Shown in pieces: positions 1 through 64,000 of a DNA stretch of 64,000 nt. The stretch's first letter is position 1; each line of letters opens with the position of its first letter. The position numbers and the translations under genes are program-made. The notes below the pieces were generated by a model. The model did no database searches, was not told the origin of the DNA, and saw only the letters and a program-made list of their open reading frames with translations. The stretch spans positions 1-64,000 of the forward strand of contig JAADIO010000002.1 in the NCBI GenBank assembly GCA_013151235.1. Reading direction: 5' to 3'. The stretch comes from Deltaproteobacteria bacterium (GTDB taxonomy: Bacteria; CG2-30-53-67).

Positions 1-7
1 TGCCGGG

Positions 8-961
8 TTGCTCAATCCTCTTGTCCGGGGAAATTCACAGAATGTTTCACAAGAAAACAACAACCTCTTCAACACATTCAAGTTAGAGAAGATTGCAAAG
101 CTCTTCGACCAACGGATGAACCGGGCACGTCGGACCTTAGGACTCAGCAGCCAACCCCCGGGCGCACTCCTTCGTCCCTCCCGGTGGCTTCAGATCTTTC
201 TGACCACCCACGAGTTGGAATTTCTGCAGGAGGACTTAGGCCCTACGGCGGTCTTCGTCGGCCCGTCATGGAAAGGACGCAACGAGACGGTGGCCCAAAA
301 GGATTTCCCCTGGGACTGGGTCTTGGAGGGGCCACCGATTGTATACGTTTCCCTGGGCAACTTCTTCAACAGGCGTCCCGATTTCTTTTCCCGGATGATC
401 AAAGCATTGGGCGGGTATTACCTACGGGTTGTCATCAGCACGCCACTCGCCGGATCAAGGCGGTTCCGACACCTCCCCTCAAATATCCGGTTCTTCCATA
501 AGGTGCCCCAACTCTCGCTGCTTCCCAAGGTGTCCCTGTTCTTATTCCATGGAGGGAACAACTCCATGAATGAGGCCATGGCCGCCGGCGCCCCCATGTT
601 GATTACCCCCATTGGGGGTGAGCAGATCTATAATGCCGAACGGGCATACCGACTCGGCGTGGGTCTTTATACTGATGTAGACCACACCAGCCCGGATGAA
701 CTGCGCAGAATGACGTTTCAAATCATCCGGGACGATTCTTTCAAAACCTCCGCTGACCGGGCACGCCGAATGCTTTCCCGCTGTGACGCCCCTGGGATTA
801 CGGCCACACTCATCCAGAGAATCCTCGCAACCGGGAAACCGATCCAGCGGCCGGCCAGTGAAAGACCGACACTCTACTGCGACTCCCCGCTGCCGGACTG
901 GGCATCATTTTTTCCCGGTTCATCACCGCTTGACATCGGGCATTATACTGAATATACTTAA
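8..961 (+). CDS. Glycosyltransferase, GT1/MGT (UDP-glucuronosyltransferase-like) family; probably 5'-truncated by the window edge
   Basis: C-terminal GT-B motifs VYVSLG, KVPQLSLLP..FLFHGGNNSMNEAMAAGAPM..P..GEQ..NA. Confidence 0.85.
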   Translation: MLNPLVRGNSQNVSQENNNLFNTFKLEKIAKLFDQRMNRARRTLGLSSQPPGALLRPSRWLQIFLTTHELEFLQEDLGPTAVFVGPSWKGRNETVAQKDFPWDWVLEGPPIVYVSLGNFFNRRPDFFSRMIKALGGYYLRVVISTPLAGSRRFRHLPSNIRFFHKVPQLSLLPKVSLFLFHGGNNSMNEAMAAGAPMLITPIGGEQIYNAERAYRLGVGLYTDVDHTSPDELRRMTFQIIRDDSFKTSADRARRMLSRCDAPGITATLIQRILATGKPIQRPASERPTLYCDSPLPDWASFFPGSSPLDIGHYTEYT

Positions 962-988
962 TTAACAAGTCTGTTAAGAAAGTATATT
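930..988 (+). promoter_or_regulatory. Sigma-70 promoter of the abiE operon with overlapping inverted-repeat operator
   Basis: TTGACA (930-935), 17 bp, TATACT (953-958); inverted repeat AATATACTT-aa-TTAACA-agtc-TGTTAA-ga-AAGTATATT (951-988). Confidence 0.8.
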
Positions 989-989
989 T

Positions 990-1574
990 ATGTCACTTCG
1001 CCAACTTCGCGCAATCCAAGCGCTCTATTTTACGTATCAGGATGTAGCGGACCTCTTGAAGATCACACCGCAGTCCGCCATGGTGACTTGTTCCCGGTAT
1101 GTGCGGTCCGGAGACCTTGTCCGCCTGAAAAGAAATTATTATATTCCGAGAGAGAGGTGGAGCAGGTTGGCCGAAGATCAGATCTTTGTTCTTGCCAACA
1201 TGTTGCAAGTTCCATCTTATATCTCGTTAACAACGGCCCTTGTTTTTTACGGGTATACAACGCAGATTCAACGGGATTATATCGAATCCGTGGCCGTGAA
1301 ACGAACCCGTGAATTCCGGATCGAGGAGGTTACCTTTTCTTTCACGAAGATCAAGAAGGATTACTATTCGGATTTTATCAAGAAAGAGGGCTTCTTTATC
1401 GCCACGCCGGAAAAGGCCCTGATCGATACATTATACCTGGAGTCCCTGGGGCGCTACCGATTGGATATCGGCTCTATCGATTTCAGCAAATTCGACAATA
1501 AGGTGATTCGCAAGGTTGCGTCCAGATACACGGACAAGGTTCGACAAAGGGCGGAGGAACTATGCGGGACTTGA
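990..1574 (+). CDS. abiEi: Type IV toxin-antitoxin antitoxin, AbiEi family (N-terminal wHTH)
   Basis: N-terminal HTH-like region ..G.LVRLKRNYY; PSYISL.TAL.FYG...Q; IATPEKALIDTLY; overlaps downstream AbiEii-like gene. Confidence 0.85.
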   Translation: MSLRQLRAIQALYFTYQDVADLLKITPQSAMVTCSRYVRSGDLVRLKRNYYIPRERWSRLAEDQIFVLANMLQVPSYISLTTALVFYGYTTQIQRDYIESVAVKRTREFRIEEVTFSFTKIKKDYYSDFIKKEGFFIATPEKALIDTLYLESLGRYRLDIGSIDFSKFDNKVIRKVASRYTDKVRQRAEELCGT

Positions 1575-2227
1575 TCACACACGAAAAACTTGAGATAGAA
1601 GTATTGGAAGCTTTGAATTCCCGGAAACTTCTGGAGCCCCTTGTCTTTGGTGGCGGAACCATGCTCCGGCTCTGCCATGATCTCAATCGGTATTCAGCGG
1701 GCCTTGATTTTTGGTTCGTGAAAGAAACGGATACCTCCGCCTATCACAAGAGAATGAAGGCATTCCTGAATGAGCGTTATCAGGTATCGGATGCACACAA
1801 TAAGCGATATACCCTGGTTTACGAATTCCGGACCGCCGGGTATCCCAGGCATCTGAAAATCGAGATCCGCAAAGAGATCCGGAAGTGCAAATGGAAAGAG
1901 ATGATCGCTTTTTCAAAACACACCCATCGCCAGGTGCTCCTGAAAGCCATGACGCTGGAACAGATGATGCAGAACAAAATTGAGGCCTTCCTGGACAGCG
2001 AAGAAATTCGAGATTGTTTCGATATGGAATTCATGCTCCGAAAGGGGGTCTCCCTTCAGACCCCGAAAAACCAATTGGAGAAATTGCGAAGCAGAATCCT
2101 GAAATTCAAGGCCCGGGATTTTTCCGTAACCCTCGGCTCTCTCCTGGACCGGGAGACCCGGGAGTACTACAGGAAGAACCGTTTCGAATACCTGGTCGGG
2201 AACATCAATCACCTGCTTTCAGAGTGA
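1562..2227 (+). CDS. abiEii: AbiEii/AbiGii-family nucleotidyltransferase toxin (catalytic motif looks degenerate)
   Basis: LVFGGGTMLRL...LNRYS(AG)LDF, LKIEI, K..AF......RDCFD motifs. Confidence 0.85.
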   Translation: MRDLITHEKLEIEVLEALNSRKLLEPLVFGGGTMLRLCHDLNRYSAGLDFWFVKETDTSAYHKRMKAFLNERYQVSDAHNKRYTLVYEFRTAGYPRHLKIEIRKEIRKCKWKEMIAFSKHTHRQVLLKAMTLEQMMQNKIEAFLDSEEIRDCFDMEFMLRKGVSLQTPKNQLEKLRSRILKFKARDFSVTLGSLLDRETREYYRKNRFEYLVGNINHLLSE

Positions 2228-2369
2228 TGAAAGGAAGAGCCCCCGGCGAAGGCAACGGCCACATAGTCAGGCTTCTTCCCGTCAATCACCTTCCTCTCCC
2301 GATTTTCAAGGAGAAGTTAAGAATTCCCATTTCTTGACAAGCCGGTCGCAGCCCCCTAAGATAACCGCC

Positions 2370-2894
2370 ATGGACACTGAAAGACATCCGATGCCCGTCC
2401 TCTCTTTTGTGGGCCGGTCCGGTTCGGGCAAGACCACCTTTTTGGAGAAATTGATCCCCCTCCTCGTTACCCGCGGCTGCCGCGTGGGGGCACTGAAACA
2501 TGCCCATCATATGGTGGAGATCGACAAACCGGGGAAGGACTCTTATCGCCTGCGGGAGGCCGGGGCCGTCGAGGTCGTCGCCTCCGCCCCGAACATGCTG
2601 GCCCTGATCCGGACGGAGGAGGCCGACCTTCCCCTCCGTGAAGCCCTCTCCTATTTCCGGAAATCCGATCTGGTGCTGATCGAAGGATATAAAGGTGAGG
2701 ACCTGCCCCACATCGAGATCTTCCGGCAGAACGCCGGTCATGATGCCCTTCTCTTTCAAACCGGCCCGCCGCCGTCGGCACTGATCACCGACGCAGACTT
2801 TCCGGGGATCCACTGCCCGGTCTTTGCTCTTGATGATTATGAAGGCGTCGCGGAATGGATGGTAAGGGTTTTTTTAAGAAACCGACGTCCTTAA
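2370..2894 (+). CDS. mobB: Molybdopterin-guanine dinucleotide biosynthesis protein B
   Basis: VGRSGSGKTT, KHAHH..EIDKPGKDSYR...AGA, DLVLIEGYK; start moved to ATG 2370. Confidence 0.92.
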   Translation: MDTERHPMPVLSFVGRSGSGKTTFLEKLIPLLVTRGCRVGALKHAHHMVEIDKPGKDSYRLREAGAVEVVASAPNMLALIRTEEADLPLREALSYFRKSDLVLIEGYKGEDLPHIEIFRQNAGHDALLFQTGPPPSALITDADFPGIHCPVFALDDYEGVAEWMVRVFLRNRRP

Positions 2895-2917
2895 ATCTTT
2901 GCAATAAGATGGTTGTG

Positions 2918-3043
2918 GGCGGCAAAGTAAAAAGTTCCAGATGCAAGGAGCGAAGGTTTGGAGAAGTGAGGCGTACTTTTCCGTACGCCGCAGCGAACTC
3001 AAAACCTGATAAACGCAGCAGATGGACTTTTTACACAGCCGCC
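2918..3043. repeat. Palindromic MITE/REP-like element (~126 bp)
   Basis: Terminal inverted repeats GGCGGC-aaa-GTAAAAAGTtCCA ... TGGACTTTTTAC-aca-GCCGCC; internal hairpin GGCGTAC-ttttcc-GTACGCC. Confidence 0.75.
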
Positions 3044-3123
3044 GTCCTTGACGTGTCCGGCTCAATCTGCTATACACTACCTCCAAACTTATCCTTTATT
3101 ATCATTCCTCGGGAGACAAACCC

Positions 3124-3747
3124 ATGAAATCAATCCTCATCGCCAACCCCAAAGGGGGGTGCGGCAAGACGACTCTCGCCGTGAATTTGGCCTCCTACTA
3201 CGCAAGGCGCGGAAAGTCCGTCGGACTCGTAGACCTGGACGACCAGGGAAGTGCCATGGGCTGGCTCGGCCTGCGCCCGGAAAAGCATCCCGGAATCAAG
3301 GGATGGCATGCCGCCCGGGGCGGTCGGTCCTCCTTCAACGGTTCGGATGTGATCATTATGGACGGCCCGGCACGTATCACGTCGAGCAAACTGGAGAAGG
3401 CCCTGAACAATGCTCATGTGATCCTCATCCCCGTCCTCCCCTCCCTCTTCGACATGGATGCCGTGGCCCGTTTCCTGGAAGGGGTCTGTGCTCTGCCGGC
3501 TGTCAAACGAGGGAAGAAGCGGATCGGCCTCGTAGGCAACCGGGTCCGTTCCAACACCATCAGCACCCGCGATCTGAAGAAGGCGTTGAAGAAGATGCCG
3601 CCGAAGGTCGTGGGGAATCTCTCCGACTCCCAGATCTATGTCCGGGCCGGGGCGCTGGGACTCGGGATCTTCGACATAGCGCAAAGCCAGTGTCAGCACC
3701 TGCGGGATGAATGGAAGTCACTCATCCGCTTTGTGAACAAAGACTGA
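3124..3747 (+). CDS. Orphan ParA/MinD-family ATPase (short ParF-like type)
   Basis: Deviant Walker A NPKGGCGKTT, VDLDDQGS, IIMDGP, LIPVLPS.FD, VGNRV. Confidence 0.88.
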   Translation: MKSILIANPKGGCGKTTLAVNLASYYARRGKSVGLVDLDDQGSAMGWLGLRPEKHPGIKGWHAARGGRSSFNGSDVIIMDGPARITSSKLEKALNNAHVILIPVLPSLFDMDAVARFLEGVCALPAVKRGKKRIGLVGNRVRSNTISTRDLKKALKKMPPKVVGNLSDSQIYVRAGALGLGIFDIAQSQCQHLRDEWKSLIRFVNKD

Positions 3748-3775
3748 TGCTGCAAAAAAGTCTTCCGGTAAGATG

Positions 3776-3811
3776 AAAGGCGGCGGGAGAAAAATCTCCC
3801 GCCGCCTTTTT
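3776..3811. terminator. Bidirectional intrinsic terminator
   Basis: AAAGGCGGCGGGAGA-aaaa-TCTCCCGCCGCCTTTTT between convergent genes. Confidence 0.9.
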
Positions 3812-3837
3812 GTGGATCGATACTTTTTCAAACGATT

Positions 3838-4584
3838 CTATCGGTTTATCCTTCCCTTCCGGCTCAGGGCAACGAGTCCCAGCAAACCCGTCCCCAGGAG
3901 GAGAAGGCTTGCCGGTTCGGGAACGGCCGAGGCATGCTGGACCACATCCTGAGGATCGATCTCAGGGTATCCGGACGCCTCGGCAAAATAGGTATAATCG
4001 ATATCCGTCATCGGCACCCACTCGGGCATCAGCTCCACTCCAGGAATGGAGAGAGAAAAACCGTAGTCACCGTCCATGACCGAAACGGAGGCAAGGTCCG
4101 TCCATTGCAGCTCATCGGTCGACCCGTTCGTGGCGTAAAGCTCCGCCCAGGGGGGGCCGGGAAACATCTGGTTCCACTGAAAGTTCAGAACATATTCCGC
4201 ACCGATCGGGGCAAGACCCAGCCCGGACAGGTCGGGGTAGCCGACCCCCATCTCGACGGTGGACGGTCCGTTGTAGGTAAACTGCGCCCCCGTCAGGGGG
4301 TCCCGATCCACATCCAGCTCGATGATCCCCCGGGAATAGGTGTTGTAACCGGCGATCGAATTGTAATAAGCGACGTTGAAGACCAGGGCGCTCCCGACCG
4401 TTGTCGTTTCCACACTCTGTACGTCCATAAACCCTCCGGCCTGCGCCCAGGGAAGATAGTCCCCCTGCGGATCCATGACCATTGTCGCCTCCACAGGAGA
4501 CGTTCCGAACCAAACGAGGCTCAGGACCAGCAGGACAGCAGACAACAGGACTAATTTATTCTTGTTTTTATGGATATTTTTCAT
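3838..4584 (-). CDS. PEP-CTERM sorting-domain surface protein
   Basis: Signal peptide; C-terminal AVPEPASLLLLGTGLLGLVALSRKGRINR. Confidence 0.9.
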   Translation of the reverse strand: MKNIHKNKNKLVLLSAVLLVLSLVWFGTSPVEATMVMDPQGDYLPWAQAGGFMDVQSVETTTVGSALVFNVAYYNSIAGYNTYSRGIIELDVDRDPLTGAQFTYNGPSTVEMGVGYPDLSGLGLAPIGAEYVLNFQWNQMFPGPPWAELYATNGSTDELQWTDLASVSVMDGDYGFSLSIPGVELMPEWVPMTDIDYTYFAEASGYPEIDPQDVVQHASAVPEPASLLLLGTGLLGLVALSRKGRINR

Positions 4585-4631
4585 GGATTATTCTCCTCAT
4601 TTTCCCTGTTCACAGGGAAGAGATTTATATT

Positions 4632-5552
4632 CTATGATTGTTTCTTCCGCCTGATGCAGAGCAAACCGGCCAGTCCCGAACCGATCAGCAGAAGAGACGC
4701 CGGTTCGGGGACGGGTGTTGCCAGAAAACCGTGATATCCAGATCCGTCACTGTACATTCCGACGGCCTGTCCAGCATCATTAATACCGGAGATATAGAGC
4801 TCGGATGCACCAGGCAGGTCGATCACACTCATAATCCCGTCACTCTGAATAAAACCATGCCATGCGCCGGTTCCATCCATATAGCTTCCTGCGATCTGTC
4901 CGGAATCATTGATGTCTGCAGCTTCGAGCCCGTTTGCGCCGGAATAATCAATGGAGCTGAAGATTCCGCCGGATAGTAGAAACCCGTGAGTGCCTGATCC
5001 ATCTCCGTATTTGCCCACCACCTGATCCAGGTCATTGATACCAAAGGCCTGCGTCCAAGTTGCACCGGGAACCTCAATGGAACTTGAGTTGCTCCCGGAG
5101 ATCAGCAAACCATTATTTCCGTAAGCATCAAGGTAATCGCCCACAATCTCACCGGCATCGTTGATCCCACGGAGCTGTGTCGAATAGGACCAGGGATAGT
5201 TGTAATCAAAGGAAGTGAAGTTTCCGTTATAGAGCAGATAGCCATGCAGTCCGTTTTCGTCCACGTAAGATCCCACTACCTGGCCGTTATCGTCGATGTC
5301 CGAGGCAATCGTAAGTCCGGGATAGTCAAAGGAGCTAAAGAGCCCTCCGGATAGGATAAATCCATGATCCCCTGTCCCATCCTCGTAAATTCCGGTGATC
5401 TGACCGGCGTCATTTATGCCGTAAGCATAAGTAGAAGACGCTCCGGAATAGTCAATCGTGCTGAAATGATAACTGGTTGCGGACGCTGCCTGTCCCAGAC
5501 ACAAGATAAAACAAGATGTCATCAGGACAAAACATAAATAGTACCTCTTCAT
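4632..5552 (-). CDS. PEP-CTERM protein with six HAF-like extracellular repeats (probable beta-propeller)
   Basis: AGGAGG RBS before MKRYY; six ~41-aa repeats A.GINDAGQ.VG.Y.D..G.HGFL; C-terminal PVPEPASLLLIGSGLAGLLCIRRKKQS. Confidence 0.9.
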   Translation of the reverse strand: MKRYYLCFVLMTSCFILCLGQAASATSYHFSTIDYSGASSTYAYGINDAGQITGIYEDGTGDHGFILSGGLFSSFDYPGLTIASDIDDNGQVVGSYVDENGLHGYLLYNGNFTSFDYNYPWSYSTQLRGINDAGEIVGDYLDAYGNNGLLISGSNSSSIEVPGATWTQAFGINDLDQVVGKYGDGSGTHGFLLSGGIFSSIDYSGANGLEAADINDSGQIAGSYMDGTGAWHGFIQSDGIMSVIDLPGASELYISGINDAGQAVGMYSDGSGYHGFLATPVPEPASLLLIGSGLAGLLCIRRKKQS

Positions 5553-5991
5553 GAATGTTCCTCCTCGCATAGTGTCCTTTTACAAGTGATTCAATCCCGT
5601 AATCCCCCTTCTCCCTCAAACCGACTTGAGGAAGAATTTGATCCTGTAAAGCTGTTCCGGTTCACCTCCTTTCTTTCGTGATGTTATTGAAATAAACGTC
5701 CACCCCATCCACAGGGTCGCATCCCCCACAAACACCCGGCAGTCCCGGCACAACGTCGCGCACAAATCCGGCCGGAAAGATCCGGAAGACCGAAACCGCG
5801 GATGATCCAAGTCATTGCCCTGCAGGACGTCCCGAAGAACGTGAGGGAGATGCTGGTTTTCTTGTGTTTTCCCATTGGATCCGGCACCGAAAACTGTTGC
5901 ACTCGATGAACCGCGTGCCCGAAAAGGTGTCGCCAACGGAAGCGAGGAGGCGGGTTCGTTCAACAATGTTCCAACCCTGCATCGAAAATAA

Positions 5992-6008
5992 AGCAAGGAT
6001 CATGCCAA
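5992..6008 (-). promoter_or_regulatory. Sigma-54 (-24/-12) promoter for the PEP-CTERM genes
   Basis: Minus strand reads TTGGCATGATCCTTGCT, matching GG-N10-GC; PEP-CTERM genes are commonly sigma-54/PrsR controlled. Confidence 0.8.
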
Positions 6009-6230
6009 AGCCTCGGGAAGGCACTTGCCCGTTCTAACCTTTCGGCAATACAAGGGAAAGCAGTATTTTCACTCAGAAGAAGAAATCGGCGAAACCCGGC
6101 CGAATGGGACAAATTTTCACAATCTTATCGATCAAATTCCGGGGTTTGTCAGGAATACCGGGAGGTCTATCCCAATGGGACAGTTTTGCATGCCCTGTGT
6201 GACATTACACAAGTGCGACGGAATATCGGG

Positions 6231-6908
6231 TTATCTCCGAGGAGGTGGTCCCTTGCGGTCGAGTGCGGCAAGAAATCCCCGCGTGGATCTTCCCGGGATC
6301 TGTTGCGGATCCCTTTGGAGATCCAGGAGGTCCTCAAAGGTGTCGGCATCAATCCATTCCGGCATAAACCGGATCGAGAGTCCCATATTGCGGGCATTAT
6401 CAAGCATCTTCGGAAGGACCCTCTCCGTTCCCATCTCCACACCATCGTACAGGGAAGGTGCCGGACGGCGCAGGGCCAGGAGATAGTAGCCGCCGTCATT
6501 GGCCGGGCCAAGGGTCATGTCGTAATCCTTGAGGACGGCAAAGGCCTTACGGATATGAACGGCCCGGATCTGGGGGGTGTCTGTTCCGATCTGCACGATC
6601 CGGTCATACCCCTTTTCAAAAGCGAAACTCACGGAATGAGCACACCGCTCCCGCAAATCCGTCCCCTGCTGGGGAATCAGGGCGATTCCTTCCGGGGCAA
6701 GTTCACGGAAAAAGGAGTACGACTCACGGGGAGTGTAAAAGAGGTGAATATCCGTCCCCTTGGCCTGTGATGCAGCCGCCAGTGTATCGGCAATAAAGGC
6801 GGAAGAGAGAGCCGCCGCCTGATCCGGGGTAAGGGGAGGGGTCATGCGTGTTTTTGCTTTTCCCGGCCGGGGTTCTTTTGCAAGGATGAGGAGGGCTTGC
6901 TTCTGCAT
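6231..6908 (-). CDS. DUF2064 / TIGR04282-type transferase (CofC-like nucleotide-diphospho-sugar transferase fold)
   Basis: LAKEPRPGKAKTR, PQQGTDLRER, IGTDTP, LGPANDGGYYL, W.DADTFEDL. Confidence 0.85.
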   Translation of the reverse strand: MQKQALLILAKEPRPGKAKTRMTPPLTPDQAAALSSAFIADTLAAASQAKGTDIHLFYTPRESYSFFRELAPEGIALIPQQGTDLRERCAHSVSFAFEKGYDRIVQIGTDTPQIRAVHIRKAFAVLKDYDMTLGPANDGGYYLLALRRPAPSLYDGVEMGTERVLPKMLDNARNMGLSIRFMPEWIDADTFEDLLDLQRDPQQIPGRSTRGFLAALDRKGPPPRR

Positions 6909-6922
6909 TGCTGGAAAAGATC

Positions 6923-7234
6923 TCAGGAAGTCTTCTCACTTTTGTTGTCGACCGGATCCTGCTTTCCTTCATCCCCCGGATCCGGTACCGGCGGGGTCGG
7001 AACGGCAGCGGACGGCCCGGGAATGGAGGGTGGTGGCTTCACAATATCGTCTTTTGCCTTTTCTTCTTTCTCCATCTCCATGTCGATAGTACTCTTGAAA
7101 TCCTGTGAGGCCCGCTTGAATTCCGCAAGCCCACGCCCCAGGGAACGGGCAAGGTCAGGAAGTTTCTTGGGGCCGAAGATCAAGAGCGCCACCACGAGGA
7201 TGACTAACAGTTCCGGCATCCCGATTCCAAACAT
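6923..7234 (-). CDS. tatA: Twin-arginine translocase TatA/TatB subunit
   Basis: [48 protein letters not shown]. Confidence 0.9.
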
Positions 7235-7269
7235 GATTCTTTTCCTCCATAGAGTGAATCGATGTCTTT

Positions 7270-7298
7270 ATACTATGCAGCGCCGGTTTTTTTGTCAA
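7270..7298 (-). promoter_or_regulatory. Sigma-70 promoter of tatA
   Basis: Minus strand TTGACA-17 bp-TAGTAT. Confidence 0.7.
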
Positions 7299-7319
7299 GG
7301 TGAAAGGGATATCAGCCCA

Positions 7320-7351
7320 GGCACAAAGGCAGCAGGCACATAGGCACAAAG
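7320..7351. repeat. Short degenerate tandem repeat (GGCAC-based 7-8-mers)
   Basis: ggcacaaa-ggcagca-ggcacata-ggcacaaa. Confidence 0.55.
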
Positions 7352-7516
7352 TTTCGGGGCATAAAAGCAGATCCTTTCTTTCGTTGAATCAATGGATTTT
7401 CCCGGGTTGATTTCCCTGTGCTTGACTTCGCAGGAAGGGTTCAGGTATCTTACAGCAACTGTTGACGGCATCCGATCAATCCGTGTGACGCTGCATAAAA
7501 CATAAGGTGAAAGCTC

Positions 7517-8665
7517 TTGTTCTCCGAAACGGCCCTAAAAATTCCTCCATTCATCGTCATGGACATCCTCGAAGAGGCCCAGGCGATGGAACGGAAGGGG
7601 AGGAAGGTGATCCATCTCGAAGTGGGGCAACCCGATTTCCCGACCCCCCCCGCGGTCCGGAAGGCGGGGATTGAGGCAATCCGGGCCGGCAAGACCCACT
7701 ATACCCACAGCTTAGGGCTTTTGCAGCTTCGTGAGGCGATCTGCGAATGGTATGAGAAGACCTACGGTGTTTCGGTTACGCCCGGCCGGGTCCTGGTCTC
7801 CCCCGGCACCTCGCCGGTGATGCTCCTCCTCTTCTCCCTTCTCCTCGATCCGGGAGATGAAGTCATCCTCGGGAACCCTTACTATGCCTGCTACCCGAAC
7901 TACATCCGGATTTTCCGGGGGGTCCCGAAGTTCATCATGACCCGGGAGGAGGCGGGGTTCCAGTTGACGGCGGAGGCGGTCCGGGAAAGGATCTCCCCGA
8001 AAACCCGGGCGATCCTGATCAACTCTCCCTCCAATCCGGCGGGGACCCTCATCCCGGAAAAAGAGATGCAGGCCATCGCAGAACTCGGCCCCCCGGTGAT
8101 CTCCGATGAGATCTATCACGGATTGGTCTACGAGGGACGCGCCCATTCGATCCTCGAATATACCGACCGGGCCATCGTGATCAACGGTTTTTCCAAACGG
8201 TATGCCATGACCGGATGGCGCCTCGGCTATGCGATTCTGCCGGAAGCGATGGTGCGGCCCCTGCAGCGGCTGCAGCAGAACTTCATCATCTCCGCTTCGG
8301 ACTTCGTCCAGTGGGCGGGGATTACGGCCCTGAAGGAAACGGGGAAACAGTGCGCGGAGATGGTCCGGACCTACGACGAGCGGCGCAGGTTCATGATCCG
8401 GCGTCTCCGGGAGATCGGGTTCGGCGTCGCCGTCGAACCGACGGGGGCCTTCTATATCCTGGCCAACGCACGCCGGTTTTCCGATGACTCCCATGCACTG
8501 GCACTGGAACTGCTCCGAAAGACCGGTGTCGCCGTCACACCGGGGATCGATTTCGGAGAAAACGCCGAAGGGTATCTTCGCTTCTCCTATGCCGGAAGTC
8601 TCGAAGTCATCGGCGCCGGCCTTGACCGCATCGACGCCTATCTTCGGGAAGGGAAGGAATCGTGA
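7517..8665 (+). CDS. PLP-dependent aminotransferase class I/II (aspartate aminotransferase-like)
   Basis: LEVGQPDF, YTHSLG, NSPSNPAG, SDEIYH, NGFSKRYAMTGWRLG. Confidence 0.92.
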   Translation: MFSETALKIPPFIVMDILEEAQAMERKGRKVIHLEVGQPDFPTPPAVRKAGIEAIRAGKTHYTHSLGLLQLREAICEWYEKTYGVSVTPGRVLVSPGTSPVMLLLFSLLLDPGDEVILGNPYYACYPNYIRIFRGVPKFIMTREEAGFQLTAEAVRERISPKTRAILINSPSNPAGTLIPEKEMQAIAELGPPVISDEIYHGLVYEGRAHSILEYTDRAIVINGFSKRYAMTGWRLGYAILPEAMVRPLQRLQQNFIISASDFVQWAGITALKETGKQCAEMVRTYDERRRFMIRRLREIGFGVAVEPTGAFYILANARRFSDDSHALALELLRKTGVAVTPGIDFGENAEGYLRFSYAGSLEVIGAGLDRIDAYLREGKES

Positions 8666-10062
8666 AATCTCTCCGGGAAAGATTGAAGGCCCTCCCCTCT
8701 GTGGAAAAACTCTTGCAGGTACCGCAGATCGTACAGTTCCTGAAAGAACGGCCCCGCTGGATGGTCCTTGACGCCATCCATCAGGCCCTTGATGATGAGC
8801 GGACAAGGATTCGCTCCGGTGCCGGGGAGTACGCCCCGGCGGCTCTGGTGCCGCGGATCGGCAACCTTCTCCGAAGGATCAACCGCCTCCACTTGCACCG
8901 GGTCGTCAATGCCACGGGGGTGGTCATCCACACGAATCTCGGCCGCTCGGTCCTGACGGAGTCGATGATGGAAAATGTCACGGCCGTCGCCTCGAGTTAT
9001 TCCAATCTTGAATATAATCTTACAACCGGCCGGCGGGGATCCCGCTACAGCCATGTGGAGGCACTCCTTTGCCGGATCACCGGGGCCGGGTCGGCCTTGG
9101 TGGTCAACAACAATGCCGGCGCCGTTCTGCTCGGCCTCAACACTCTGGCGGAAGGGAAAGAGGTGATCGTCTCCCGGGGGCAGCTCGTGGAGATCGGCGG
9201 CTCCTTCCGGATCCCCGACGTGATGAAGAAGTCGGGCTGCACCCTTGTGGAGGTCGGCACAACCAACAAGACCCATCCCGCCGATTATGAAAAAGCCGTT
9301 ACCGAGCGGACCGGCTGTATCCTCAAGGTCCACATGAGCAACTTTACGATGCAGGGGTTCACGGAGGAGGTGGGACACCGGGATCTTTTCTCTATCGCCC
9401 GGGCGCACCATCTCCCTCTCATGGAGGATCTCGGCAGCGGCAGCCTGCTTGATCTCTCGCCCTGGGGTCTCCCGAAAGATCCGACGGTGCAGCAGAGTGT
9501 CAAAGCGGGGATCGATCTTATCACGTTCAGCGGGGACAAGCTCTTAGGCGGTCCCCAGGCGGGGATTCTCGTCGGAAAAGAAAAGATCCTCGACCGGGTA
9601 AGGAAGAATCCCCTGACCCGCGCCCTCCGGGTCGACAAGATGACGTTGGCCGCCCTGGAGGTTACCTTGCGGAAATATCTTGATACGGACACGGTCCTCC
9701 AGTCCATCCCCACCCTTCGGATGCTGACGGAACCGCCGGAGGCCCTCAAGGCCCGGGCGGAAAAGCTGGCCGGGGCGATTTCTTCGAATGCCGGAGGAGG
9801 TCTTTCCGTCGAGGTTCATTCCGATCACTCTCAAGTGGGCGGCGGCGCCCTTCCGGAGGCGGCACTTCCGACCTTTGTGGTGGCCCTTGAATCATCCGTG
9901 CTTACCGTCAACCGGCTGGAGGAACATTTTCGTAAGGCCGATCCGCCGGTGATCGGACGGATCTGCAGGGGGCGTCTCTTTCTCGACATGCGGACCCTGC
10001 GGGATAAGGATTTTGAGGCGGTTATCGCCGCAGCGGATTCCCTGGGCCGGGAAAATGAATAG
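8662..10062 (+). CDS. selA: L-seryl-tRNA(Sec) selenium transferase
   Basis: VVNATGVVIHTNLGRS, SRGQLVEIGGSFRIPD, EVGTTNKTH, FSGDKLLGGPQAG. Confidence 0.97.
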   Translation: MKSLRERLKALPSVEKLLQVPQIVQFLKERPRWMVLDAIHQALDDERTRIRSGAGEYAPAALVPRIGNLLRRINRLHLHRVVNATGVVIHTNLGRSVLTESMMENVTAVASSYSNLEYNLTTGRRGSRYSHVEALLCRITGAGSALVVNNNAGAVLLGLNTLAEGKEVIVSRGQLVEIGGSFRIPDVMKKSGCTLVEVGTTNKTHPADYEKAVTERTGCILKVHMSNFTMQGFTEEVGHRDLFSIARAHHLPLMEDLGSGSLLDLSPWGLPKDPTVQQSVKAGIDLITFSGDKLLGGPQAGILVGKEKILDRVRKNPLTRALRVDKMTLAALEVTLRKYLDTDTVLQSIPTLRMLTEPPEALKARAEKLAGAISSNAGGGLSVEVHSDHSQVGGGALPEAALPTFVVALESSVLTVNRLEEHFRKADPPVIGRICRGRLFLDMRTLRDKDFEAVIAAADSLGRENE

Positions 10063-10095
10063 CATGAAATCTGCTTATCGGCCGGAGGAGTTTCT

Positions 10096-10815
10096 ATGAC
10101 GGAAGATCAAAAAATGCCGGTAACGGGACACCTTGAAGAACTCCGTTCCCGCCTGCTCAAAATCGTCACCGCCATCCTGGTCGGAACGATCGTGGCCTAT
10201 TTCTTCCGTCATCAGGTGCTGGCGTTCCTGGAAGTACCGATCAAGAAGGCCTTGAAGGATAACCCCCTGCGCTTCTTTTCCCTCATGGAGCCCTTTATCG
10301 TCCACATCAAGGTCGCAGTCTATACGGGGATCTTCTTTTCCGTCCCCGTGATCCTTTATCAGGTCTGGATGTTCGTCTCTCCCGGCCTCCTCGAAAAGGA
10401 AAAAAAATATATCCTCCCCTTTATTTTCATGGGGAGTATCTTTTTCCTTCTCGGTGCATCTCTCTGTTATTTCATCATCCTCCCCTATGGTACGGAATTC
10501 TTCATCAACTTTGATAAAACCCTGCAATCCACGATCAATATTGCCGGCTATATCAATTTCTGCACTCGTCTGATCCTTGCCTTCGGGATTGTCTTCCAAC
10601 TTCCCCTTGTTCTCCTCCTGCTCAGCAAAATCGGACTGATCTCCTCAAAGACCCTTTCGGGCTACCGTAAATATGCCTATATCCTCTTTTTCATCATCGG
10701 GGCGATCCTCACCCCGCCCGATCCGTTTACACAGATCCTCATGGCAACTCCTCTGGTCTGCATGTATGAACTGAGCATCTTCTTGACCCGCGTATTCGGG
10801 AAGAAAACGCAATAA
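10096..10815 (+). CDS. tatC: Twin-arginine translocase subunit TatC
   Basis: HLEELRSRL, FVSPGL...EK, FGIVFQLP, AILTPPDPFTQ. Confidence 0.96.
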   Translation: MTEDQKMPVTGHLEELRSRLLKIVTAILVGTIVAYFFRHQVLAFLEVPIKKALKDNPLRFFSLMEPFIVHIKVAVYTGIFFSVPVILYQVWMFVSPGLLEKEKKYILPFIFMGSIFFLLGASLCYFIILPYGTEFFINFDKTLQSTINIAGYINFCTRLILAFGIVFQLPLVLLLLSKIGLISSKTLSGYRKYAYILFFIIGAILTPPDPFTQILMATPLVCMYELSIFLTRVFGKKTQ

Positions 10816-10862
10816 CGAAGATTAAGTTTATTTTTTGTTGTACACATCCGTTTTACAAATCA

Positions 10863-10906
10863 TTGACCCTTCGGAGGACTTGTGGTAGGTTATTAAAATA
10901 TTTTAT
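10863..10906 (+). promoter_or_regulatory. Promoter of the LysR gene with LysR-type T-N11-A box over the start site
   Basis: TTGACC-17 bp-TAGGTT (extended TG), followed by ATTA-N7-TTAT at 10892-10906. Confidence 0.55.
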
Positions 10907-10940
10907 AGCCCCATTAGCAAACCTTCTCAACGGGTGTCTT

Positions 10941-11846
10941 ATGGACGATCACAAGCTGAAGGTCTTCTGCTCAGTAGCGGAGACGAAGAGTTTTTCCAAA
11001 GCCTCCAAGGCCATGTATCTGACCCAGCCAGCGATCAGTCTGCAGATACGCTCGCTGGAAGAAGATCTGGGCACAAAACTTTTTACCCGGAGCAACAAGG
11101 CAGTCTCCCTGACAAAGACGGGAGAGATCCTCTATCGTCATGCCAAAAAGATCCTCTCTTATTATGGAGAGATTGAAAAAGAGATCAACGAAGCGACGGG
11201 ACTGGTCAAGGGAAAACTGATGATCGGCGCCAGCACCACACTGGCGACCTATTATCTCCCCAACGTGATCGTCAAGTTCAAGAAACGTTACCCCGACATC
11301 CTCATTGACTTCGAGCGGGGAAACACCCGGAAGATCATCGACAGCCTGCTCCACGCCCGGATCGACCTGGGGCTTGTGGAAGGGGAGGTCAATGATCAGC
11401 GTCTGGAGGTAGAAAAAATGAACTCCGACGAACTGCTCCTGATCGTGAACAGCGATCACCCCTGGGCGGGCCGGCAGGATCTCTCGATTCATGAGATCAT
11501 CGAAGAACCCTATATCATGCGGGAAGAAGGATCAGGGACTCGCCAGGTCGTGGAGAGTACCCTGGAGCGGGCCGGGATTCATGCCGGGGATCTGCATGTT
11601 GAAATGCTTTTAGGGAGTACGGAGGCGATCAAGACGGCCGTTGAAAACGGGCTCGGGATCTCGATCATCTCCGGTTCGGCCGTTCAGAAGGAAGTGAAGT
11701 TCGGTGTCCTGCGCGCCCTCTCGTTCAAGGACATTCGGTTCAAGCGGGATTTCAGCCTCATCTATCAGAAAAAATCTTTCCGGACGCAGCCGGTGGAAAA
11801 ATTTATTGAATTGCTGAACCAGACCCCCATGGCCTACCGGACCTGA
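10941..11846 (+). CDS. LysR-family regulator (CysL / selenium-metabolism-associated type)
   Basis: SFSKA...YLTQPAIS.QI..LEE.LG.KLF.R; MREEGSGTR; GSTEAIK.AVENGLG. Confidence 0.9.
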   Translation: MDDHKLKVFCSVAETKSFSKASKAMYLTQPAISLQIRSLEEDLGTKLFTRSNKAVSLTKTGEILYRHAKKILSYYGEIEKEINEATGLVKGKLMIGASTTLATYYLPNVIVKFKKRYPDILIDFERGNTRKIIDSLLHARIDLGLVEGEVNDQRLEVEKMNSDELLLIVNSDHPWAGRQDLSIHEIIEEPYIMREEGSGTRQVVESTLERAGIHAGDLHVEMLLGSTEAIKTAVENGLGISIISGSAVQKEVKFGVLRALSFKDIRFKRDFSLIYQKKSFRTQPVEKFIELLNQTPMAYRT

Positions 11847-11894
11847 GAAAAACGGACGGTACGCCTCCCCCTCCCTTCCGCAGGCAGGAGAATC

Positions 11895-12710
11895 ATGGCT
11901 GAAGAAAACGGGAAAAACTTCATTCGACGGCTGATCCATCGTTATCAGGATGGTACCCTCCGGCAGCTCGAAGACAGGATCACGACGGAACGTCCTCTCC
12001 ATGTGGAGATCAACGGACAGGAGTTCATCACACTCCTTTGCACGCCGGTACGGCGGAAGGAACTGACGGCCGGCTTTCTCTTTTCCGAAGGATTTGTACG
12101 AGAGCCGACACAGATCCGGGGCCTCGATCTGTATGAAAAAGAGGATCGGATCAACGTAACTCTCACCGGGATCGATTTCAACCTTGAAGACCGGACCAGG
12201 AAGATCACCCTTACCTCGGGCTGCGGACGGGGAACCATCCTCTGCGATGTGATGGATGCCCTGAATCTCGGCCGGGCGGATCCGGGGCACACCTTCGCCC
12301 CGGAAAAGATCCTCGACCGGATGAGGGAACTCGAACGCTGCTCCTCCACCTATCTCGCAACGGGGGGAACCCACAGCGCCGCCCTCACCGACGGGGAGAG
12401 GCTCTGGGCCTTTGCCGAGGACATCGGGCGGCACAACGCCGTTGATAAGGTTCTGGGCGCCTGTTTTCTTGACGGTACCCCCACCGATGACAAGGCCCTC
12501 CTCGCCAGCGGCAGGATCTCTTCTGAAATCATCATGAAGGCGGGGCGGAGCCGTTGCCCACTCCTGGTGACGCGCGCGGCACCGACGGATCAGGTGGTCC
12601 GGATTGCCGAGACCCTCCGGATCACCCTCATTGGTTTTGCCCGGGGAAAACGAATGAATATCTACACCTGCCCGGAACGGGTCCTCGGGGGAAAGTACAT
12701 AGAGAAATAA
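11895..12710 (+). CDS. fdhD: Formate dehydrogenase accessory sulfurtransferase
   Basis: AGFLFSEG, TSGCG, TGGTHSAA, EDIGRHNAVDKVLG, SGRISSE. Confidence 0.95.
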   Translation: MAEENGKNFIRRLIHRYQDGTLRQLEDRITTERPLHVEINGQEFITLLCTPVRRKELTAGFLFSEGFVREPTQIRGLDLYEKEDRINVTLTGIDFNLEDRTRKITLTSGCGRGTILCDVMDALNLGRADPGHTFAPEKILDRMRELERCSSTYLATGGTHSAALTDGERLWAFAEDIGRHNAVDKVLGACFLDGTPTDDKALLASGRISSEIIMKAGRSRCPLLVTRAAPTDQVVRIAETLRITLIGFARGKRMNIYTCPERVLGGKYIEK

Positions 12711-12749
12711 TGTACGTATTGCATGTTTTTACTGAACACCGACCGTTGC

Positions 12750-13160
12750 CTACTTGATATGGACCTGCATTGCCCTGGACGGGCAGGTTCCCACGCAGAG
12801 TTCACAGACGATACATTTTTCCGGATTGAAACTGACGAGCATGGTCGACCGGTCGATGGAGATGGCGCCGCTGGGGCAGACCCCCGTGCAGGCACTGCAC
12901 TGGTAGCATCGCTCCTCTTCCTTGATGATCTTCTTCGCCGTATCCAGAACTTCCACGCCCGACTCCTTGAGATAGGCAATTCCTTTCTTGTAGTTTTTCA
13001 AATCTCCCGCAATTTCCAGGACCATCTCTCCTTCGTCGTCGGGACGGATCGCCGCCTTCAGGATATTAAAGGTCAGATTGAAGTCCTTGATCAGCCGATA
13101 GACGATCGGTTGGCTAATCCGGTCACTGGAAAATCGCAGGAGGACTTTTTTCGCTGCCAT
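12750..13160 (-). CDS. NIL-domain 2x[4Fe-4S] ferredoxin (partner of DUF39 homocysteine synthase)
   Basis: N-terminal FNILKA (NIL domain); CYQCSACTGVCP and CIVCELCVGTCP. Confidence 0.9.
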   Translation of the reverse strand: MAAKKVLLRFSSDRISQPIVYRLIKDFNLTFNILKAAIRPDDEGEMVLEIAGDLKNYKKGIAYLKESGVEVLDTAKKIIKEEERCYQCSACTGVCPSGAISIDRSTMLVSFNPEKCIVCELCVGTCPSRAMQVHIK

Positions 13161-13225
13161 GGTTTGATTTCTCCTTGATATTATCATTTCATGAAAAGAC
13201 GCTTTGCGCTTTTGATGAGATGATT

Positions 13226-14155
13226 CTATTCCGTTGTATACAGGTCCGTACTCAAATACCTCTCTCCCGTATCCGGAAGGATCACGACCACCGTCTTTTG
13301 CACGCCTAAATCCCGGGCGACTTCCAGGGCCGCCACCATGACGGCTCCCGACGAGATCCCGCAGAGGATTCCTTCTCGTCGGGCCATTTCCCGTGCCGCC
13401 TCGGCCGCTTCCTCATCCCCCACGGGAAAGACCTGATCGACAATCCCCATATTCATGACCTCCGGGACAAAACCGGCGCCGAGCCCCTGGATCTTGTGGG
13501 GACCGGGCTCACCGCCGGAGAGAACCGCCGAGGTCTTCGGCTCCACGGCCACAACCCGGACGGAAGGATGATAATGTTTCAGGATTTCGCCCACCCCCGT
13601 GAGGGTCCCTCCCGTACCCACACCGGCCACAAAGGCATCGATCCCGGAACCCACCTGATTCAGGATCTCCTGGGCCGTCGTCATCCGATGGATCTCCGGA
13701 TTGGCCGGGTTGTTGAACTGCTGCGGCATAAAGTAATCGGGATGGGCCGCATCAAGCTCCTCCGCCTTCCGGATCGCTCCGCTCATCCCCTCGTTTCCAG
13801 GCGTCAGGACCACTTCGGCGCCGTAGGCGTGGAGAAGAGTCCGCCGCTCCTCGCTCATGGTTTCCGGCATGGTAAAGATCGCCCGATACCCTTTCACCGC
13901 CGCCACAAAGGCCAGACCGATCCCGGTATTGCCGCTCGTCGGCTCCACGATCGTTCCGCCCGGTTTCAGTTTCCCTTCCCGTTCCGCCGCTTCGATCATG
14001 CCCAGGCAGATCCGGTCTTTCACACTCCCGCCCGGGTTGAAAGACTCGAGCTTGGCCAGGATCCGGGCCTCCCCGGGGCCGGTCATCCGCTGTAATTGCA
14101 CGACCGGGGTATTTCCGATCAGATCGGTGATCTTTTCCACATTTTCCCGTTTCAT
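13226..14155 (-). CDS. cysK: Cysteine synthase A (O-acetylserine sulfhydrylase)
   Basis: [49 protein letters not shown]. Confidence 0.95.
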
Positions 14156-14177
14156 GAACCTCTTCTCCACACGGTTG

Positions 14178-15395
14178 TTATATTCGTTCTTTCAGGGGTT
14201 TGAAGGAGATGCCCGAATCCGCCGATGGGAGCAATTCCTGCGGCTCTCCGAGGAGAAACTCTCCCTTGAGAATCCATTCCTTCAGGGTTTCCGCAATCTC
14301 GACAGCCATGGGATAACTCGATAGGGAGGCGGTCTTCACCTCTTTTCCATCAATCGTAATCTTCCCTGATTTCAGTTCCTTGTAATTGACCTCGCCGTAG
14401 CTTTTGGAAACACCCTCGGGGTAATCGATACCGTAGTCGACGATCTGGGTCACGATCTGTTCATCGGAGACGCCGGTCGACCGGGCGATTTCTTCATTCA
14501 GGACCGGGATGGGAACCCCAATTCCCAGGGCGAGGGTGCTGCCGTACCCCTGAATGCTCACTCCCTTGATATAGCGGGTGTTCATCCCCCGCAGGTCTCC
14601 ATAGGTGGCCAGGGTCCCGGCCGGCGCCCGGACCACACCGTTTTCCCCCCGCTTGACCGTGGGATTGTGCTGAGTGCCGGGGGCCACCACGTAGCCGACC
14701 CCGCCGCCGATAAAGATCCTCGTTCCCAGCCCGATCGTCCGGTAATAGGGATCGTTGAGCAGAGGAGAGAGCTGCCCGGCGCTGCAGTAATTGGCATTAC
14801 CCGCCTTCGGTTTGAGCCCGCCCATGTAAGTATAGATCATCTTCGAACTCAGATTAACGGCACAATTGTAATTCTGGTAGGCATTCCGGGGATTAAAAAG
14901 ATAACATTCATTCAGGCCTTCGAGATTGATCATGCTTTCCAGCTCTTTTCTCGGATAGCAGTCGGTTCCGTAAGAGAGGGCCTTCATCCGGACATCACGC
15001 CCGGCGATCAAGTCTTCGATCACATGGCCGCCGCCGTAGAGAAACTTCCCCGGATAGACCTTGTTGGCCGGATCGTCATCCGGAATCTCGGTAACGCCGA
15101 TGTAGAGATCGACCGCCGCCAGACCGGCATAAGCGGAAACGCCGTTCAGCCAGGCCTTCTGCACCTTCATTTTCGGTTTGCTGTGCCCGAAATTCAGAAA
15201 GGCGCCGGAGGAACACATCGGCCCGTAGGTCCCCGTCGTCACCACATCGACCCTTTTCGCCGCTCCGACCGCACCTTCTTTGTTGACGATATCGATCATC
15301 TCCTCCGCGGTGACCACAACGGCCTCTCCCTTTTTGATCCGGGCATTGATCTCCGCGTAGGTCTTGGTTACTTCTGCTTCCTTCGCCATCCTCAT
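14178..15395 (-). CDS. DUF39 homocysteine biosynthesis enzyme (aspartate-semialdehyde sulfurtransferase, MA1821-like)
   Basis: [58 protein letters not shown]. Confidence 0.9.
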
Positions 15396-15406
15396 CTCTC
15401 CTTCAC

Positions 15407-15868
15407 CTAAATGGAAAACATCAAACAGTGACTATCCCCCTTCAACCCCAGCTCATTCGCCCGCCGACAGAGATCCTCCAGGGAGATGGCATCGAAATAT
15501 TCCGTCAGGAGGTCCCCCGCCCCCTCCCAGACCCTTCGGGTGACACACTTGTCGATATAGTGGCAGGCCGAACCGTCCTCTTCCATGGTCGTGCAGGGAA
15601 CCGGCTCGATCGGTCCTTCAAGCACCCGAATGATGTCCCCTACACTGATTTCACCGGGTGCGCGGTGGAGGGAATAGCCCCCCTTCGGTCCCCGGGTACT
15701 GTCGATCATCCCCGCCTTTTTCAGGACGAAGAAAATCTGTTCCAGGAAACGGCGCGGGATCCCCTGCCTCTTCGAGATTTCATGGATCTGCATGGTCCGC
15801 CCCTCCCCGTAATAGGCAATGTCGAAGAGGGCCCGGACCCCGTATTGGCTTCGATTGGAGAGCTTCAT
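15407..15868 (-). CDS. Rrf2-family transcriptional regulator (IscR/CymR-like, three conserved Cys)
   Basis: MKLSNRSQYGVRAL, FLEQIF..LKKAG...STRGPKGGY, EGPI.PVPC.......C.....C. Confidence 0.92.
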   Translation of the reverse strand: MKLSNRSQYGVRALFDIAYYGEGRTMQIHEISKRQGIPRRFLEQIFFVLKKAGMIDSTRGPKGGYSLHRAPGEISVGDIIRVLEGPIEPVPCTTMEEDGSACHYIDKCVTRRVWEGAGDLLTEYFDAISLEDLCRRANELGLKGDSHCLMFSI

Positions 15869-15908
15869 AAACGAACCTTAATCTTTACCAAAAAAATCGT
15901 GTTCTATA

Positions 15909-15940
15909 TTTATAGATTACCCGATGGACAAAGTCAAGTT
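15909..15940 (-). promoter_or_regulatory. Sigma-70 promoter of the rrf2 operon overlapped by an Rrf2/IscR-like operator
   Basis: Minus strand TTGACT-17 bp-TATAAA; AACTTGACTTTGTCCATCGGGTAAT resembles IscR type-1 boxes. Confidence 0.6.
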
Positions 15941-16043
15941 GTTTCGTACTGATTCAGGTCCTTTGCCCTTTTCCCGGGATTGACAGCGATCTCCCCGTGT
16001 GATAGAGAGAATCCGGACCCGTCCGGAGGAGAGAAGGGGAAAT

Positions 16044-17774
16044 ATGAAGACCATCGAAGCACTCAAGGGGATCCTGACCCGAATCGACGGTCGGGGATAC
16101 AAGGCGTACAAGGATCTGAAGGGGACCTACGATTTTGGGTTCTTCACCCTCCACATCGATCATGTCCAAGGCGACCCCTATGCCGCCCCGTCGCGCCTGC
16201 GGATCAAGGTTCCACAGGCGGAAGCCGGACTGCCCGCCCGTCATTTTGCAAACCGCTTCCGGCGGATCGGTCTCGAAGATTTTCTGACCCGCTCCTTTGC
16301 CGCCGCAATCCGGAAAATCGCCCGCGGGAGCCGGGGGATGGGCAAGAGCGGCTTGATCGCCATCGACTGCGGCAATCAGGAAGTGCTGGAACGAACCTCC
16401 ATGTTTGTTTCCTCCTCCGAGGTGGAAGCCCGTTTCGTGATGGGGCTCCCGGCACGAGGCCGGTCGATCCTCGGCCGGGAAGCGGCGGAGATGTTTCTTG
16501 AGGAGGTCCCGCAAATCGTGAGGCAGTCGCTCTTTCTGTCCCACCTTGATACCGGCCGGATGGCGCTCCATGTCGACGTTGTGGAAGATCATGCCGCCCT
16601 GCAGAAGACGCTCAAAGAAAGAAAACTCGTCGCCTTTATCGCGGACGGATCGACTCTCCCCCGCCGAAGCGGGATTGATCTCCGTCCACTGCAGGAAGGC
16701 GCCATTCCCTTTGCTTCTCCTCCGGCCTTCCGGACTGTTCTGAGCGCCCCGAACCGGGGAGAGATCACCGGCATGGGGATCCCCTGCGGGGTGACCCTGA
16801 TCGTGGGGGGCGGGTTCCATGGGAAATCGACGATCTTAAATGCCCTGAAATATTCTATCTTTCCCCATATCCCCGGCGACGGAAGAGAGTATGTCGTGAC
16901 TGACGCCACGGCCGTCAAGATCCGGGCCGAAGACGGCCGGAGCATCTCCGGTGTCGACATCTCTCCCTTCATTAACAACCTTCCCTACGGCAAGGAGACC
17001 GGATTTTTTACAACCATGAATGCCAGCGGCTCCACTTCCCAGGCGGCCAACATCATGGAGGCCCTGGAGATGGGGAGTCGGCTCCTGCTGATCGACGAGG
17101 ACACCTCGGCCACGAATTTCATGATCCGGGACCACCGGATGCAGTCCCTGGTCGCGAAGGAGAAGGAACCGATCACCCCCTTTGTCGATCAAATCCGGCC
17201 GCTCCGTGAAGACCTCGGCGTCTCAACGATTCTGGTCATGGGCGGATCGGGAGACTACCTGGACCAGGCCGACCGGGTTATCCTGATGGAAAGATACCGT
17301 CCCCTTGACGTTACGGACCGCGCCCGGGAGGTCGTCGAAAAGATCGCCACCCTGCGCCGACCGGAAGGGAGCGGAGGTTTCGGAAAAGTTATCGATCGCA
17401 GACCCCTGCCTGCCTCCTTTGATCCGAGCCGGGGAAGGCGGGAGGTCAGGATCGATGCCAAAGGTTTGCAGGAAATTCTCTTCGGCCGGGAGCGGATCGA
17501 TCTTTCCGCCGTGGAACAGTTGATGGAGATCTCCGAGACCCGGGCCGTCGGAGAGATCATCCACTATTTCGCGAAGACCTGTGTCTTGCGGGGAATGAAC
17601 CTGCGGGAAGGCTTGACCCTTGTCCTGCAGGAAATGAAGGAAAATGGCCTTGACCTCCTGTCCCCTTACAAGCTCGGCTGCTTTGCCATGCCCCGCATCT
17701 TTGAGGTCGCCGCGGCCGTCAACCGGATGCGTTCTCTGAAAATCTCCCGGGAAGGCGAAGAAGAATCAAGGTGA
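16044..17774 (+). CDS. Predicted ATPase of the ABC class (ABC_ATPase domain protein)
   Basis: IDHVQGDPYAAPS, GGGFHGKST, HIPGDGRE, ASGSTSQAANI, DEDTSATNFMIRD. Confidence 0.88.
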   Translation: MKTIEALKGILTRIDGRGYKAYKDLKGTYDFGFFTLHIDHVQGDPYAAPSRLRIKVPQAEAGLPARHFANRFRRIGLEDFLTRSFAAAIRKIARGSRGMGKSGLIAIDCGNQEVLERTSMFVSSSEVEARFVMGLPARGRSILGREAAEMFLEEVPQIVRQSLFLSHLDTGRMALHVDVVEDHAALQKTLKERKLVAFIADGSTLPRRSGIDLRPLQEGAIPFASPPAFRTVLSAPNRGEITGMGIPCGVTLIVGGGFHGKSTILNALKYSIFPHIPGDGREYVVTDATAVKIRAEDGRSISGVDISPFINNLPYGKETGFFTTMNASGSTSQAANIMEALEMGSRLLLIDEDTSATNFMIRDHRMQSLVAKEKEPITPFVDQIRPLREDLGVSTILVMGGSGDYLDQADRVILMERYRPLDVTDRAREVVEKIATLRRPEGSGGFGKVIDRRPLPASFDPSRGRREVRIDAKGLQEILFGRERIDLSAVEQLMEISETRAVGEIIHYFAKTCVLRGMNLREGLTLVLQEMKENGLDLLSPYKLGCFAMPRIFEVAAAVNRMRSLKISREGEEESR

Positions 17775-17868
17775 ATAAAACTTGACATTAAAAAGTGGAA
17801 TTGCTAACATTTAGGAATTCAATTCCTCCTGCATCAGGAACCGTTGTTAACCGGGAGACGAGGCGCAG

Positions 17869-18258
17869 ATGGCTCCAAAGAATGGATCGGCAAAACAGAA
17901 GAAAACATTCGAGAAGATCAAGAAAGGTCTTGTCCGGAAGAAGCAGTTGATTCTGGAAGGGGCAAACGAGGCGATCACCAGCCAGCTCGTTAAAGAGAAG
18001 GAGAATCTTCCCGAATTAGGAGATCAGGCCTCGGCCGAAATCGATAACAACTTTCTTCTTCGCCTGAAAGGTCGTGAAAAGAAACTTCTGGCCAAGATCG
18101 ATCAGGCACTGGAACGGATCGATAACGGGACCTTCGGGATCTGTGAGGAATGCGGGCAGGCGATCGGATTGAAACGGCTTGAGGCCCGGCCCGTCACCAC
18201 CATGTGTATCGAATGCAAAACGGATCAGGAAGAAAAGGAAAAGATCAAAAAGACCTGA
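17869..18258 (+). CDS. dksA: RNA polymerase-binding protein DksA / TraR C4 zinc finger
   Basis: ELGDQASAE, KIDQALERI..GTFGICEECG..I...RLEARP....CIECK. Confidence 0.88.
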   Translation: MAPKNGSAKQKKTFEKIKKGLVRKKQLILEGANEAITSQLVKEKENLPELGDQASAEIDNNFLLRLKGREKKLLAKIDQALERIDNGTFGICEECGQAIGLKRLEARPVTTMCIECKTDQEEKEKIKKT

Positions 18259-18286
18259 CCGCCCCCCTCATCCCATAGGCTGTTGC

Positions 18287-19057
18287 TTAAGGCAGTTTTT
18301 GCGCCGCCAGGGCCGCTCCCAGCGCCCCGACAATCTGGGGCATCTCCGGAACCTGCAGGGAAACCTTCAGGCCGGCCTCCAGTGCCTGTACCACCCCCCG
18401 GTTGTTTGCCACACCGCCGGTCATGATCACAGGCGGGACAGCAGCAATCCGCTTGAAAAGTGCCACCGTACGTTCTGCTACCGATGTCTGAAGACCGCAG
18501 ACGATCTCTTCTACGGCCCTTCCTTCGGCCAGAAGGGAGATCACCTCCGATTCCGCAAAGACGGTACAAAGATTGCTGATAACCGCCGCCCGGCCGGGAT
18601 CGTGGGAGACCGCACCAAGTTCACGAAGATCCATCTCCAGGACCTTCGCCATCACCTCCAAGAACCGGCCCGTCCCCGCCGCACAGCGGTCGTTCATGGC
18701 GAAATCGACAACATGACCGGCCTCGTCGATCCGGATCACCTTGCTGTCCTGCCCCCCGATATCAATCACCGTCCGGGTCTCCGGAAAAAGATGAAAGGCT
18801 CCCCGGGCATGGCAGGTGATCTCCGTAATTCGGGCGGTGGCCGGGGAGACCTGTTTTCTTCCATAGCCTGTTGCCGTAACGGCGGTTAGGGACGCCCGTC
18901 CGAGCTTTCCCTTTTTCAGGGCGATCTTCAAAGCCGCTTCCGCCGCCCGGCCCCCGCTCACCCCGGTATCAACAATCCCGTAGGCATATAAACGTCCATG
19001 CGATAAAATCACGGCCTCGGTCGACCTTGATCCCACGTCAATGCCGGCATAAAACAT
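18287..19057 (-). CDS. 2-hydroxyacyl-CoA dehydratase activator (BcrAD/BadFG ATPase)
   Basis: GIDVGS, TGYGR, TEITCHA, DIGGQDSK, MNDRCAAGTGRFLE, CTVFAESE, GGVA. Confidence 0.9.
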   Translation of the reverse strand: MFYAGIDVGSRSTEAVILSHGRLYAYGIVDTGVSGGRAAEAALKIALKKGKLGRASLTAVTATGYGRKQVSPATARITEITCHARGAFHLFPETRTVIDIGGQDSKVIRIDEAGHVVDFAMNDRCAAGTGRFLEVMAKVLEMDLRELGAVSHDPGRAAVISNLCTVFAESEVISLLAEGRAVEEIVCGLQTSVAERTVALFKRIAAVPPVIMTGGVANNRGVVQALEAGLKVSLQVPEMPQIVGALGAALAAQKLP

Positions 19058-19206
19058 ATAACATCCTGATTTTGTTATAGAATTTTGTAATCATAACATT
19101 CGAACGTATACTTTGCAAGACTTTCATGGCCCCCATTCGCTTTGCCTTGACACATTTTCCATAACTGGGCTATACTGAAAGAAATAAGGTTATAGGTATT
19201 GTTTTC

Positions 19207-19764
19207 ATGGAAAAGGCCCACCTGAAAAAACAGCGTTATTTCATTGAAAGGGATCTTTTCTTTCAAACACTGACGCTTCTGCTCACGGTCCTGTTAGGCG
19301 GATTCCTTCTGTTGCTCCTTTCCAAGACGATCAGCGGCTATGTCGACTCCTCCATTCTTTTTTTAATGCTCTTTGCCGGCTATTTCCTCCTGATTATCTT
19401 CTTTTCCTGGTCCCTGTCGCGTAAATTCATCGGCCCGTTCAGCCGTCTGAAGGCGAACATGAAGGATATCTCCCAGGGAGATTTTACGCTCCGCCTCATG
19501 GTCCGGAAAGGAGATGACGTTCGGATTACGCACTTTGTCGAAGAGGCCAATCGCATGGTCATTTCATTCAATAATGCTATTGAAAAGATCAAGGACCCCT
19601 GCACGGAGCTAGACGCCCTTGCCGTTCAGATGATTCGGAAGCTTAAAACCGATAACGACATTCCGAAAGCGGAATGCCTGGAATTACTCCAGTCCCTGCA
19701 GGAACGGACAGCCGTCATCAAGGAGTCTGTCGGACGTTTCAAAACAGGCAAACGCTCGCTTTAG
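19207..19764 (+). CDS. Membrane protein with two TM helices, HAMP-like segment and short coiled coil
   Basis: Two hydrophobic spans, then SRKFIGPFSRL...M.DI..GDFT.RL..RKGD. Confidence 0.7.
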   Translation: MEKAHLKKQRYFIERDLFFQTLTLLLTVLLGGFLLLLLSKTISGYVDSSILFLMLFAGYFLLIIFFSWSLSRKFIGPFSRLKANMKDISQGDFTLRLMVRKGDDVRITHFVEEANRMVISFNNAIEKIKDPCTELDALAVQMIRKLKTDNDIPKAECLELLQSLQERTAVIKESVGRFKTGKRSL

Positions 19765-19905
19765 ACCCTCCCGAATGATTCGTCCCGGATCTTTTCTTAT
19801 CCCTTTTCAATCGATTTTGACAATCACTGCCATTTCGGATATTCTGCCGGTATCATTAGATGGACGGCGGACAACGCTTCCCATCCCTCTACCCGGCAGG
19901 CCGGC

Positions 19906-22900
19906 ATGGGCACAATCAAACATTTCCTTCAGGAAGGTCCCTCCCGGAAAAGATTCGAGGCCTTTCTCGCTCCTTTTCGCCTGCGGGGGACCCCTTCGGT
20001 TCGGAAAAACCTTGCTTCTTTACAGAAACTTTTAGCGCCCCACTGCGATCCGGAACGGTTTCTTTTGCGGGCCTTGCACTCCATCGGAGAAACGGCCGAC
20101 TCAGAACAGGCGCTCAATCAACTGGAACGTTTTTTCCACGCCCTCGACGATCCGGCAACGGTTCTCCCGCTGCTGACCGAAGGGCGCCCCGCACTCCATA
20201 CCCTTTGCACCCTCTTCGGCGCCAGCCCTTACCTTTCCGGGATCCTGATCCAGGAGCCCTCTCTTTTTGCCTGGTTGATGCAGGAGCGAATCTGGAGCGG
20301 TTCCGTCGATCGTGAGGCGCTGTTGGAAGAGATTCTCATGGCCTGCACCGAAATTGAACAAATCGAAGAGGCCTATCCGATCCTGCGACGGGTCAAACAA
20401 CGGGAGATCCTCCGGATCGGCGCAAAAGACCTGACGGGCTTTGCCGGGATTACCGAAACCATGGAAGGGTTGACGGCCCTCGCCGAGGCCTCCCTGGAGG
20501 CGGCCCGGCAGGTGGCGGACCGTTTCCTTAAAAAACGGTTCGGCACCCCGCAGATCATCGACCCGGACGGCAACCCGGGGGAATGCCCCTTTGCCATACT
20601 CGGGATGGGGAAACTCGGGGGGGAGGAACTGAATTTCAGCTCCGATATCGATCTCCTCTATCTGTACGAATCGGATCAGGGGGAGACAACGGGGATTCCC
20701 GACACCTCGGGGAGGGTTCAGGGAAAGATCGAGAACCATCTCTATTTCGCCCGTCTCTGTGAACGGATCACCGACATGATCCAGGCGAATACGGAAGATG
20801 GTTTTGTCTTCCGAGTCGATCTCCGTCTCCGGCCGGAAGGAGGCCAGGGCCCGGTCGCTTCCTCTCTGAGAAGCTACGAACTCTATTACGAATCCTTCGG
20901 GCAGACCTGGGAGCGGGCAGCCCACCTCAAGTGCCGGCCCGTCGCCGGCGATCTCGCCCTCGGGCGGAAGATGATCCGGCTTCTGCGCCCCTTCGTCTAC
21001 CGGAAATATCTCGACGACGGGGCTATTGCCGAAATACGGGAAATGAAGGGACGGATCCTGCAAAAACTCGCCCGGGGGCGTGCCCGGGAATTCAACGTTA
21101 AGCTCGGTCCGGGGGGGATCCGGTCAATCGAGTTTCTGATCCAGTCCCTGCAGCTTCTCTTCGGCGGAAAGATCCACTGGGTCCGGGAGCACAACTCACT
21201 GCGGGCCCTGCACCGTCTCTGCGACAAGGAGATCATTACCTATGACGATTATGCCGTTCTCTCCAAGGCCTACCTTTTTCTGCGGGACGTGGAACACAAA
21301 CTGCAAATCGAACACCAGCTTCAGACCCAGACGCTTCCGAAAGACCCCGCCGCTCTCGATTGTTTGGCATATCGCTGCGGTCTGAGCGGTGGCCGCGAAC
21401 TGATGGAAGAACTTTCGACCCACACCGCCCGAGTGGAAGCCCTCTTTGAAGAACTCTTTCGGCAAGAGGAGGAAGGAACGGAAAGTATCTCCCCTCTTCC
21501 GGCCATTGCCTCGGGGATTGCTGAGGGTGACGAGGCGGCTCGGGAGCTTGCGCACCTCGGCTTTGCCGATCCCCGGCGGGCGTTAAAGAATATTGAGATC
21601 CTCCGGGAGGGTCCTCCCTATCATCACAACTCCTCCCGTTGTCGTGCCGCCTTCCTTCAGCTCGCTCCCGCCCTGCTCCGGGAGGCCGGCACCTCACCCG
21701 ATCCCGACATGGCCCTAAACCACCTGGAGCGCTTTGCCTCGGGCTACCAGGCACGGGAAACCTTCTATGCGATCCTTGGGAAAAATTCCGAAGCCCTGCA
21801 CCGAATCATCGCTCTCTTCAGCATCAGCAGCTATCTTTCAAACCTGCTGATCCGTCATCCCGGAGCCATGGAGATCCTCCTCGGGGGCGACCTCCTGGAG
21901 CAGTGTGTCCTGAAGGATTCCTACTACCGGAGGATCATGGAAGAGGTGAAGCGCTCTTTGCCCGGTGGTCCGGTTCTTGATCTGATCCGGCGGTTCAAAC
22001 ATCTCGAAGAATTAAAGATCGGCCTTCGGGATATCCTGAGCGAACCGGATCTCCTTCAGACGGCCCATTCCCTGAGTGGCCTCGCCGATGCCTCCCTGGA
22101 GGCGGCGTACACCCTTGCATTCGAGGAACTGACGAAGGTCTTCGGTCCTCCCCGGGCAGAGGGAGGAGAACCGGCGGAACTTGCGATCTTCGGGGTGGGA
22201 AAGCTCGGCTCGCAGGAGCTGATCTACGGAGGAGACCTCGATCTCCTCTTCGCCTACACTGCCGAAGGGGAGACGGAAGGACCCGAACGAATTACCAACC
22301 GAGACTTCTTTACCCGTCTCGCCAGCCGGATCGTTTCTCTCCTCTCCACCCTCACGGGGGAAGGGGCCGCCTACCGGATCGACCTGCGTCTTCGTCCCCT
22401 CGGGGAAAGCGGCCCCCTAGTACAGTCGCTGGAGGGGTACCGGGGCTACTTTCACCGGAGCCTGATGCCCTGGGAACGACAGGCCCTGACGCGTATCCGC
22501 TTCTGCGCCGGCGGCAACCGATGCGGAAGGGCACTGATCGACGTCATCGAAACGACCCTCTTCGACACCGCTCCCCTGCCGGATCTGGCCGAATCGGTCC
22601 GCACCATGCGAAAAAAGATCGAGGCCGAAAAAAGCACTTCACGGCGCCGGGAAATCCATTTCAAGACCGGGGCCGGCGGATTGATCGATATCGAATTTCT
22701 TGTTCAGTATCTGACGCTCCGCTATGGTCATACAATAAAGGAACTCCGATTTGCACCTCCGCTCTCTGTTCTGGAGGTCTGCCGGAACCGGAGTCTGATT
22801 GGAGAGACCGATTATCAAGGGCTCAGAAAGGGTTATCTCTTTCTCCGGCGCCTTGAGGGGAGAGCCCGCATCCTCCAGGACCGCCCCATCACTTCCCTCT

Positions 22901-23067
22901 CTTCCGATCCCGGTATGAACCGGGCACTGGCCCTCCGGATGGGCTATCCGGTCCGTGGAGAAGACCCGGGCACGGCCCTTCTCCGTGATCTGAAGATCAC
23001 GACACAAAGGACACGGAAGATTTTCGAACGGATCCTGAGCAACCAAAAAGCCCCCGGACTCACCTGA
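19906..23067 (+). CDS. glnE: Bifunctional glutamine synthetase adenylyltransferase/adenylyl-removing enzyme
   Basis: Two NT domains: GMGKLGGEELNFSSDIDL...RVDLRLRPEG and GVGKLGSQELIYGGDLDL...RIDLRLRP.G; KLGPGGIR.IEF. Confidence 0.95.
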   Translation: MGTIKHFLQEGPSRKRFEAFLAPFRLRGTPSVRKNLASLQKLLAPHCDPERFLLRALHSIGETADSEQALNQLERFFHALDDPATVLPLLTEGRPALHTLCTLFGASPYLSGILIQEPSLFAWLMQERIWSGSVDREALLEEILMACTEIEQIEEAYPILRRVKQREILRIGAKDLTGFAGITETMEGLTALAEASLEAARQVADRFLKKRFGTPQIIDPDGNPGECPFAILGMGKLGGEELNFSSDIDLLYLYESDQGETTGIPDTSGRVQGKIENHLYFARLCERITDMIQANTEDGFVFRVDLRLRPEGGQGPVASSLRSYELYYESFGQTWERAAHLKCRPVAGDLALGRKMIRLLRPFVYRKYLDDGAIAEIREMKGRILQKLARGRAREFNVKLGPGGIRSIEFLIQSLQLLFGGKIHWVREHNSLRALHRLCDKEIITYDDYAVLSKAYLFLRDVEHKLQIEHQLQTQTLPKDPAALDCLAYRCGLSGGRELMEELSTHTARVEALFEELFRQEEEGTESISPLPAIASGIAEGDEAARELAHLGFADPRRALKNIEILREGPPYHHNSSRCRAAFLQLAPALLREAGTSPDPDMALNHLERFASGYQARETFYAILGKNSEALHRIIALFSISSYLSNLLIRHPGAMEILLGGDLLEQCVLKDSYYRRIMEEVKRSLPGGPVLDLIRRFKHLEELKIGLRDILSEPDLLQTAHSLSGLADASLEAAYTLAFEELTKVFGPPRAEGGEPAELAIFGVGKLGSQELIYGGDLDLLFAYTAEGETEGPERITNRDFFTRLASRIVSLLSTLTGEGAAYRIDLRLRPLGESGPLVQSLEGYRGYFHRSLMPWERQALTRIRFCAGGNRCGRALIDVIETTLFDTAPLPDLAESVRTMRKKIEAEKSTSRRREIHFKTGAGGLIDIEFLVQYLTLRYGHTIKELRFAPPLSVLEVCRNRSLIGETDYQGLRKGYLFLRRLEGRARILQDRPITSLSSDPGMNRALALRMGYPVRGEDPGTALLRDLKITTQRTRKIFERILSNQKAPGLT

Positions 23068-23163
23068 AAACAGAAATTCCCCCAAAAACAGCCATTCTGC
23101 AGGTCTACCTTTTTGAAAAGAAGAAGGAAGCTCGTTTTATAACGTATCCGGGAGGAGGTATCA

Positions 23164-23244
23164 ATGAAATATAGCGACGTTGTCGGTAGATTACGAGACC
23201 AAATTGCAAGATTTCCGGAGGAACTTTCATCTTTTTTGCCTTGA
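23164..23244 (+). pseudogene. 26-aa ORF with strong RBS; possible N-terminal remnant of an IS transposase or a small protein
   Basis: GGAGGAGG-N5-ATG, MKYSDVVGRLRDQIARFPEELSSFLP*; the stop overlaps the TTGACA of the next promoter. Confidence 0.4.
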
Positions 23245-23379
23245 CATTGAATATCCCCTATGCTATCAACAAAACTTTGTTTTGGAGTAACTGCTCAGGC
23301 CTCATCTCCTTTTTACCCGGTGTCTCATGCGGTTTGGCATCGGCGAATACTCAGCCAGCTTGCGGAGGAAGGATCTACC

Positions 23380-24528
23380 ATGAAAAAACGTTATCTCCTG
23401 GCCCCCGGGCCGACACCCGTACCGCCGGAAGCACTGTCGGCCATGTCGGAACCGATTATTCACCATCGCTCACCGGAATTTTCCGTGATTATGAAAGAGG
23501 TTCTTGAGGGGTTGAAGTGGCTCTTCCAGACGGACAACACGGTAATGCTCCTCACCGCATCGGGAACGGGCGGCATGGACGCCGCCGTGAGCAATTTCCT
23601 CTCCCCCGGTGATAAGGCGATCTGTGTGCGGGGTGGAAAATTCGGTGAACGCTGGGCCGAGATCTGCGAGGCCTACGGCATTACTCCCATCAACATCGAC
23701 GTCCCTTGGGGCGCCTCGGTCAAACCGGAGGCCATTGAAGAAGCCCTGGAAAGGGACCCTTCCATTAAGGCCGTTTATGTTCAGGCAAGCGAAACCTGTT
23801 CCGCCTCGGTCCATCCGATCAAAGAGATCGGAGAGATCGTTCGGAAGCACGACGACACAATTCTGGTCGTTGATGCCATTACGGCCATCGGCGTTATGGA
23901 CCTCCCTGTAGACGCCTGGGGCGTGGATATTTGCATCACCGGTTCACAGAAGGCCCTCATGCTCCCCCCCGGCACCGCGTTCATCAGTGTCAGCGACAAG
24001 GCCTGGGGATTCAATGAAACCGCAAAATGTCCTCGCTTCTACTTCAACCTGAAAAAGGAGCACGCCAAGGCCGAGGCGGGACAGACGAATTTCACCAGCC
24101 CCGTCGCCATGATCATCGGCCTGAAAAAAGTTCTGGAGATGATGCGGGCGGAGGGATTGCAGAACATCTTTGCCCGTCATGCCCGACTGGCGGACGCAAC
24201 CCGGACAGCGCTGAAAACATTGGGATTGGAACTACTGGCCACCGGCATCCCGAGCAATGCCGTCACCGGCGCTTATCTTCCGGACGGGATCGACGGCGGC
24301 GCATTCAACAAGAAACTCCGTGAAGAATACGGCGTCACCATAGCCGGAGGCCAGGCACAACTCAAGGGAAAGATCTTTCGCGTCGCCCATCTCGGCTATG
24401 CCGATACGATGGACGTCATCACCGCCATCGCGGCCATTGAGCGGGGGCTCCATGCCTTCGGGTATGATTTCGAACTCGGTTCCGGTGTACGGACAGCGGA
24501 AGAAGTCCTTTACGGGAAAACGCAATAG
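23380..24528 (+). CDS. Class V aminotransferase (alanine-glyoxylate/serine-pyruvate family; probable phosphoserine aminotransferase role)
   Basis: LLAPGPTPVP, HHRS.EF, SGTGGM, VVDAI, TGSQKALMLPPG; directly upstream of serA. Confidence 0.9.
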   Translation: MKKRYLLAPGPTPVPPEALSAMSEPIIHHRSPEFSVIMKEVLEGLKWLFQTDNTVMLLTASGTGGMDAAVSNFLSPGDKAICVRGGKFGERWAEICEAYGITPINIDVPWGASVKPEAIEEALERDPSIKAVYVQASETCSASVHPIKEIGEIVRKHDDTILVVDAITAIGVMDLPVDAWGVDICITGSQKALMLPPGTAFISVSDKAWGFNETAKCPRFYFNLKKEHAKAEAGQTNFTSPVAMIIGLKKVLEMMRAEGLQNIFARHARLADATRTALKTLGLELLATGIPSNAVTGAYLPDGIDGGAFNKKLREEYGVTIAGGQAQLKGKIFRVAHLGYADTMDVITAIAAIERGLHAFGYDFELGSGVRTAEEVLYGKTQ

Positions 24529-24568
24529 TCGATTCCAACATGCATGAAATTCAAAAAGGAAAAGGATA

Positions 24569-26140
24569 ATGAAAATCCTGATCAGTGACAATCTGGCCGC
24601 CGAAGGTATGAAAATTTTCGAGGAGGCCGGTTTTGAGGTCGATGCCCGAACCTCCACCCCGGCCGATGAGATCCTGAAGATTATCGGGGAATACGACGGT
24701 CTGGTCATCCGGAGCGCCACAAAGATTACGCCGGAACTGCTGGAGAAGGCGACCCGCCTGAAGGTCATCGGACGCGCCGGTGCCGGGCTCGATAACGTCG
24801 ATATCCCGGCCGCCAGCCAAAAGGGGGTCGTCGTTATGAACACCCCCGGCGGCAACACGGTGACCACCGCAGAACATACCGTGGCCATGATCATGTCCCT
24901 CTGCCGGAATATTCCCCAAGCCACGGCCAGCCTTAAGGCCAATAAATGGGAGAAGAAGAAATTCACCGGCACGGAACTGATGGGGAAAACTCTCGGCATC
25001 ATCGGTCTCGGGAACATCGGGAAAAACGTGGCAAAGCGTGCCCGGGGGCTCGAGATGAAGGTGGTCGGCTACGACCCCTACATGACGGAGGAGATGGCCC
25101 GCTCCCTCGGTGTACGCCTCGTCTCCCTGGACGAGATCTATGCCGAATCGGATATCATTACAGTCCACACACCGATGACACCGGAGACGAAACACCTGAT
25201 CAACCGAGATACCATCGCGAAGATGAAAGACGGCGTCCGGCTCGTCAACTGCGCCAGGGGAGGGATCATCAAGGAAACCGATCTGCTCGAGGCGCTGCAA
25301 AGCGGGAAGGTCACGGCGGCGGCGCTGGATGTATTCGAAACGGAACCGCCCGTCGACAATCCGCTTCTTGCCCTCGATAACGTCATCGCGACCCCGCATC
25401 TCGGCGCATCCACGAGCGAGGCCCAGGTCAACGTGGCCGTGATGGTTGCCAGCCAGATGGTTGAATACCTGACCACCGGCGTCGCGAAGAACGCCCGAAA
25501 CATGGCTGCCGTTTCGCCCGAGGAGATGGAGAAAATCCAGCCCTACATCTCGCTGGGGGAAAAACTGGGATCCTTCTTGGGCCAGGTCGCCGACGGGCGG
25601 GCCGACCGGGTGACCATGGAATACTTCGGTGATGCCGCCGATTTGAACAGCGAACCGGTTACCACGGCAATCCTCAAGGGTTTTCTCTCCAATTTTGCCG
25701 ACGTCAATTATGTAAGCGCCCCTTACCTTGCAAAAGAGCGGGGAATCAAGACCTCCGAAGTGAAGTCGAATGAAAGTCCCAACTTCAAGAACAAGATCAC
25801 AATTAGCGTGGAAGGAAAATATGGGAAGAACTCCATCTCCGGGACCCTGTTCAACAACCGGGACCCGCGCATCGTCATGGTCGATGGGATGACGCTGGAG
25901 GCCGTCCCCGAAGGAGAGATGCTCATCTTTCGCAACCACGACAAGCCGGGGGTGATCGGTAGTGTGGGCCGGGCGCTTGCCGATGCAAAGATCAACATCG
26001 CCCGGATGCAGTTTGGTCGGGAAGAACCGGGCGGCAAGGCGATCTCCATCGTCAATGTTGACAGCCCCGTCGATGCGGAACTTCTGGACAAACTGGCGGT
26101 CCTGCCCAATGTCGTCGATGTTCGGGTTGCACGCCTGTAA
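24569..26140 (+). CDS. serA: D-3-phosphoglycerate dehydrogenase with ACT domain
   Basis: GRAGAGLDNVD, GLGNIG, NCARGG, ALDVFE.EP, TPHLGAST.EAQ, DKPGVIG. Confidence 0.96.
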   Translation: MKILISDNLAAEGMKIFEEAGFEVDARTSTPADEILKIIGEYDGLVIRSATKITPELLEKATRLKVIGRAGAGLDNVDIPAASQKGVVVMNTPGGNTVTTAEHTVAMIMSLCRNIPQATASLKANKWEKKKFTGTELMGKTLGIIGLGNIGKNVAKRARGLEMKVVGYDPYMTEEMARSLGVRLVSLDEIYAESDIITVHTPMTPETKHLINRDTIAKMKDGVRLVNCARGGIIKETDLLEALQSGKVTAAALDVFETEPPVDNPLLALDNVIATPHLGASTSEAQVNVAVMVASQMVEYLTTGVAKNARNMAAVSPEEMEKIQPYISLGEKLGSFLGQVADGRADRVTMEYFGDAADLNSEPVTTAILKGFLSNFADVNYVSAPYLAKERGIKTSEVKSNESPNFKNKITISVEGKYGKNSISGTLFNNRDPRIVMVDGMTLEAVPEGEMLIFRNHDKPGVIGSVGRALADAKINIARMQFGREEPGGKAISIVNVDSPVDAELLDKLAVLPNVVDVRVARL

Positions 26141-26269
26141 TCCCCCGACAGAGCAAAATTTTCATCCGCACCGAAGTATCGGAAATCAGCGACATCTTCT
26201 TGTTCCTCGGCAGAATGGAATAAGGAGTGTAATCGTCGTGTGCGTCAGACACCCTGAAAGGAGTCATTG

Positions 26270-27565
26270 GTGGCAACCTTAGTTGTAGTCGGCAGTCAGT
26301 GGGGAGACGAAGGAAAAGGAAAAATCGTAGATCTTCTCACGGAAGATGCGGCGCTGGTCGCCCGTTTCCAGGGGGGACACAATGCCGGACACACCGTCGT
26401 CATCGGCGACGAGGAACATATTCTCCACCTGATCCCTTCGGGGATTCTCCATCCGGACAAAGCCTGCGCCATTGGAAATGGCGTGGTCATTAATCCGGCG
26501 GCATTGATCGAAGAGGTCAAAAAACTGGAAGAAAAAGGATGCACCGTAGACGGACGCTTCCACGTCAGCAAGAACGCCCACCTGATCATGCCCTACCATA
26601 TGGCACTGGAGATCGGCAATGAAAAGGCCCTGGGAACGGCACGGATCGGGACCACCGGACGGGGGATCGGCCCCGCCTACACCGACAAGATGGCCCGGTG
26701 CGGCATGCGCGTCTCCGATCTGCTCCATCCGGACCTCTTCCGGGAGAAGCTGAAGACAAATCTTGAATATTACAATTTCCTGATCCAAAAGAAATTCGGG
26801 GACAAAGGGCTGGAAGAGGGGCCGATCTTTGAAAACTACATGGGCTACGCCGAGCGGATCCGGGGATGGGCCGACGATGTCTCGTTGCGGCTTCGGGAGT
26901 CGATGAAGCGGGGAGAAAATATCCTGTGTGAAGGAGCACAGGGGACCCATCTCGACATCGATCACGGGACCTATCCCTTTGTGACCTCTTCCAATCCCAC
27001 GGCCGGCGGAGCCTGTACGGGACTCGGTTTCGGACCTACCGAGGTGGACCATGTCCTCGCGATCGTCAAGGCCTATACAACCCGTGTCGGCAGCGGTCCC
27101 TTCCCGACGGAACAGGAGGGAACATCCGGAGAAGAGTTCCGGCGTGTCGGTCGGGAATTCGGGGCATCCACCGGACGGCCAAGACGATGCGGCTGGTTTG
27201 ACGCTCTCCTGGTCCGTTATTCCGTCCGAATCAACTCGTTGACCTCCGGCGCCCTGACCAAACTTGATGTTTTGGACGGTTTTGATCCGATCCGCATCTG
27301 TACCGGATACAAATACAAAAACTCCCTCCTGACGGAATTTCCTACAGAGCTTTCCGTTCTGGAGGAGTGCAAACCCGTGTACGAAGAACTCCCCGGATGG
27401 AAGAAAAATACGATCGGCACAAAATTCATCACCGACCTGCCCGTCCGGGCCCGGGAGTATATCCGGAGACTGGAGGATCTCATTGAGATTCCCTTCTCCA
27501 TCGTCTCCACCGGCCCGAAGCGGGAGGAGACCATCATGATGAACAATCCCTACCGGCAGGGTTGA
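26270..27565 (+). CDS. purA: Adenylosuccinate synthase
   Basis: QWGDEGKGK, GGHNAGHT, IGTTGRGIGPAY.DK, EGAQG, TGRPRRCGW. Confidence 0.98.
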   Translation: MATLVVVGSQWGDEGKGKIVDLLTEDAALVARFQGGHNAGHTVVIGDEEHILHLIPSGILHPDKACAIGNGVVINPAALIEEVKKLEEKGCTVDGRFHVSKNAHLIMPYHMALEIGNEKALGTARIGTTGRGIGPAYTDKMARCGMRVSDLLHPDLFREKLKTNLEYYNFLIQKKFGDKGLEEGPIFENYMGYAERIRGWADDVSLRLRESMKRGENILCEGAQGTHLDIDHGTYPFVTSSNPTAGGACTGLGFGPTEVDHVLAIVKAYTTRVGSGPFPTEQEGTSGEEFRRVGREFGASTGRPRRCGWFDALLVRYSVRINSLTSGALTKLDVLDGFDPIRICTGYKYKNSLLTEFPTELSVLEECKPVYEELPGWKKNTIGTKFITDLPVRAREYIRRLEDLIEIPFSIVSTGPKREETIMMNNPYRQG

Positions 27566-27603
27566 AGAAAGACAAGAGCAAGATTTCCGGAATTCATTTT
27601 TTA

Positions 27604-27632
27604 TTGACAAACATTTCCGGATTTTGTATAGT
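27604..27632 (+). promoter_or_regulatory. Sigma-70 promoter of the tRNA operon
   Basis: TTGACA-17 bp-TATAGT with AT-rich upstream element. Confidence 0.8.
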
Positions 27633-27672
27633 TTTCAACTCTTGACCAGGGCGGATTGTTCCGCCTGATTAA

Positions 27673-27748
27673 GGGCCGTTAGCTCAGTTGGCAGAGCACC
27701 GCCCTTTTAAGGCGGGTGTCGTTGGTTCGAGCCCAACACGGCTCACCA
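27673..27748 (+). tRNA. tRNA-Lys(UUU)
   Basis: 76-nt cloverleaf; anticodon arm CCGCC-CTTTTAA-GGCGG; GTTCGA T-loop; encoded CCA. Confidence 0.95.
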
Positions 27749-27756
27749 GAACAAAC

Positions 27757-27780
27757 GGGGAATTGAAAGAATTCCTTTTT
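27757..27780 (+). terminator. Weak terminator-like hairpin inside the tRNA operon
   Basis: GGGAATT-gaaag-AATTCCT followed by T tract. Confidence 0.45.
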
Positions 27781-27791
27781 CATACAAGACG

Positions 27792-27869
27792 GTCCCCATC
27801 GTCTAGCCTGGCCCAGGACACCGCCCTTTCACGGCGGCGACGGGGGTTCAAATCCCCCTGGGGACACCA
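27792..27869 (+). tRNA. tRNA-Glu(UUC)
   Basis: Cloverleaf; CCGCC-CTTTCAC-GGCGG; GTTCAAATC; CCA. Confidence 0.95.
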
Positions 27870-27881
27870 TTATGGCTTTAT

Positions 27882-27948
27882 GGGCGGGTAGCTCAGTTGG
27901 GAGAGCATCCCGGTTTGCAAACGGGAGGGTCATTGTATCTGTCCTGCT
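27882..27948 (+). pseudogene. tRNA-Val-derived tRNA-like element: remodelled anticodon arm, no T-arm
   Basis: First 28 nt identical to the downstream tRNA-Val; anticodon arm TCCCG-GTTTGCAAA-CGGGA; then GGGTCA; no TTCGA loop and no CCA. Confidence 0.75.
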
Positions 27949-27967
27949 GAGTCGGCAATAACATCGT

Positions 27968-28043
27968 GGGCGGGTAGCTCAGTTGGGAGAGCATCGGCCT
28001 TACAAGCCGAGGGTCACAGGTTCGAGCCCTGTTCCGCCTACCA
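27968..28043 (+). tRNA. tRNA-Val(UAC)
   Basis: 76-nt cloverleaf; TCGGC-CTTACAA-GCCGA; CCA. Confidence 0.96.
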
Positions 28044-28063
28044 TAAAAATTTAAAAACACCTG

Positions 28064-28227
28064 AGAGCAGCTTTTCTGGGGGGGCGGTAGTTGACGATTT
28101 CCGGAAGTTCCTTCCGCAAATCGTCGAAATGAAAGGAAAGACATTCATCTCCTCTGCATTTCACAAAAACAGCGAAATACAGAGGGTGCATTTTCAGTTG
28201 GTCAGAATGCCGGCCTGTCACGCCGGA
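28064..28227 (+). pseudogene. Interrupted 5' copy of tRNA-Asp with ~100-nt structured insertion in the D-stem
   Basis: Leader + GGGGCGGTAGTT (28081-28092), insert 28093-28194, then CAGTTGGTCAGAATGCCGGCCTGTCACGCCGGA (28195-28227); 3' half absent. Confidence 0.8.
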
Positions 28228-28350
28228 CAAAAAAAGAGCAGCTTTTCTGGGGGGGCGGTAGTTCAGTTGGTTAGAATGCCGGCCTGTCACGCCGGAGGTC
28301 GCGAGTTCGAGTCTCGTCCGCCCCGCCAGAAAAGCTGCTCTTTTTTGTCC
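28225..28350. repeat. Inverted repeat enclosing tRNA-Asp
   Basis: GGACAAAAAAAGAGCAGCTTTTCTGG (28225-28250) versus CCAGAAAAGCTGCTCTTTTTTGTCC (28326-28350). Confidence 0.9.
28252..28328 (+). tRNA. tRNA-Asp(GUC)
   Basis: 77-nt cloverleaf; CCGGC-CTGTCAC-GCCGG; CCA. Confidence 0.96.
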
Positions 28351-28373
28351 AGGTGTCGGATGCCTTACTATAA

Positions 28374-30611
28374 TTATTGGAAATTAACCGGATCGACATC
28401 GACGGTCAGATCTATGCCGGAAGTCCCTTTGAGGCCGGTGAACCGCTTGATTCCTTCTCCCACAAGACGGTTCAAAGATCGGACGCTCTTCCCCTTGATC
28501 AGCAATTGAAACCGTTTTTTTCCCCGCAGTGTCGAGAGGGGTGCTTGGGCAGGCCCCAGGATCTCCATTCCCCGATGGTGCAGGGCGAGACTCCTTAGGA
28601 TCTTTCCAAGTTGTGTTGCGGCATGTTCCACTTTTTTCCCTGAGTTTGCGGACAGAACGAGATTGACCAACCGGGAATAGGGGGGATAGTTGAGAGCTTC
28701 CCGGAAGGAGATCTCCTCGTCATAGAAACGGGTATAGTCGTGTTCCACGGCGGCTTGGATCGAGTAGTGCTCCGGCGTATAGCTCTGCAGGTAGACCTTG
28801 CCCTTCGTCTTGCCCCGACCGGCCCGGCCGGCGACCTGTATCAGGGTCTGGAAGGTTCGTTCCCCGGCGCGGAAATCCGGGTGGTGCAGAGAGGCATCGG
28901 CATTCAGGACACCCACCGTGGTGATCCCCGGCAGATGATGTCCCTTGGTGACCATCTGGGTACCGATGAGAATATCTCCCTCCCGGGAACGGAATCGGTC
29001 CAGGATCTTCTGCGCGGCCCCCTTTCGGCGGGTGGTATCCCGGTCGAGGCGGAGAAGAACGGAATCATGAAAGGTCTTCTCCACCACTTCTTCAATCCGT
29101 TCCGTGCCGCATCCTTTGAGTTCGAGGGTCTCGGTCTTGCATTCGGGACAGGATTGAATAAGAGGGGTGGTGTAATCACAGTAGTGACAGGTGAGATGCC
29201 CTGCCCCGCGGTGGTAGGTGAGACTGACGCTGCAGTTCGGACAACGGTGGACATAGCCGCAGGTAGAACAGAGGAGGAAGGGGGAAAACCCCCGTCGATT
29301 CAGAAAGAGGAGAACCTGTTCTTTCTTCTGTAGCCCCTCTCGCAGGGCTTCGATCAGTTGCGGGGAGAGAGGATCCCCGTTTTTAACCTCCTTCATGTCG
29401 ATCAGGCGGATCTCCGGGAGTGGGCGTGCATCGATTCTCTGGTTCAGGGTCAGCAAGCGATATTTCCCCGACCGGGCATGGTGAAAGCTTTCCACCGAGG
29501 GGGTGGCGCTCCCCAGGATCACCGTCGCATGATTCTGCTTGCCCCGGACCACCGCCAGATCCCGGGCGTGATAGCGTGGCGTCTCCCCCTGCTTGTAGGT
29601 AGTGTCGTGTTCCTCGTCGACGACAATAATGCCGAGGTGGGAAAAGGGGGCGAAGACGGCCGAACGTGCGCCGATGGCGACGCCGGCCTCGCCCCGTCGG
29701 ATCCGCCGCCACTGGTCGACCCGTTCCCCTTCGGAAAGACCGCTGTGGAGTACGGAGACCTTGTCTGCAAAACGGGAGCGGAAGATCCGGACCAGTTGCG
29801 GAGTGAGTGCGATCTCCGGGACGATGACGATGGCCTCTTTTCCCCGGGCAAGGGTGGTTTCAATTGCCCGGAGATAGACTTCCGTTTTTCCACTTCCGGT
29901 GACCCCGTGGAGGAGAAAAGGTTGAAAAAGCCCCTCCTTAAGCGAGCCGTTGATCTGCCGGACGGCCTTTTCCTGTTCCTTCGTAAGTCTCGGAGGGGAG
30001 GACTGTTGGGGCTTCTCCCCGGCGAAGGGGTCCCGCAGAACCGTTCGTTCCTCTCTGCACAGGAACCCGTTTTTCACCAGACGTCGCAGAACATCGGGGC
30101 CGGTACCGGTCCGGGTCCGGAGAAAAGCCGAAGTATATTCTCCAGGGGATGCAAGAAATGCCTTCAGGACCCGAACCTGGGCCGGGGTTTTTCGCTCCAG
30201 TCGGGGCAGCTGCTTCCGGATCTCTCCGGCAGGGAGATTCATCCGGTAAACCCTTTCTCTTTTCTCCCGTACCGTGTCGATCCCGGCAGGAAGGACACAC
30301 CGGATCACGGTACCCCAGGGGGCCAGATAGTAGTCGGAAATCCAGCGGGTCAGACGAAGCATCTCTTCCGTCAGGAGGGGAGCTTCATCGAGAACATCGG
30401 AGATGTCCTTGAGTTTCGGAACAGAGCTTTCCGGAATCCGGGAAACGAGATAGCCGATGGTTTTCCGGCGTCCAAGGGAGATCCGTACCCGAATACCGGG
30501 GAGGGCGGATTTCCTCAGGGAAGAGGGAATAGTGTAGTGAAAGATCTTTCGCACGCCCGGCACCACCACCTTGGCAATGCCGGGTCGGATGTCTTCTCCC
30601 CGGGCTTTCAT
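28374..30611 (-). CDS. priA: Primosomal protein N' (replication restart helicase)
   Basis: LHGVTGSGKTEVY, VPEIALTPQ, VDEEHD, LNRRG, Cys-rich Zn region, GTQMV.KG, QVAGRAGR. Confidence 0.97.
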   Translation of the reverse strand: MKARGEDIRPGIAKVVVPGVRKIFHYTIPSSLRKSALPGIRVRISLGRRKTIGYLVSRIPESSVPKLKDISDVLDEAPLLTEEMLRLTRWISDYYLAPWGTVIRCVLPAGIDTVREKRERVYRMNLPAGEIRKQLPRLERKTPAQVRVLKAFLASPGEYTSAFLRTRTGTGPDVLRRLVKNGFLCREERTVLRDPFAGEKPQQSSPPRLTKEQEKAVRQINGSLKEGLFQPFLLHGVTGSGKTEVYLRAIETTLARGKEAIVIVPEIALTPQLVRIFRSRFADKVSVLHSGLSEGERVDQWRRIRRGEAGVAIGARSAVFAPFSHLGIIVVDEEHDTTYKQGETPRYHARDLAVVRGKQNHATVILGSATPSVESFHHARSGKYRLLTLNQRIDARPLPEIRLIDMKEVKNGDPLSPQLIEALREGLQKKEQVLLFLNRRGFSPFLLCSTCGYVHRCPNCSVSLTYHRGAGHLTCHYCDYTTPLIQSCPECKTETLELKGCGTERIEEVVEKTFHDSVLLRLDRDTTRRKGAAQKILDRFRSREGDILIGTQMVTKGHHLPGITTVGVLNADASLHHPDFRAGERTFQTLIQVAGRAGRGKTKGKVYLQSYTPEHYSIQAAVEHDYTRFYDEEISFREALNYPPYSRLVNLVLSANSGKKVEHAATQLGKILRSLALHHRGMEILGPAQAPLSTLRGKKRFQLLIKGKSVRSLNRLVGEGIKRFTGLKGTSGIDLTVDVDPVNFQ

Positions 30612-30753
30612 GGAAGAATTTTAACAGAGGGAATCTTTGAAAACAAGATACACTTTTTGCTTGCAAGGCCCGTTCTACTTTTGTACAATAGCCACCCAAA
30701 TCTGAACAATCCATCATTGAATCGTACCGCATAATTTTCCCTGTCAGGAAAAG

Positions 30754-31809
30754 ATGGTGTCGAAAAAAGAGTTTTATACTCTTGAAGAAGTTTGTTCTAC
30801 CCTGGGTTTGGAAAAAAGCCTCATCCAATTCATGGAACGGGAATTCGGCGGCTTTTTCGGTTTCTCCAAACTCTCTCCCTTCCCCTCACTTTACTCTCAA
30901 AAACAGGTGAAGATCTTTGGAAAAATCCACCGGCTCCTCAATCGTCCCGATCTCTCTATAGCGAAGATCAAGGCGGAGTTTCGGCAGCTCTGTCTGGAGC
31001 GGGGCAAAGGGGTCTTCGTGATCACCGTTGCCAGTGGAAAGGGAGGGGTTGGGAAAACCTCTCTTGCCGTTAACCTTTCGGTCATGCTGGCACATCGGGG
31101 GCTGCGGACGGTTCTCTTTGATGCCGACTTCGGACTGGCGAACGATCATGTCTTCCTCGGTCTTAACCCGCAAAAAACCTTGATCGATCTTCTGAAGGGA
31201 ACGGCACCGGTGGAAGAAATCCTTGCCGAAGGCCCCTTCGGCCTGAAACTGATTCCGGGGGCTTCGGGGGTCTTTCAATTAGCGGAGATGAATCAGGATC
31301 AACGGGACCTTTTAGTGGACGAGATGATCCGCCTTCGTAAGATGACCGATGTTCTGGTCATCGATACTTCCGCCGGCATCTCCCGGAATGTCCTCCATTT
31401 TCTCGGACTGGCCGATGAGGTGTTGGCTGTCACGACACCCAATATTGCGGCGACCCTAGATGTATTCGGCCTGCTCCGGGTAGCCGCCGGACAAAACGTC
31501 CCGGGAAATCTGAATCTTCTCGTCAACCGGGCACACAGTCGGAGAGAAGCGGAGCAGGTCCACGAAAAGATTGCCCGCTGTTCGGATCAGTTCCTCGGGA
31601 AGAAAGTGGGGGCTCTCGGCTTTATCCTGGAGGACCCCGCCATGGAGAATGCGATTCAGCGCCGGAGATCTCTTGCAGAATGGTCTCCTCTGGCGCCTTC
31701 CATCGTCTGCCTGGAGAAGGTTGTACAAAAATTGGTGCGGAAAAAAAAGCAGTGGAAGGGGGGGAGCAAATCAAAATTTTACGATCTTTTCTACCCATTG
31801 GCGGTGTAG
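30754..31809 (+). CDS. MinD/FlhG(FleN)-family ATPase with N-terminal MerR-like HTH
   Basis: N-terminal FYTLEEV...LGL...I.F.E.EF...YS..QV.....I..LL; then ASGKGGVGKT, DADFGLAN, IDTSAGIS, VTTP, VNR. Confidence 0.85.
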   Translation: MVSKKEFYTLEEVCSTLGLEKSLIQFMEREFGGFFGFSKLSPFPSLYSQKQVKIFGKIHRLLNRPDLSIAKIKAEFRQLCLERGKGVFVITVASGKGGVGKTSLAVNLSVMLAHRGLRTVLFDADFGLANDHVFLGLNPQKTLIDLLKGTAPVEEILAEGPFGLKLIPGASGVFQLAEMNQDQRDLLVDEMIRLRKMTDVLVIDTSAGISRNVLHFLGLADEVLAVTTPNIAATLDVFGLLRVAAGQNVPGNLNLLVNRAHSRREAEQVHEKIARCSDQFLGKKVGALGFILEDPAMENAIQRRRSLAEWSPLAPSIVCLEKVVQKLVRKKKQWKGGSKSKFYDLFYPLAV

Positions 31810-31905
31810 AAGGGTCATGTGGGGAGTCTGGACCGGCGTCAACGCTTTCGGCCCCGGCAAGACCTCTTTCCGGAGAGTTGCAACACACACAAAGGAGGAC
31901 AAGAC

Positions 31906-32856
31906 ATGTCGGAGTTTTTCAATGCACTGAACGAGGTCTCGGTGGCACCGGATCCCGATGAGGGTGTGACGGCGGATCTTACGGAACTGATCTCTGCCGA
32001 TCCAATTGTCCTGGATCGGGCGGAGGAGGGGAGCTGGAACCGCGCCCCGATGAATCAGATGAACTTTTTCGGGTTGATATCCCACCCGTTCAGTGATGCC
32101 GTAAATCCCGACTTCTTTTACAGCAGTCGAGGCCACGAAAGAGCACTGAGGAAAATGGCCATGACGGTTGAAGACAATATTTCATTGGGGCTGGTCCACG
32201 GAAAGAGCGGGACGGGAAAATCTCTCCTCTCCGTAATGCTCCTCAAACACCTCGATCCGGAAAAGTACCGTTCCGCCCTGGTACTCGTTTCACCCGGAAT
32301 GACGAAAACATCCCTATTGAAAGAGATCCTGAGGGAGTTGGGAGAATACAATGAAAAGCTCCCCTCGAAGACCCAGGATCTCCTCGACCTGCTTCATGAA
32401 CAGATCATTGATCTCTACAGTCACCAGCGGAGGCTGGTCATTCTCATTGACGAGGCACATTTCCTCAGTTCCGGGGCACTCCACCTGTTGCGGACAATCA
32501 GTAATCTGGAGACACCACAACAGAAGCTTACCACCTGCCTTCTCTTCTCAGAGGACCTTTTTCTTCGGCGTCTTTCCCATCCATCCTACCAATCCCTCCG
32601 GAACCGGATGTATATGAAAGTGCGTCTCTCCGGTATGGAAGCGGACGAGACAACCCAGTACATCAAATATCGCCTTCTTGCCGCCGGCTGCAAGGAACCG
32701 ATGTTTGATGAAGCGGTCTATGCCGAAATACAGAAGGCGACCGATGGTGTGGCTCGGGACATCAGCAGGGTCTGTCATAACTGCCTGGCGGAAGGCTTCC
32801 TGCAAAAGAAGAAAACCGTTGATGTGGAGCTTCTCCGGAATGTCCTTGACGAATGA
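31906..32856 (+). CDS. ExeA/GspA-family AAA ATPase
   Basis: AAGGAGG RBS; FFGL..HPFS, GKSGTGKS, ILIDEAH, YI.YRL..AG, T.GVARDI...C. Confidence 0.88.
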   Translation: MSEFFNALNEVSVAPDPDEGVTADLTELISADPIVLDRAEEGSWNRAPMNQMNFFGLISHPFSDAVNPDFFYSSRGHERALRKMAMTVEDNISLGLVHGKSGTGKSLLSVMLLKHLDPEKYRSALVLVSPGMTKTSLLKEILRELGEYNEKLPSKTQDLLDLLHEQIIDLYSHQRRLVILIDEAHFLSSGALHLLRTISNLETPQQKLTTCLLFSEDLFLRRLSHPSYQSLRNRMYMKVRLSGMEADETTQYIKYRLLAAGCKEPMFDEAVYAEIQKATDGVARDISRVCHNCLAEGFLQKKKTVDVELLRNVLDE

Positions 32857-33332
32857 CGGACGGCATTCCGTCCGGAGGAACTGGAAGAAGACCGACCTCC
32901 GGCAGGGGAAGCTCAACCCACAGGAAATGCAGACAAAGAGGTCCCGGGGAAAGGGGGTGACCCCGGATTTCCAGGAAGATCCGGAAGCACTTCTTTTGAT
33001 CCCTCCTGAGAAATAACGTTATTGCAATCCACGAGGCTCCGATTCGTCCATGGGGTGAGCTGTCCGTATGCGGGCACGTACAGGCGGCCCCTCTCGGCAT
33101 GCTATGCCACAGCATTGACGACACGGGACCACGCACATTATCGGGATGGCAAGCGTGTTTGCAAAGCATCCCCTTGTCGGTGCCCCTGCTCTCTGTTCTT
33201 TCTTCCAAGCCTTCCTATATCTCTTTTACTTTTCTGTAGCATTTTACGACCTCCGTCATCATTACCGTAACAAGAATGCCCCAGAGAAGCAGGGAACCGT
33301 GTATCTCCATGTTTTATATTCTTCTTATATTC

Positions 33333-33488
33333 TATGACCTTATAAAAAGTCACAAACCGCCTTTTTATAAGACCGGGGAGGAGAATCCTCTCCCGCCATT
33401 TTAAGTAAATTCAAATGGTTCCGCCCCCACCCCAGGCCGGGGCTTACCCACCCTCGGCTTGTTAATGACTTCTTGCGAAGCCATCATA
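33333..33488. repeat. Degenerate MITE with termini related to the 2918-3043 element
   Basis: TATGACCTTATAAAAAGTCA ... TGACTTCTTGCGAAGCCATCATA imperfect terminal inverted repeats. Confidence 0.55.
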
Positions 33489-33517
33489 TTTCAACTTGTT
33501 AAAATATTTCATCCGCA

Positions 33518-33534
33518 TTGGCACAATATTTGCT
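33518..33534 (+). promoter_or_regulatory. Sigma-54 promoter
   Basis: TTGGCACAATATTTGCT, near-consensus -24/-12. Confidence 0.8.
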
Positions 33535-33651
33535 GTTTTCAATTTATGGTGTTGTGCGGATGGACGGACCACGAATTCTAATTCCTTTCGGATATCCTTC
33601 GTACGGGATCCTTCAGGTCGGCGAAAGAGAATGAACCGGGAAGAGATGTAC

Positions 33652-35043
33652 ATGGAAGCCAAAATTCTTGTCATCGACAATGACCCCTCCATGTGTGAGA
33701 TGTTGCACAAATTTCTGACGGAAGCGGGATATCGGGTCCGGTGGACGAGAAATGCAAATGCGGGATTAGCCCTCATGGTTGAGGAATCGTTTCAACTCGT
33801 TATTACCGATTTATGTATGCCGGAGAACGACGGCATGAAGGTCTTGCGTTCCATCCGGGAGAAGGAGCCCGGACTTCCGGTGGTTCTGCTCACCACCCAT
33901 GCCACAATGAATACCGCTGTAGAGGCGATCAAGATCGGGGCCTATGACTATCTGACGAAGCCCTTCAACCCGGACGCCGCTGAGATCACCATTAAAAATG
34001 CTCTGACCCACAAACGTCTGGTCGATGAAAACAGGAAGTTGAAACAGCGGCTCCGCCATGTGAAGGAAGATACCCGAATCATCGGGGTCTCTTCACCAAT
34101 GAAGGAGGTTTTGCGTCTTGTGGAAAAGGTAGCCCCCACCGATGCCACCGTGCTGATCCAGGGTGAGAGTGGAACGGGCAAGGGACTCATCGCCCGCAGG
34201 CTGCACCGAATGAGTCACCGGGCCGGAAAGACCTTCCTGTCCATCAATTGCAACATCTCTACCGGGATGTTGCCGAAACTCTTCGGGGATGAAAACAGTG
34301 CCTTCTCCGGGACGCTCACCACCGGAGAGAGGCTCTTCAATGCGGCGGCTGGAGGGACCCTTTTTTTTGACGAAATCGGAGATATGCCTCCGGTCATGCA
34401 GGGGAAACTGCTCCGTGCCTTGCAAAATCATGAGATGTTACCCCAGGCAGAAAGGAGATCTTTCCCCGGAAATGTCCGCATCCTGTCGTCGACCCGTAAG
34501 GACTTGAAGAGAGAGGTTGAGGCGGGACGGTTTCGGAAGGACCTGTTCTACCGGATTAATCTTTTCACCATTTCTCTGCCGTCATTGCGGGACCGGACCG
34601 ATGATATCCCTCCTCTGGTGAATCATTTTCTCCGGAAATACAACCGGGAATTCGGAAAGCATGTGGAGGCGGTCTCGCCCCGGTTGATGCACTTTTTCCT
34701 GCAACACTCCTGGCCCGGAAATGTGCAGGAATTAGAGAACTATATAGAACGGGCGCTTCTAAGAACCGAGGGGAACGAATTGAAGCTCACTTCTGTGCCC
34801 GGGGAGTTTCGCCAACAATTGGAAGACGCTCAGGCAGGCAAGGCGGAGAGCATGCTGATCTTCAAAGAGGCCAAGGAGCGATTCGAACGGGATTATATTC
34901 TCACCATGCTGAAACGGCACAACGGCGTGATCTCCCGGGCAGCCCGGGAAGCAAAGATCCCCCGCCCGAACTTTTATGAGAAGCTGAAGAAATATGGAAT
35001 TTCGCCGAGAAAGAATCCAATGATCAACAGTCATGCCGGCTGA
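33652..35043 (+). CDS. NtrC-family response regulator (REC-AAA+-Fis HTH) with degenerate GAFTGA loop
   Basis: [57 protein letters not shown] in place of GAFTGA; start uncertain (33631/33646/33652). Confidence 0.88.
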
Positions 35044-35255
35044 CTTGTCAACCTGCGTAGTGATCCCACCAATATTAATCAACGACCCCATCGCAAGTGA
35101 ATGAGGTATCAATTTCTCTGTTCGGCACAAGCCTCGCAGCAAGCTGCGGAGAGTCAGGCCCGAAACGCGAAAATCTGTTGAAAATACAGGGTTCCTCATA
35201 TATCATAAAAGAATCAAGCTTACAGGATAACGGTCATCAATTTCAAGGGGACTTC

Positions 35256-35735
35256 ATGAAGACCCGGAAAAGCAGAGAGAAAGTCAAGGAAGCGGATCCT
35301 CTTCTTCAGATGGTCAGTTTTCATTTGGGGAACGAGAACTTTCTGGTCGATATTCTCCGAATCCAGGAGATTATTCGAAGGATTGAGATCTCACGGATGC
35401 CCAAAGCACCGGAGTATATCGAGGGGGTTATCAATCTGCGGGGAACCGTGATCCCGGTGCTGGATCTTCGGAAACGTTTCGGGATCCTCCTCCCGGAGAA
35501 GAACGCGGAGGAGCGGATCATTGTAATCAAAACCGAAGGAAAGCCGATGGGGATGATCGTCGATTCCGTGGCGGATGTCCTGCGGATACCGAAAGAAACC
35601 ATCGACCCGGCTCCGACCGTTGACTCCGCCGTGGATGCCCAGTATATTTCGGGCGTGGCAAAGGTCAAGAAAAAACTCCTTTTCCTCCTCAACCTGGAGC
35701 CATTGCTCCGCCTCTCGGAGCAAAACATGCCTTGA
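35256..35735 (+). CDS. cheW: Chemotaxis coupling protein CheW
   Basis: QMVSFHLGNE.F.VDI..IQEI, GVINLRG.VIPVLDLR.RF, GMIVDSV.DV. Confidence 0.92.
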   Translation: MKTRKSREKVKEADPLLQMVSFHLGNENFLVDILRIQEIIRRIEISRMPKAPEYIEGVINLRGTVIPVLDLRKRFGILLPEKNAEERIIVIKTEGKPMGMIVDSVADVLRIPKETIDPAPTVDSAVDAQYISGVAKVKKKLLFLLNLEPLLRLSEQNMP

Positions 35736-35778
35736 CAAGACCCGCTTGGTCGTCACAATATTTGCGAACAGGACCCGC

Positions 35779-37677
35779 TCAGATCCGGTCAAGGAGATCC
35801 TGATTCACCTTCACGGTTGTCCCCTTGCGGATCTGGTTGACCCAGGCCGCCAACAGGTTTTTCTTCTTCTCTTCCCGCAAAGATTTTTTAATCTCTTCTT
35901 TAGCCCCGGCATAGGCGGATTCGTCGGCGGGGATCTTTTTCCGAAGAAAGAGGACATACTCCCCTTGCTTCGTCTCTATCCGGTCGGCAGGGTGATCCGC
36001 CGTCAGGGCAAACGCTGCCTTCGTAAAATCGGGGGAGACGGGTGACTCCGTACGGGTAAACGGAGCCGTCGTCTTCGTTTCCACGGCCTTCGCCTGCTTC
36101 GCCGCTTCGACAAAGGGGTGTTTCCCCTTGAGAGCCTTCACCATTTCCACCGCCGCTTTCCGGACATTCTCTCGTCCCATTTCCACGGCGACCGCCGCAT
36201 TCACCTTCGCCCGGACCTCTTTTAAGGCCGGAATGCGGGGCGGACGACGCTTGAGTACCTGCAGCAGGAGAAAACCCTGATCACCCCGTACTCTTCCGAC
36301 GCCGTTGTCCCCGGCGGCAAAGGCCTCCTCATTAAACGCTCGGGCCAGATCCGTGGGAATCCCCGCAATCCGGTTGTCTGCACGTGAAAAATACCCCGTT
36401 TCCCGAAGGGAGTATCCCGCCTCTTCGATGGCACCCCGGAAATCTTTCCCCTTCCGGATCTCGGCGTAGAGATGCATGGCCTTCTTCCTGGCGTGATGAA
36501 GGGCTTCTATGAATTTTAATTTCGCTTCGATCCGGGGACGAACCTCTTCGAAGGATTTTGCAATCGCCGCCTTGTGATCTTCCATTTTGATGATATGGAA
36601 CCCGAACTTCGACTGAACAATCCCGCTGGTCTCTCCCGGCTGCAGAGCAAAGGCGGCCTTTTCAAAGGCCTTGACCATCTGTCCCTTTGCAAAATATCCA
36701 AGATCTCCACCTCGGGAAGCACTCGAATCCTGCGAATACTTCCGGGCCAGCTCGGTAAAATCCTGTCCGGCCTTTACCTGTTTCAATATTCCCTCGATTT
36801 TTTCACGCGCCTTCTGCAAGGCTTCCCCGTCGGCATTCCGGGGAACCCGAATCAGAATATGACGGACACGGATTTTCTCCGGCTGGACATAATCTTCCTT
36901 GTTTTCCTTGTAATACCGCTTTGCCGCCCCTTCCGGGAGAGTGACTTCCCGGAAAAAATCCTGCGGTGTCAGGTAAGCATAGAGAACATTGATCTCCTCC
37001 TTCGTCCGGAAATCCTCCTGATGCTTCTCGTAATAGGCCTGCGCCGCGGCTTTCCTGATCCGCCCCTTCGGCCGATGGTCATCGGCACGAAGGAGGGCAT
37101 ATTCAATCACCACCTTTTCATTTTGTCTTACATAGGCCTGATGAATCTCCTTTTCCGAAACCTTTACGGTATCCCCGATAAGATCCTCAAGTTTCTGCAC
37201 CTGCAACGCAGCCCGTTGACGGTTTTCAAAAATAGTGGGGGTCATCTTGAAATACTGGGAGAGGGCGGTCCGGTAGGCCCGCTTGCTGAAGGTTCCGTTT
37301 TCCTGAAAATAGGGGAGTGTCTCGATCGATCTCGCCAGCTCTTCATTGGGGATCTCAATCCCCATCCGCTGCGCCTCCTGTTGGAGAAGCCGCTGACGGA
37401 TCAGGCCCTCCAGGGTCCTCTCCTTGAGGTTGAGCTTTTTCACCAGTTCGGCAGGGAGATCCTGAAACCGATCCTGCATACGCTGCAGTGCACGCTCATA
37501 TTCCACGGCGGAGATCTTCTCACCGGCAACGTGGGCCACCCAGTTTTTTTCTCCCCGCTTGCCGCTCCCCCGACGGGCACTGCCAACCCCCCAGGCGTAA
37601 AAGATCGTCGCCAGAAAGGCACCGATAATGAACCACATCACTACCGACTTAATTTTATTACGCATCAGATAGAGCAT
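35779..37677 (-). CDS. ppiD: PpiD/SurA-like periplasmic chaperone with parvulin PPIase domain
   Basis: N-terminal TM anchor, SurA_N-like region, VRHILI, F.ELARKYSQD.SA..GGDLG.F, FGFHIIK. Confidence 0.85.
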   Translation of the reverse strand: MLYLMRNKIKSVVMWFIIGAFLATIFYAWGVGSARRGSGKRGEKNWVAHVAGEKISAVEYERALQRMQDRFQDLPAELVKKLNLKERTLEGLIRQRLLQQEAQRMGIEIPNEELARSIETLPYFQENGTFSKRAYRTALSQYFKMTPTIFENRQRAALQVQKLEDLIGDTVKVSEKEIHQAYVRQNEKVVIEYALLRADDHRPKGRIRKAAAQAYYEKHQEDFRTKEEINVLYAYLTPQDFFREVTLPEGAAKRYYKENKEDYVQPEKIRVRHILIRVPRNADGEALQKAREKIEGILKQVKAGQDFTELARKYSQDSSASRGGDLGYFAKGQMVKAFEKAAFALQPGETSGIVQSKFGFHIIKMEDHKAAIAKSFEEVRPRIEAKLKFIEALHHARKKAMHLYAEIRKGKDFRGAIEEAGYSLRETGYFSRADNRIAGIPTDLARAFNEEAFAAGDNGVGRVRGDQGFLLLQVLKRRPPRIPALKEVRAKVNAAVAVEMGRENVRKAAVEMVKALKGKHPFVEAAKQAKAVETKTTAPFTRTESPVSPDFTKAAFALTADHPADRIETKQGEYVLFLRKKIPADESAYAGAKEEIKKSLREEKKKNLLAAWVNQIRKGTTVKVNQDLLDRI

Positions 37678-37889
37678 CTTTTTCTTCTCCTTGTATGATA
37701 ATTATCAAACTTCTTTTCACGAGTTCGTTGATTTTAATACAGGGGAAATCAATTTACAAACGAAATCTGACCGTACCATCGGAGTTTTCTCTTGAAATAA
37801 TCTCATTTTTTCATTATATTTAAAATAGTTAGACTGATTCATCCCTTTGCCGGACCCACTCACAGCCAACACTTTTTTCGCGAGCATAA

Positions 37890-38927
<1,038 letters not shown>

Positions 38928-38958
38928 TACGGCCACAGCGTCGTATGGACCCGAGGGT

Positions 38959-39816
38959 ATGTCCACCTTATTTTCTCATTTCAGACAATCTTTGACGCTC
39001 CTGGCATTGCTTCTTCTCTCTCTCGTCCTAATGACCAGCCAGGCCGACCGGAAAGCCGGGGGGAACGATTATCTCTCCATTCTTTTCGAGGCCGTCTCCT
39101 GGGTTGAAACGGGGCTCTCTACGATCTCTTCGGGGGCCCTCGGAATCTATCAGGGATATTTTCACCTTGTGGACGTAAAGAGAGAGAATCAAGCGCTCCG
39201 GAAACGGGTGGCCCTTCTGGAAAACAGGTTGCACATCCTCCACGAAAAGGCTGTGGAGAATCAACGTCTGCGGAAGCTCCTCCATTTCCAGGAAACCCGC
39301 CCCTTCGCCCTCCTTCCCGCCGGCGTCGTGGGCAAGGATTTCAATAGCTGGTCCCGAACGCTGGTGATCAACCAGGGAAGCCGCTCCGGCGTACAAACAG
39401 GCATGGCGGTGGTCCGCCCGGAAGGGGTCGTAGGGCGGATCCTTACGACTTCGAATCATTTCTCTCTGGTGCAGCTCATTTTAGACAGCAACAGTGACAT
39501 CCCCGCCATCGTCGAACGGACCCGTGCGGAAGGGATCGTCTCCGGAAAGATCCCCGATCGTTGCAGAATAAAATATCTCAACCGACTCGCGGATATCGTT
39601 GTGGGGGACCGTGTCCTCTCCTCAGGCCTGGGAGGAATCTATCCCAAAGGACTCATCATCGGCACGGTCAACTCAGTACACAAAAAGAAATACGGCCTCT
39701 TTCAGGAAGTCATCATCACCCCCGCCGTCGATTTTGCTAAAGTAGAAGAAGTCTTTGTTGTAAAAAACCGCCGCCTCTCCGAATATGACAAACTGATGAA
39801 AAGTAGACAGGAATGA
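38959..39816 (+). CDS. mreC: Rod shape-determining protein MreC
   Basis: EN.RLRKLL, GVVGRI, SSGLGGIYPKG; operon context. Confidence 0.94.
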   Translation: MSTLFSHFRQSLTLLALLLLSLVLMTSQADRKAGGNDYLSILFEAVSWVETGLSTISSGALGIYQGYFHLVDVKRENQALRKRVALLENRLHILHEKAVENQRLRKLLHFQETRPFALLPAGVVGKDFNSWSRTLVINQGSRSGVQTGMAVVRPEGVVGRILTTSNHFSLVQLILDSNSDIPAIVERTRAEGIVSGKIPDRCRIKYLNRLADIVVGDRVLSSGLGGIYPKGLIIGTVNSVHKKKYGLFQEVIITPAVDFAKVEEVFVVKNRRLSEYDKLMKSRQE

Positions 39817-40319
39817 AACCAATCCCTTACCTGCTCCTGATCACCCTTGCGATACCGGTCCAAATCCATCTCTTGAGTCTTCTCCCTTTCTCCTGTCCCC
39901 TGGACTTGATTCTGGTCATTACTTTCTACGCCGGCTATTTCCACGGGAAAAGCCGGGGGATGTTCATCGGCGCCTATCTCGGTCTTTTAACGGACGTTCT
40001 TTCAGGCGAACTGTTAGGGACCCAGATGTTTCTCAAAACCCTGATCGGTTATCTGGCAGCGGTCTTCGGGTTCAGTATTTTCAGCAAGAATCTCGGGGTT
40101 CATTTTCTGCTCCTTGCAATCATCTCCCTGTTAAACGGTTTTTGCAATCTTTTCCTGCTGCACCTATTCAGGGAAGGTCCGACCCTACAGGAGGCACTGA
40201 TCCCTCTGATCCTTCCGGCCGCTTTCTGGAACGCGGTGATCGGCTCCCTTTATGTCTTTCTGAGCCGGCGACGGGCCGGAAACCGGCAGATTTTCGCGGA
40301 AGAGGGCCATTCGGAGTAA
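39813..40319 (+). CDS. mreD: Rod shape-determining protein MreD
   Basis: Hydrophobic multi-TM protein with G..LGLL.D; lies between mreC and mrdA. Confidence 0.85.
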   Translation: MKPIPYLLLITLAIPVQIHLLSLLPFSCPLDLILVITFYAGYFHGKSRGMFIGAYLGLLTDVLSGELLGTQMFLKTLIGYLAAVFGFSIFSKNLGVHFLLLAIISLLNGFCNLFLLHLFREGPTLQEALIPLILPAAFWNAVIGSLYVFLSRRRAGNRQIFAEEGHSE

Positions 40320-40346
40320 CGACGGTCAACATACGGAGAGTCTTCC

Positions 40347-42227
40347 TTGAGTATCCACCCGTCACTTCCCTCCTTGCAGCTCCTGCATAGGCGGACCCGC
40401 ATCGTTGCCGCCTTTCTGGCCGGCTTCTTCGTCATCCTCGTCGCCCGGGTCTGGTATCTGCAGATCCTGCAGGGACACATCTACAAAGAACGTTCCATCA
40501 GGCAGCGAACCCGTATTCAGCGAGTTTTCGCCCCACGAGGCGAGTTTTTGGACCGGGAAGGACGGATCCTCGTCGACACCCGGCCGGGCTTTAACATCAC
40601 GATCACCCGGGAGGATGTGCAGGATCTCGATCAAACCCTTCAGCGCCTCTCCCGCCTGACGGGCCTTTCCCCGGAGAAGGCGAAGGAAACTCTCCGCCGG
40701 GCACGCGAGAAGGGGACGCCTGCCTTTCAGCCGATCCGTCTCCTCACGAATGTGAACTGGAAAACCGTTGCCCTGTTGGAGGCCACCCCAATGAACCTGC
40801 CGGGAATCGATATTTCCCCGGAGCCGTTGCGCAACTTCCGCTATGGCGATCTCTTCGCTCACGGCTTCGGCTATTTAGGCGAAATCAGCCGAACGGAGCT
40901 TTCTCAGCCCGCCTTCCGTAACGATCGTGTGGGGGACGAGATCGGCAAAGCCGGTCTCGAAAAGATTCTGCAACAGGAGCTGAAGGGGACCGACGGCTTC
41001 CGGCGGGTGGAGGTCAATTCCCGGGGACGAATCATCGATGAAACCGCAGGACACCCCCCCGTTCCCGGGAACCGGATCTTTTTAACCATAGACCTCGACC
41101 TCCAGCGAACCCTGGAGAAGGCCTTCGGCAACCAGGCAGGCGCCGGTGTCGTCCTCAACGTTAACAACGGAGAGATCCTCGCCATGGCCAGCCGTCCCAC
41201 CTTTCGTCCGGACCTCTTCTCCGGCGGCATTCCCCGGAAAAAATGGAACGAGCTCCTCCACGACCCCCTACATCCCCTGACCAACAAAGCCATTTCGGGC
41301 CAGTACCCCCCCGGTTCGGTCTTCAAGATCGTCGTGGCCGTTGCAGCCCTGGAGGAAAAAGTCATCTCCCCCGATGAAACCATCACCTGCCGCGGCTATA
41401 TCGGTTTCGGCGGACGGCATTATCGATGCTGGAAACGGGGGGGGCATGGGAAGATCGGCCTCACGCGGGCACTGATCGAGTCCTGTGACGTCTATTTCTA
41501 CGAGGTCGGCGAGCGACTCGGAATCGACAAGATCGCCGAGTATGCCCGCAGCCTCGGTTTGGGGAGCCCCACGGGGATCCTCCTGGAAGGAGAACGGGCC
41601 GGGCTCATCCCGGACCGGTCCTGGAAACAGCGGGTCCGTAAGGAGCCCTGGTTCCCGGGAGAGACCTTGAGCGCCTCCATCGGCCAGGGCTATATCCTGG
41701 TCACCCCGATTCAGCTGGCCAACCTGACGGCCACGATTGCCAACGGCGGGACCCTCTATCGTCCCCAACTGGTCCGCCGGATCGAGGACTACGAGGGAAA
41801 CCTCCTCGAGGTGAGGAGTCCTGAGGTTTTACATGATGTCCCCATCTCCTCCCGGACGCTCCACCTGATCACCCACGCCCTTGAAGGAGTGGTTTCGGGC
41901 AAACACGGCACCGGTCGACGGGCAAGAATTGAGGGGATACGAATTGCCGGCAAGACCGGCACGGCTCAGGTAGTGAGGATGCGTCAGGAAGAAGAACGAA
42001 AGGAGGATCTCCCCGACCGGTATCGCGACCACGCCCTCTTCGTCGCCTTCGCCCCGGTGGAGAAACCGGAGATCGCCCTGGCGATCATCGTGGAACATGG
42101 GGGGCATGGCGGCTCGGCGGCCGCCCCCATTGCCAGGAAGGTCCTCCGTGCCTATTTTAAGAAAAGCGGTCGGATAATAGAGATCGCCGGCCGTTCCACC
42201 CCCCCAGCCAAGGAGAAGAAACCGTGA
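40347..42227 (+). CDS. mrdA: Penicillin-binding protein 2
   Basis: APRG...DR.G, YPPGSVFK (SxxK), SCD (SxD), AGKTGTAQ. Confidence 0.95.
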   Translation: MSIHPSLPSLQLLHRRTRIVAAFLAGFFVILVARVWYLQILQGHIYKERSIRQRTRIQRVFAPRGEFLDREGRILVDTRPGFNITITREDVQDLDQTLQRLSRLTGLSPEKAKETLRRAREKGTPAFQPIRLLTNVNWKTVALLEATPMNLPGIDISPEPLRNFRYGDLFAHGFGYLGEISRTELSQPAFRNDRVGDEIGKAGLEKILQQELKGTDGFRRVEVNSRGRIIDETAGHPPVPGNRIFLTIDLDLQRTLEKAFGNQAGAGVVLNVNNGEILAMASRPTFRPDLFSGGIPRKKWNELLHDPLHPLTNKAISGQYPPGSVFKIVVAVAALEEKVISPDETITCRGYIGFGGRHYRCWKRGGHGKIGLTRALIESCDVYFYEVGERLGIDKIAEYARSLGLGSPTGILLEGERAGLIPDRSWKQRVRKEPWFPGETLSASIGQGYILVTPIQLANLTATIANGGTLYRPQLVRRIEDYEGNLLEVRSPEVLHDVPISSRTLHLITHALEGVVSGKHGTGRRARIEGIRIAGKTGTAQVVRMRQEEERKEDLPDRYRDHALFVAFAPVEKPEIALAIIVEHGGHGGSAAAPIARKVLRAYFKKSGRIIEIAGRSTPPAKEKKP

Positions 42228-43327
42228 TGCTCGACCGAAGACTGATTACCCATTTTGATTTCGGATTTCTTTTTCTGGTCCTGCTGATCTCCCTGATCGG
42301 AGAGGGAGCTATCTACAGCGCCTCTCATTTTGCAGGCAGTCCTCCCTCCGACCTCTACCTCCGGCAGCTCTACTGGATCGGGATCGGGCTCATCCTGCTG
42401 CTGGCAACCATCTCCATCGACTACCGTTCTCTTCATCGCTATGCCTACCTGATCTATGCCGTGTCTGTCGGGCTTCTCTTGGTCGTTTCCTTCAAAGGTG
42501 CGATCGGCATGGGAGCACAACGCTGGATCGTTGTGGGCCCTCTGACACTGCAGCCCTCGGAGTTGGCCAAGATCGCATTGATCCTGGTCCTCTCCCGATA
42601 TCTTTCGGACATCCAGGAACGGGGGGGCTTCACCGCCGGACATTATTTTAATCTCGCGCTGCTGATCGGTCTTCCCCTCATTCTCATCCTGCGCCAACCG
42701 GATCTGGGGACCTCTCTTATGCTTCTCTTCATTGCCGTCACCCTGCTTTTTCTCGCCGGAATGCCGGTCCGTTTCTTCACCTATGCCGGGGTGACGGTTC
42801 TGGGCGCCGTCCCTTTTCTCTGGCGCTTTCTCAAGGATTATCAGAAGCAGCGAATCCGGGTCTTTTTCAACCCGGACCTTGACCCGAGCGGAGCAGGATA
42901 CCATATCATTCAATCCAAGATCGCAATCGGGTCGGGAGGGTTTCTGGGGAAAGGGATCATGCACGGCACCCAGAGTCAGCTTCGATTTCTGCCGGAGCAG
43001 CACACCGATTTCATCTTCTCCGTTATCGCAGAAGAAACCGGATTTATCGGAACCCTGATCCTGATCCTGCTTTTTGCCTACCTCATCTTCAAGGGGATCA
43101 ACATCGCACTGAAAACGCAGGACCTCTTCGGGACGCTCGTGGCAACGGGGATTACAACAATGATCGCCTACTATATCCTGATCAATATCGGGATGACGTC
43201 GGGTCTCTTTCCCGTCGTCGGCGTCCCTCTTCCCTTCATCAGTTACGGAGGGTCCTCCCTGATCACACTCTTCATCGGGGTCGGTTTGATTCTGAATATC
43301 CGGATGCGTCGATTTCACGAAGGGTAA
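42224..43327 (+). CDS. rodA: SEDS peptidoglycan glycosyltransferase RodA
   Basis: GAQRW, QPSELAK, QPDLGT, LPEQHTDFIF, PFISYGGSS. Confidence 0.96.
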   Translation: MMLDRRLITHFDFGFLFLVLLISLIGEGAIYSASHFAGSPPSDLYLRQLYWIGIGLILLLATISIDYRSLHRYAYLIYAVSVGLLLVVSFKGAIGMGAQRWIVVGPLTLQPSELAKIALILVLSRYLSDIQERGGFTAGHYFNLALLIGLPLILILRQPDLGTSLMLLFIAVTLLFLAGMPVRFFTYAGVTVLGAVPFLWRFLKDYQKQRIRVFFNPDLDPSGAGYHIIQSKIAIGSGGFLGKGIMHGTQSQLRFLPEQHTDFIFSVIAEETGFIGTLILILLFAYLIFKGINIALKTQDLFGTLVATGITTMIAYYILINIGMTSGLFPVVGVPLPFISYGGSSLITLFIGVGLILNIRMRRFHEG

Positions 43328-43365
43328 AAAGAAATGCTCCCTTTGCGGCAGGAAGCGGAGAGGAG

Positions 43366-43908
43366 TTAGTGAAGATTGCGTGCAATCAGGACGAGCAATG
43401 CAACAATAAGGCCGCCGTTGACAATATGTTCCCCGTTTTTCACCCACTGGCGCCCGGACCATTCCCCCGATCCGCTCTGGTAGGGGGTAAACCTGGGCCA
43501 CATGGACCGGACATTCTCCTGATACCGGAGGAATTCATCGCCGAAGAGTTTATGCAGGGTCCGCTCTTCCTTGTGAATAGAGGGGATATAGAGCCAGAGG
43601 TAGAGAAAAATGAAAAAGGCAAAGGCGTAGAGGAAATATCCGGAGAGGAGACAGAACCCGACGGCAATCAGGACATTCCCCACATAAAGGGGGTTTCGCA
43701 CGAAGGAGTAAGGCCCCGTTGTTGCCAGCTCCCGGTCTTTTTTCACATATCCCCCGGCCCAGAAGCGGATGGCGATTCCGGCAACGGAAAACAGAAGTCC
43801 GGCCAGAACACTTCCCGTTGAGGCCGGCCGCCCGATCACGGTTAAAACAATAAGGAAAAAAATTCCCACGATCTGCCGGATCGCATGAGGTTTTCGAATC
43901 TTCTTCAT
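43366..43908 (-). CDS. Isoprenylcysteine carboxyl-methyltransferase/PEMT-family membrane methyltransferase
   Basis: IRFWA.G, LATTGPYSFVRNPLYVG, EE..L...FG.EF..Y...V. Confidence 0.85.
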   Translation of the reverse strand: MKKIRKPHAIRQIVGIFFLIVLTVIGRPASTGSVLAGLLFSVAGIAIRFWAGGYVKKDRELATTGPYSFVRNPLYVGNVLIAVGFCLLSGYFLYAFAFFIFLYLWLYIPSIHKEERTLHKLFGDEFLRYQENVRSMWPRFTPYQSGSGEWSGRQWVKNGEHIVNGGLIVALLVLIARNLH

Positions 43909-44007
43909 AATATAATGTAATGTCTCTTCCACAAAAGGCTCCTGAAATCGAAATTCATCCAAAAATTGATTGACCAATCCACCATTGCCGGTGGATTTGA
44001 AAAAGGG

Positions 44008-44457
44008 CTATTTCCCGATCTTCACGGACTCCTGAAGCAGGGGGGTAATCTTGAGTTCCGGTTTTCGGGCGGCCTGGCCCATCTCGCACTTTCCCTCAAA
44101 GACAACCCCGTCTTCGATCACGATCACCGGCGTCTGTATGTTTCCATGGAGCACGGCCGGCGCATAGAATTCCGCCCGGTCCTTGACGGTGATGTTCCCC
44201 TGGATCTTCCCCCGGGAGATCAGCCGTCCCACATCGATATTGGCATTGATCTCGGCATCCTCACCGATGATCAGGGTATCCTTGGCAATGATCTCACCCT
44301 CGACCTTCCCGTCGATCTTGACCGTCCCTTCGTAGGTCAAAACACCCTTAAACGAGGTTTCTTTGCCCAAGATCGTGTTGATATCTCCGGAAACCGAGGG
44401 GGACGGACCGCTGTTCTGACTGCCGCGATAATCGTTCCGTTTTTTGAAATTCATCAT
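44008..44457 (-). CDS. Bactofilin (polymer-forming cytoskeletal protein)
   Basis: TILG..T.F.G.L...G.VKIDG.VEG.I, beta-helix repeats, IEDG.VFEG.C.M. Confidence 0.92.
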   Translation of the reverse strand: MMNFKKRNDYRGSQNSGPSPSVSGDINTILGKETSFKGVLTYEGTVKIDGKVEGEIIAKDTLIIGEDAEINANIDVGRLISRGKIQGNITVKDRAEFYAPAVLHGNIQTPVIVIEDGVVFEGKCEMGQAARKPELKITPLLQESVKIGK

Positions 44458-44483
44458 CTCTCCTTAGAGTCTTCCCTTAACCT

Positions 44484-45353
44484 TCAGGGATGGGTCGTTT
44501 CCCGCAGCAGGGTAATCAACCGTTCCCGTTCCTTCGACGAGGTATAGGTAATCTCGATTTTTCCCCGACCGCTGTGATCATGGATCCGAACTTTTGTTCC
44601 GAATCCCCGTCTCAGTGCTTCCTCCATGGCCCGGACATGGACGTCCGTCTTTTTTCCCGGCGCCTTTTCCTTCTTGCCGGAGAGATCCTTCCGGACTCGC
44701 TTCTCCGTCTCCCGAACGGAAAGTCCCTTGCGGATGATCTCCCGGCCCAGGGCAAGTTGCTGTGAGGCGGACGAAAGAGAAAGAAGGGCCTTAGCATGAC
44801 CCGCCGTCAGTTTCGATCGGCGGAGATATCCCTTTAATTCCTCCGGGAGGGAGAGAAACCGAAGGGCATTGGCAACGGAGGAACGTTGCTTTCCCAGTTT
44901 GCGGGCGACCTCTTCCTGGGTCAGGTGAAATTCCCGCATCAGTTGATCGTAGGATTCCGCCGCTTCCATGGGGTTGAGGTTTTCCCGCTGGAGATTTTCA
45001 ATCAGGGCAAGTTCCAGGGAGTCCTGTTCCGAAACCTTTCGTATGAGCGCCGGAATCCGGACGATCCCCGCCTGCTGTGCGGCACGCCACCTCCGTTCTC
45101 CGGCAATGAGTTCAAAATCCCGCCCCCGCTGCCGCACCAGAACCGGCTGAATCACTCCCCGGTTTCGCACGGATCGAACCAGGTCGGCCATCCCTTCATC
45201 TGTAAATTCTTTGCGCGGTTGATGCGGATTGGGAAGAATACTCGCCACGGGGAGCTCCCTCACTCCCTCCTCTTCCGTCCCCTGTTGCATGACCGGGATC
45301 GGCTTATCCGGAATAAGGGCCGACAACCCTTTGCCCAATACTTTTCTCGACAT
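44484..45353 (-). CDS. parB: Chromosome partitioning protein ParB/Spo0J
   Basis: LGKGLSALI, PNP.QPRK.F, IAGERRWRA, ALIENLQRENLNP. Confidence 0.96.
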   Translation of the reverse strand: MSRKVLGKGLSALIPDKPIPVMQQGTEEEGVRELPVASILPNPHQPRKEFTDEGMADLVRSVRNRGVIQPVLVRQRGRDFELIAGERRWRAAQQAGIVRIPALIRKVSEQDSLELALIENLQRENLNPMEAAESYDQLMREFHLTQEEVARKLGKQRSSVANALRFLSLPEELKGYLRRSKLTAGHAKALLSLSSASQQLALGREIIRKGLSVRETEKRVRKDLSGKKEKAPGKKTDVHVRAMEEALRRGFGTKVRIHDHSGRGKIEITYTSSKERERLITLLRETTHP

Positions 45354-46098
45354 GATGAATCACTTCCTTTGCAAGACTGAGATAACTTTGCGCCCCCCGG
45401 GAGCGGACATCATAAAGCAAAACCGGCATCCCGTGACTCGGGGACTCTCCAAGCCGTACATTCCGGGGGATCACCGTTTCAAAAACCAGCCCTTCAAAAT
45501 GCCCCCGGACCTCCTCGGCTACCTGTAGGGAAAGGTTGTTCCGAACGTCAAACATGGTCAGCAGGATCCCCTCGATGGAGAGGTGCGGGTTCAGGTTCTC
45601 CCGGACCCGTTGAATCGTCCCCAAAAGATGGGAGAGCCCCTCTAATGCATAGTATTCACACTGAAGAGGAACGATGACCCCATCCGATGCCGTCAGTGCA
45701 TTCAGTGTAAGAAGCCCCAGGGAGGGGGGACAATCGATGAGGATAAAGTCATATTGACTGCGGAGCCCGTTCAGGACCTCCTTAAGGAGAAATTCCCGGT
45801 TCTCCAGATTGACCAGCTCAACTTCGGCACCGGCCAGGGCCATGGAAGAGGGGATCAGGGCCACTCCATCGATTGCCGTGGAAAGGGAAAGCTCCCCCGG
45901 ATCCCCGCCCTGAAAAAGATCGTAAACGCTCCCGGCAACGGATGTCCGGTCAACGCCGAATCCGCTGGTGCCGTTTCCCTGCGGATCAATGTCCACGAGC
46001 AGAACCTTCTTTTCCGCCACGCCTAAAGAGGCGGCAAGATTGACTGCCGTCGTCGTCTTGCCCACTCCTCCCTTTTGATTGGCAATGGAGAGGATCAT
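45304..46098 (-). CDS. parA: Chromosome partitioning ATPase ParA/Soj
   Basis: NQKGGVGKTTT, DIDPQGN, IDCPPSLG, QCEYYALEG, IPRNVRL.ESPSHG. Confidence 0.96.
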   Translation of the reverse strand: MILSIANQKGGVGKTTTAVNLAASLGVAEKKVLLVDIDPQGNGTSGFGVDRTSVAGSVYDLFQGGDPGELSLSTAIDGVALIPSSMALAGAEVELVNLENREFLLKEVLNGLRSQYDFILIDCPPSLGLLTLNALTASDGVIVPLQCEYYALEGLSHLLGTIQRVRENLNPHLSIEGILLTMFDVRNNLSLQVAEEVRGHFEGLVFETVIPRNVRLGESPSHGMPVLLYDVRSRGAQSYLSLAKEVIHHVEKSIGQRVVGPYSG

Positions 46099-46314
46099 GC
46101 AGAGAACTCCATCTCGACCGGCACATAAAAACTTCGGTCAAATATTATAACACATTGATTTTAATAGGAAATTTATATTTGCTCCTTGGCGTACATCTCG
46201 CAATGTTTTTCCTTACGATATCACAGAACTCCTTTCAGGAAAAGGAAAAAGGGGACCCTTTCGAATCCGACGATTTCAACAAGCTTTGCTCCAAATCCGG
46301 ATAGATGCTGAAAA

Positions 46315-46330
46315 TGTTCCACGTGGAACA
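46315..46330. promoter_or_regulatory. parS centromere site
   Basis: Perfect palindrome TGTTCCACGTGGAACA. Confidence 0.93.
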
Positions 46331-46336
46331 TTTGGA

Positions 46337-46999
46337 TTATTTTTTGATCTTTTCAACAATCACAACGTTTCGGGTGTGGTGAAGAAAGGGGACCTTCAGG
46401 GGGGCAACCTCCCCCACACGGAGCCCGAGACACAGAAGTCCTTTTTCGATCCTTCGCAGCTCCTCATTCACACTTCTCGATTTTTGAAACAGATAGATCC
46501 CGTCTTTCCGGAGCAAGTGAGCCGTCCAGTGACAAACCTTGTCGATACTTGAAACCGCCCGACAGAGGATCCGGTCGAAGCCGGCCTCGATCCCTTTCCC
46601 ATATTCATCCGCCCGCATCGTGGCCACTTCGGCCCCTTTCAGGGAGAGGGTGCGGATCATGTGTCGGAGAAAAACGGAACGTTTCTGCGATGCGTCGAGG
46701 AGAACCAGCCGCAGGGCCGGCTCCACGATCTTGAGGGGAAGACCCGGCAACCCGGCGCCGCTTCCTACATCCAGGACGGAAAGACCGGGAGTAATCCGGC
46801 CGGTCTGAAAGAGGGAAAGGGAATCGAGAAAGTGATGGATTTCAATATCTTCCCGTTTCCGGTGTCCCGTGAGATTGATCCTACGCGACCAGTCCATTAA
46901 CTCCCGGGTATAGATCTCAAAAAGTTCTTTTTCGACGGCCCCGAGGGTTAAGCCGAGGGCTTCGGCCCCTTCAAGGAGTATTCCTTGTTTTTCAGCCAA
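46337..46999 (-). CDS. rsmG: 16S rRNA m7G527 methyltransferase
   Basis: W...INLT, HFLDSL, DVGSGAGLPGLPL, RA. Confidence 0.94.
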   Translation of the reverse strand: MAEKQGILLEGAEALGLTLGAVEKELFEIYTRELMDWSRRINLTGHRKREDIEIHHFLDSLSLFQTGRITPGLSVLDVGSGAGLPGLPLKIVEPALRLVLLDASQKRSVFLRHMIRTLSLKGAEVATMRADEYGKGIEAGFDRILCRAVSSIDKVCHWTAHLLRKDGIYLFQKSRSVNEELRRIEKGLLCLGLRVGEVAPLKVPFLHHTRNVVIVEKIKK

Positions 47000-47000
47000 T

Positions 47001-48878
47001 TCAACTTCTCCCGCCGCCGTATTTTTTCAAATAGATCCGGATAATCGACAGGGCCGCCGGTGTTACACCGGAGATACGGCCGGCCTGCCCAATCGATGCA
47101 GGACGGATCCGTTCCAGCTTTTCCACCACCTCCAGCGAAAGCCCGGGAAGCCGACTGTAGTCGATCTCCTCTGGAATCCTGACCTCCTCCATTTTGCGAT
47201 ATCTTTTTACCTGCTCCGTCTGCCGCTGGATGAAACCATCATATTTCGCCTCAATCTCACAGATCCTCCTTACCTCCCGGTCCAGGTCCGGTCTGGATTG
47301 ATCCAGGCCGGCCGTTTTGTCGTAGTCAAGTTCGGGACGCTTGATTAGACGAAAAAGGGAAGTCTTGTTGTGCAAAGGAGCGCTCGCTACCGAGGCAAGG
47401 CGCTCGTTAACCTCGGCCGAGGGGAAGAAAAAGGTCGTTCGTAATCGCTTCATTTCTCCTTCGATCTTCTCCTTCTTTTCGCAAAAGGCCTCATAATCCC
47501 CCCGGGAGATGAGACCTACCTGGTACCCTTTCTCCCGTAATCGAAGATCGGCATTGTCCTGACGCAACAAAAGTCGATATTCCGCCCGGGAGGTAAACAT
47601 CCGGTAAGGCTCTTCCGTTCCCAGTGTAACCAGGTCGTCAATCAGGACCCCGATATAGGCCTCTGAGCGGTTCAGAACAAGGGGCGGACGTCCACGGATC
47701 TTTTGGGCAGCATTTATCCCGGCCATCAGCCCTTGAGCCGCTGCTTCTTCATAACCGGAGGTCCCGTTGATCTGCCCCGCGTGGTAAAGTCCGGCGATCA
47801 ACTTCGTTTCCAGCGTCGGGAAAAGCTGAAGGGGGGAGACATAATCATACTCCACGGCATAGCCCGGTCGCATGATCCTTGCACGGGAAAGCCCGGGGAT
47901 GGACTGAACCAGCTCTTTCTGGACATCGAAAGGTAGGCTGGTGGAAATCCCGTTGGCGTAGACCTCCTCCGTATCGAGTCCCTCCGGTTCAAGAAAGACC
48001 TGATGCCGGTCCTTTTCAGGAAACCGGACCACCTTGTCCTCTATGGAGGGGCAGTACCGCGGTCCCACCCCCTGAATCCGGCCGCTGTAAAGAGGCGACC
48101 GGTCAAGGTTTTTCATAATGATTTCATGGGTCCGATGGTCGGTATAGGTGATATGGCAGGGAACTTGTTCCCGCCGGATCGACGGGGTGGAAAAAGAGAA
48201 CGGCTGCGGATCCGGATCCCCATACTGCGGGAGCAAACCTGAAAAATCGATGCTCGGCCCATGAAGTCTCGGCGGGGTCCCCGTTTTCAGACGACCGATG
48301 GTAAATCCCAGGGATCTCAAATCATCCGCAAGCGCTACGGCAGGGGGTTCCCCTGCCCTTCCGCCCGGAAAGCTGGAAACTCCTACGTGAATCAATCCCT
48401 TGAGAAAGGTTCCCGTCGTGACGATCACTGCCTTCGCTCCGTAATGATAACCGAGATCATTCTCCACACCGAAGACCTTCCGGTTCCGGATCAACAGTCT
48501 CTTTACCGTCCCCTGCTGCACAACAAGGCCGGGCTGATTCTCCACGATCGATTTCATTCGCAGCCGATACCCCTGTTTGTCGGCCTGCGCCCTTGGGGCC
48601 TGAACGGCCGGCCCTTTACGGGTGTTGAGCATTCGGAACTGGATCCCCGTTGCGTCGATGACACGCCCCATTTCACCACCCAGGGCATCGATCTCGCGAA
48701 CCAGATGCCCCTTGGCCAATCCTCCGATGGCGGGATTGCAGGACATCAGGGCGATATGGTCAAGGTGAAGGGTCAAAAGGAGGGTGGAACAACCGAGCCG
48801 GGCGGCCGAGAGAGCGGCCTCACAGCCGGCATGCCCAGCGCCGATTACGATAATGTCGAACTGCTCATCCGTTGTCAC
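47001..48878 (-). CDS. mnmG: tRNA uridine-5-carboxymethylaminomethyl(34) synthesis enzyme
   Basis: GAGHAGCEAA, MSCNPAIGG, RLKTGTPPR, GPRYCPSIEDK, GQINGTSGYEEAA; GTG start after AGGAG. Confidence 0.98.
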   Translation of the reverse strand: MTTDEQFDIIVIGAGHAGCEAALSAARLGCSTLLLTLHLDHIALMSCNPAIGGLAKGHLVREIDALGGEMGRVIDATGIQFRMLNTRKGPAVQAPRAQADKQGYRLRMKSIVENQPGLVVQQGTVKRLLIRNRKVFGVENDLGYHYGAKAVIVTTGTFLKGLIHVGVSSFPGGRAGEPPAVALADDLRSLGFTIGRLKTGTPPRLHGPSIDFSGLLPQYGDPDPQPFSFSTPSIRREQVPCHITYTDHRTHEIIMKNLDRSPLYSGRIQGVGPRYCPSIEDKVVRFPEKDRHQVFLEPEGLDTEEVYANGISTSLPFDVQKELVQSIPGLSRARIMRPGYAVEYDYVSPLQLFPTLETKLIAGLYHAGQINGTSGYEEAAAQGLMAGINAAQKIRGRPPLVLNRSEAYIGVLIDDLVTLGTEEPYRMFTSRAEYRLLLRQDNADLRLREKGYQVGLISRGDYEAFCEKKEKIEGEMKRLRTTFFFPSAEVNERLASVASAPLHNKTSLFRLIKRPELDYDKTAGLDQSRPDLDREVRRICEIEAKYDGFIQRQTEQVKRYRKMEEVRIPEEIDYSRLPGLSLEVVEKLERIRPASIGQAGRISGVTPAALSIIRIYLKKYGGGRS

Positions 48879-48911
48879 GGCATCTCCTGCACAATTTTTA
48901 TTCAACGGAAA

Positions 48912-48927
48912 TGTTCCACGTGGAACA
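48912..48927. promoter_or_regulatory. parS centromere site
   Basis: Perfect palindrome TGTTCCACGTGGAACA in the mnmE-mnmG gap. Confidence 0.93.
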
Positions 48928-48929
48928 TT

Positions 48930-50342
48930 CTATTTTCCAACACAAAAGGAACTGAATATCCGGTCGAGGATATCCTCCGTCACCACCTCCCCGGTAATCC
49001 GGCCGACAGCATCAAGAGCCTCCCGAAGGTCAAGACTCAAAAACTCTTCGGACATCCCCTCGTGCAGGTGCCGGATTACACGCATCAAGGCCTCCCGTGC
49101 CTCTTTCAGTGCATGAAGATGTCGGGTCTGCGTGACGATGACCGATTCGCTGAACGCCTTCTTTCCTTCAAGAATCAGGTCTTTTAATCGGACCTTCAGT
49201 TCTTTGATTCCATCCGCGTGCAACAAACAGGTATGGATCATAATTTTTGGTGAGATCTCTTTTATTAGTTCTCCAAAGAACTGATTTCCCCTGTTTTCAT
49301 CCGGCACAAGATCTTTTTTATTAAAGATCAGGACCACATCCTTTCCACGGGTCAGTCGGACAATCTCCCGGTCTTCTTCATCGGGACGACGGGAAAGATC
49401 AAAAAGAAGGAGGATCAGGTCCGCACGTTCAATAGCCTCCCGGCTTCTCCGGATTCCCTCTCTTTCCACGGGGTCTTCAGATTGCCGGAAACCCGCGGTA
49501 TCGAGAAAACAGAAGGGAATTCCCTCGATATTCACAGTTGATTCAATCACATCCCGGGTCGTGCCCGGAAAAGGGGTCACAATGGCCCTATCTTCCTTGA
49601 GAAGTCGATTCAGAAGGCTTGACTTTCCGACATTGGCCTTCCCTATAATCGCAGTCATGAGCCCCTCCTCGATCACTTTCCCCTCCCGTCCGGTATCGAT
49701 GAGGCTCCCGAGATTCTTCAAGAGACTATTTATCTTTCCTTCAAATGCCACGGAATCAATCGGGTCGTTCTCCTCTTCTGCAAAATCGATGGAGACCTCC
49801 GTCTCCGCCAAAAGTTCAATCAGTGACTCTTTCACCTTCTGCAGACAAAGCGATAATTCTCCATTTAACTGCTGCAGGGCAACCCGCAGAGCCGTCTCAT
49901 TCTTTGCGGAAACAAGAGACATGACCGATTCGGCCTGGGCCAGGTCGATCCGTCCGTTCAAAAAGGCCCGCTTTGTGAATTCTCCAGGCTCCGCCGGCCT
50001 TGCACCAAGCGAGAGCAACAACTCCATGATCCTGCGGATGACCACAACTCCGGAATGACAGTTAATCTCTACGACATCCTCACAGGTGTAGGTCTTCGGC
50101 GCCCGCATAACCGTCAGGAGGACCTCGTCCAGGACCGTCCGGGTCTCCGGATCGATGACCTTCCCGTAACGGATCGTATATCCCCGGCTTTTCCGCAAGG
50201 CCCGTCCCGAGCTGTCCACAAAGATCTTCTGCGCCAGGGGAAGTGCCTGAGATCCACTGATCCGGATAATTCCGATCCCCCCCGGTCCGGGCGGAGTGGA
50301 GATGGAACAGATGGTATCCTGATTCAACGGATTTTCTTTCAT
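48930..50342 (-). CDS. mnmE: tRNA modification GTPase
   Basis: GEFTKRAFLNG, GKANVGKSS, GTTRD, DTAG, NKKD, C-terminal FCVGK. Confidence 0.97.
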   Translation of the reverse strand: MKENPLNQDTICSISTPPGPGGIGIIRISGSQALPLAQKIFVDSSGRALRKSRGYTIRYGKVIDPETRTVLDEVLLTVMRAPKTYTCEDVVEINCHSGVVVIRRIMELLLSLGARPAEPGEFTKRAFLNGRIDLAQAESVMSLVSAKNETALRVALQQLNGELSLCLQKVKESLIELLAETEVSIDFAEEENDPIDSVAFEGKINSLLKNLGSLIDTGREGKVIEEGLMTAIIGKANVGKSSLLNRLLKEDRAIVTPFPGTTRDVIESTVNIEGIPFCFLDTAGFRQSEDPVEREGIRRSREAIERADLILLLFDLSRRPDEEDREIVRLTRGKDVVLIFNKKDLVPDENRGNQFFGELIKEISPKIMIHTCLLHADGIKELKVRLKDLILEGKKAFSESVIVTQTRHLHALKEAREALMRVIRHLHEGMSEEFLSLDLREALDAVGRITGEVVTEDILDRIFSSFCVGK

Positions 50343-50359
50343 GATTTTTCACCCAAGAG

Positions 50360-50390
50360 AAAAAAGAGGCGAGGAATATCCCCGCCTCTT
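50360..50390 (-). terminator. Intrinsic terminator between jag and mnmE
   Basis: Minus strand AAGAGGCGGGGA-tat-TCCTCGCCTCTTTTTT. Confidence 0.7.
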
Positions 50391-50471
50391 CCGGTGAATG
50401 CACTCTTCATCCGACCGATTCCTCTGAATTTTATTAGTGATACCGTTTAGTTACGGACTGTTCAGGTCTGC

Positions 50472-51215
50472 CTATTTCGGCAAGACGATCACCTTCTTCA
50501 GTACCCCATCCCCCCGACTGACCGTCTTTACTTCCTCATCATTTTGCAGGGTGATATGGATGATCCGCCGATCCTGGGACGACAAGGGAGCGGTTGAGAA
50601 GGGTTTCTGGCTCTTAATGACCTTGTTCCGGGCCTCCAGTGCGATGGCTTGAAGTTTTTTCTCCCTTCGGATCTTATATTCCTCAATATCCACAATAATC
50701 CCGGCCCGGGATTTGGTTGTCTTGCTGTACATGAGGTTTACCAGATATTGTATTGCGTCCAGGGTCTGCCCCCCTTTACCGATCAGAATACCGGAATCCT
50801 TGCCGACGACGTTCATATGGACCCGTTCGTCTCGAATACGGGACTCGATCATCCCTTCCATCTTCATTCGATCGATCAGGCCGGACAGAATCTCCTGTGC
50901 CAATTCCAAATCAACCTCAGCCTTTTCTTTTATCTCTTTCATCGGGGATTCCGATGGAACGGTTGGTTGTTTTTCCAGCGGAGGCTCGGTCCGTACTTCA
51001 ACTAACGGATCTCCGACAGATTGAATCACGTTTTTCCCGGCCCCTTTCATGGTCACCCGAATTTTGGCCAAACGCGAACCGAATCCTAAAAATCCTGTCT
51101 TTCCGTCATCCAGTACCTTGATCTCCACTTCCTCCCGATTTGCACCCAGCGTACGCAGAGCATTCGTAGTGGCTTCCTCAAGGGTGCGGGCTTCCATCTC
51201 CACGGATTTTTCCAT
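50472..51215 (-). CDS. jag: Jag/EloR/KhpB RNA-binding protein (Jag_N-KH-R3H)
   Basis: GFLGFG, ILIGKGGQTLDAIQYL, RRIIH..L. Confidence 0.93.
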   Translation of the reverse strand: MEKSVEMEARTLEEATTNALRTLGANREEVEIKVLDDGKTGFLGFGSRLAKIRVTMKGAGKNVIQSVGDPLVEVRTEPPLEKQPTVPSESPMKEIKEKAEVDLELAQEILSGLIDRMKMEGMIESRIRDERVHMNVVGKDSGILIGKGGQTLDAIQYLVNLMYSKTTKSRAGIIVDIEEYKIRREKKLQAIALEARNKVIKSQKPFSTAPLSSQDRRIIHITLQNDEEVKTVSRGDGVLKKVIVLPK

Positions 51216-51259
51216 ATTTTCAAACCTCCGAAACCGATCAGTCAACCACATCAAAAAAA

Positions 51260-52870
51260 TTATGCCGGAACCGGTTTTTTCTGTTGATTGATATAGAGTT
51301 GCTGTGCAATGGTCAGTACGTTGTTTATCAGCCAATAAAGAACCAGCCCCGACGGAAAATTCAAAAACATAAAGGTAAAGATTACCGGCATATATTGAAA
51401 CAATTTGGCCTGCTTCGGATCCATGGTGCTGGGCGTCATCTTCTGCTGTAAAAACATGGTAACGCCCATCAATAATGGAAGGGGCCCAACAGCAAAGTGT
51501 CCGACATGTCCAAAAAGAGTATCCGCCGCAGAAAGATCATGAATATAAAGAAAGGGTGCCTGCCGCAATTCAATGGCATTGAGCAACACATTGTACAGTG
51601 CAAAAAAAACAGGGATCTGAATCACGAGAGGAAGACATCCGGAGGCCGGGTTGACCTTATATTTTTTGTAAAGCCCCATGATCTCCCGATTCATTACCTG
51701 AGGATCTTTTTTGTACTTTTCCCGTATGGCGCTGATCTCCGGCTGAAGCCGCTGCATCTCCTGCATCGACTTCTGCTGCTTATGCGTCAGGGGAGCAAAG
51801 ATTAACTTGATAAAACTGGTCAGAAGAATAATTGCCACACCGTAATTGCCGACCACCCCATAGATCCCTTTGAGGATAAAAAACATCGGTTTCGCCAGAA
51901 AACCAAAGAAACCAAAATTAATGACCTTCACCAGTCCGTCTTTTTTAAGAATCTTATACTCCTTCGGACCGGCATAAAAATTGTAAGAAAGGATCTTCCC
52001 CCGTCCGATAATGCCAATCACATAAGAAATGCCTCCCTTTTGTTTAAAAGATTCCATTACGGCCATATCCGCAGGCTTTTTGGGAAGAAGGGCCGTTAAA
52101 AAATATTTTTCTTCAAAGGCCGCCCAGGGAATCTCTCCGGAAAGATTTTTTCTTTCTTTCATATTCTTGAATTTTATCCGCTCCACTTTTCCGGACCGTT
52201 GAAGGACCGGTCCTACGTGATTATAGCGTCCCCCCGGTGCTTTTTCGTCCTGTTTTTGAAAATAAGATCCTACAAGAAGTTGTATACTTCGGGATTGATC
52301 TTGAGTAATTTCAAGTCCCACCCGATAATCATCTCGATGAAAAATAAATCTCTTCTCAAGCCATCCTCCATTCGGATTTTTGTAGGTCATCTTCAATGTG
52401 GCACTTTCCTCTTCGGAATTTAGTGTAATCTCCCGCCTGGAGGGAGCAAAATCAGCATTCAGAATTTTTCCATCCAGGAAAATTTGAAGCGGATAAAAAC
52501 CCATGCTGTCATGAATCAGATGAATCGGATTTCCCTTCTTGTCATGGTAAGCTTTGATAATGATTTCCTTGATCACTGCATTTTTTGTGGAAATAAAATA
52601 GGTTGCAAGGTTGGTATCCACACGCACGGTTTTTTCCGGAAGTTGAGAAGTTCCGGAGAAAAAGTTTTTCTCCGATGACTTCAGAGGATTTTTCTCTACT
52701 TCCTCTCTTTTGTTCCCTTTCGGAATCACAGTAAACTTCTCTGCAGGTTTTGATAAAGCCTGAGATTGTACACTTTTATCTTCAATCCTGTCCATTGTAG
52801 GAAAGAGATATTGATATCCGAAGAGTACGATAAGAGAGAGAGCAAAGGCCAATAATGCCCTTTTTTCCAT
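51260..52870 (-). CDS. yidC: Membrane protein insertase YidC
   Basis: MEKRALLAF.LS, YAGPK, NYGVAIILLT, GCLP..IQIPVF, PSGLVLYW. Confidence 0.96.
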   Translation of the reverse strand: MEKRALLAFALSLIVLFGYQYLFPTMDRIEDKSVQSQALSKPAEKFTVIPKGNKREEVEKNPLKSSEKNFFSGTSQLPEKTVRVDTNLATYFISTKNAVIKEIIIKAYHDKKGNPIHLIHDSMGFYPLQIFLDGKILNADFAPSRREITLNSEEESATLKMTYKNPNGGWLEKRFIFHRDDYRVGLEITQDQSRSIQLLVGSYFQKQDEKAPGGRYNHVGPVLQRSGKVERIKFKNMKERKNLSGEIPWAAFEEKYFLTALLPKKPADMAVMESFKQKGGISYVIGIIGRGKILSYNFYAGPKEYKILKKDGLVKVINFGFFGFLAKPMFFILKGIYGVVGNYGVAIILLTSFIKLIFAPLTHKQQKSMQEMQRLQPEISAIREKYKKDPQVMNREIMGLYKKYKVNPASGCLPLVIQIPVFFALYNVLLNAIELRQAPFLYIHDLSAADTLFGHVGHFAVGPLPLLMGVTMFLQQKMTPSTMDPKQAKLFQYMPVIFTFMFLNFPSGLVLYWLINNVLTIAQQLYINQQKKPVPA

Positions 52871-52919
52871 AATTTCTCCTGATAACGGAATCATTCTGAA
52901 CAAAGAAGGAGTGAAAAAA

Positions 52920-53138
52920 TCAACTCAGAGGATCATAACCACCGGCATGGAAGGGATGACAACGAAGAATCCGGGAAACTCCGAGACGCCACCCCTTCAA
53001 CATGCCATATTTCCTGATCGCTTGAGCAGTGTATTCCGAGCAGGTGGGAAAATAACGACAATGATTCATCGTAAGGGGGGAAATCCATTTCTGATAAAAT
53101 CGGATAAATCCGATATTAATTTTCTTCAATCCTTCCAT
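52920..53138 (-). CDS. yidD: Membrane protein insertion efficiency factor
   Basis: [30 protein letters not shown]. Confidence 0.95.
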
Positions 53139-53174
53139 TCCATTTACCAATTACCAAAAAACAAGGCCGGATTC

Positions 53175-53510
53175 TTACGACACCTTGCTCCTTTTAATCA
53201 GAGCCTTACATTCCAAAAGAATCTCCCGGTAGGATGAATGGACAATTGCTTTTCGTGCAACAATGACCCGATCAAAAATATCCTGATTTTGCCGGAGGTG
53301 ACACCGTACCACTTCCTTCAATCTCCGTTTAACCCGATTTCGAAAAACCGCATTTCCGATCTTCTTGGATACGGCGATGCCGTATCGGCTGATTTTTCCT
53401 CCCCGATCACAGGTATAAACAATCATGTTCTTCCCGACCTTTTTATCACCCTCCCTGTATACCTCCCGATATTCCCAATGTTTTCGGATCCATTGATCTT
53501 TTTCTTTCAT
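53175..53510 (-). CDS. rnpA: Ribonuclease P protein component
   Basis: R.GIAVSKKIGNAV.RNRVKRRLKE (RNR motif). Confidence 0.93.
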   Translation of the reverse strand: MKEKDQWIRKHWEYREVYREGDKKVGKNMIVYTCDRGGKISRYGIAVSKKIGNAVFRNRVKRRLKEVVRCHLRQNQDIFDRVIVARKAIVHSSYREILLECKALIKRSKVS

Positions 53511-53526
53511 GATATTGTCGGAGAAT

Positions 53527-53661
53527 CTATACTCCGATTCGTTTCCGGCCTTTTGCACGTCGGCGTTGAATAATTGCTCTGCCGCTTCTGGTCTTCATTC
53601 GAGTGAGAAACCCGTGTGTTTTCTTCTTTTTCCGGTTATTCGGTTTGAATGTAATCGACAT
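53527..53661 (-). CDS. rpmH: 50S ribosomal protein L34
   Basis: [44 protein letters not shown]. Confidence 0.95.
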
Positions 53662-53692
53662 CATTATCTCCTTTAATCCATTGGAATGAGAG

Positions 53693-53721
53693 AGTATATT
53701 CCCTGTCTTTTTTGATGTCAA
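53693..53721 (-). promoter_or_regulatory. Sigma-70 promoter of the rpmH operon
   Basis: Minus strand TTGACA-17 bp-TATACT. Confidence 0.8.
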
Positions 53722-53769
53722 GAATAAAAGGTTTATAAATCGGGGGAGGACAAGAGATTGTGCCTATGG

Positions 53770-54260
53770 GGGTCATTGTGGAGTACTCCTGCTTTTATTA
53801 AATATTTTAAAATAATATAGTAGCAGTAGTAGTGTTGAAGAATTTCGTGTAATACGTATCTAATGTGTTGATATCTAAAGTATTTTGTCTGGGGGAATCT
53901 TGTGAGCGATTTCTTCACTTGTCCACGGGTATTCTTTTTTAAATATAAATCCACATTTTTTTCACATCTTCAATAACATCTTTCTCACAGAAGAATGAAG
54001 TAATCATGAATAATTTTAATGAAGAAAATTGAAAAAACATCTTGCCATCAAAAAAACCATTTGTTATGTTGAGAACCTATCTCTCAATTCAGAGGCGTCG
54101 GATTTGGACCGAAAAATTAATCAGCCCGGCAGAATGGTTCTGAAGATATGCGGGAACCTGCAAAATCTGTTGAATAGATGCCCTCTATTTCATGTAACTA
54201 TTTCAATATAAACAAGAAATACTTTTTTCCACAGTTGTGGAAAAGTCTGTTGATAACGAG
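53770..54260. other. Chromosomal replication origin (oriC)
   Basis: AT-rich rpmH-dnaA gap; DnaA-box-like 9-mers (AAATCCACA 53947, TTTTTCACA 53958, TTTCTCACA 53981, TTTTCCACA 54225, TGTGGAAAA 54236, TGTTGATAA 54248); TAG/CAG trio array at 53818-53832 beside an AT-rich DUE; parS sites nearby. Confidence 0.85.
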
Positions 54261-54314
54261 GAAAAACAGGACAATTCCGATCGACCGGAGGACCTCTCTC
54301 AAGAGGGTTTTATT

Positions 54315-55670
54315 ATGAATACGTGGGAAGAAATCACTGAAATTTTGAGCACACGTCTGACTAAACAGAGTTTTGACAACTGGTTCAAATCAACAAAACT
54401 CTTCAGTGAAAATGAAAACGAAATTCAGATTGCCGTACCGAACAAATTTTTAAAAGACTGGATTGAGACCCACTATTCCGATTTGCTGAACGATGTTATC
54501 GAGAACCTTGATTTTCAAAAGAATCTTTCCTTCCGGGTGGATCATAAATTTCAGGATAAAGAACCATTGCAAGATCCGGTACTCCCGGAGATGCCTTCTC
54601 CGAAAACCTCCGTTTCTTTAGAAGAACATGTACCTGCCGGAAAGGGAATTTCTTTTTTGAACGAACGGTTTACCTTTGAAAATTTTGTTGTGGGACCAAG
54701 TAATCAATTTGCACATGCTGCTGCACGGGCCGTTGGAGAAGTCCTTTATAAGGCCTATAATCCACTCTTTATCTATGGTGGTGTCGGACTTGGAAAGACC
54801 CACCTCATGCATGCTATCGGACATCACGTGCATTCCGTCAACAAGCAGGTCCGTATATGTTTTGTCAGTACGGAACATTTCATGAATGAAATGATTAGCT
54901 GCATCCGATATGACCGGATGGCCCATTTTCGTCAAAAATACAGAAACATGGATGTACTTATGGTCGATGACATCCAGTTTCTTTCCGACAAAGAACGAAC
55001 CCAGGAGGAGTTTTTTCATACCTTCAACGCCCTTTACGATGCCAGAAAACAGTTAGTCTTTTCCAGCGACCGCTATCCCAAAGAAATTCCCAACCTGGAG
55101 GAGAGGCTTCGTTCCCGTTTTGAGTGGGGTCTTCTTGCGGATATTCAGCCGCCGGATCTGGAGACCAAGGTAGCCATACTCCGGAAAAAGGCGGAGATTG
55201 ACGGAATCCACCTTCCCGATGATGTGAGTCTGTTTCTGGCGAAGAAGATTCGCTCCAACGTCCGTGAGTTGGAAGGTTCACTGATCAAATTAGGTGCGGT
55301 TGCTTCACTCACCTCCCGGGATATCTCCGTAGGCCTGGCCCAGGAAGTTCTCAAAGATTTTCTGAATGAAAAGGAAAAAATCGTTTCCATTGCCCTGATA
55401 CAGCGTTTTGTCGTCGAACATTACAAGGTAAAAATTGCAGACCTTAAATCCAAAAAGCGGAACCAGTCGATTGTCCTGCCCCGGCAGGTGGCCATGTACC
55501 TCTGCCGAAACCTGACGGACAGTTCCCTGCCGGAAATCGGCAAGAATTTCGGAGGAAAAGATCATACCACGGTGATTCATGCCTGTAAAAACATTGATAC
55601 AAAGATCAAAACCAATCCGGAATTAGCGAACACTATCCAGCAACTGAAAGACAGGGTCCTCTCCAATTGA
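54315..55670 (+). CDS. dnaA: Chromosomal replication initiator
   Basis: FENFVVG.SN, YNPLFIYGGVGLGKTHL, DDIQF, QEEFFHTFN, GGKDHTTV.HA. Confidence 0.98.
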   Translation: MNTWEEITEILSTRLTKQSFDNWFKSTKLFSENENEIQIAVPNKFLKDWIETHYSDLLNDVIENLDFQKNLSFRVDHKFQDKEPLQDPVLPEMPSPKTSVSLEEHVPAGKGISFLNERFTFENFVVGPSNQFAHAAARAVGEVLYKAYNPLFIYGGVGLGKTHLMHAIGHHVHSVNKQVRICFVSTEHFMNEMISCIRYDRMAHFRQKYRNMDVLMVDDIQFLSDKERTQEEFFHTFNALYDARKQLVFSSDRYPKEIPNLEERLRSRFEWGLLADIQPPDLETKVAILRKKAEIDGIHLPDDVSLFLAKKIRSNVRELEGSLIKLGAVASLTSRDISVGLAQEVLKDFLNEKEKIVSIALIQRFVVEHYKVKIADLKSKKRNQSIVLPRQVAMYLCRNLTDSSLPEIGKNFGGKDHTTVIHACKNIDTKIKTNPELANTIQQLKDRVLSN

Positions 55671-55686
55671 TCATGAGGTTTTGAAT

Positions 55687-56802
55687 ATGAAATTCACGAT
55701 TGAAAAAACGGACCTCCTTTCCGGCCTTCAGAAGATTCAAGGGGTGGTTCAGGCGAGAAGTACCATGCCGATTCTTTCCAATGTCCGCATGGAGGTGGGG
55801 AAAGATCAAATCCGGCTCTTTGCGACGGACCTGGAAATCGGACTTCAGGACAGTGTGACGGCAAAAGTGGAAGAGGAAGGCAAGATTACCGTCTCCGCAA
55901 AGAAACTCTATGAAATTGCCCGGGAATCCCGGGAAGGATCCCTCCGGATTGAAACAGAAGAATCCCGGGAGATCATAATCCGTACCGGCAAGTCGAGCTT
56001 CAAGCTTCGCTGTCTTTCGGCAGATGAGTTCCCTTCCTTTCCGGAGATTAAGGAAACAAACCGGATCCGGATCCCGACAGCGGTTTTATCGGAAATGATT
56101 AAAAAAACGGTCTTTGCCGTCTCCTCCGACCTGACGCGTCCGGCATTGAATGGTGCCCTGATTCACTTTCCCGGTGCCGGGCAATCGGACATTGAGATGG
56201 TCGCGACCGACGGCCACCGGCTGGCACAGGTCATCCGCGAACTCAAGATATCAAATACCCCCAAAGAGCAGAAGGTGATCGTTCCCAAAAAGACACTTTT
56301 CGAGTTGAGGAAACATCTGGATGAAGGGGAACCCGGAGAAATCGAGATTGTTCTGTCGGACAAACATATCCTCTTCCAGGAGGGATCCTATATCCTTCTC
56401 TCCCGTTTGATTGATGGGCGCTTTCCCAATTATGAGGAAGTAATCCCCCGGGAACATCCCCGGAGCGTCTCTTTGGACCGAGAACTTCTTCAGGGAGCGG
56501 TACGCAGGGTCTCGATCCTCTCCGATGAAAAAACACATGCCATCAAACTGAACTTCAGAAAAGGAGAACTACAGATCTCCTCCAGTAATCCCGAGATGGG
56601 AGAAGCCGATGAAGTTCTGACCACGGACTATTCCGGCGAAGAAACCTCCTTCGGTTTCAATGTCCGTTATATGCAGGATATTACTTCGGCCCTTTCCGGT
56701 GAAGAGGTACGTATTCATTTTCTGGATGCTGCCAGTCCCGCCCGTATAGAAGATCCCGGCGATGCCGGTTTTGTCGGCGTGATCATGCCGATGCGTGTCT
56801 GA
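55687..56802 (+). CDS. dnaN: DNA polymerase III beta sliding clamp
   Basis: ATDLE, VATDGHRLA, RLIDG.FPNY, C-terminal VIMPMR. Confidence 0.97.
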   Translation: MKFTIEKTDLLSGLQKIQGVVQARSTMPILSNVRMEVGKDQIRLFATDLEIGLQDSVTAKVEEEGKITVSAKKLYEIARESREGSLRIETEESREIIIRTGKSSFKLRCLSADEFPSFPEIKETNRIRIPTAVLSEMIKKTVFAVSSDLTRPALNGALIHFPGAGQSDIEMVATDGHRLAQVIRELKISNTPKEQKVIVPKKTLFELRKHLDEGEPGEIEIVLSDKHILFQEGSYILLSRLIDGRFPNYEEVIPREHPRSVSLDRELLQGAVRRVSILSDEKTHAIKLNFRKGELQISSSNPEMGEADEVLTTDYSGEETSFGFNVRYMQDITSALSGEEVRIHFLDAASPARIEDPGDAGFVGVIMPMRV

Positions 56803-56810
56803 CCTTTTCC

Positions 56811-57947
56811 ATGAAAATACGGCAACTTTCCCTGAAGCATTTCCGGAATGTGAATTCCTGTCTCCTGTTGCCGGATGGGGGTGTCAACATCCTCTTCGGG
56901 GAGAACGGCCAGGGGAAGACCAATCTCTTGGAGGCGATTTATTTCCTCTCCCACCTGGGGAGCTTTCGACCGGGTTCACAGAAGGATCTGGTCCTGCAGG
57001 GGAGGCTCTGGGGTCAGGTGCAGGGGGCTGTGGAAGACCGGGGCGTATTTAAAGAAATTCTTTTAACGATAGGGGAAAAGGAGAAAGGCATCCGGGTGAA
57101 CGGAAAACCGGTGTCCCGGGGGGTTGATTATTATGGTACCTTGGATGTTATCCTCTTTTCTCCGGAAACCCTGACGCTCGTCAAGGGGGGGCCGGAAGGG
57201 CGAAGACGGTTTCTGGATCGTGCAATCTCCCGCCTCGACCGGCGCTATCTTTACGACCTCAAGAAATATCGCAAAATTCTTCACCAACGCAACGGACTTC
57301 TTCGCCTCATCCGGGATGGAAGAGTTTCCCGTGTGGAGTTGCCGGCCTGGAATGAACAACTGGCCCGGACGGGAAGCAGTATCCTTCTGGGACGGTATCG
57401 CTTCCTGAGGGAATATGAGATCTGTGCGACCGGAATTTTTCAACAGCTTGTCCACAAGGGGAGCAAACTTCGCATTCTCTACCATTCCACGTTGATGCAA
57501 AAGGGAAAAGCAATCAATGACGGACAGGCGGAACTACAGGAAAAATTCATGGCCGGAATGGACATCGTTGCGGACCGGGAGGTTCGGTGCGGATCGACCC
57601 GGATCGGGCCCCACCTGGACGACCTGATTCTTGAGGTCGATGGCCGGCCGGCGAAAACCTTTGCCTCCCAGGGAGAAAGTCGAATGCTGACCCTGGCCTT
57701 GACCTTGAGTGAGGCACTCTTTCATTCTGAAAAAAAGGGGACCGCCCCCGTTTTACTCCTGGATGACGTGACCTCCGAACTCGACCGGGTCCATCGCCGG
57801 CGTTTGAGCGGCTTTCTTCGGCAAATGGGGCAGGTTTTCCTGACCACGACGGACCGGGACCTCCATCGGAAAATAGAGGTTTCCTCGACCGGTTTTCTCG
57901 TGGAAAAAGGTGAGATTGCTCTTGTAAAAAAGGGACGGAAATTGTAA
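56811..57947 (+). CDS. recF: DNA replication/repair protein RecF
   Basis: FRN, GENGQGKTNLLEAI, RRRFLD, GPH.DDL, SQG, LLLDDV.SELD. Confidence 0.96.
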   Translation: MKIRQLSLKHFRNVNSCLLLPDGGVNILFGENGQGKTNLLEAIYFLSHLGSFRPGSQKDLVLQGRLWGQVQGAVEDRGVFKEILLTIGEKEKGIRVNGKPVSRGVDYYGTLDVILFSPETLTLVKGGPEGRRRFLDRAISRLDRRYLYDLKKYRKILHQRNGLLRLIRDGRVSRVELPAWNEQLARTGSSILLGRYRFLREYEICATGIFQQLVHKGSKLRILYHSTLMQKGKAINDGQAELQEKFMAGMDIVADREVRCGSTRIGPHLDDLILEVDGRPAKTFASQGESRMLTLALTLSEALFHSEKKGTAPVLLLDDVTSELDRVHRRRLSGFLRQMGQVFLTTTDRDLHRKIEVSSTGFLVEKGEIALVKKGRKL

Positions 57948-57960
57948 GATAGTCCGTTGA

Positions 57961-60426
<2,466 letters not shown>

Positions 60427-60439
60427 GCGAAGGAGAAGC

Positions 60440-62881
60440 ATGGAACAGAAAGGTATCGTCCTTCCCGTCAATATCGAAGAGACCATGAAACGGTCCTATC
60501 TTGATTATTCGATGAGCGTCATCGTCGGCCGGGCCCTCCCCGATGTGCGGGATGGTCTCAAACCGGTCCACCGGCGGATCCTCTATGCCATGTTCCGGGA
60601 AGGGCTCCTTTCCAATAAAAAATATTCCAAATCGGCCGGAGTGGTCGGGGAGGTGCTGAAGAAGTTTCATCCCCATGGTGATTCCGCTGTCTATGACAGT
60701 CTGGTCCGGATGGCCCAGGAGTGGAATCTCCGCTATCCGCTGATCGACGGACAGGGAAATTTCGGGTCCGTCGATGGGGATTCGGCCGCCGCCTACCGTT
60801 ATACGGAGGCACGTCTGACGAAGATTGCCGAGGAGATGCTGGCCGACATTGACAAGGAAACCATTAATTACACGCCGAATTTTGACGGCTCCGTCGACGA
60901 ACCTTCCGTCCTGCCGACCCGTATTCCCAACCTCCTGATCAACGGATCGGCGGGAATTGCCGTGGGGATGGCCACCAACATTCCGCCCCACAATCTCGGG
61001 GAAATCATTGCGGGTCTGATGTTGCTGATCGATAAACCGGATGCTTCCCTGGAGGAGATCCTCGCCGTTATCCCGGGGCCGGATTTTCCCACGGGCGGGT
61101 TCATCCTCGGCTGGGAGGGGATTCGTCAAGCCTACACCACGGGACGGGGAAAAGTGCTTCTGCAGGCCCGGACCCTTGTGGAAAAAGGGGCGCGCAAGGG
61201 GGCAAAAGACGCTATCATCGTGACGGAGATTCCCTACAGCGTGAACAAGTCGAGGCTTTTGGAAGAAATTGCACGGCTGGTGCAGAGCAGGAAGATTGAA
61301 GGGATTACCGACCTGCGGGATGAATCGGACCGGGAGGGGATCCGGATCGTCATGGAACTGCGCAAAAACGAGATCGCCGAGGTTGTTTTGAACCAGCTCT
61401 TTAAACACACCTCGCTTCGCACGACCTTCGGGATCATCCTGCTTTCTCTGATCCACAATGAACCGAAGATCCTGGGGATTCGAGAGATCCTGCGTCATTT
61501 TCTCGACCATCGCAAAGAGGTTGTCACCCGCCGGAGTCTTTTCGATCTCAGGAAGGCCGAGGCCCGCGCGCACCTCCTCGAAGGATTCAAGATCGCCCTG
61601 GACAACCTGGATGCCGTGATCAAGCTGATCAAGGGCTCCCGGGATCCCGAGACGGCCCGGACGGGCCTGATGAAAAAATTCAAGTTGACGGTGGAACAGG
61701 CCCGGGCGATCCTCGAGATGCGTCTTCAGCGCCTGACCGGCCTTGAGCGGGACAAGATTCTTTCCGACCTGAAAGAGACCCGTACCCTGATCAAAAAACT
61801 GAAGTTTATCCTGGAACATGAGGATGAAATCCTGAAGATAATCCAAAGGGAATTAGCAGAAATCCGGGATCGATACAACGATCCGAGACGCAGTGAAATC
61901 ATTGCCCGGTCGGCCGAGCTTCGGGTGGAAGATCTGATCGCGGAAGAGGAGATGGTGATTACCATCTCCCACTCCGGTTATATCAAGCGGAATGCCGTCA
62001 GTCTTTACCGCGCGCAACAACGGGGCGGCCGGGGCGTCACCGGTATGGGGACCAAGGATGAGGATTTTGTGGAGCGCCTTTTTGTGGCGCAAACCCATGA
62101 TTTTATCCTCTTTTTCACCAACATGGGGAAGGTCTACTGGTTAAAGGTACACGAGATTCCCCAGGCGGGTCGGGCCGCCCGGGGGAAGGCAATCGTCAAC
62201 CTGCTGCAGATCTCATCCGCAGAGACCATTACCGCCACCCTGCCGGTAAGGGAATTTGATGAAAGCAAATACATCATCATGGCTACCCGCCGGGGGATCG
62301 TTAAAAAGACCTCTCTCGCGGCTTACAGTCATCCCAGGACGACCGGGATCATGGCTCTCTCCCTCGATGCCGGTGACCAGTTGATTCGGGTCGGCATTAC
62401 CAACGGGGATCATGACATCCTCCTGGGGACCCGTGACGGGATGGCCATCCGATTCCATGAAACCGAAGTACGCCCCATGGGGCGGGTTTCCCGCGGGGTC
62501 AAAGGGATCTCCATGCGGAAAGAGGATGAAGTGATGGGCATGGAGGTGGTCAATCCAGGCGAAACCCTGCTCACGGTCACGGAGAACGGATTCGGAAAAC
62601 GTACGAAGATCTCCGAATATCCCGTCCAGGGACGCGGCGGCAAAGGGGTGATCACCATCAAAACCACGGAACGCAACGGCGAAGTGATCAACGTCCGGCA
62701 GGTCTCCGACGAAGACGACCTGATGATCATCACCCGCAAAGGGCAGATCATCCGGATGAAGATCGCCGGAGTCTCGGTGATCGGACGGAATACCCAGGGT
62801 GTCAAATTGATCGGTATTGAAGCAGGAGACAAAGTCACCGGTGTGGCCACCCTTGCAGAAAAGGAAAGTGAAGAGGAATGA
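60440..62881 (+). CDS. gyrA: DNA gyrase subunit A
   Basis: [28 protein letters not shown], GyrA-box QQRGGRG. Confidence 0.98.
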
Positions 62882-63695
62882 TCGCCCGGGAATCCTCCGG
62901 TGTCTGTTCATACTCCTTCTTTTGAGTCTTGCCGCCTGCCGGAATGATCCGTCGGAGCAACTGCTCCTCAAGGCCGGAGATGCCTTGCGGGAAGGGCGGG
63001 TGGAAGAAGCACTCTCCGACTACACTCAGGCGGTCTCACGTGATCCCCATACGGAAACTGCACAGGAAGCGAATTACCGGATCGGAGAGATCTACCGTCT
63101 TTTTAAGAACCAGCCGGAAGAGGCGATCGGATTTTTCCGGAAAGCCGCCGACGACGGAAGACTCTCCCGGTATGGAGAAAAGGCGCAAAAGAACATTGCG
63201 GAGATTTATCAGCAGGAATTCAAGGATTACAAAAAGGCCATTCCGGAATTACAGCGCCTCATCGACCGTTTCCCCGCCTCACAGTCGGCCGCAGAGGCGC
63301 AGTACCGAATCGGCCAGAGTTATATGGCGCTGAAACAGTATGATCAGGCCCGCATTGAATATTCCCGGCTGCTTGACCGCTACGGCAGCAGCGAATATCG
63401 GGATGACGGTGCCTACCGGATCGGCGTTGCCTATGAGCGGGAAGGTGATTTCAAAGCCGCCCGGCGGGCATATGAAAGTTTTCTCACCCACTATCCGGAC
63501 AGTCCCCTCGTGCCGAATGTACGCCTTGGACTGGCCAATATTCTGGAGGAATTAGGGGAAATTGACGGGGCACTGAAACAGCTTACCTTACTGGAAAAGA
63601 ACTATCCCAACCAGGAAGTGATCCTGAGAAAGCTTGATGCATTGCTGAAAAAGAAGAATACCGGTAAGACCGTGGGTTTTTCCGAAAAGAAATGA
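62868..63695 (+). CDS. TPR-repeat lipoprotein (BamD/YfiO/CpoB-like)
   Basis: Lipobox LLSLAAC; repeated A.Y.IG..Y.......A...Y..L...YP.S TPR units. Confidence 0.8.
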   Translation: MKRNDRPGILRCLFILLLLSLAACRNDPSEQLLLKAGDALREGRVEEALSDYTQAVSRDPHTETAQEANYRIGEIYRLFKNQPEEAIGFFRKAADDGRLSRYGEKAQKNIAEIYQQEFKDYKKAIPELQRLIDRFPASQSAAEAQYRIGQSYMALKQYDQARIEYSRLLDRYGSSEYRDDGAYRIGVAYEREGDFKAARRAYESFLTHYPDSPLVPNVRLGLANILEELGEIDGALKQLTLLEKNYPNQEVILRKLDALLKKKNTGKTVGFSEKK

Positions 63696-63865
63696 TCTTC
63701 ATCCCCTCTCGGGGGAAACCGTTTGACTTCCTCCGGACGGAATGATAATTTATCCGCTCCATTTTTACGGAGGAGAGGGCGCTTTTCACGTGATTTCCTC
63801 TTCCGGCAAGTTCGCCGGAGGCGGAACGGGCGGATTTCCGGAAGACAGACCGTGGATTTTGGACT

Positions 63866-64000
63866 ATGTTTGATGCAAAATTTGTACGAAACAACATCCA
63901 GGTCTTGGAGCGGATGACCGTCGAGAGAGGCGATCCGGTTTCTCTCGATGAGTTTGTACAGCTCGATGCCGAGAACCGGCATTTACGGACCCATCTGGAG
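63866..64000 (+). CDS. serS: Serine-tRNA ligase, N-terminal fragment (runs off the window)
   Basis: Not in the ORF track; ATG 63866 gives MFDAKFVRNNIQVLERMTVERGDPVSLDEFVQLDAENRHLRTHLE, resembling the SerRS N-terminal coiled-coil start (M.D...VR.N........RG....LD....LD...R). Confidence 0.75.
   Translation, partial: MFDAKFVRNNIQVLERMTVERGDPVSLDEFVQLDAENRHLRTHLE

Follow-up and report, generated by a model that had tools for sequence, protein, structure and literature searches.

Background

tRNA genes are common integration sites, and the attachment-site duplications found at them comprise the 3' part of the tRNA and bound kilobase-sized islands that carry a recombinase. The tyrT-rtT repeats of Escherichia coli presumably represent another kind of partial duplication, namely partial tRNA copies that lie beside the gene in the same transcript and are released from it as spacer RNA. 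A third system centers on SegB, which we take to be a protein of about 220 amino acids with a DNA-binding part. Excerpts of two reports describe SegB as a GIY-YIG homing endonuclease encoded in a tRNA cluster, which recognizes a motif of the tRNA T-loop (PMC2330249) and promotes the inheritance and segmental amplification of tRNA gene regions, with segB homologs being enriched less than 1 kb from tRNAs (PMC13096335). Excerpts of a further report present the Ssn nucleases, single-domain GIY-YIG enzymes whose genes are flanked by hairpin repeats (NTS/SRM) with an essential stem and a dispensable loop, and which cut single-stranded DNA beside these repeats (PMC11893778).

Here we analyze a tRNA operon in a 64,000-nucleotide stretch of a deltaproteobacterial genome (GenBank assembly GCA_013151235.1, contig JAADIO010000002.1), referred to as a whole as the window. 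In this operon both tRNA-Val and tRNA-Asp are preceded by a truncated copy of themselves. An earlier note, made from the letters alone, had judged this arrangement non-random and had proposed decoys for tRNA-targeting toxins, modulators of processing or folding, or scars of an element that targets tRNAs. Using comparative genomics, we find it likely that these copies are relics of a small selfish nuclease cassette that nests in tRNA genes, and that the nuclease gene itself has been lost from this locus.

Results and discussion

Truncated tRNA copies in the Lys-Glu-Val-Asp operon

The operon is flanked by purA (26267-27565, + strand) on one side and priA (28374-30611, - strand) on the other, and contains the following features:

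27604-27632, + strand: sigma-70-like promoter of the tRNA operon (TTGACA, 17 nt, TATAGT), with 11 of 12 consensus matches
27673-27748, + strand: tRNA-Lys(ttt), called by ARAGORN, Rfam 66.5 bits
27792-27869, + strand: tRNA-Glu(ttc), called by ARAGORN, Rfam 59.6 bits
27882-27932, + strand: truncated Val-like copy, Rfam tRNA score 21.8 bits; 27882-27909 is identical to Val positions 1-28 (28/28)
27882-27907, + strand: acceptor 5' strand and D arm of the Val-like copy, identical to Val
27908-27926, + strand: substituted arm of the Val-like copy, 19 nt, a 5-bp TCCCG/CGGGA stem with a 9-nt loop
27927-27932, + strand: start of the variable loop of the Val-like copy, GGGTCA, the same in Val
27968-28043, + strand: tRNA-Val(tac), called by ARAGORN, Rfam 67.7 bits
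28064-28092, + strand: copy of the Asp leader (17 nt) and of Asp positions 1-12, repeat D4, 29/29 identical to 28235-28263
28093-28192, + strand: hairpin-rich 100-nt insert, inverted repeat I4, with a hairpin for example at 28093-28125
28193-28227, + strand: copy of Asp positions 11-45, running from the D loop through the anticodon stem, 34/35 identical to 28262-28296
28225-28251, + strand: tRNA-Asp leader, which pairs with the trailer as the 5' arm of a long helix, inverted repeats I1 and I9
28252-28328, + strand: tRNA-Asp(gtc), called by ARAGORN, Rfam 71.2 bits
28326-28350, + strand: tRNA-Asp trailer, pairing with the leader as the 3' arm of the helix, with a T run after it

ARAGORN and Rfam agree on four tRNA genes in the operon (59.6-71.2 bits), and in the tRNA-finder check suggested by the earlier note ARAGORN calls Lys, Glu, Val and Asp and neither of the copies. 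In positions 26000-30000 Rfam yields nothing but tRNAs and sub-threshold noise, with no match to RtT (RF00391). Promoter-like sites number three in the operon region, versus a mean of 0.5 in shuffled sequences. Both copies lie inside the operon downstream of the predicted promoter at 27604-27632, and would hence be transcribed along with it as spacer RNA. The real tRNA-Asp is enclosed by the leader-trailer helix of about 26 bp (fold z = -10), which in relatives has changed in sequence and kept its pairing; the trailer with its T run is likely to be the operon terminator. The five neighboring ORFs that were scanned, namely purA, priA and phosphoglycerate-dehydrogenase-like, ParA-like and aminotransferase genes, are housekeeping genes, with no recombinase or integrase among them. 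This fits the earlier remark that no integrase is present, and the element responsible appears to be a nuclease cassette rather than one of the integrase type.

The Val-like copy starts 12 bases after tRNA-Glu and is separated from Val by a 35-nt spacer, up to 27967, whose sequence is unrelated to Val. It has neither a T arm nor CCA, and its Rfam score stays below the gathering score of 29. In the window the substituted stem contains one mismatch, at the sixth pair; in two contigs from other metagenomes, X1 and X3, position 27921 is C and the stem is perfect. As a whole, the copy folds no better than shuffled sequence (z = -0.65). The Asp-like copy is made of two pieces, 28064-28092 and 28193-28227, which are split by the 100-nt insert. 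It retains the true GTC anticodon arm, lacks the hallmark TCCCG...CGGGA hairpin of the other copies described below, and gives no Rfam tRNA match. The region 28093-28234 folds with z = -3.6, and a search of the genome for other copies of the insert returned short insignificant matches only. Neither the Val-like nor the Asp-like copy has the complete cloverleaf, with a T arm and a paired acceptor stem, of a functional tRNA. Thus, the earlier description of each copy as a 5' acceptor strand, D arm and hairpin without T arm or CCA is accurate for the Val-like copy and has to be revised for the Asp-like copy, which is split in two.

Judged by sequence comparison, the identities of the two copies to Val and Asp (28/28, 29/29 and 34/35) go beyond what chance could produce, and the observation made in the earlier note is confirmed. 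Two contigs from metagenomes other than the source run through the Val-like copy into the start of Val at about 90% identity: that of X3 (207 nt) spans 27840-28040 and that of X1 (110 nt) spans 27887-27995. Among the contigs of X1, X2, X3 and X5, none extends over 28059-28247, that is, the Asp-like part; in the run search the best run contained no more than 0.18 of the words. Independent sequence from other runs thus supports the Val-like copy and does not reach the Asp-like part.

Copies with a common hairpin recur in related genomes

The genome that contains the window (G000; 2.62 Mb, 73 contigs) was placed in a comparison of 14 species genomes from its phylum (the class gives the same 14), nine of which, including G000, belong to family f1 and five to family f2; these genomes are mutually related and counts among them are not independent. 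The Lys-Glu-Val-Asp operon is kept in both families with differing spacers, those of f2 being short and plain and followed by an ordinary terminator. In G001 and G002, which belong to the same genus as G000, an assembled Lys-Glu-Val-Asp locus is absent and the best matches are other tRNAs.

Within f1, Val-like copies with the same hairpin are present in the window, in G004 (two, in tandem) and in G007 (one), and counterparts are seen on the metagenome contigs L073-L075. Asp-like copies with a hairpin precede tRNA-Asp in G004, G006 and G007, and degenerate versions are found in G005, G008 and, by eye, G003. Asp-like relics are visible in most f1 genomes. Likewise, an Ile-like copy with a hairpin precedes tRNA-Ile in the rRNA spacer of G000, G001 and G006. 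One stem, TCCCG(G)...(C)CGGGA, is used in the Val, Asp and Ile copies alike, with varying loops, whereas in the real genes the anticodon stems of Val/Asp and of Ile are unlike this stem and unlike each other. A strict pattern of D loop, D stem and hairpin gave 12 matches in five of the 14 genomes (five of nine in f1, none of five in f2), one of which (G001:C87) lies outside a tRNA context; the reversed control pattern gave no match in the 14 genomes. The genome of the window has only two hairpin copies in a tRNA context. That one type of copy recurs ahead of Val, Asp and Ile genes in relatives bears out the view that the architecture is non-random. In the comparison of the locus in relatives, which the earlier note had proposed as a check, the copies recur in f1, their presence is patchy among genera, their number varies, and the hairpin pattern is absent from f2. 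Some of the copies have also lost conserved tRNA core positions, with T8 changed to C in three (the Ile copy of G000, the Asp copy of G004 and the Val copy of the X3 contig) and A14 changed to C in the Asp copy of G006.

We further collected 50 distinct TCCCG/CGGGA hairpins and inspected the pair that follows the invariant core. This sixth pair is of the Watson-Crick type in 39 (G-C 15, A-T 15, C-G 7, T-A 2), a wobble in 5 and mismatched in 6, with the loops being free; as the 50 sequences are related, these counts do not equal independent events. The covarying sixth pair together with the invariant core argues that the hairpin is kept as a structure, and it behaves as if selected.

A small GIY-YIG nuclease gene is joined to the copies

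In relatives of the window genome, an ORF of 83-84 amino acids encoding a predicted GIY-YIG nuclease is located directly behind tRNA-Asp, and its 3' end is itself a hairpin-bearing Asp copy. An intact gene ending in this manner is found in G004 (L017:2124-2375), in G006 (L062:88-336, a layout that crosses a contig break) and on the metagenome contig L073, where the operon is complete and includes both Val-like and Asp-like copies; in G007 the gene is truncated. In G004, an ORF of 84 codons begins just past an Asp-like gene and its trailer and ends within another Asp-like copy. The D arm and the hairpin (TCC CGG) of this copy supply the final codons, the hairpin loop contains the stop codon, and the T arm of the copy is swapped for a second hairpin of the same stem. 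The C-terminus of the protein (...LVR-T/S-SR) is thus read from the D arm and the 5' strand of the hairpin. The same translation ends the three closest database homologs, LVR(S/T/P)SR, which are 69-83% identical. Behind the real tRNA-Asp of G004, an internally deleted remnant of the gene is fused to a hairpin-bearing copy and stands ahead of the next Asp-like gene, showing a route by which a copy without an ORF ends up before a tRNA.

In Pfam searches with four of these ORFs (81-93 amino acids), the sole strong match is PF01541, with T5orf172 appearing at the cut-off (20.5-21.2 bits) in two of the four; they are single-domain GIY-YIG proteins with the catalytic domain only. The nearest solved structures are those of the UPF0213 proteins 1zg2 and 1ywl. 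Relatives of the gene are present in seven of nine f1 genomes and in none of the five from f2. The genome of the window contains only a 39%-identical small GIY-YIG paralog, on another contig (C71), and UvrC, and the window itself has no GIY-YIG ORF at the operon locus.

The Asp-like copy of the window shares traces with these genes. At its right end (about 28188-28193, TGCATT), the insert lines up with the codons found in relatives' nuclease genes just ahead of the tail that stems from a tRNA, and the left junction of the second piece (TGCAT-T/A-T before TCAGTTGG) is common to the hairpin-bearing Asp copy of G007. We infer the tie of this copy to the cassette from the 8-nt junction and the position, and the insert may be the remainder of trailer and nuclease gene. 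As a decayed nuclease ORF the insert is unrecognizable at the protein level: in a tblastn search of 28044-28265 with the nuclease proteins of G004, G006 and G007, the best hit had E = 0.42 and covered four residues. That the copy keeps a true anticodon arm has a simple candidate explanation, as this arm was probably copied back from the neighboring real gene; its 34/35 identity to a gene 69 nt away fits gene conversion. For the Val-like copy, no locus carries a nuclease gene directly beside a Val-type copy, and its proposed link to the cassette rests on the shared hairpin and on the occurrence of both in the same operon in G004, G007 and L073.

Gene relatives on metagenome contigs

A scan of metagenome contigs recovered 47 loci that encode relatives of the nuclease gene; several of these contigs are near-duplicates, which leaves about six lineages. 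At 29 of the 47, a tRNA on the same strand (Asp, Ala-GGC, Asn or Gly) ends no more than 160 nt before the gene starts. A strict hairpin is present at the stop codon in 11 of the loci, and in six the gene stops inside a real downstream tRNA (Pro, Ser, Lys or His). A hairpin-substituted 5' copy, defined by agreement with the real tRNA at 17 or more of 20 bases and by the hairpin that follows, is situated 41-179 nt before the real tRNA at 11/47 loci (Val 3, Ala 5, Asn 3). The complete layout, with a hairpin-bearing 5' copy, spacer, real tRNA, gene and hairpin-bearing 3' copy in succession, is present at L076 (Ala), L093 (Ala) and L106 (Asn); these and L099 are among the loci where the cognate hairpin repeat flanks the gene on both sides. 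In L084, the gene runs into an Ile-type 5' copy that is tandemly repeated.

Origin of the copies

The overlap of gene and copy, the recurrence of one architecture at five tRNA species and in several lineages, and the distribution of the copies together with the gene define a nuclease cassette. In its intact form, seen in relatives, this consists of a GIY-YIG gene directly behind a working tRNA gene with partial copies of that tRNA on either side. One hairpin (TCCCG plus a covarying pair, with a free loop) takes the place of the anticodon arm in these copies, and in some cases of the D loop or T arm. By analogy with Ssn acting at its flanking hairpins and SegB at tRNA genes, the predicted nuclease may recognize the hairpin or the tRNA gene and make breaks. 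Repair between tRNA copies could then spread or duplicate the cassette, and recombination between the repeated D arms could delete the gene, leaving 5' copies before the working tRNA. As the working tRNA in the cassette keeps its normal anticodon arm, a simple homing model in which the enzyme cuts the anticodon arm would be self-harming. At the locus in the window, partial near-identical copies of the adjacent tRNA are present, an arm is replaced by the hairpin in the Val-like copy, and no GIY-YIG ORF accompanies the copies as it does in G004, G006, L073 and, truncated, in G007; hence the locus holds a relic and not a member of the cassette class. Such relics would be transcribed from the operon promoter and presumably discarded as spacer RNA in tRNA processing. 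Among the ideas listed in the earlier note, the scar of a tRNA-targeting element comes closest to this reading, and is supported in the specific form of a nuclease cassette.

A bolder version, which we offer tentatively and consider doubtful, is that a family of mini GIY-YIG nucleases recognizes the TCCCG/CGGGA hairpin, with tRNA genes serving as landing pads and a spare working tRNA brought along, as a natural selfish cassette of the "disrupt-and-rescue" kind. The relics in the operon and in the rRNA spacer would then not be inert: they might be cleavable in trans, by the C71 paralog or by incoming cassettes, and so act as recombination hot spots, or they might have been co-opted as processing spacers. 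If this were true, the relics would be reshaping tRNA and rRNA operons or serving in the processing of their transcripts.

The cassette reading competes with the suggestion that the copies are functional for the host, as co-transcribed tRNA-like RNAs under selection that act as toxin decoys, processing or folding modulators, or sponges. Their location behind the operon promoter implies transcription, their 5' parts have hardly diverged from the cognate tRNA, and the hairpin combines a conserved stem with variable loops. In the relative represented by X3, the 5' part and hairpin have also changed less than the spacer behind them, and Asp-like relics persist in most genera of the family. These relics look old, which fits slow neutral decay and equally retention for a host function. 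However, the part replaced in the Val-like copy and in all the copies of relatives is the anticodon arm, the very part required by an anticodon nuclease, and the changes at T8 and A14 affect the conserved tRNA core. Moreover, the Val-like copy folds like its shuffles, presence and copy number are patchy among genera, the same pieces are physically the ends of GIY-YIG nuclease genes in relatives, and the 5' identity is accounted for by gene conversion. The earlier note's proposals of decoys and modulators find no support, and we regard a host function as improbable.

It is likewise improbable, in our estimate, that the copies are pseudogenes from local duplication or slippage with no link to a nuclease, in which the hairpin was spread by gene conversion or arose by chance. 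Unequal recombination does act here, as attested by an 85-nt unit that occurs twice in tandem in G004; the Asp-like copy of the window has a true anticodon arm, as expected of a fresh duplication, and the window is without a nuclease gene. Yet such duplication does not account for the same 12-nt stem in Val, Asp and Ile copies at two separate loci, for its appearance in unrelated metagenome lineages, in Ala and Asn copies that invariably neighbor this one gene family, or for the absence of any match to the reversed pattern.

Attachment-site scars of a lost integrase-type element or prophage are a highly improbable source, for although several 3'-end tRNA repeats exist elsewhere in the genome, here the other end of the tRNA, the 5' part, is duplicated, no recombinase is found in the five flanking ORFs, the copies lie between genes of one operon at 12-70 nt from them, and integration would leave the hairpin substitution unexplained. 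An assembly artefact through collapsed or chimerized tRNA repeats has hardly any credibility: the genome is a 73-contig draft with several contigs ending at tRNA repeats, and the Asp-like part has no independent contig over it, but misassembly is unlikely given repeats of just 28-35 nt with unique flanks and junctions, the contigs from two other runs cross the Val-like copy into Val, and these layouts are found again in six further genomes and on many metagenome contigs.

The truncated look-alike tRNAs that stand before real genes in essential tRNA and rRNA operons appear to have been left behind by a tiny nuclease cassette rather than invented by the host. The cassette stands out in that its coding end overlaps a tRNA copy, that arms of the tRNA are swapped for one hairpin, and that its occurrences in unrelated lineages involve Asp, Val, Ile, Ala and Asn genes. 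For genome annotation, its relics carry the risk of being labeled as tRNA pseudogenes or as novel RNAs, and they break assemblies at tRNA genes.

Comparison with known systems

With attachment sites the copies share the general form of a mobile-element footprint, in which an incomplete tRNA copy accompanies a complete tRNA gene; they differ in being 5' parts located inside an operon, in carrying a hairpin substitution and in having no recombinase. The RtT elements (Rfam RF00391) are similar in being partial copies, and the genome of the window has RtT-like elements behind three tRNA-Ser genes that lie outside the window, at 25.9-30.5 bits and below the 45-bit cut-off. In contrast to the copies described here, which derive from the 5' part and lie upstream, RtT represents the 3' end and lies downstream; we know of no nuclease gene that accompanies RtT.

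The closest resemblances are to two nuclease systems. As seen in excerpts of the Ssn report, both comprise a small single-domain GIY-YIG enzyme with a cognate hairpin often on both sides of its gene, and the invariant stem and free loops found here parallel the requirement for the Ssn stem (PMC11893778). This likeness is one of architecture, with the Ssn clade being CDD cd10448, and Ssn differs in having hundreds of dispersed repeats; sites in tRNA genes are not reported for it, the word "tRNA" occurring 0 times in the main text (PMC11893778). According to the excerpts on SegB, the shared features are a GIY-YIG gene lodged among tRNA genes and, presumably, recognition of a conserved tRNA-gene motif and spread together with flanking tRNA genes, the comparison being one of architecture and distribution (PMC2330249; PMC13096335). 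SegB is a protein of phages (T4/T6), whereas the gene considered here resides in bacterial chromosomes, encodes 83-84 amino acids with the catalytic domain only and overlaps a tRNA copy; hairpin-substituted tRNA copies are not described for SegB in the excerpts of either report (PMC2330249; PMC13096335). The literature searched yielded no account of tRNA copies with a substituted hairpin next to mini GIY-YIG genes of bacteria. Thus, the cassette class resembles both phage SegB and the hairpin-associated Ssn nucleases without being a named family in print, and it would link two published themes, the homing endonucleases of tRNA clusters and the hairpin-guided mini GIY-YIG nucleases.

The likely terminator at tRNA-Asp

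In the window, tRNA-Asp is enclosed by a leader-trailer helix of ~26 bp with a T run after it (28225-28350), so that the terminator stem encloses the tRNA itself. The arrangement is found at the same place in the related loci L013-L018, and the helix is retained in six genomes of the family despite different sequences. The second family of the phylum has at this position an ordinary terminator hairpin instead of the leader-trailer helix.

Repeats and inserted units near the operon

Three places in the window carry a 15-nt motif built around the palindrome TTCCGGAA, namely upstream of the promoter, within the promoter spacer and in the 100-nt insert's first hairpin:

27580-27594, TTCCGGAA motif
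27610-27624, TTCCGGAA motif
28094-28108, TTCCGGAA motif

In G007, another genome of the family (L018:1745-1935), and in the locus L073 (1195-1385), the Asp-like copy is separated from the Asp leader by an inserted unit of ~190 nt that has long inverted repeats at its ends and resembles a miniature transposon.

Truncated tRNA copies

Three copies of three different tRNAs have C at position 8, against the universal T:

the contig from metagenome run X3, at the position matching window 27889
L017 ~1729
G000:C31, the Ile copy of the window's own genome

The last of these is an Ile-like truncated copy directly before tRNA-Ile in the 16S-23S spacer (G000:C31 ~27800-27881, minus strand; L055:1028-1082, minus strand), and bears the TCCCGG...CCGGGA hairpin shared with other copies. 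Upstream of it lies an additional partial repeat of its 3' flank. Hairpin-bearing Ile-like copies also precede tRNA-Ile in the relatives G001 and G006, with two in the latter.

Small GIY-YIG genes beside tRNAs

In three relatives (L064 of G005, L068 of G004 and L069 of G001), tRNA-Met(cat) is followed 70-160 nt downstream by a small GIY-YIG gene of a second lineage (34-40% identity), and the members of this lineage lack a tRNA-derived tail. In the metagenome loci L087/L088, L095, L109 and L113/L115 the nuclease gene runs into the genuine, intact tRNA that follows it (Pro, Ser, Lys and His): its stop codon falls within the 5' part of this tRNA, and in some of the loci it is the TAG of tRNA positions 8-10.

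Copies of a CCCTGAGCGTGTCGAAGGG-containing repeat lie on both flanks of the only small GIY-YIG gene in the window's own genome (C71 1-700, L059). A similar motif interrupts the T arm in the Asp copy of G006 (L062:366-395), and one also follows the stop codon of a GIY-YIG gene in the relative G003 (L067). This repeat may represent a second type of hairpin repeat associated with small GIY-YIG genes.

Repeats of tRNA 3' ends in the same genome

Partial 3' copies lie downstream of their own genes at three places in the window's genome:

C27 86556-86705, minus strand, Leu(cag)
C21 67694-67715, Glu(ctc)
C9 9549-9639, Ala(ggc)

The T loop of the Leu(cag) copy is split by ~110 nt of hairpins, and the end of contig C9 falls inside the Ala(ggc) repeat.

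Just past the window end are three tRNA-Ser genes (G000:C10 65100-66300, extracted as L054), each of which has its final 19-20 nt repeated exactly ~190 nt after the gene. The elements of this cluster are, in L054 coordinates:

520-675, tRNA-Ser element
889-1048, tRNA-Ser element
1265-1426, tRNA-Ser element

The element between each Ser gene and the 3'-end copy opens with sequence that is complementary to that end and covaries with the respective Ser gene. The elements of the Ser cluster match Rfam RtT with scores of 25.9-30.5 bits, which fall short of the 45-bit cut-off.
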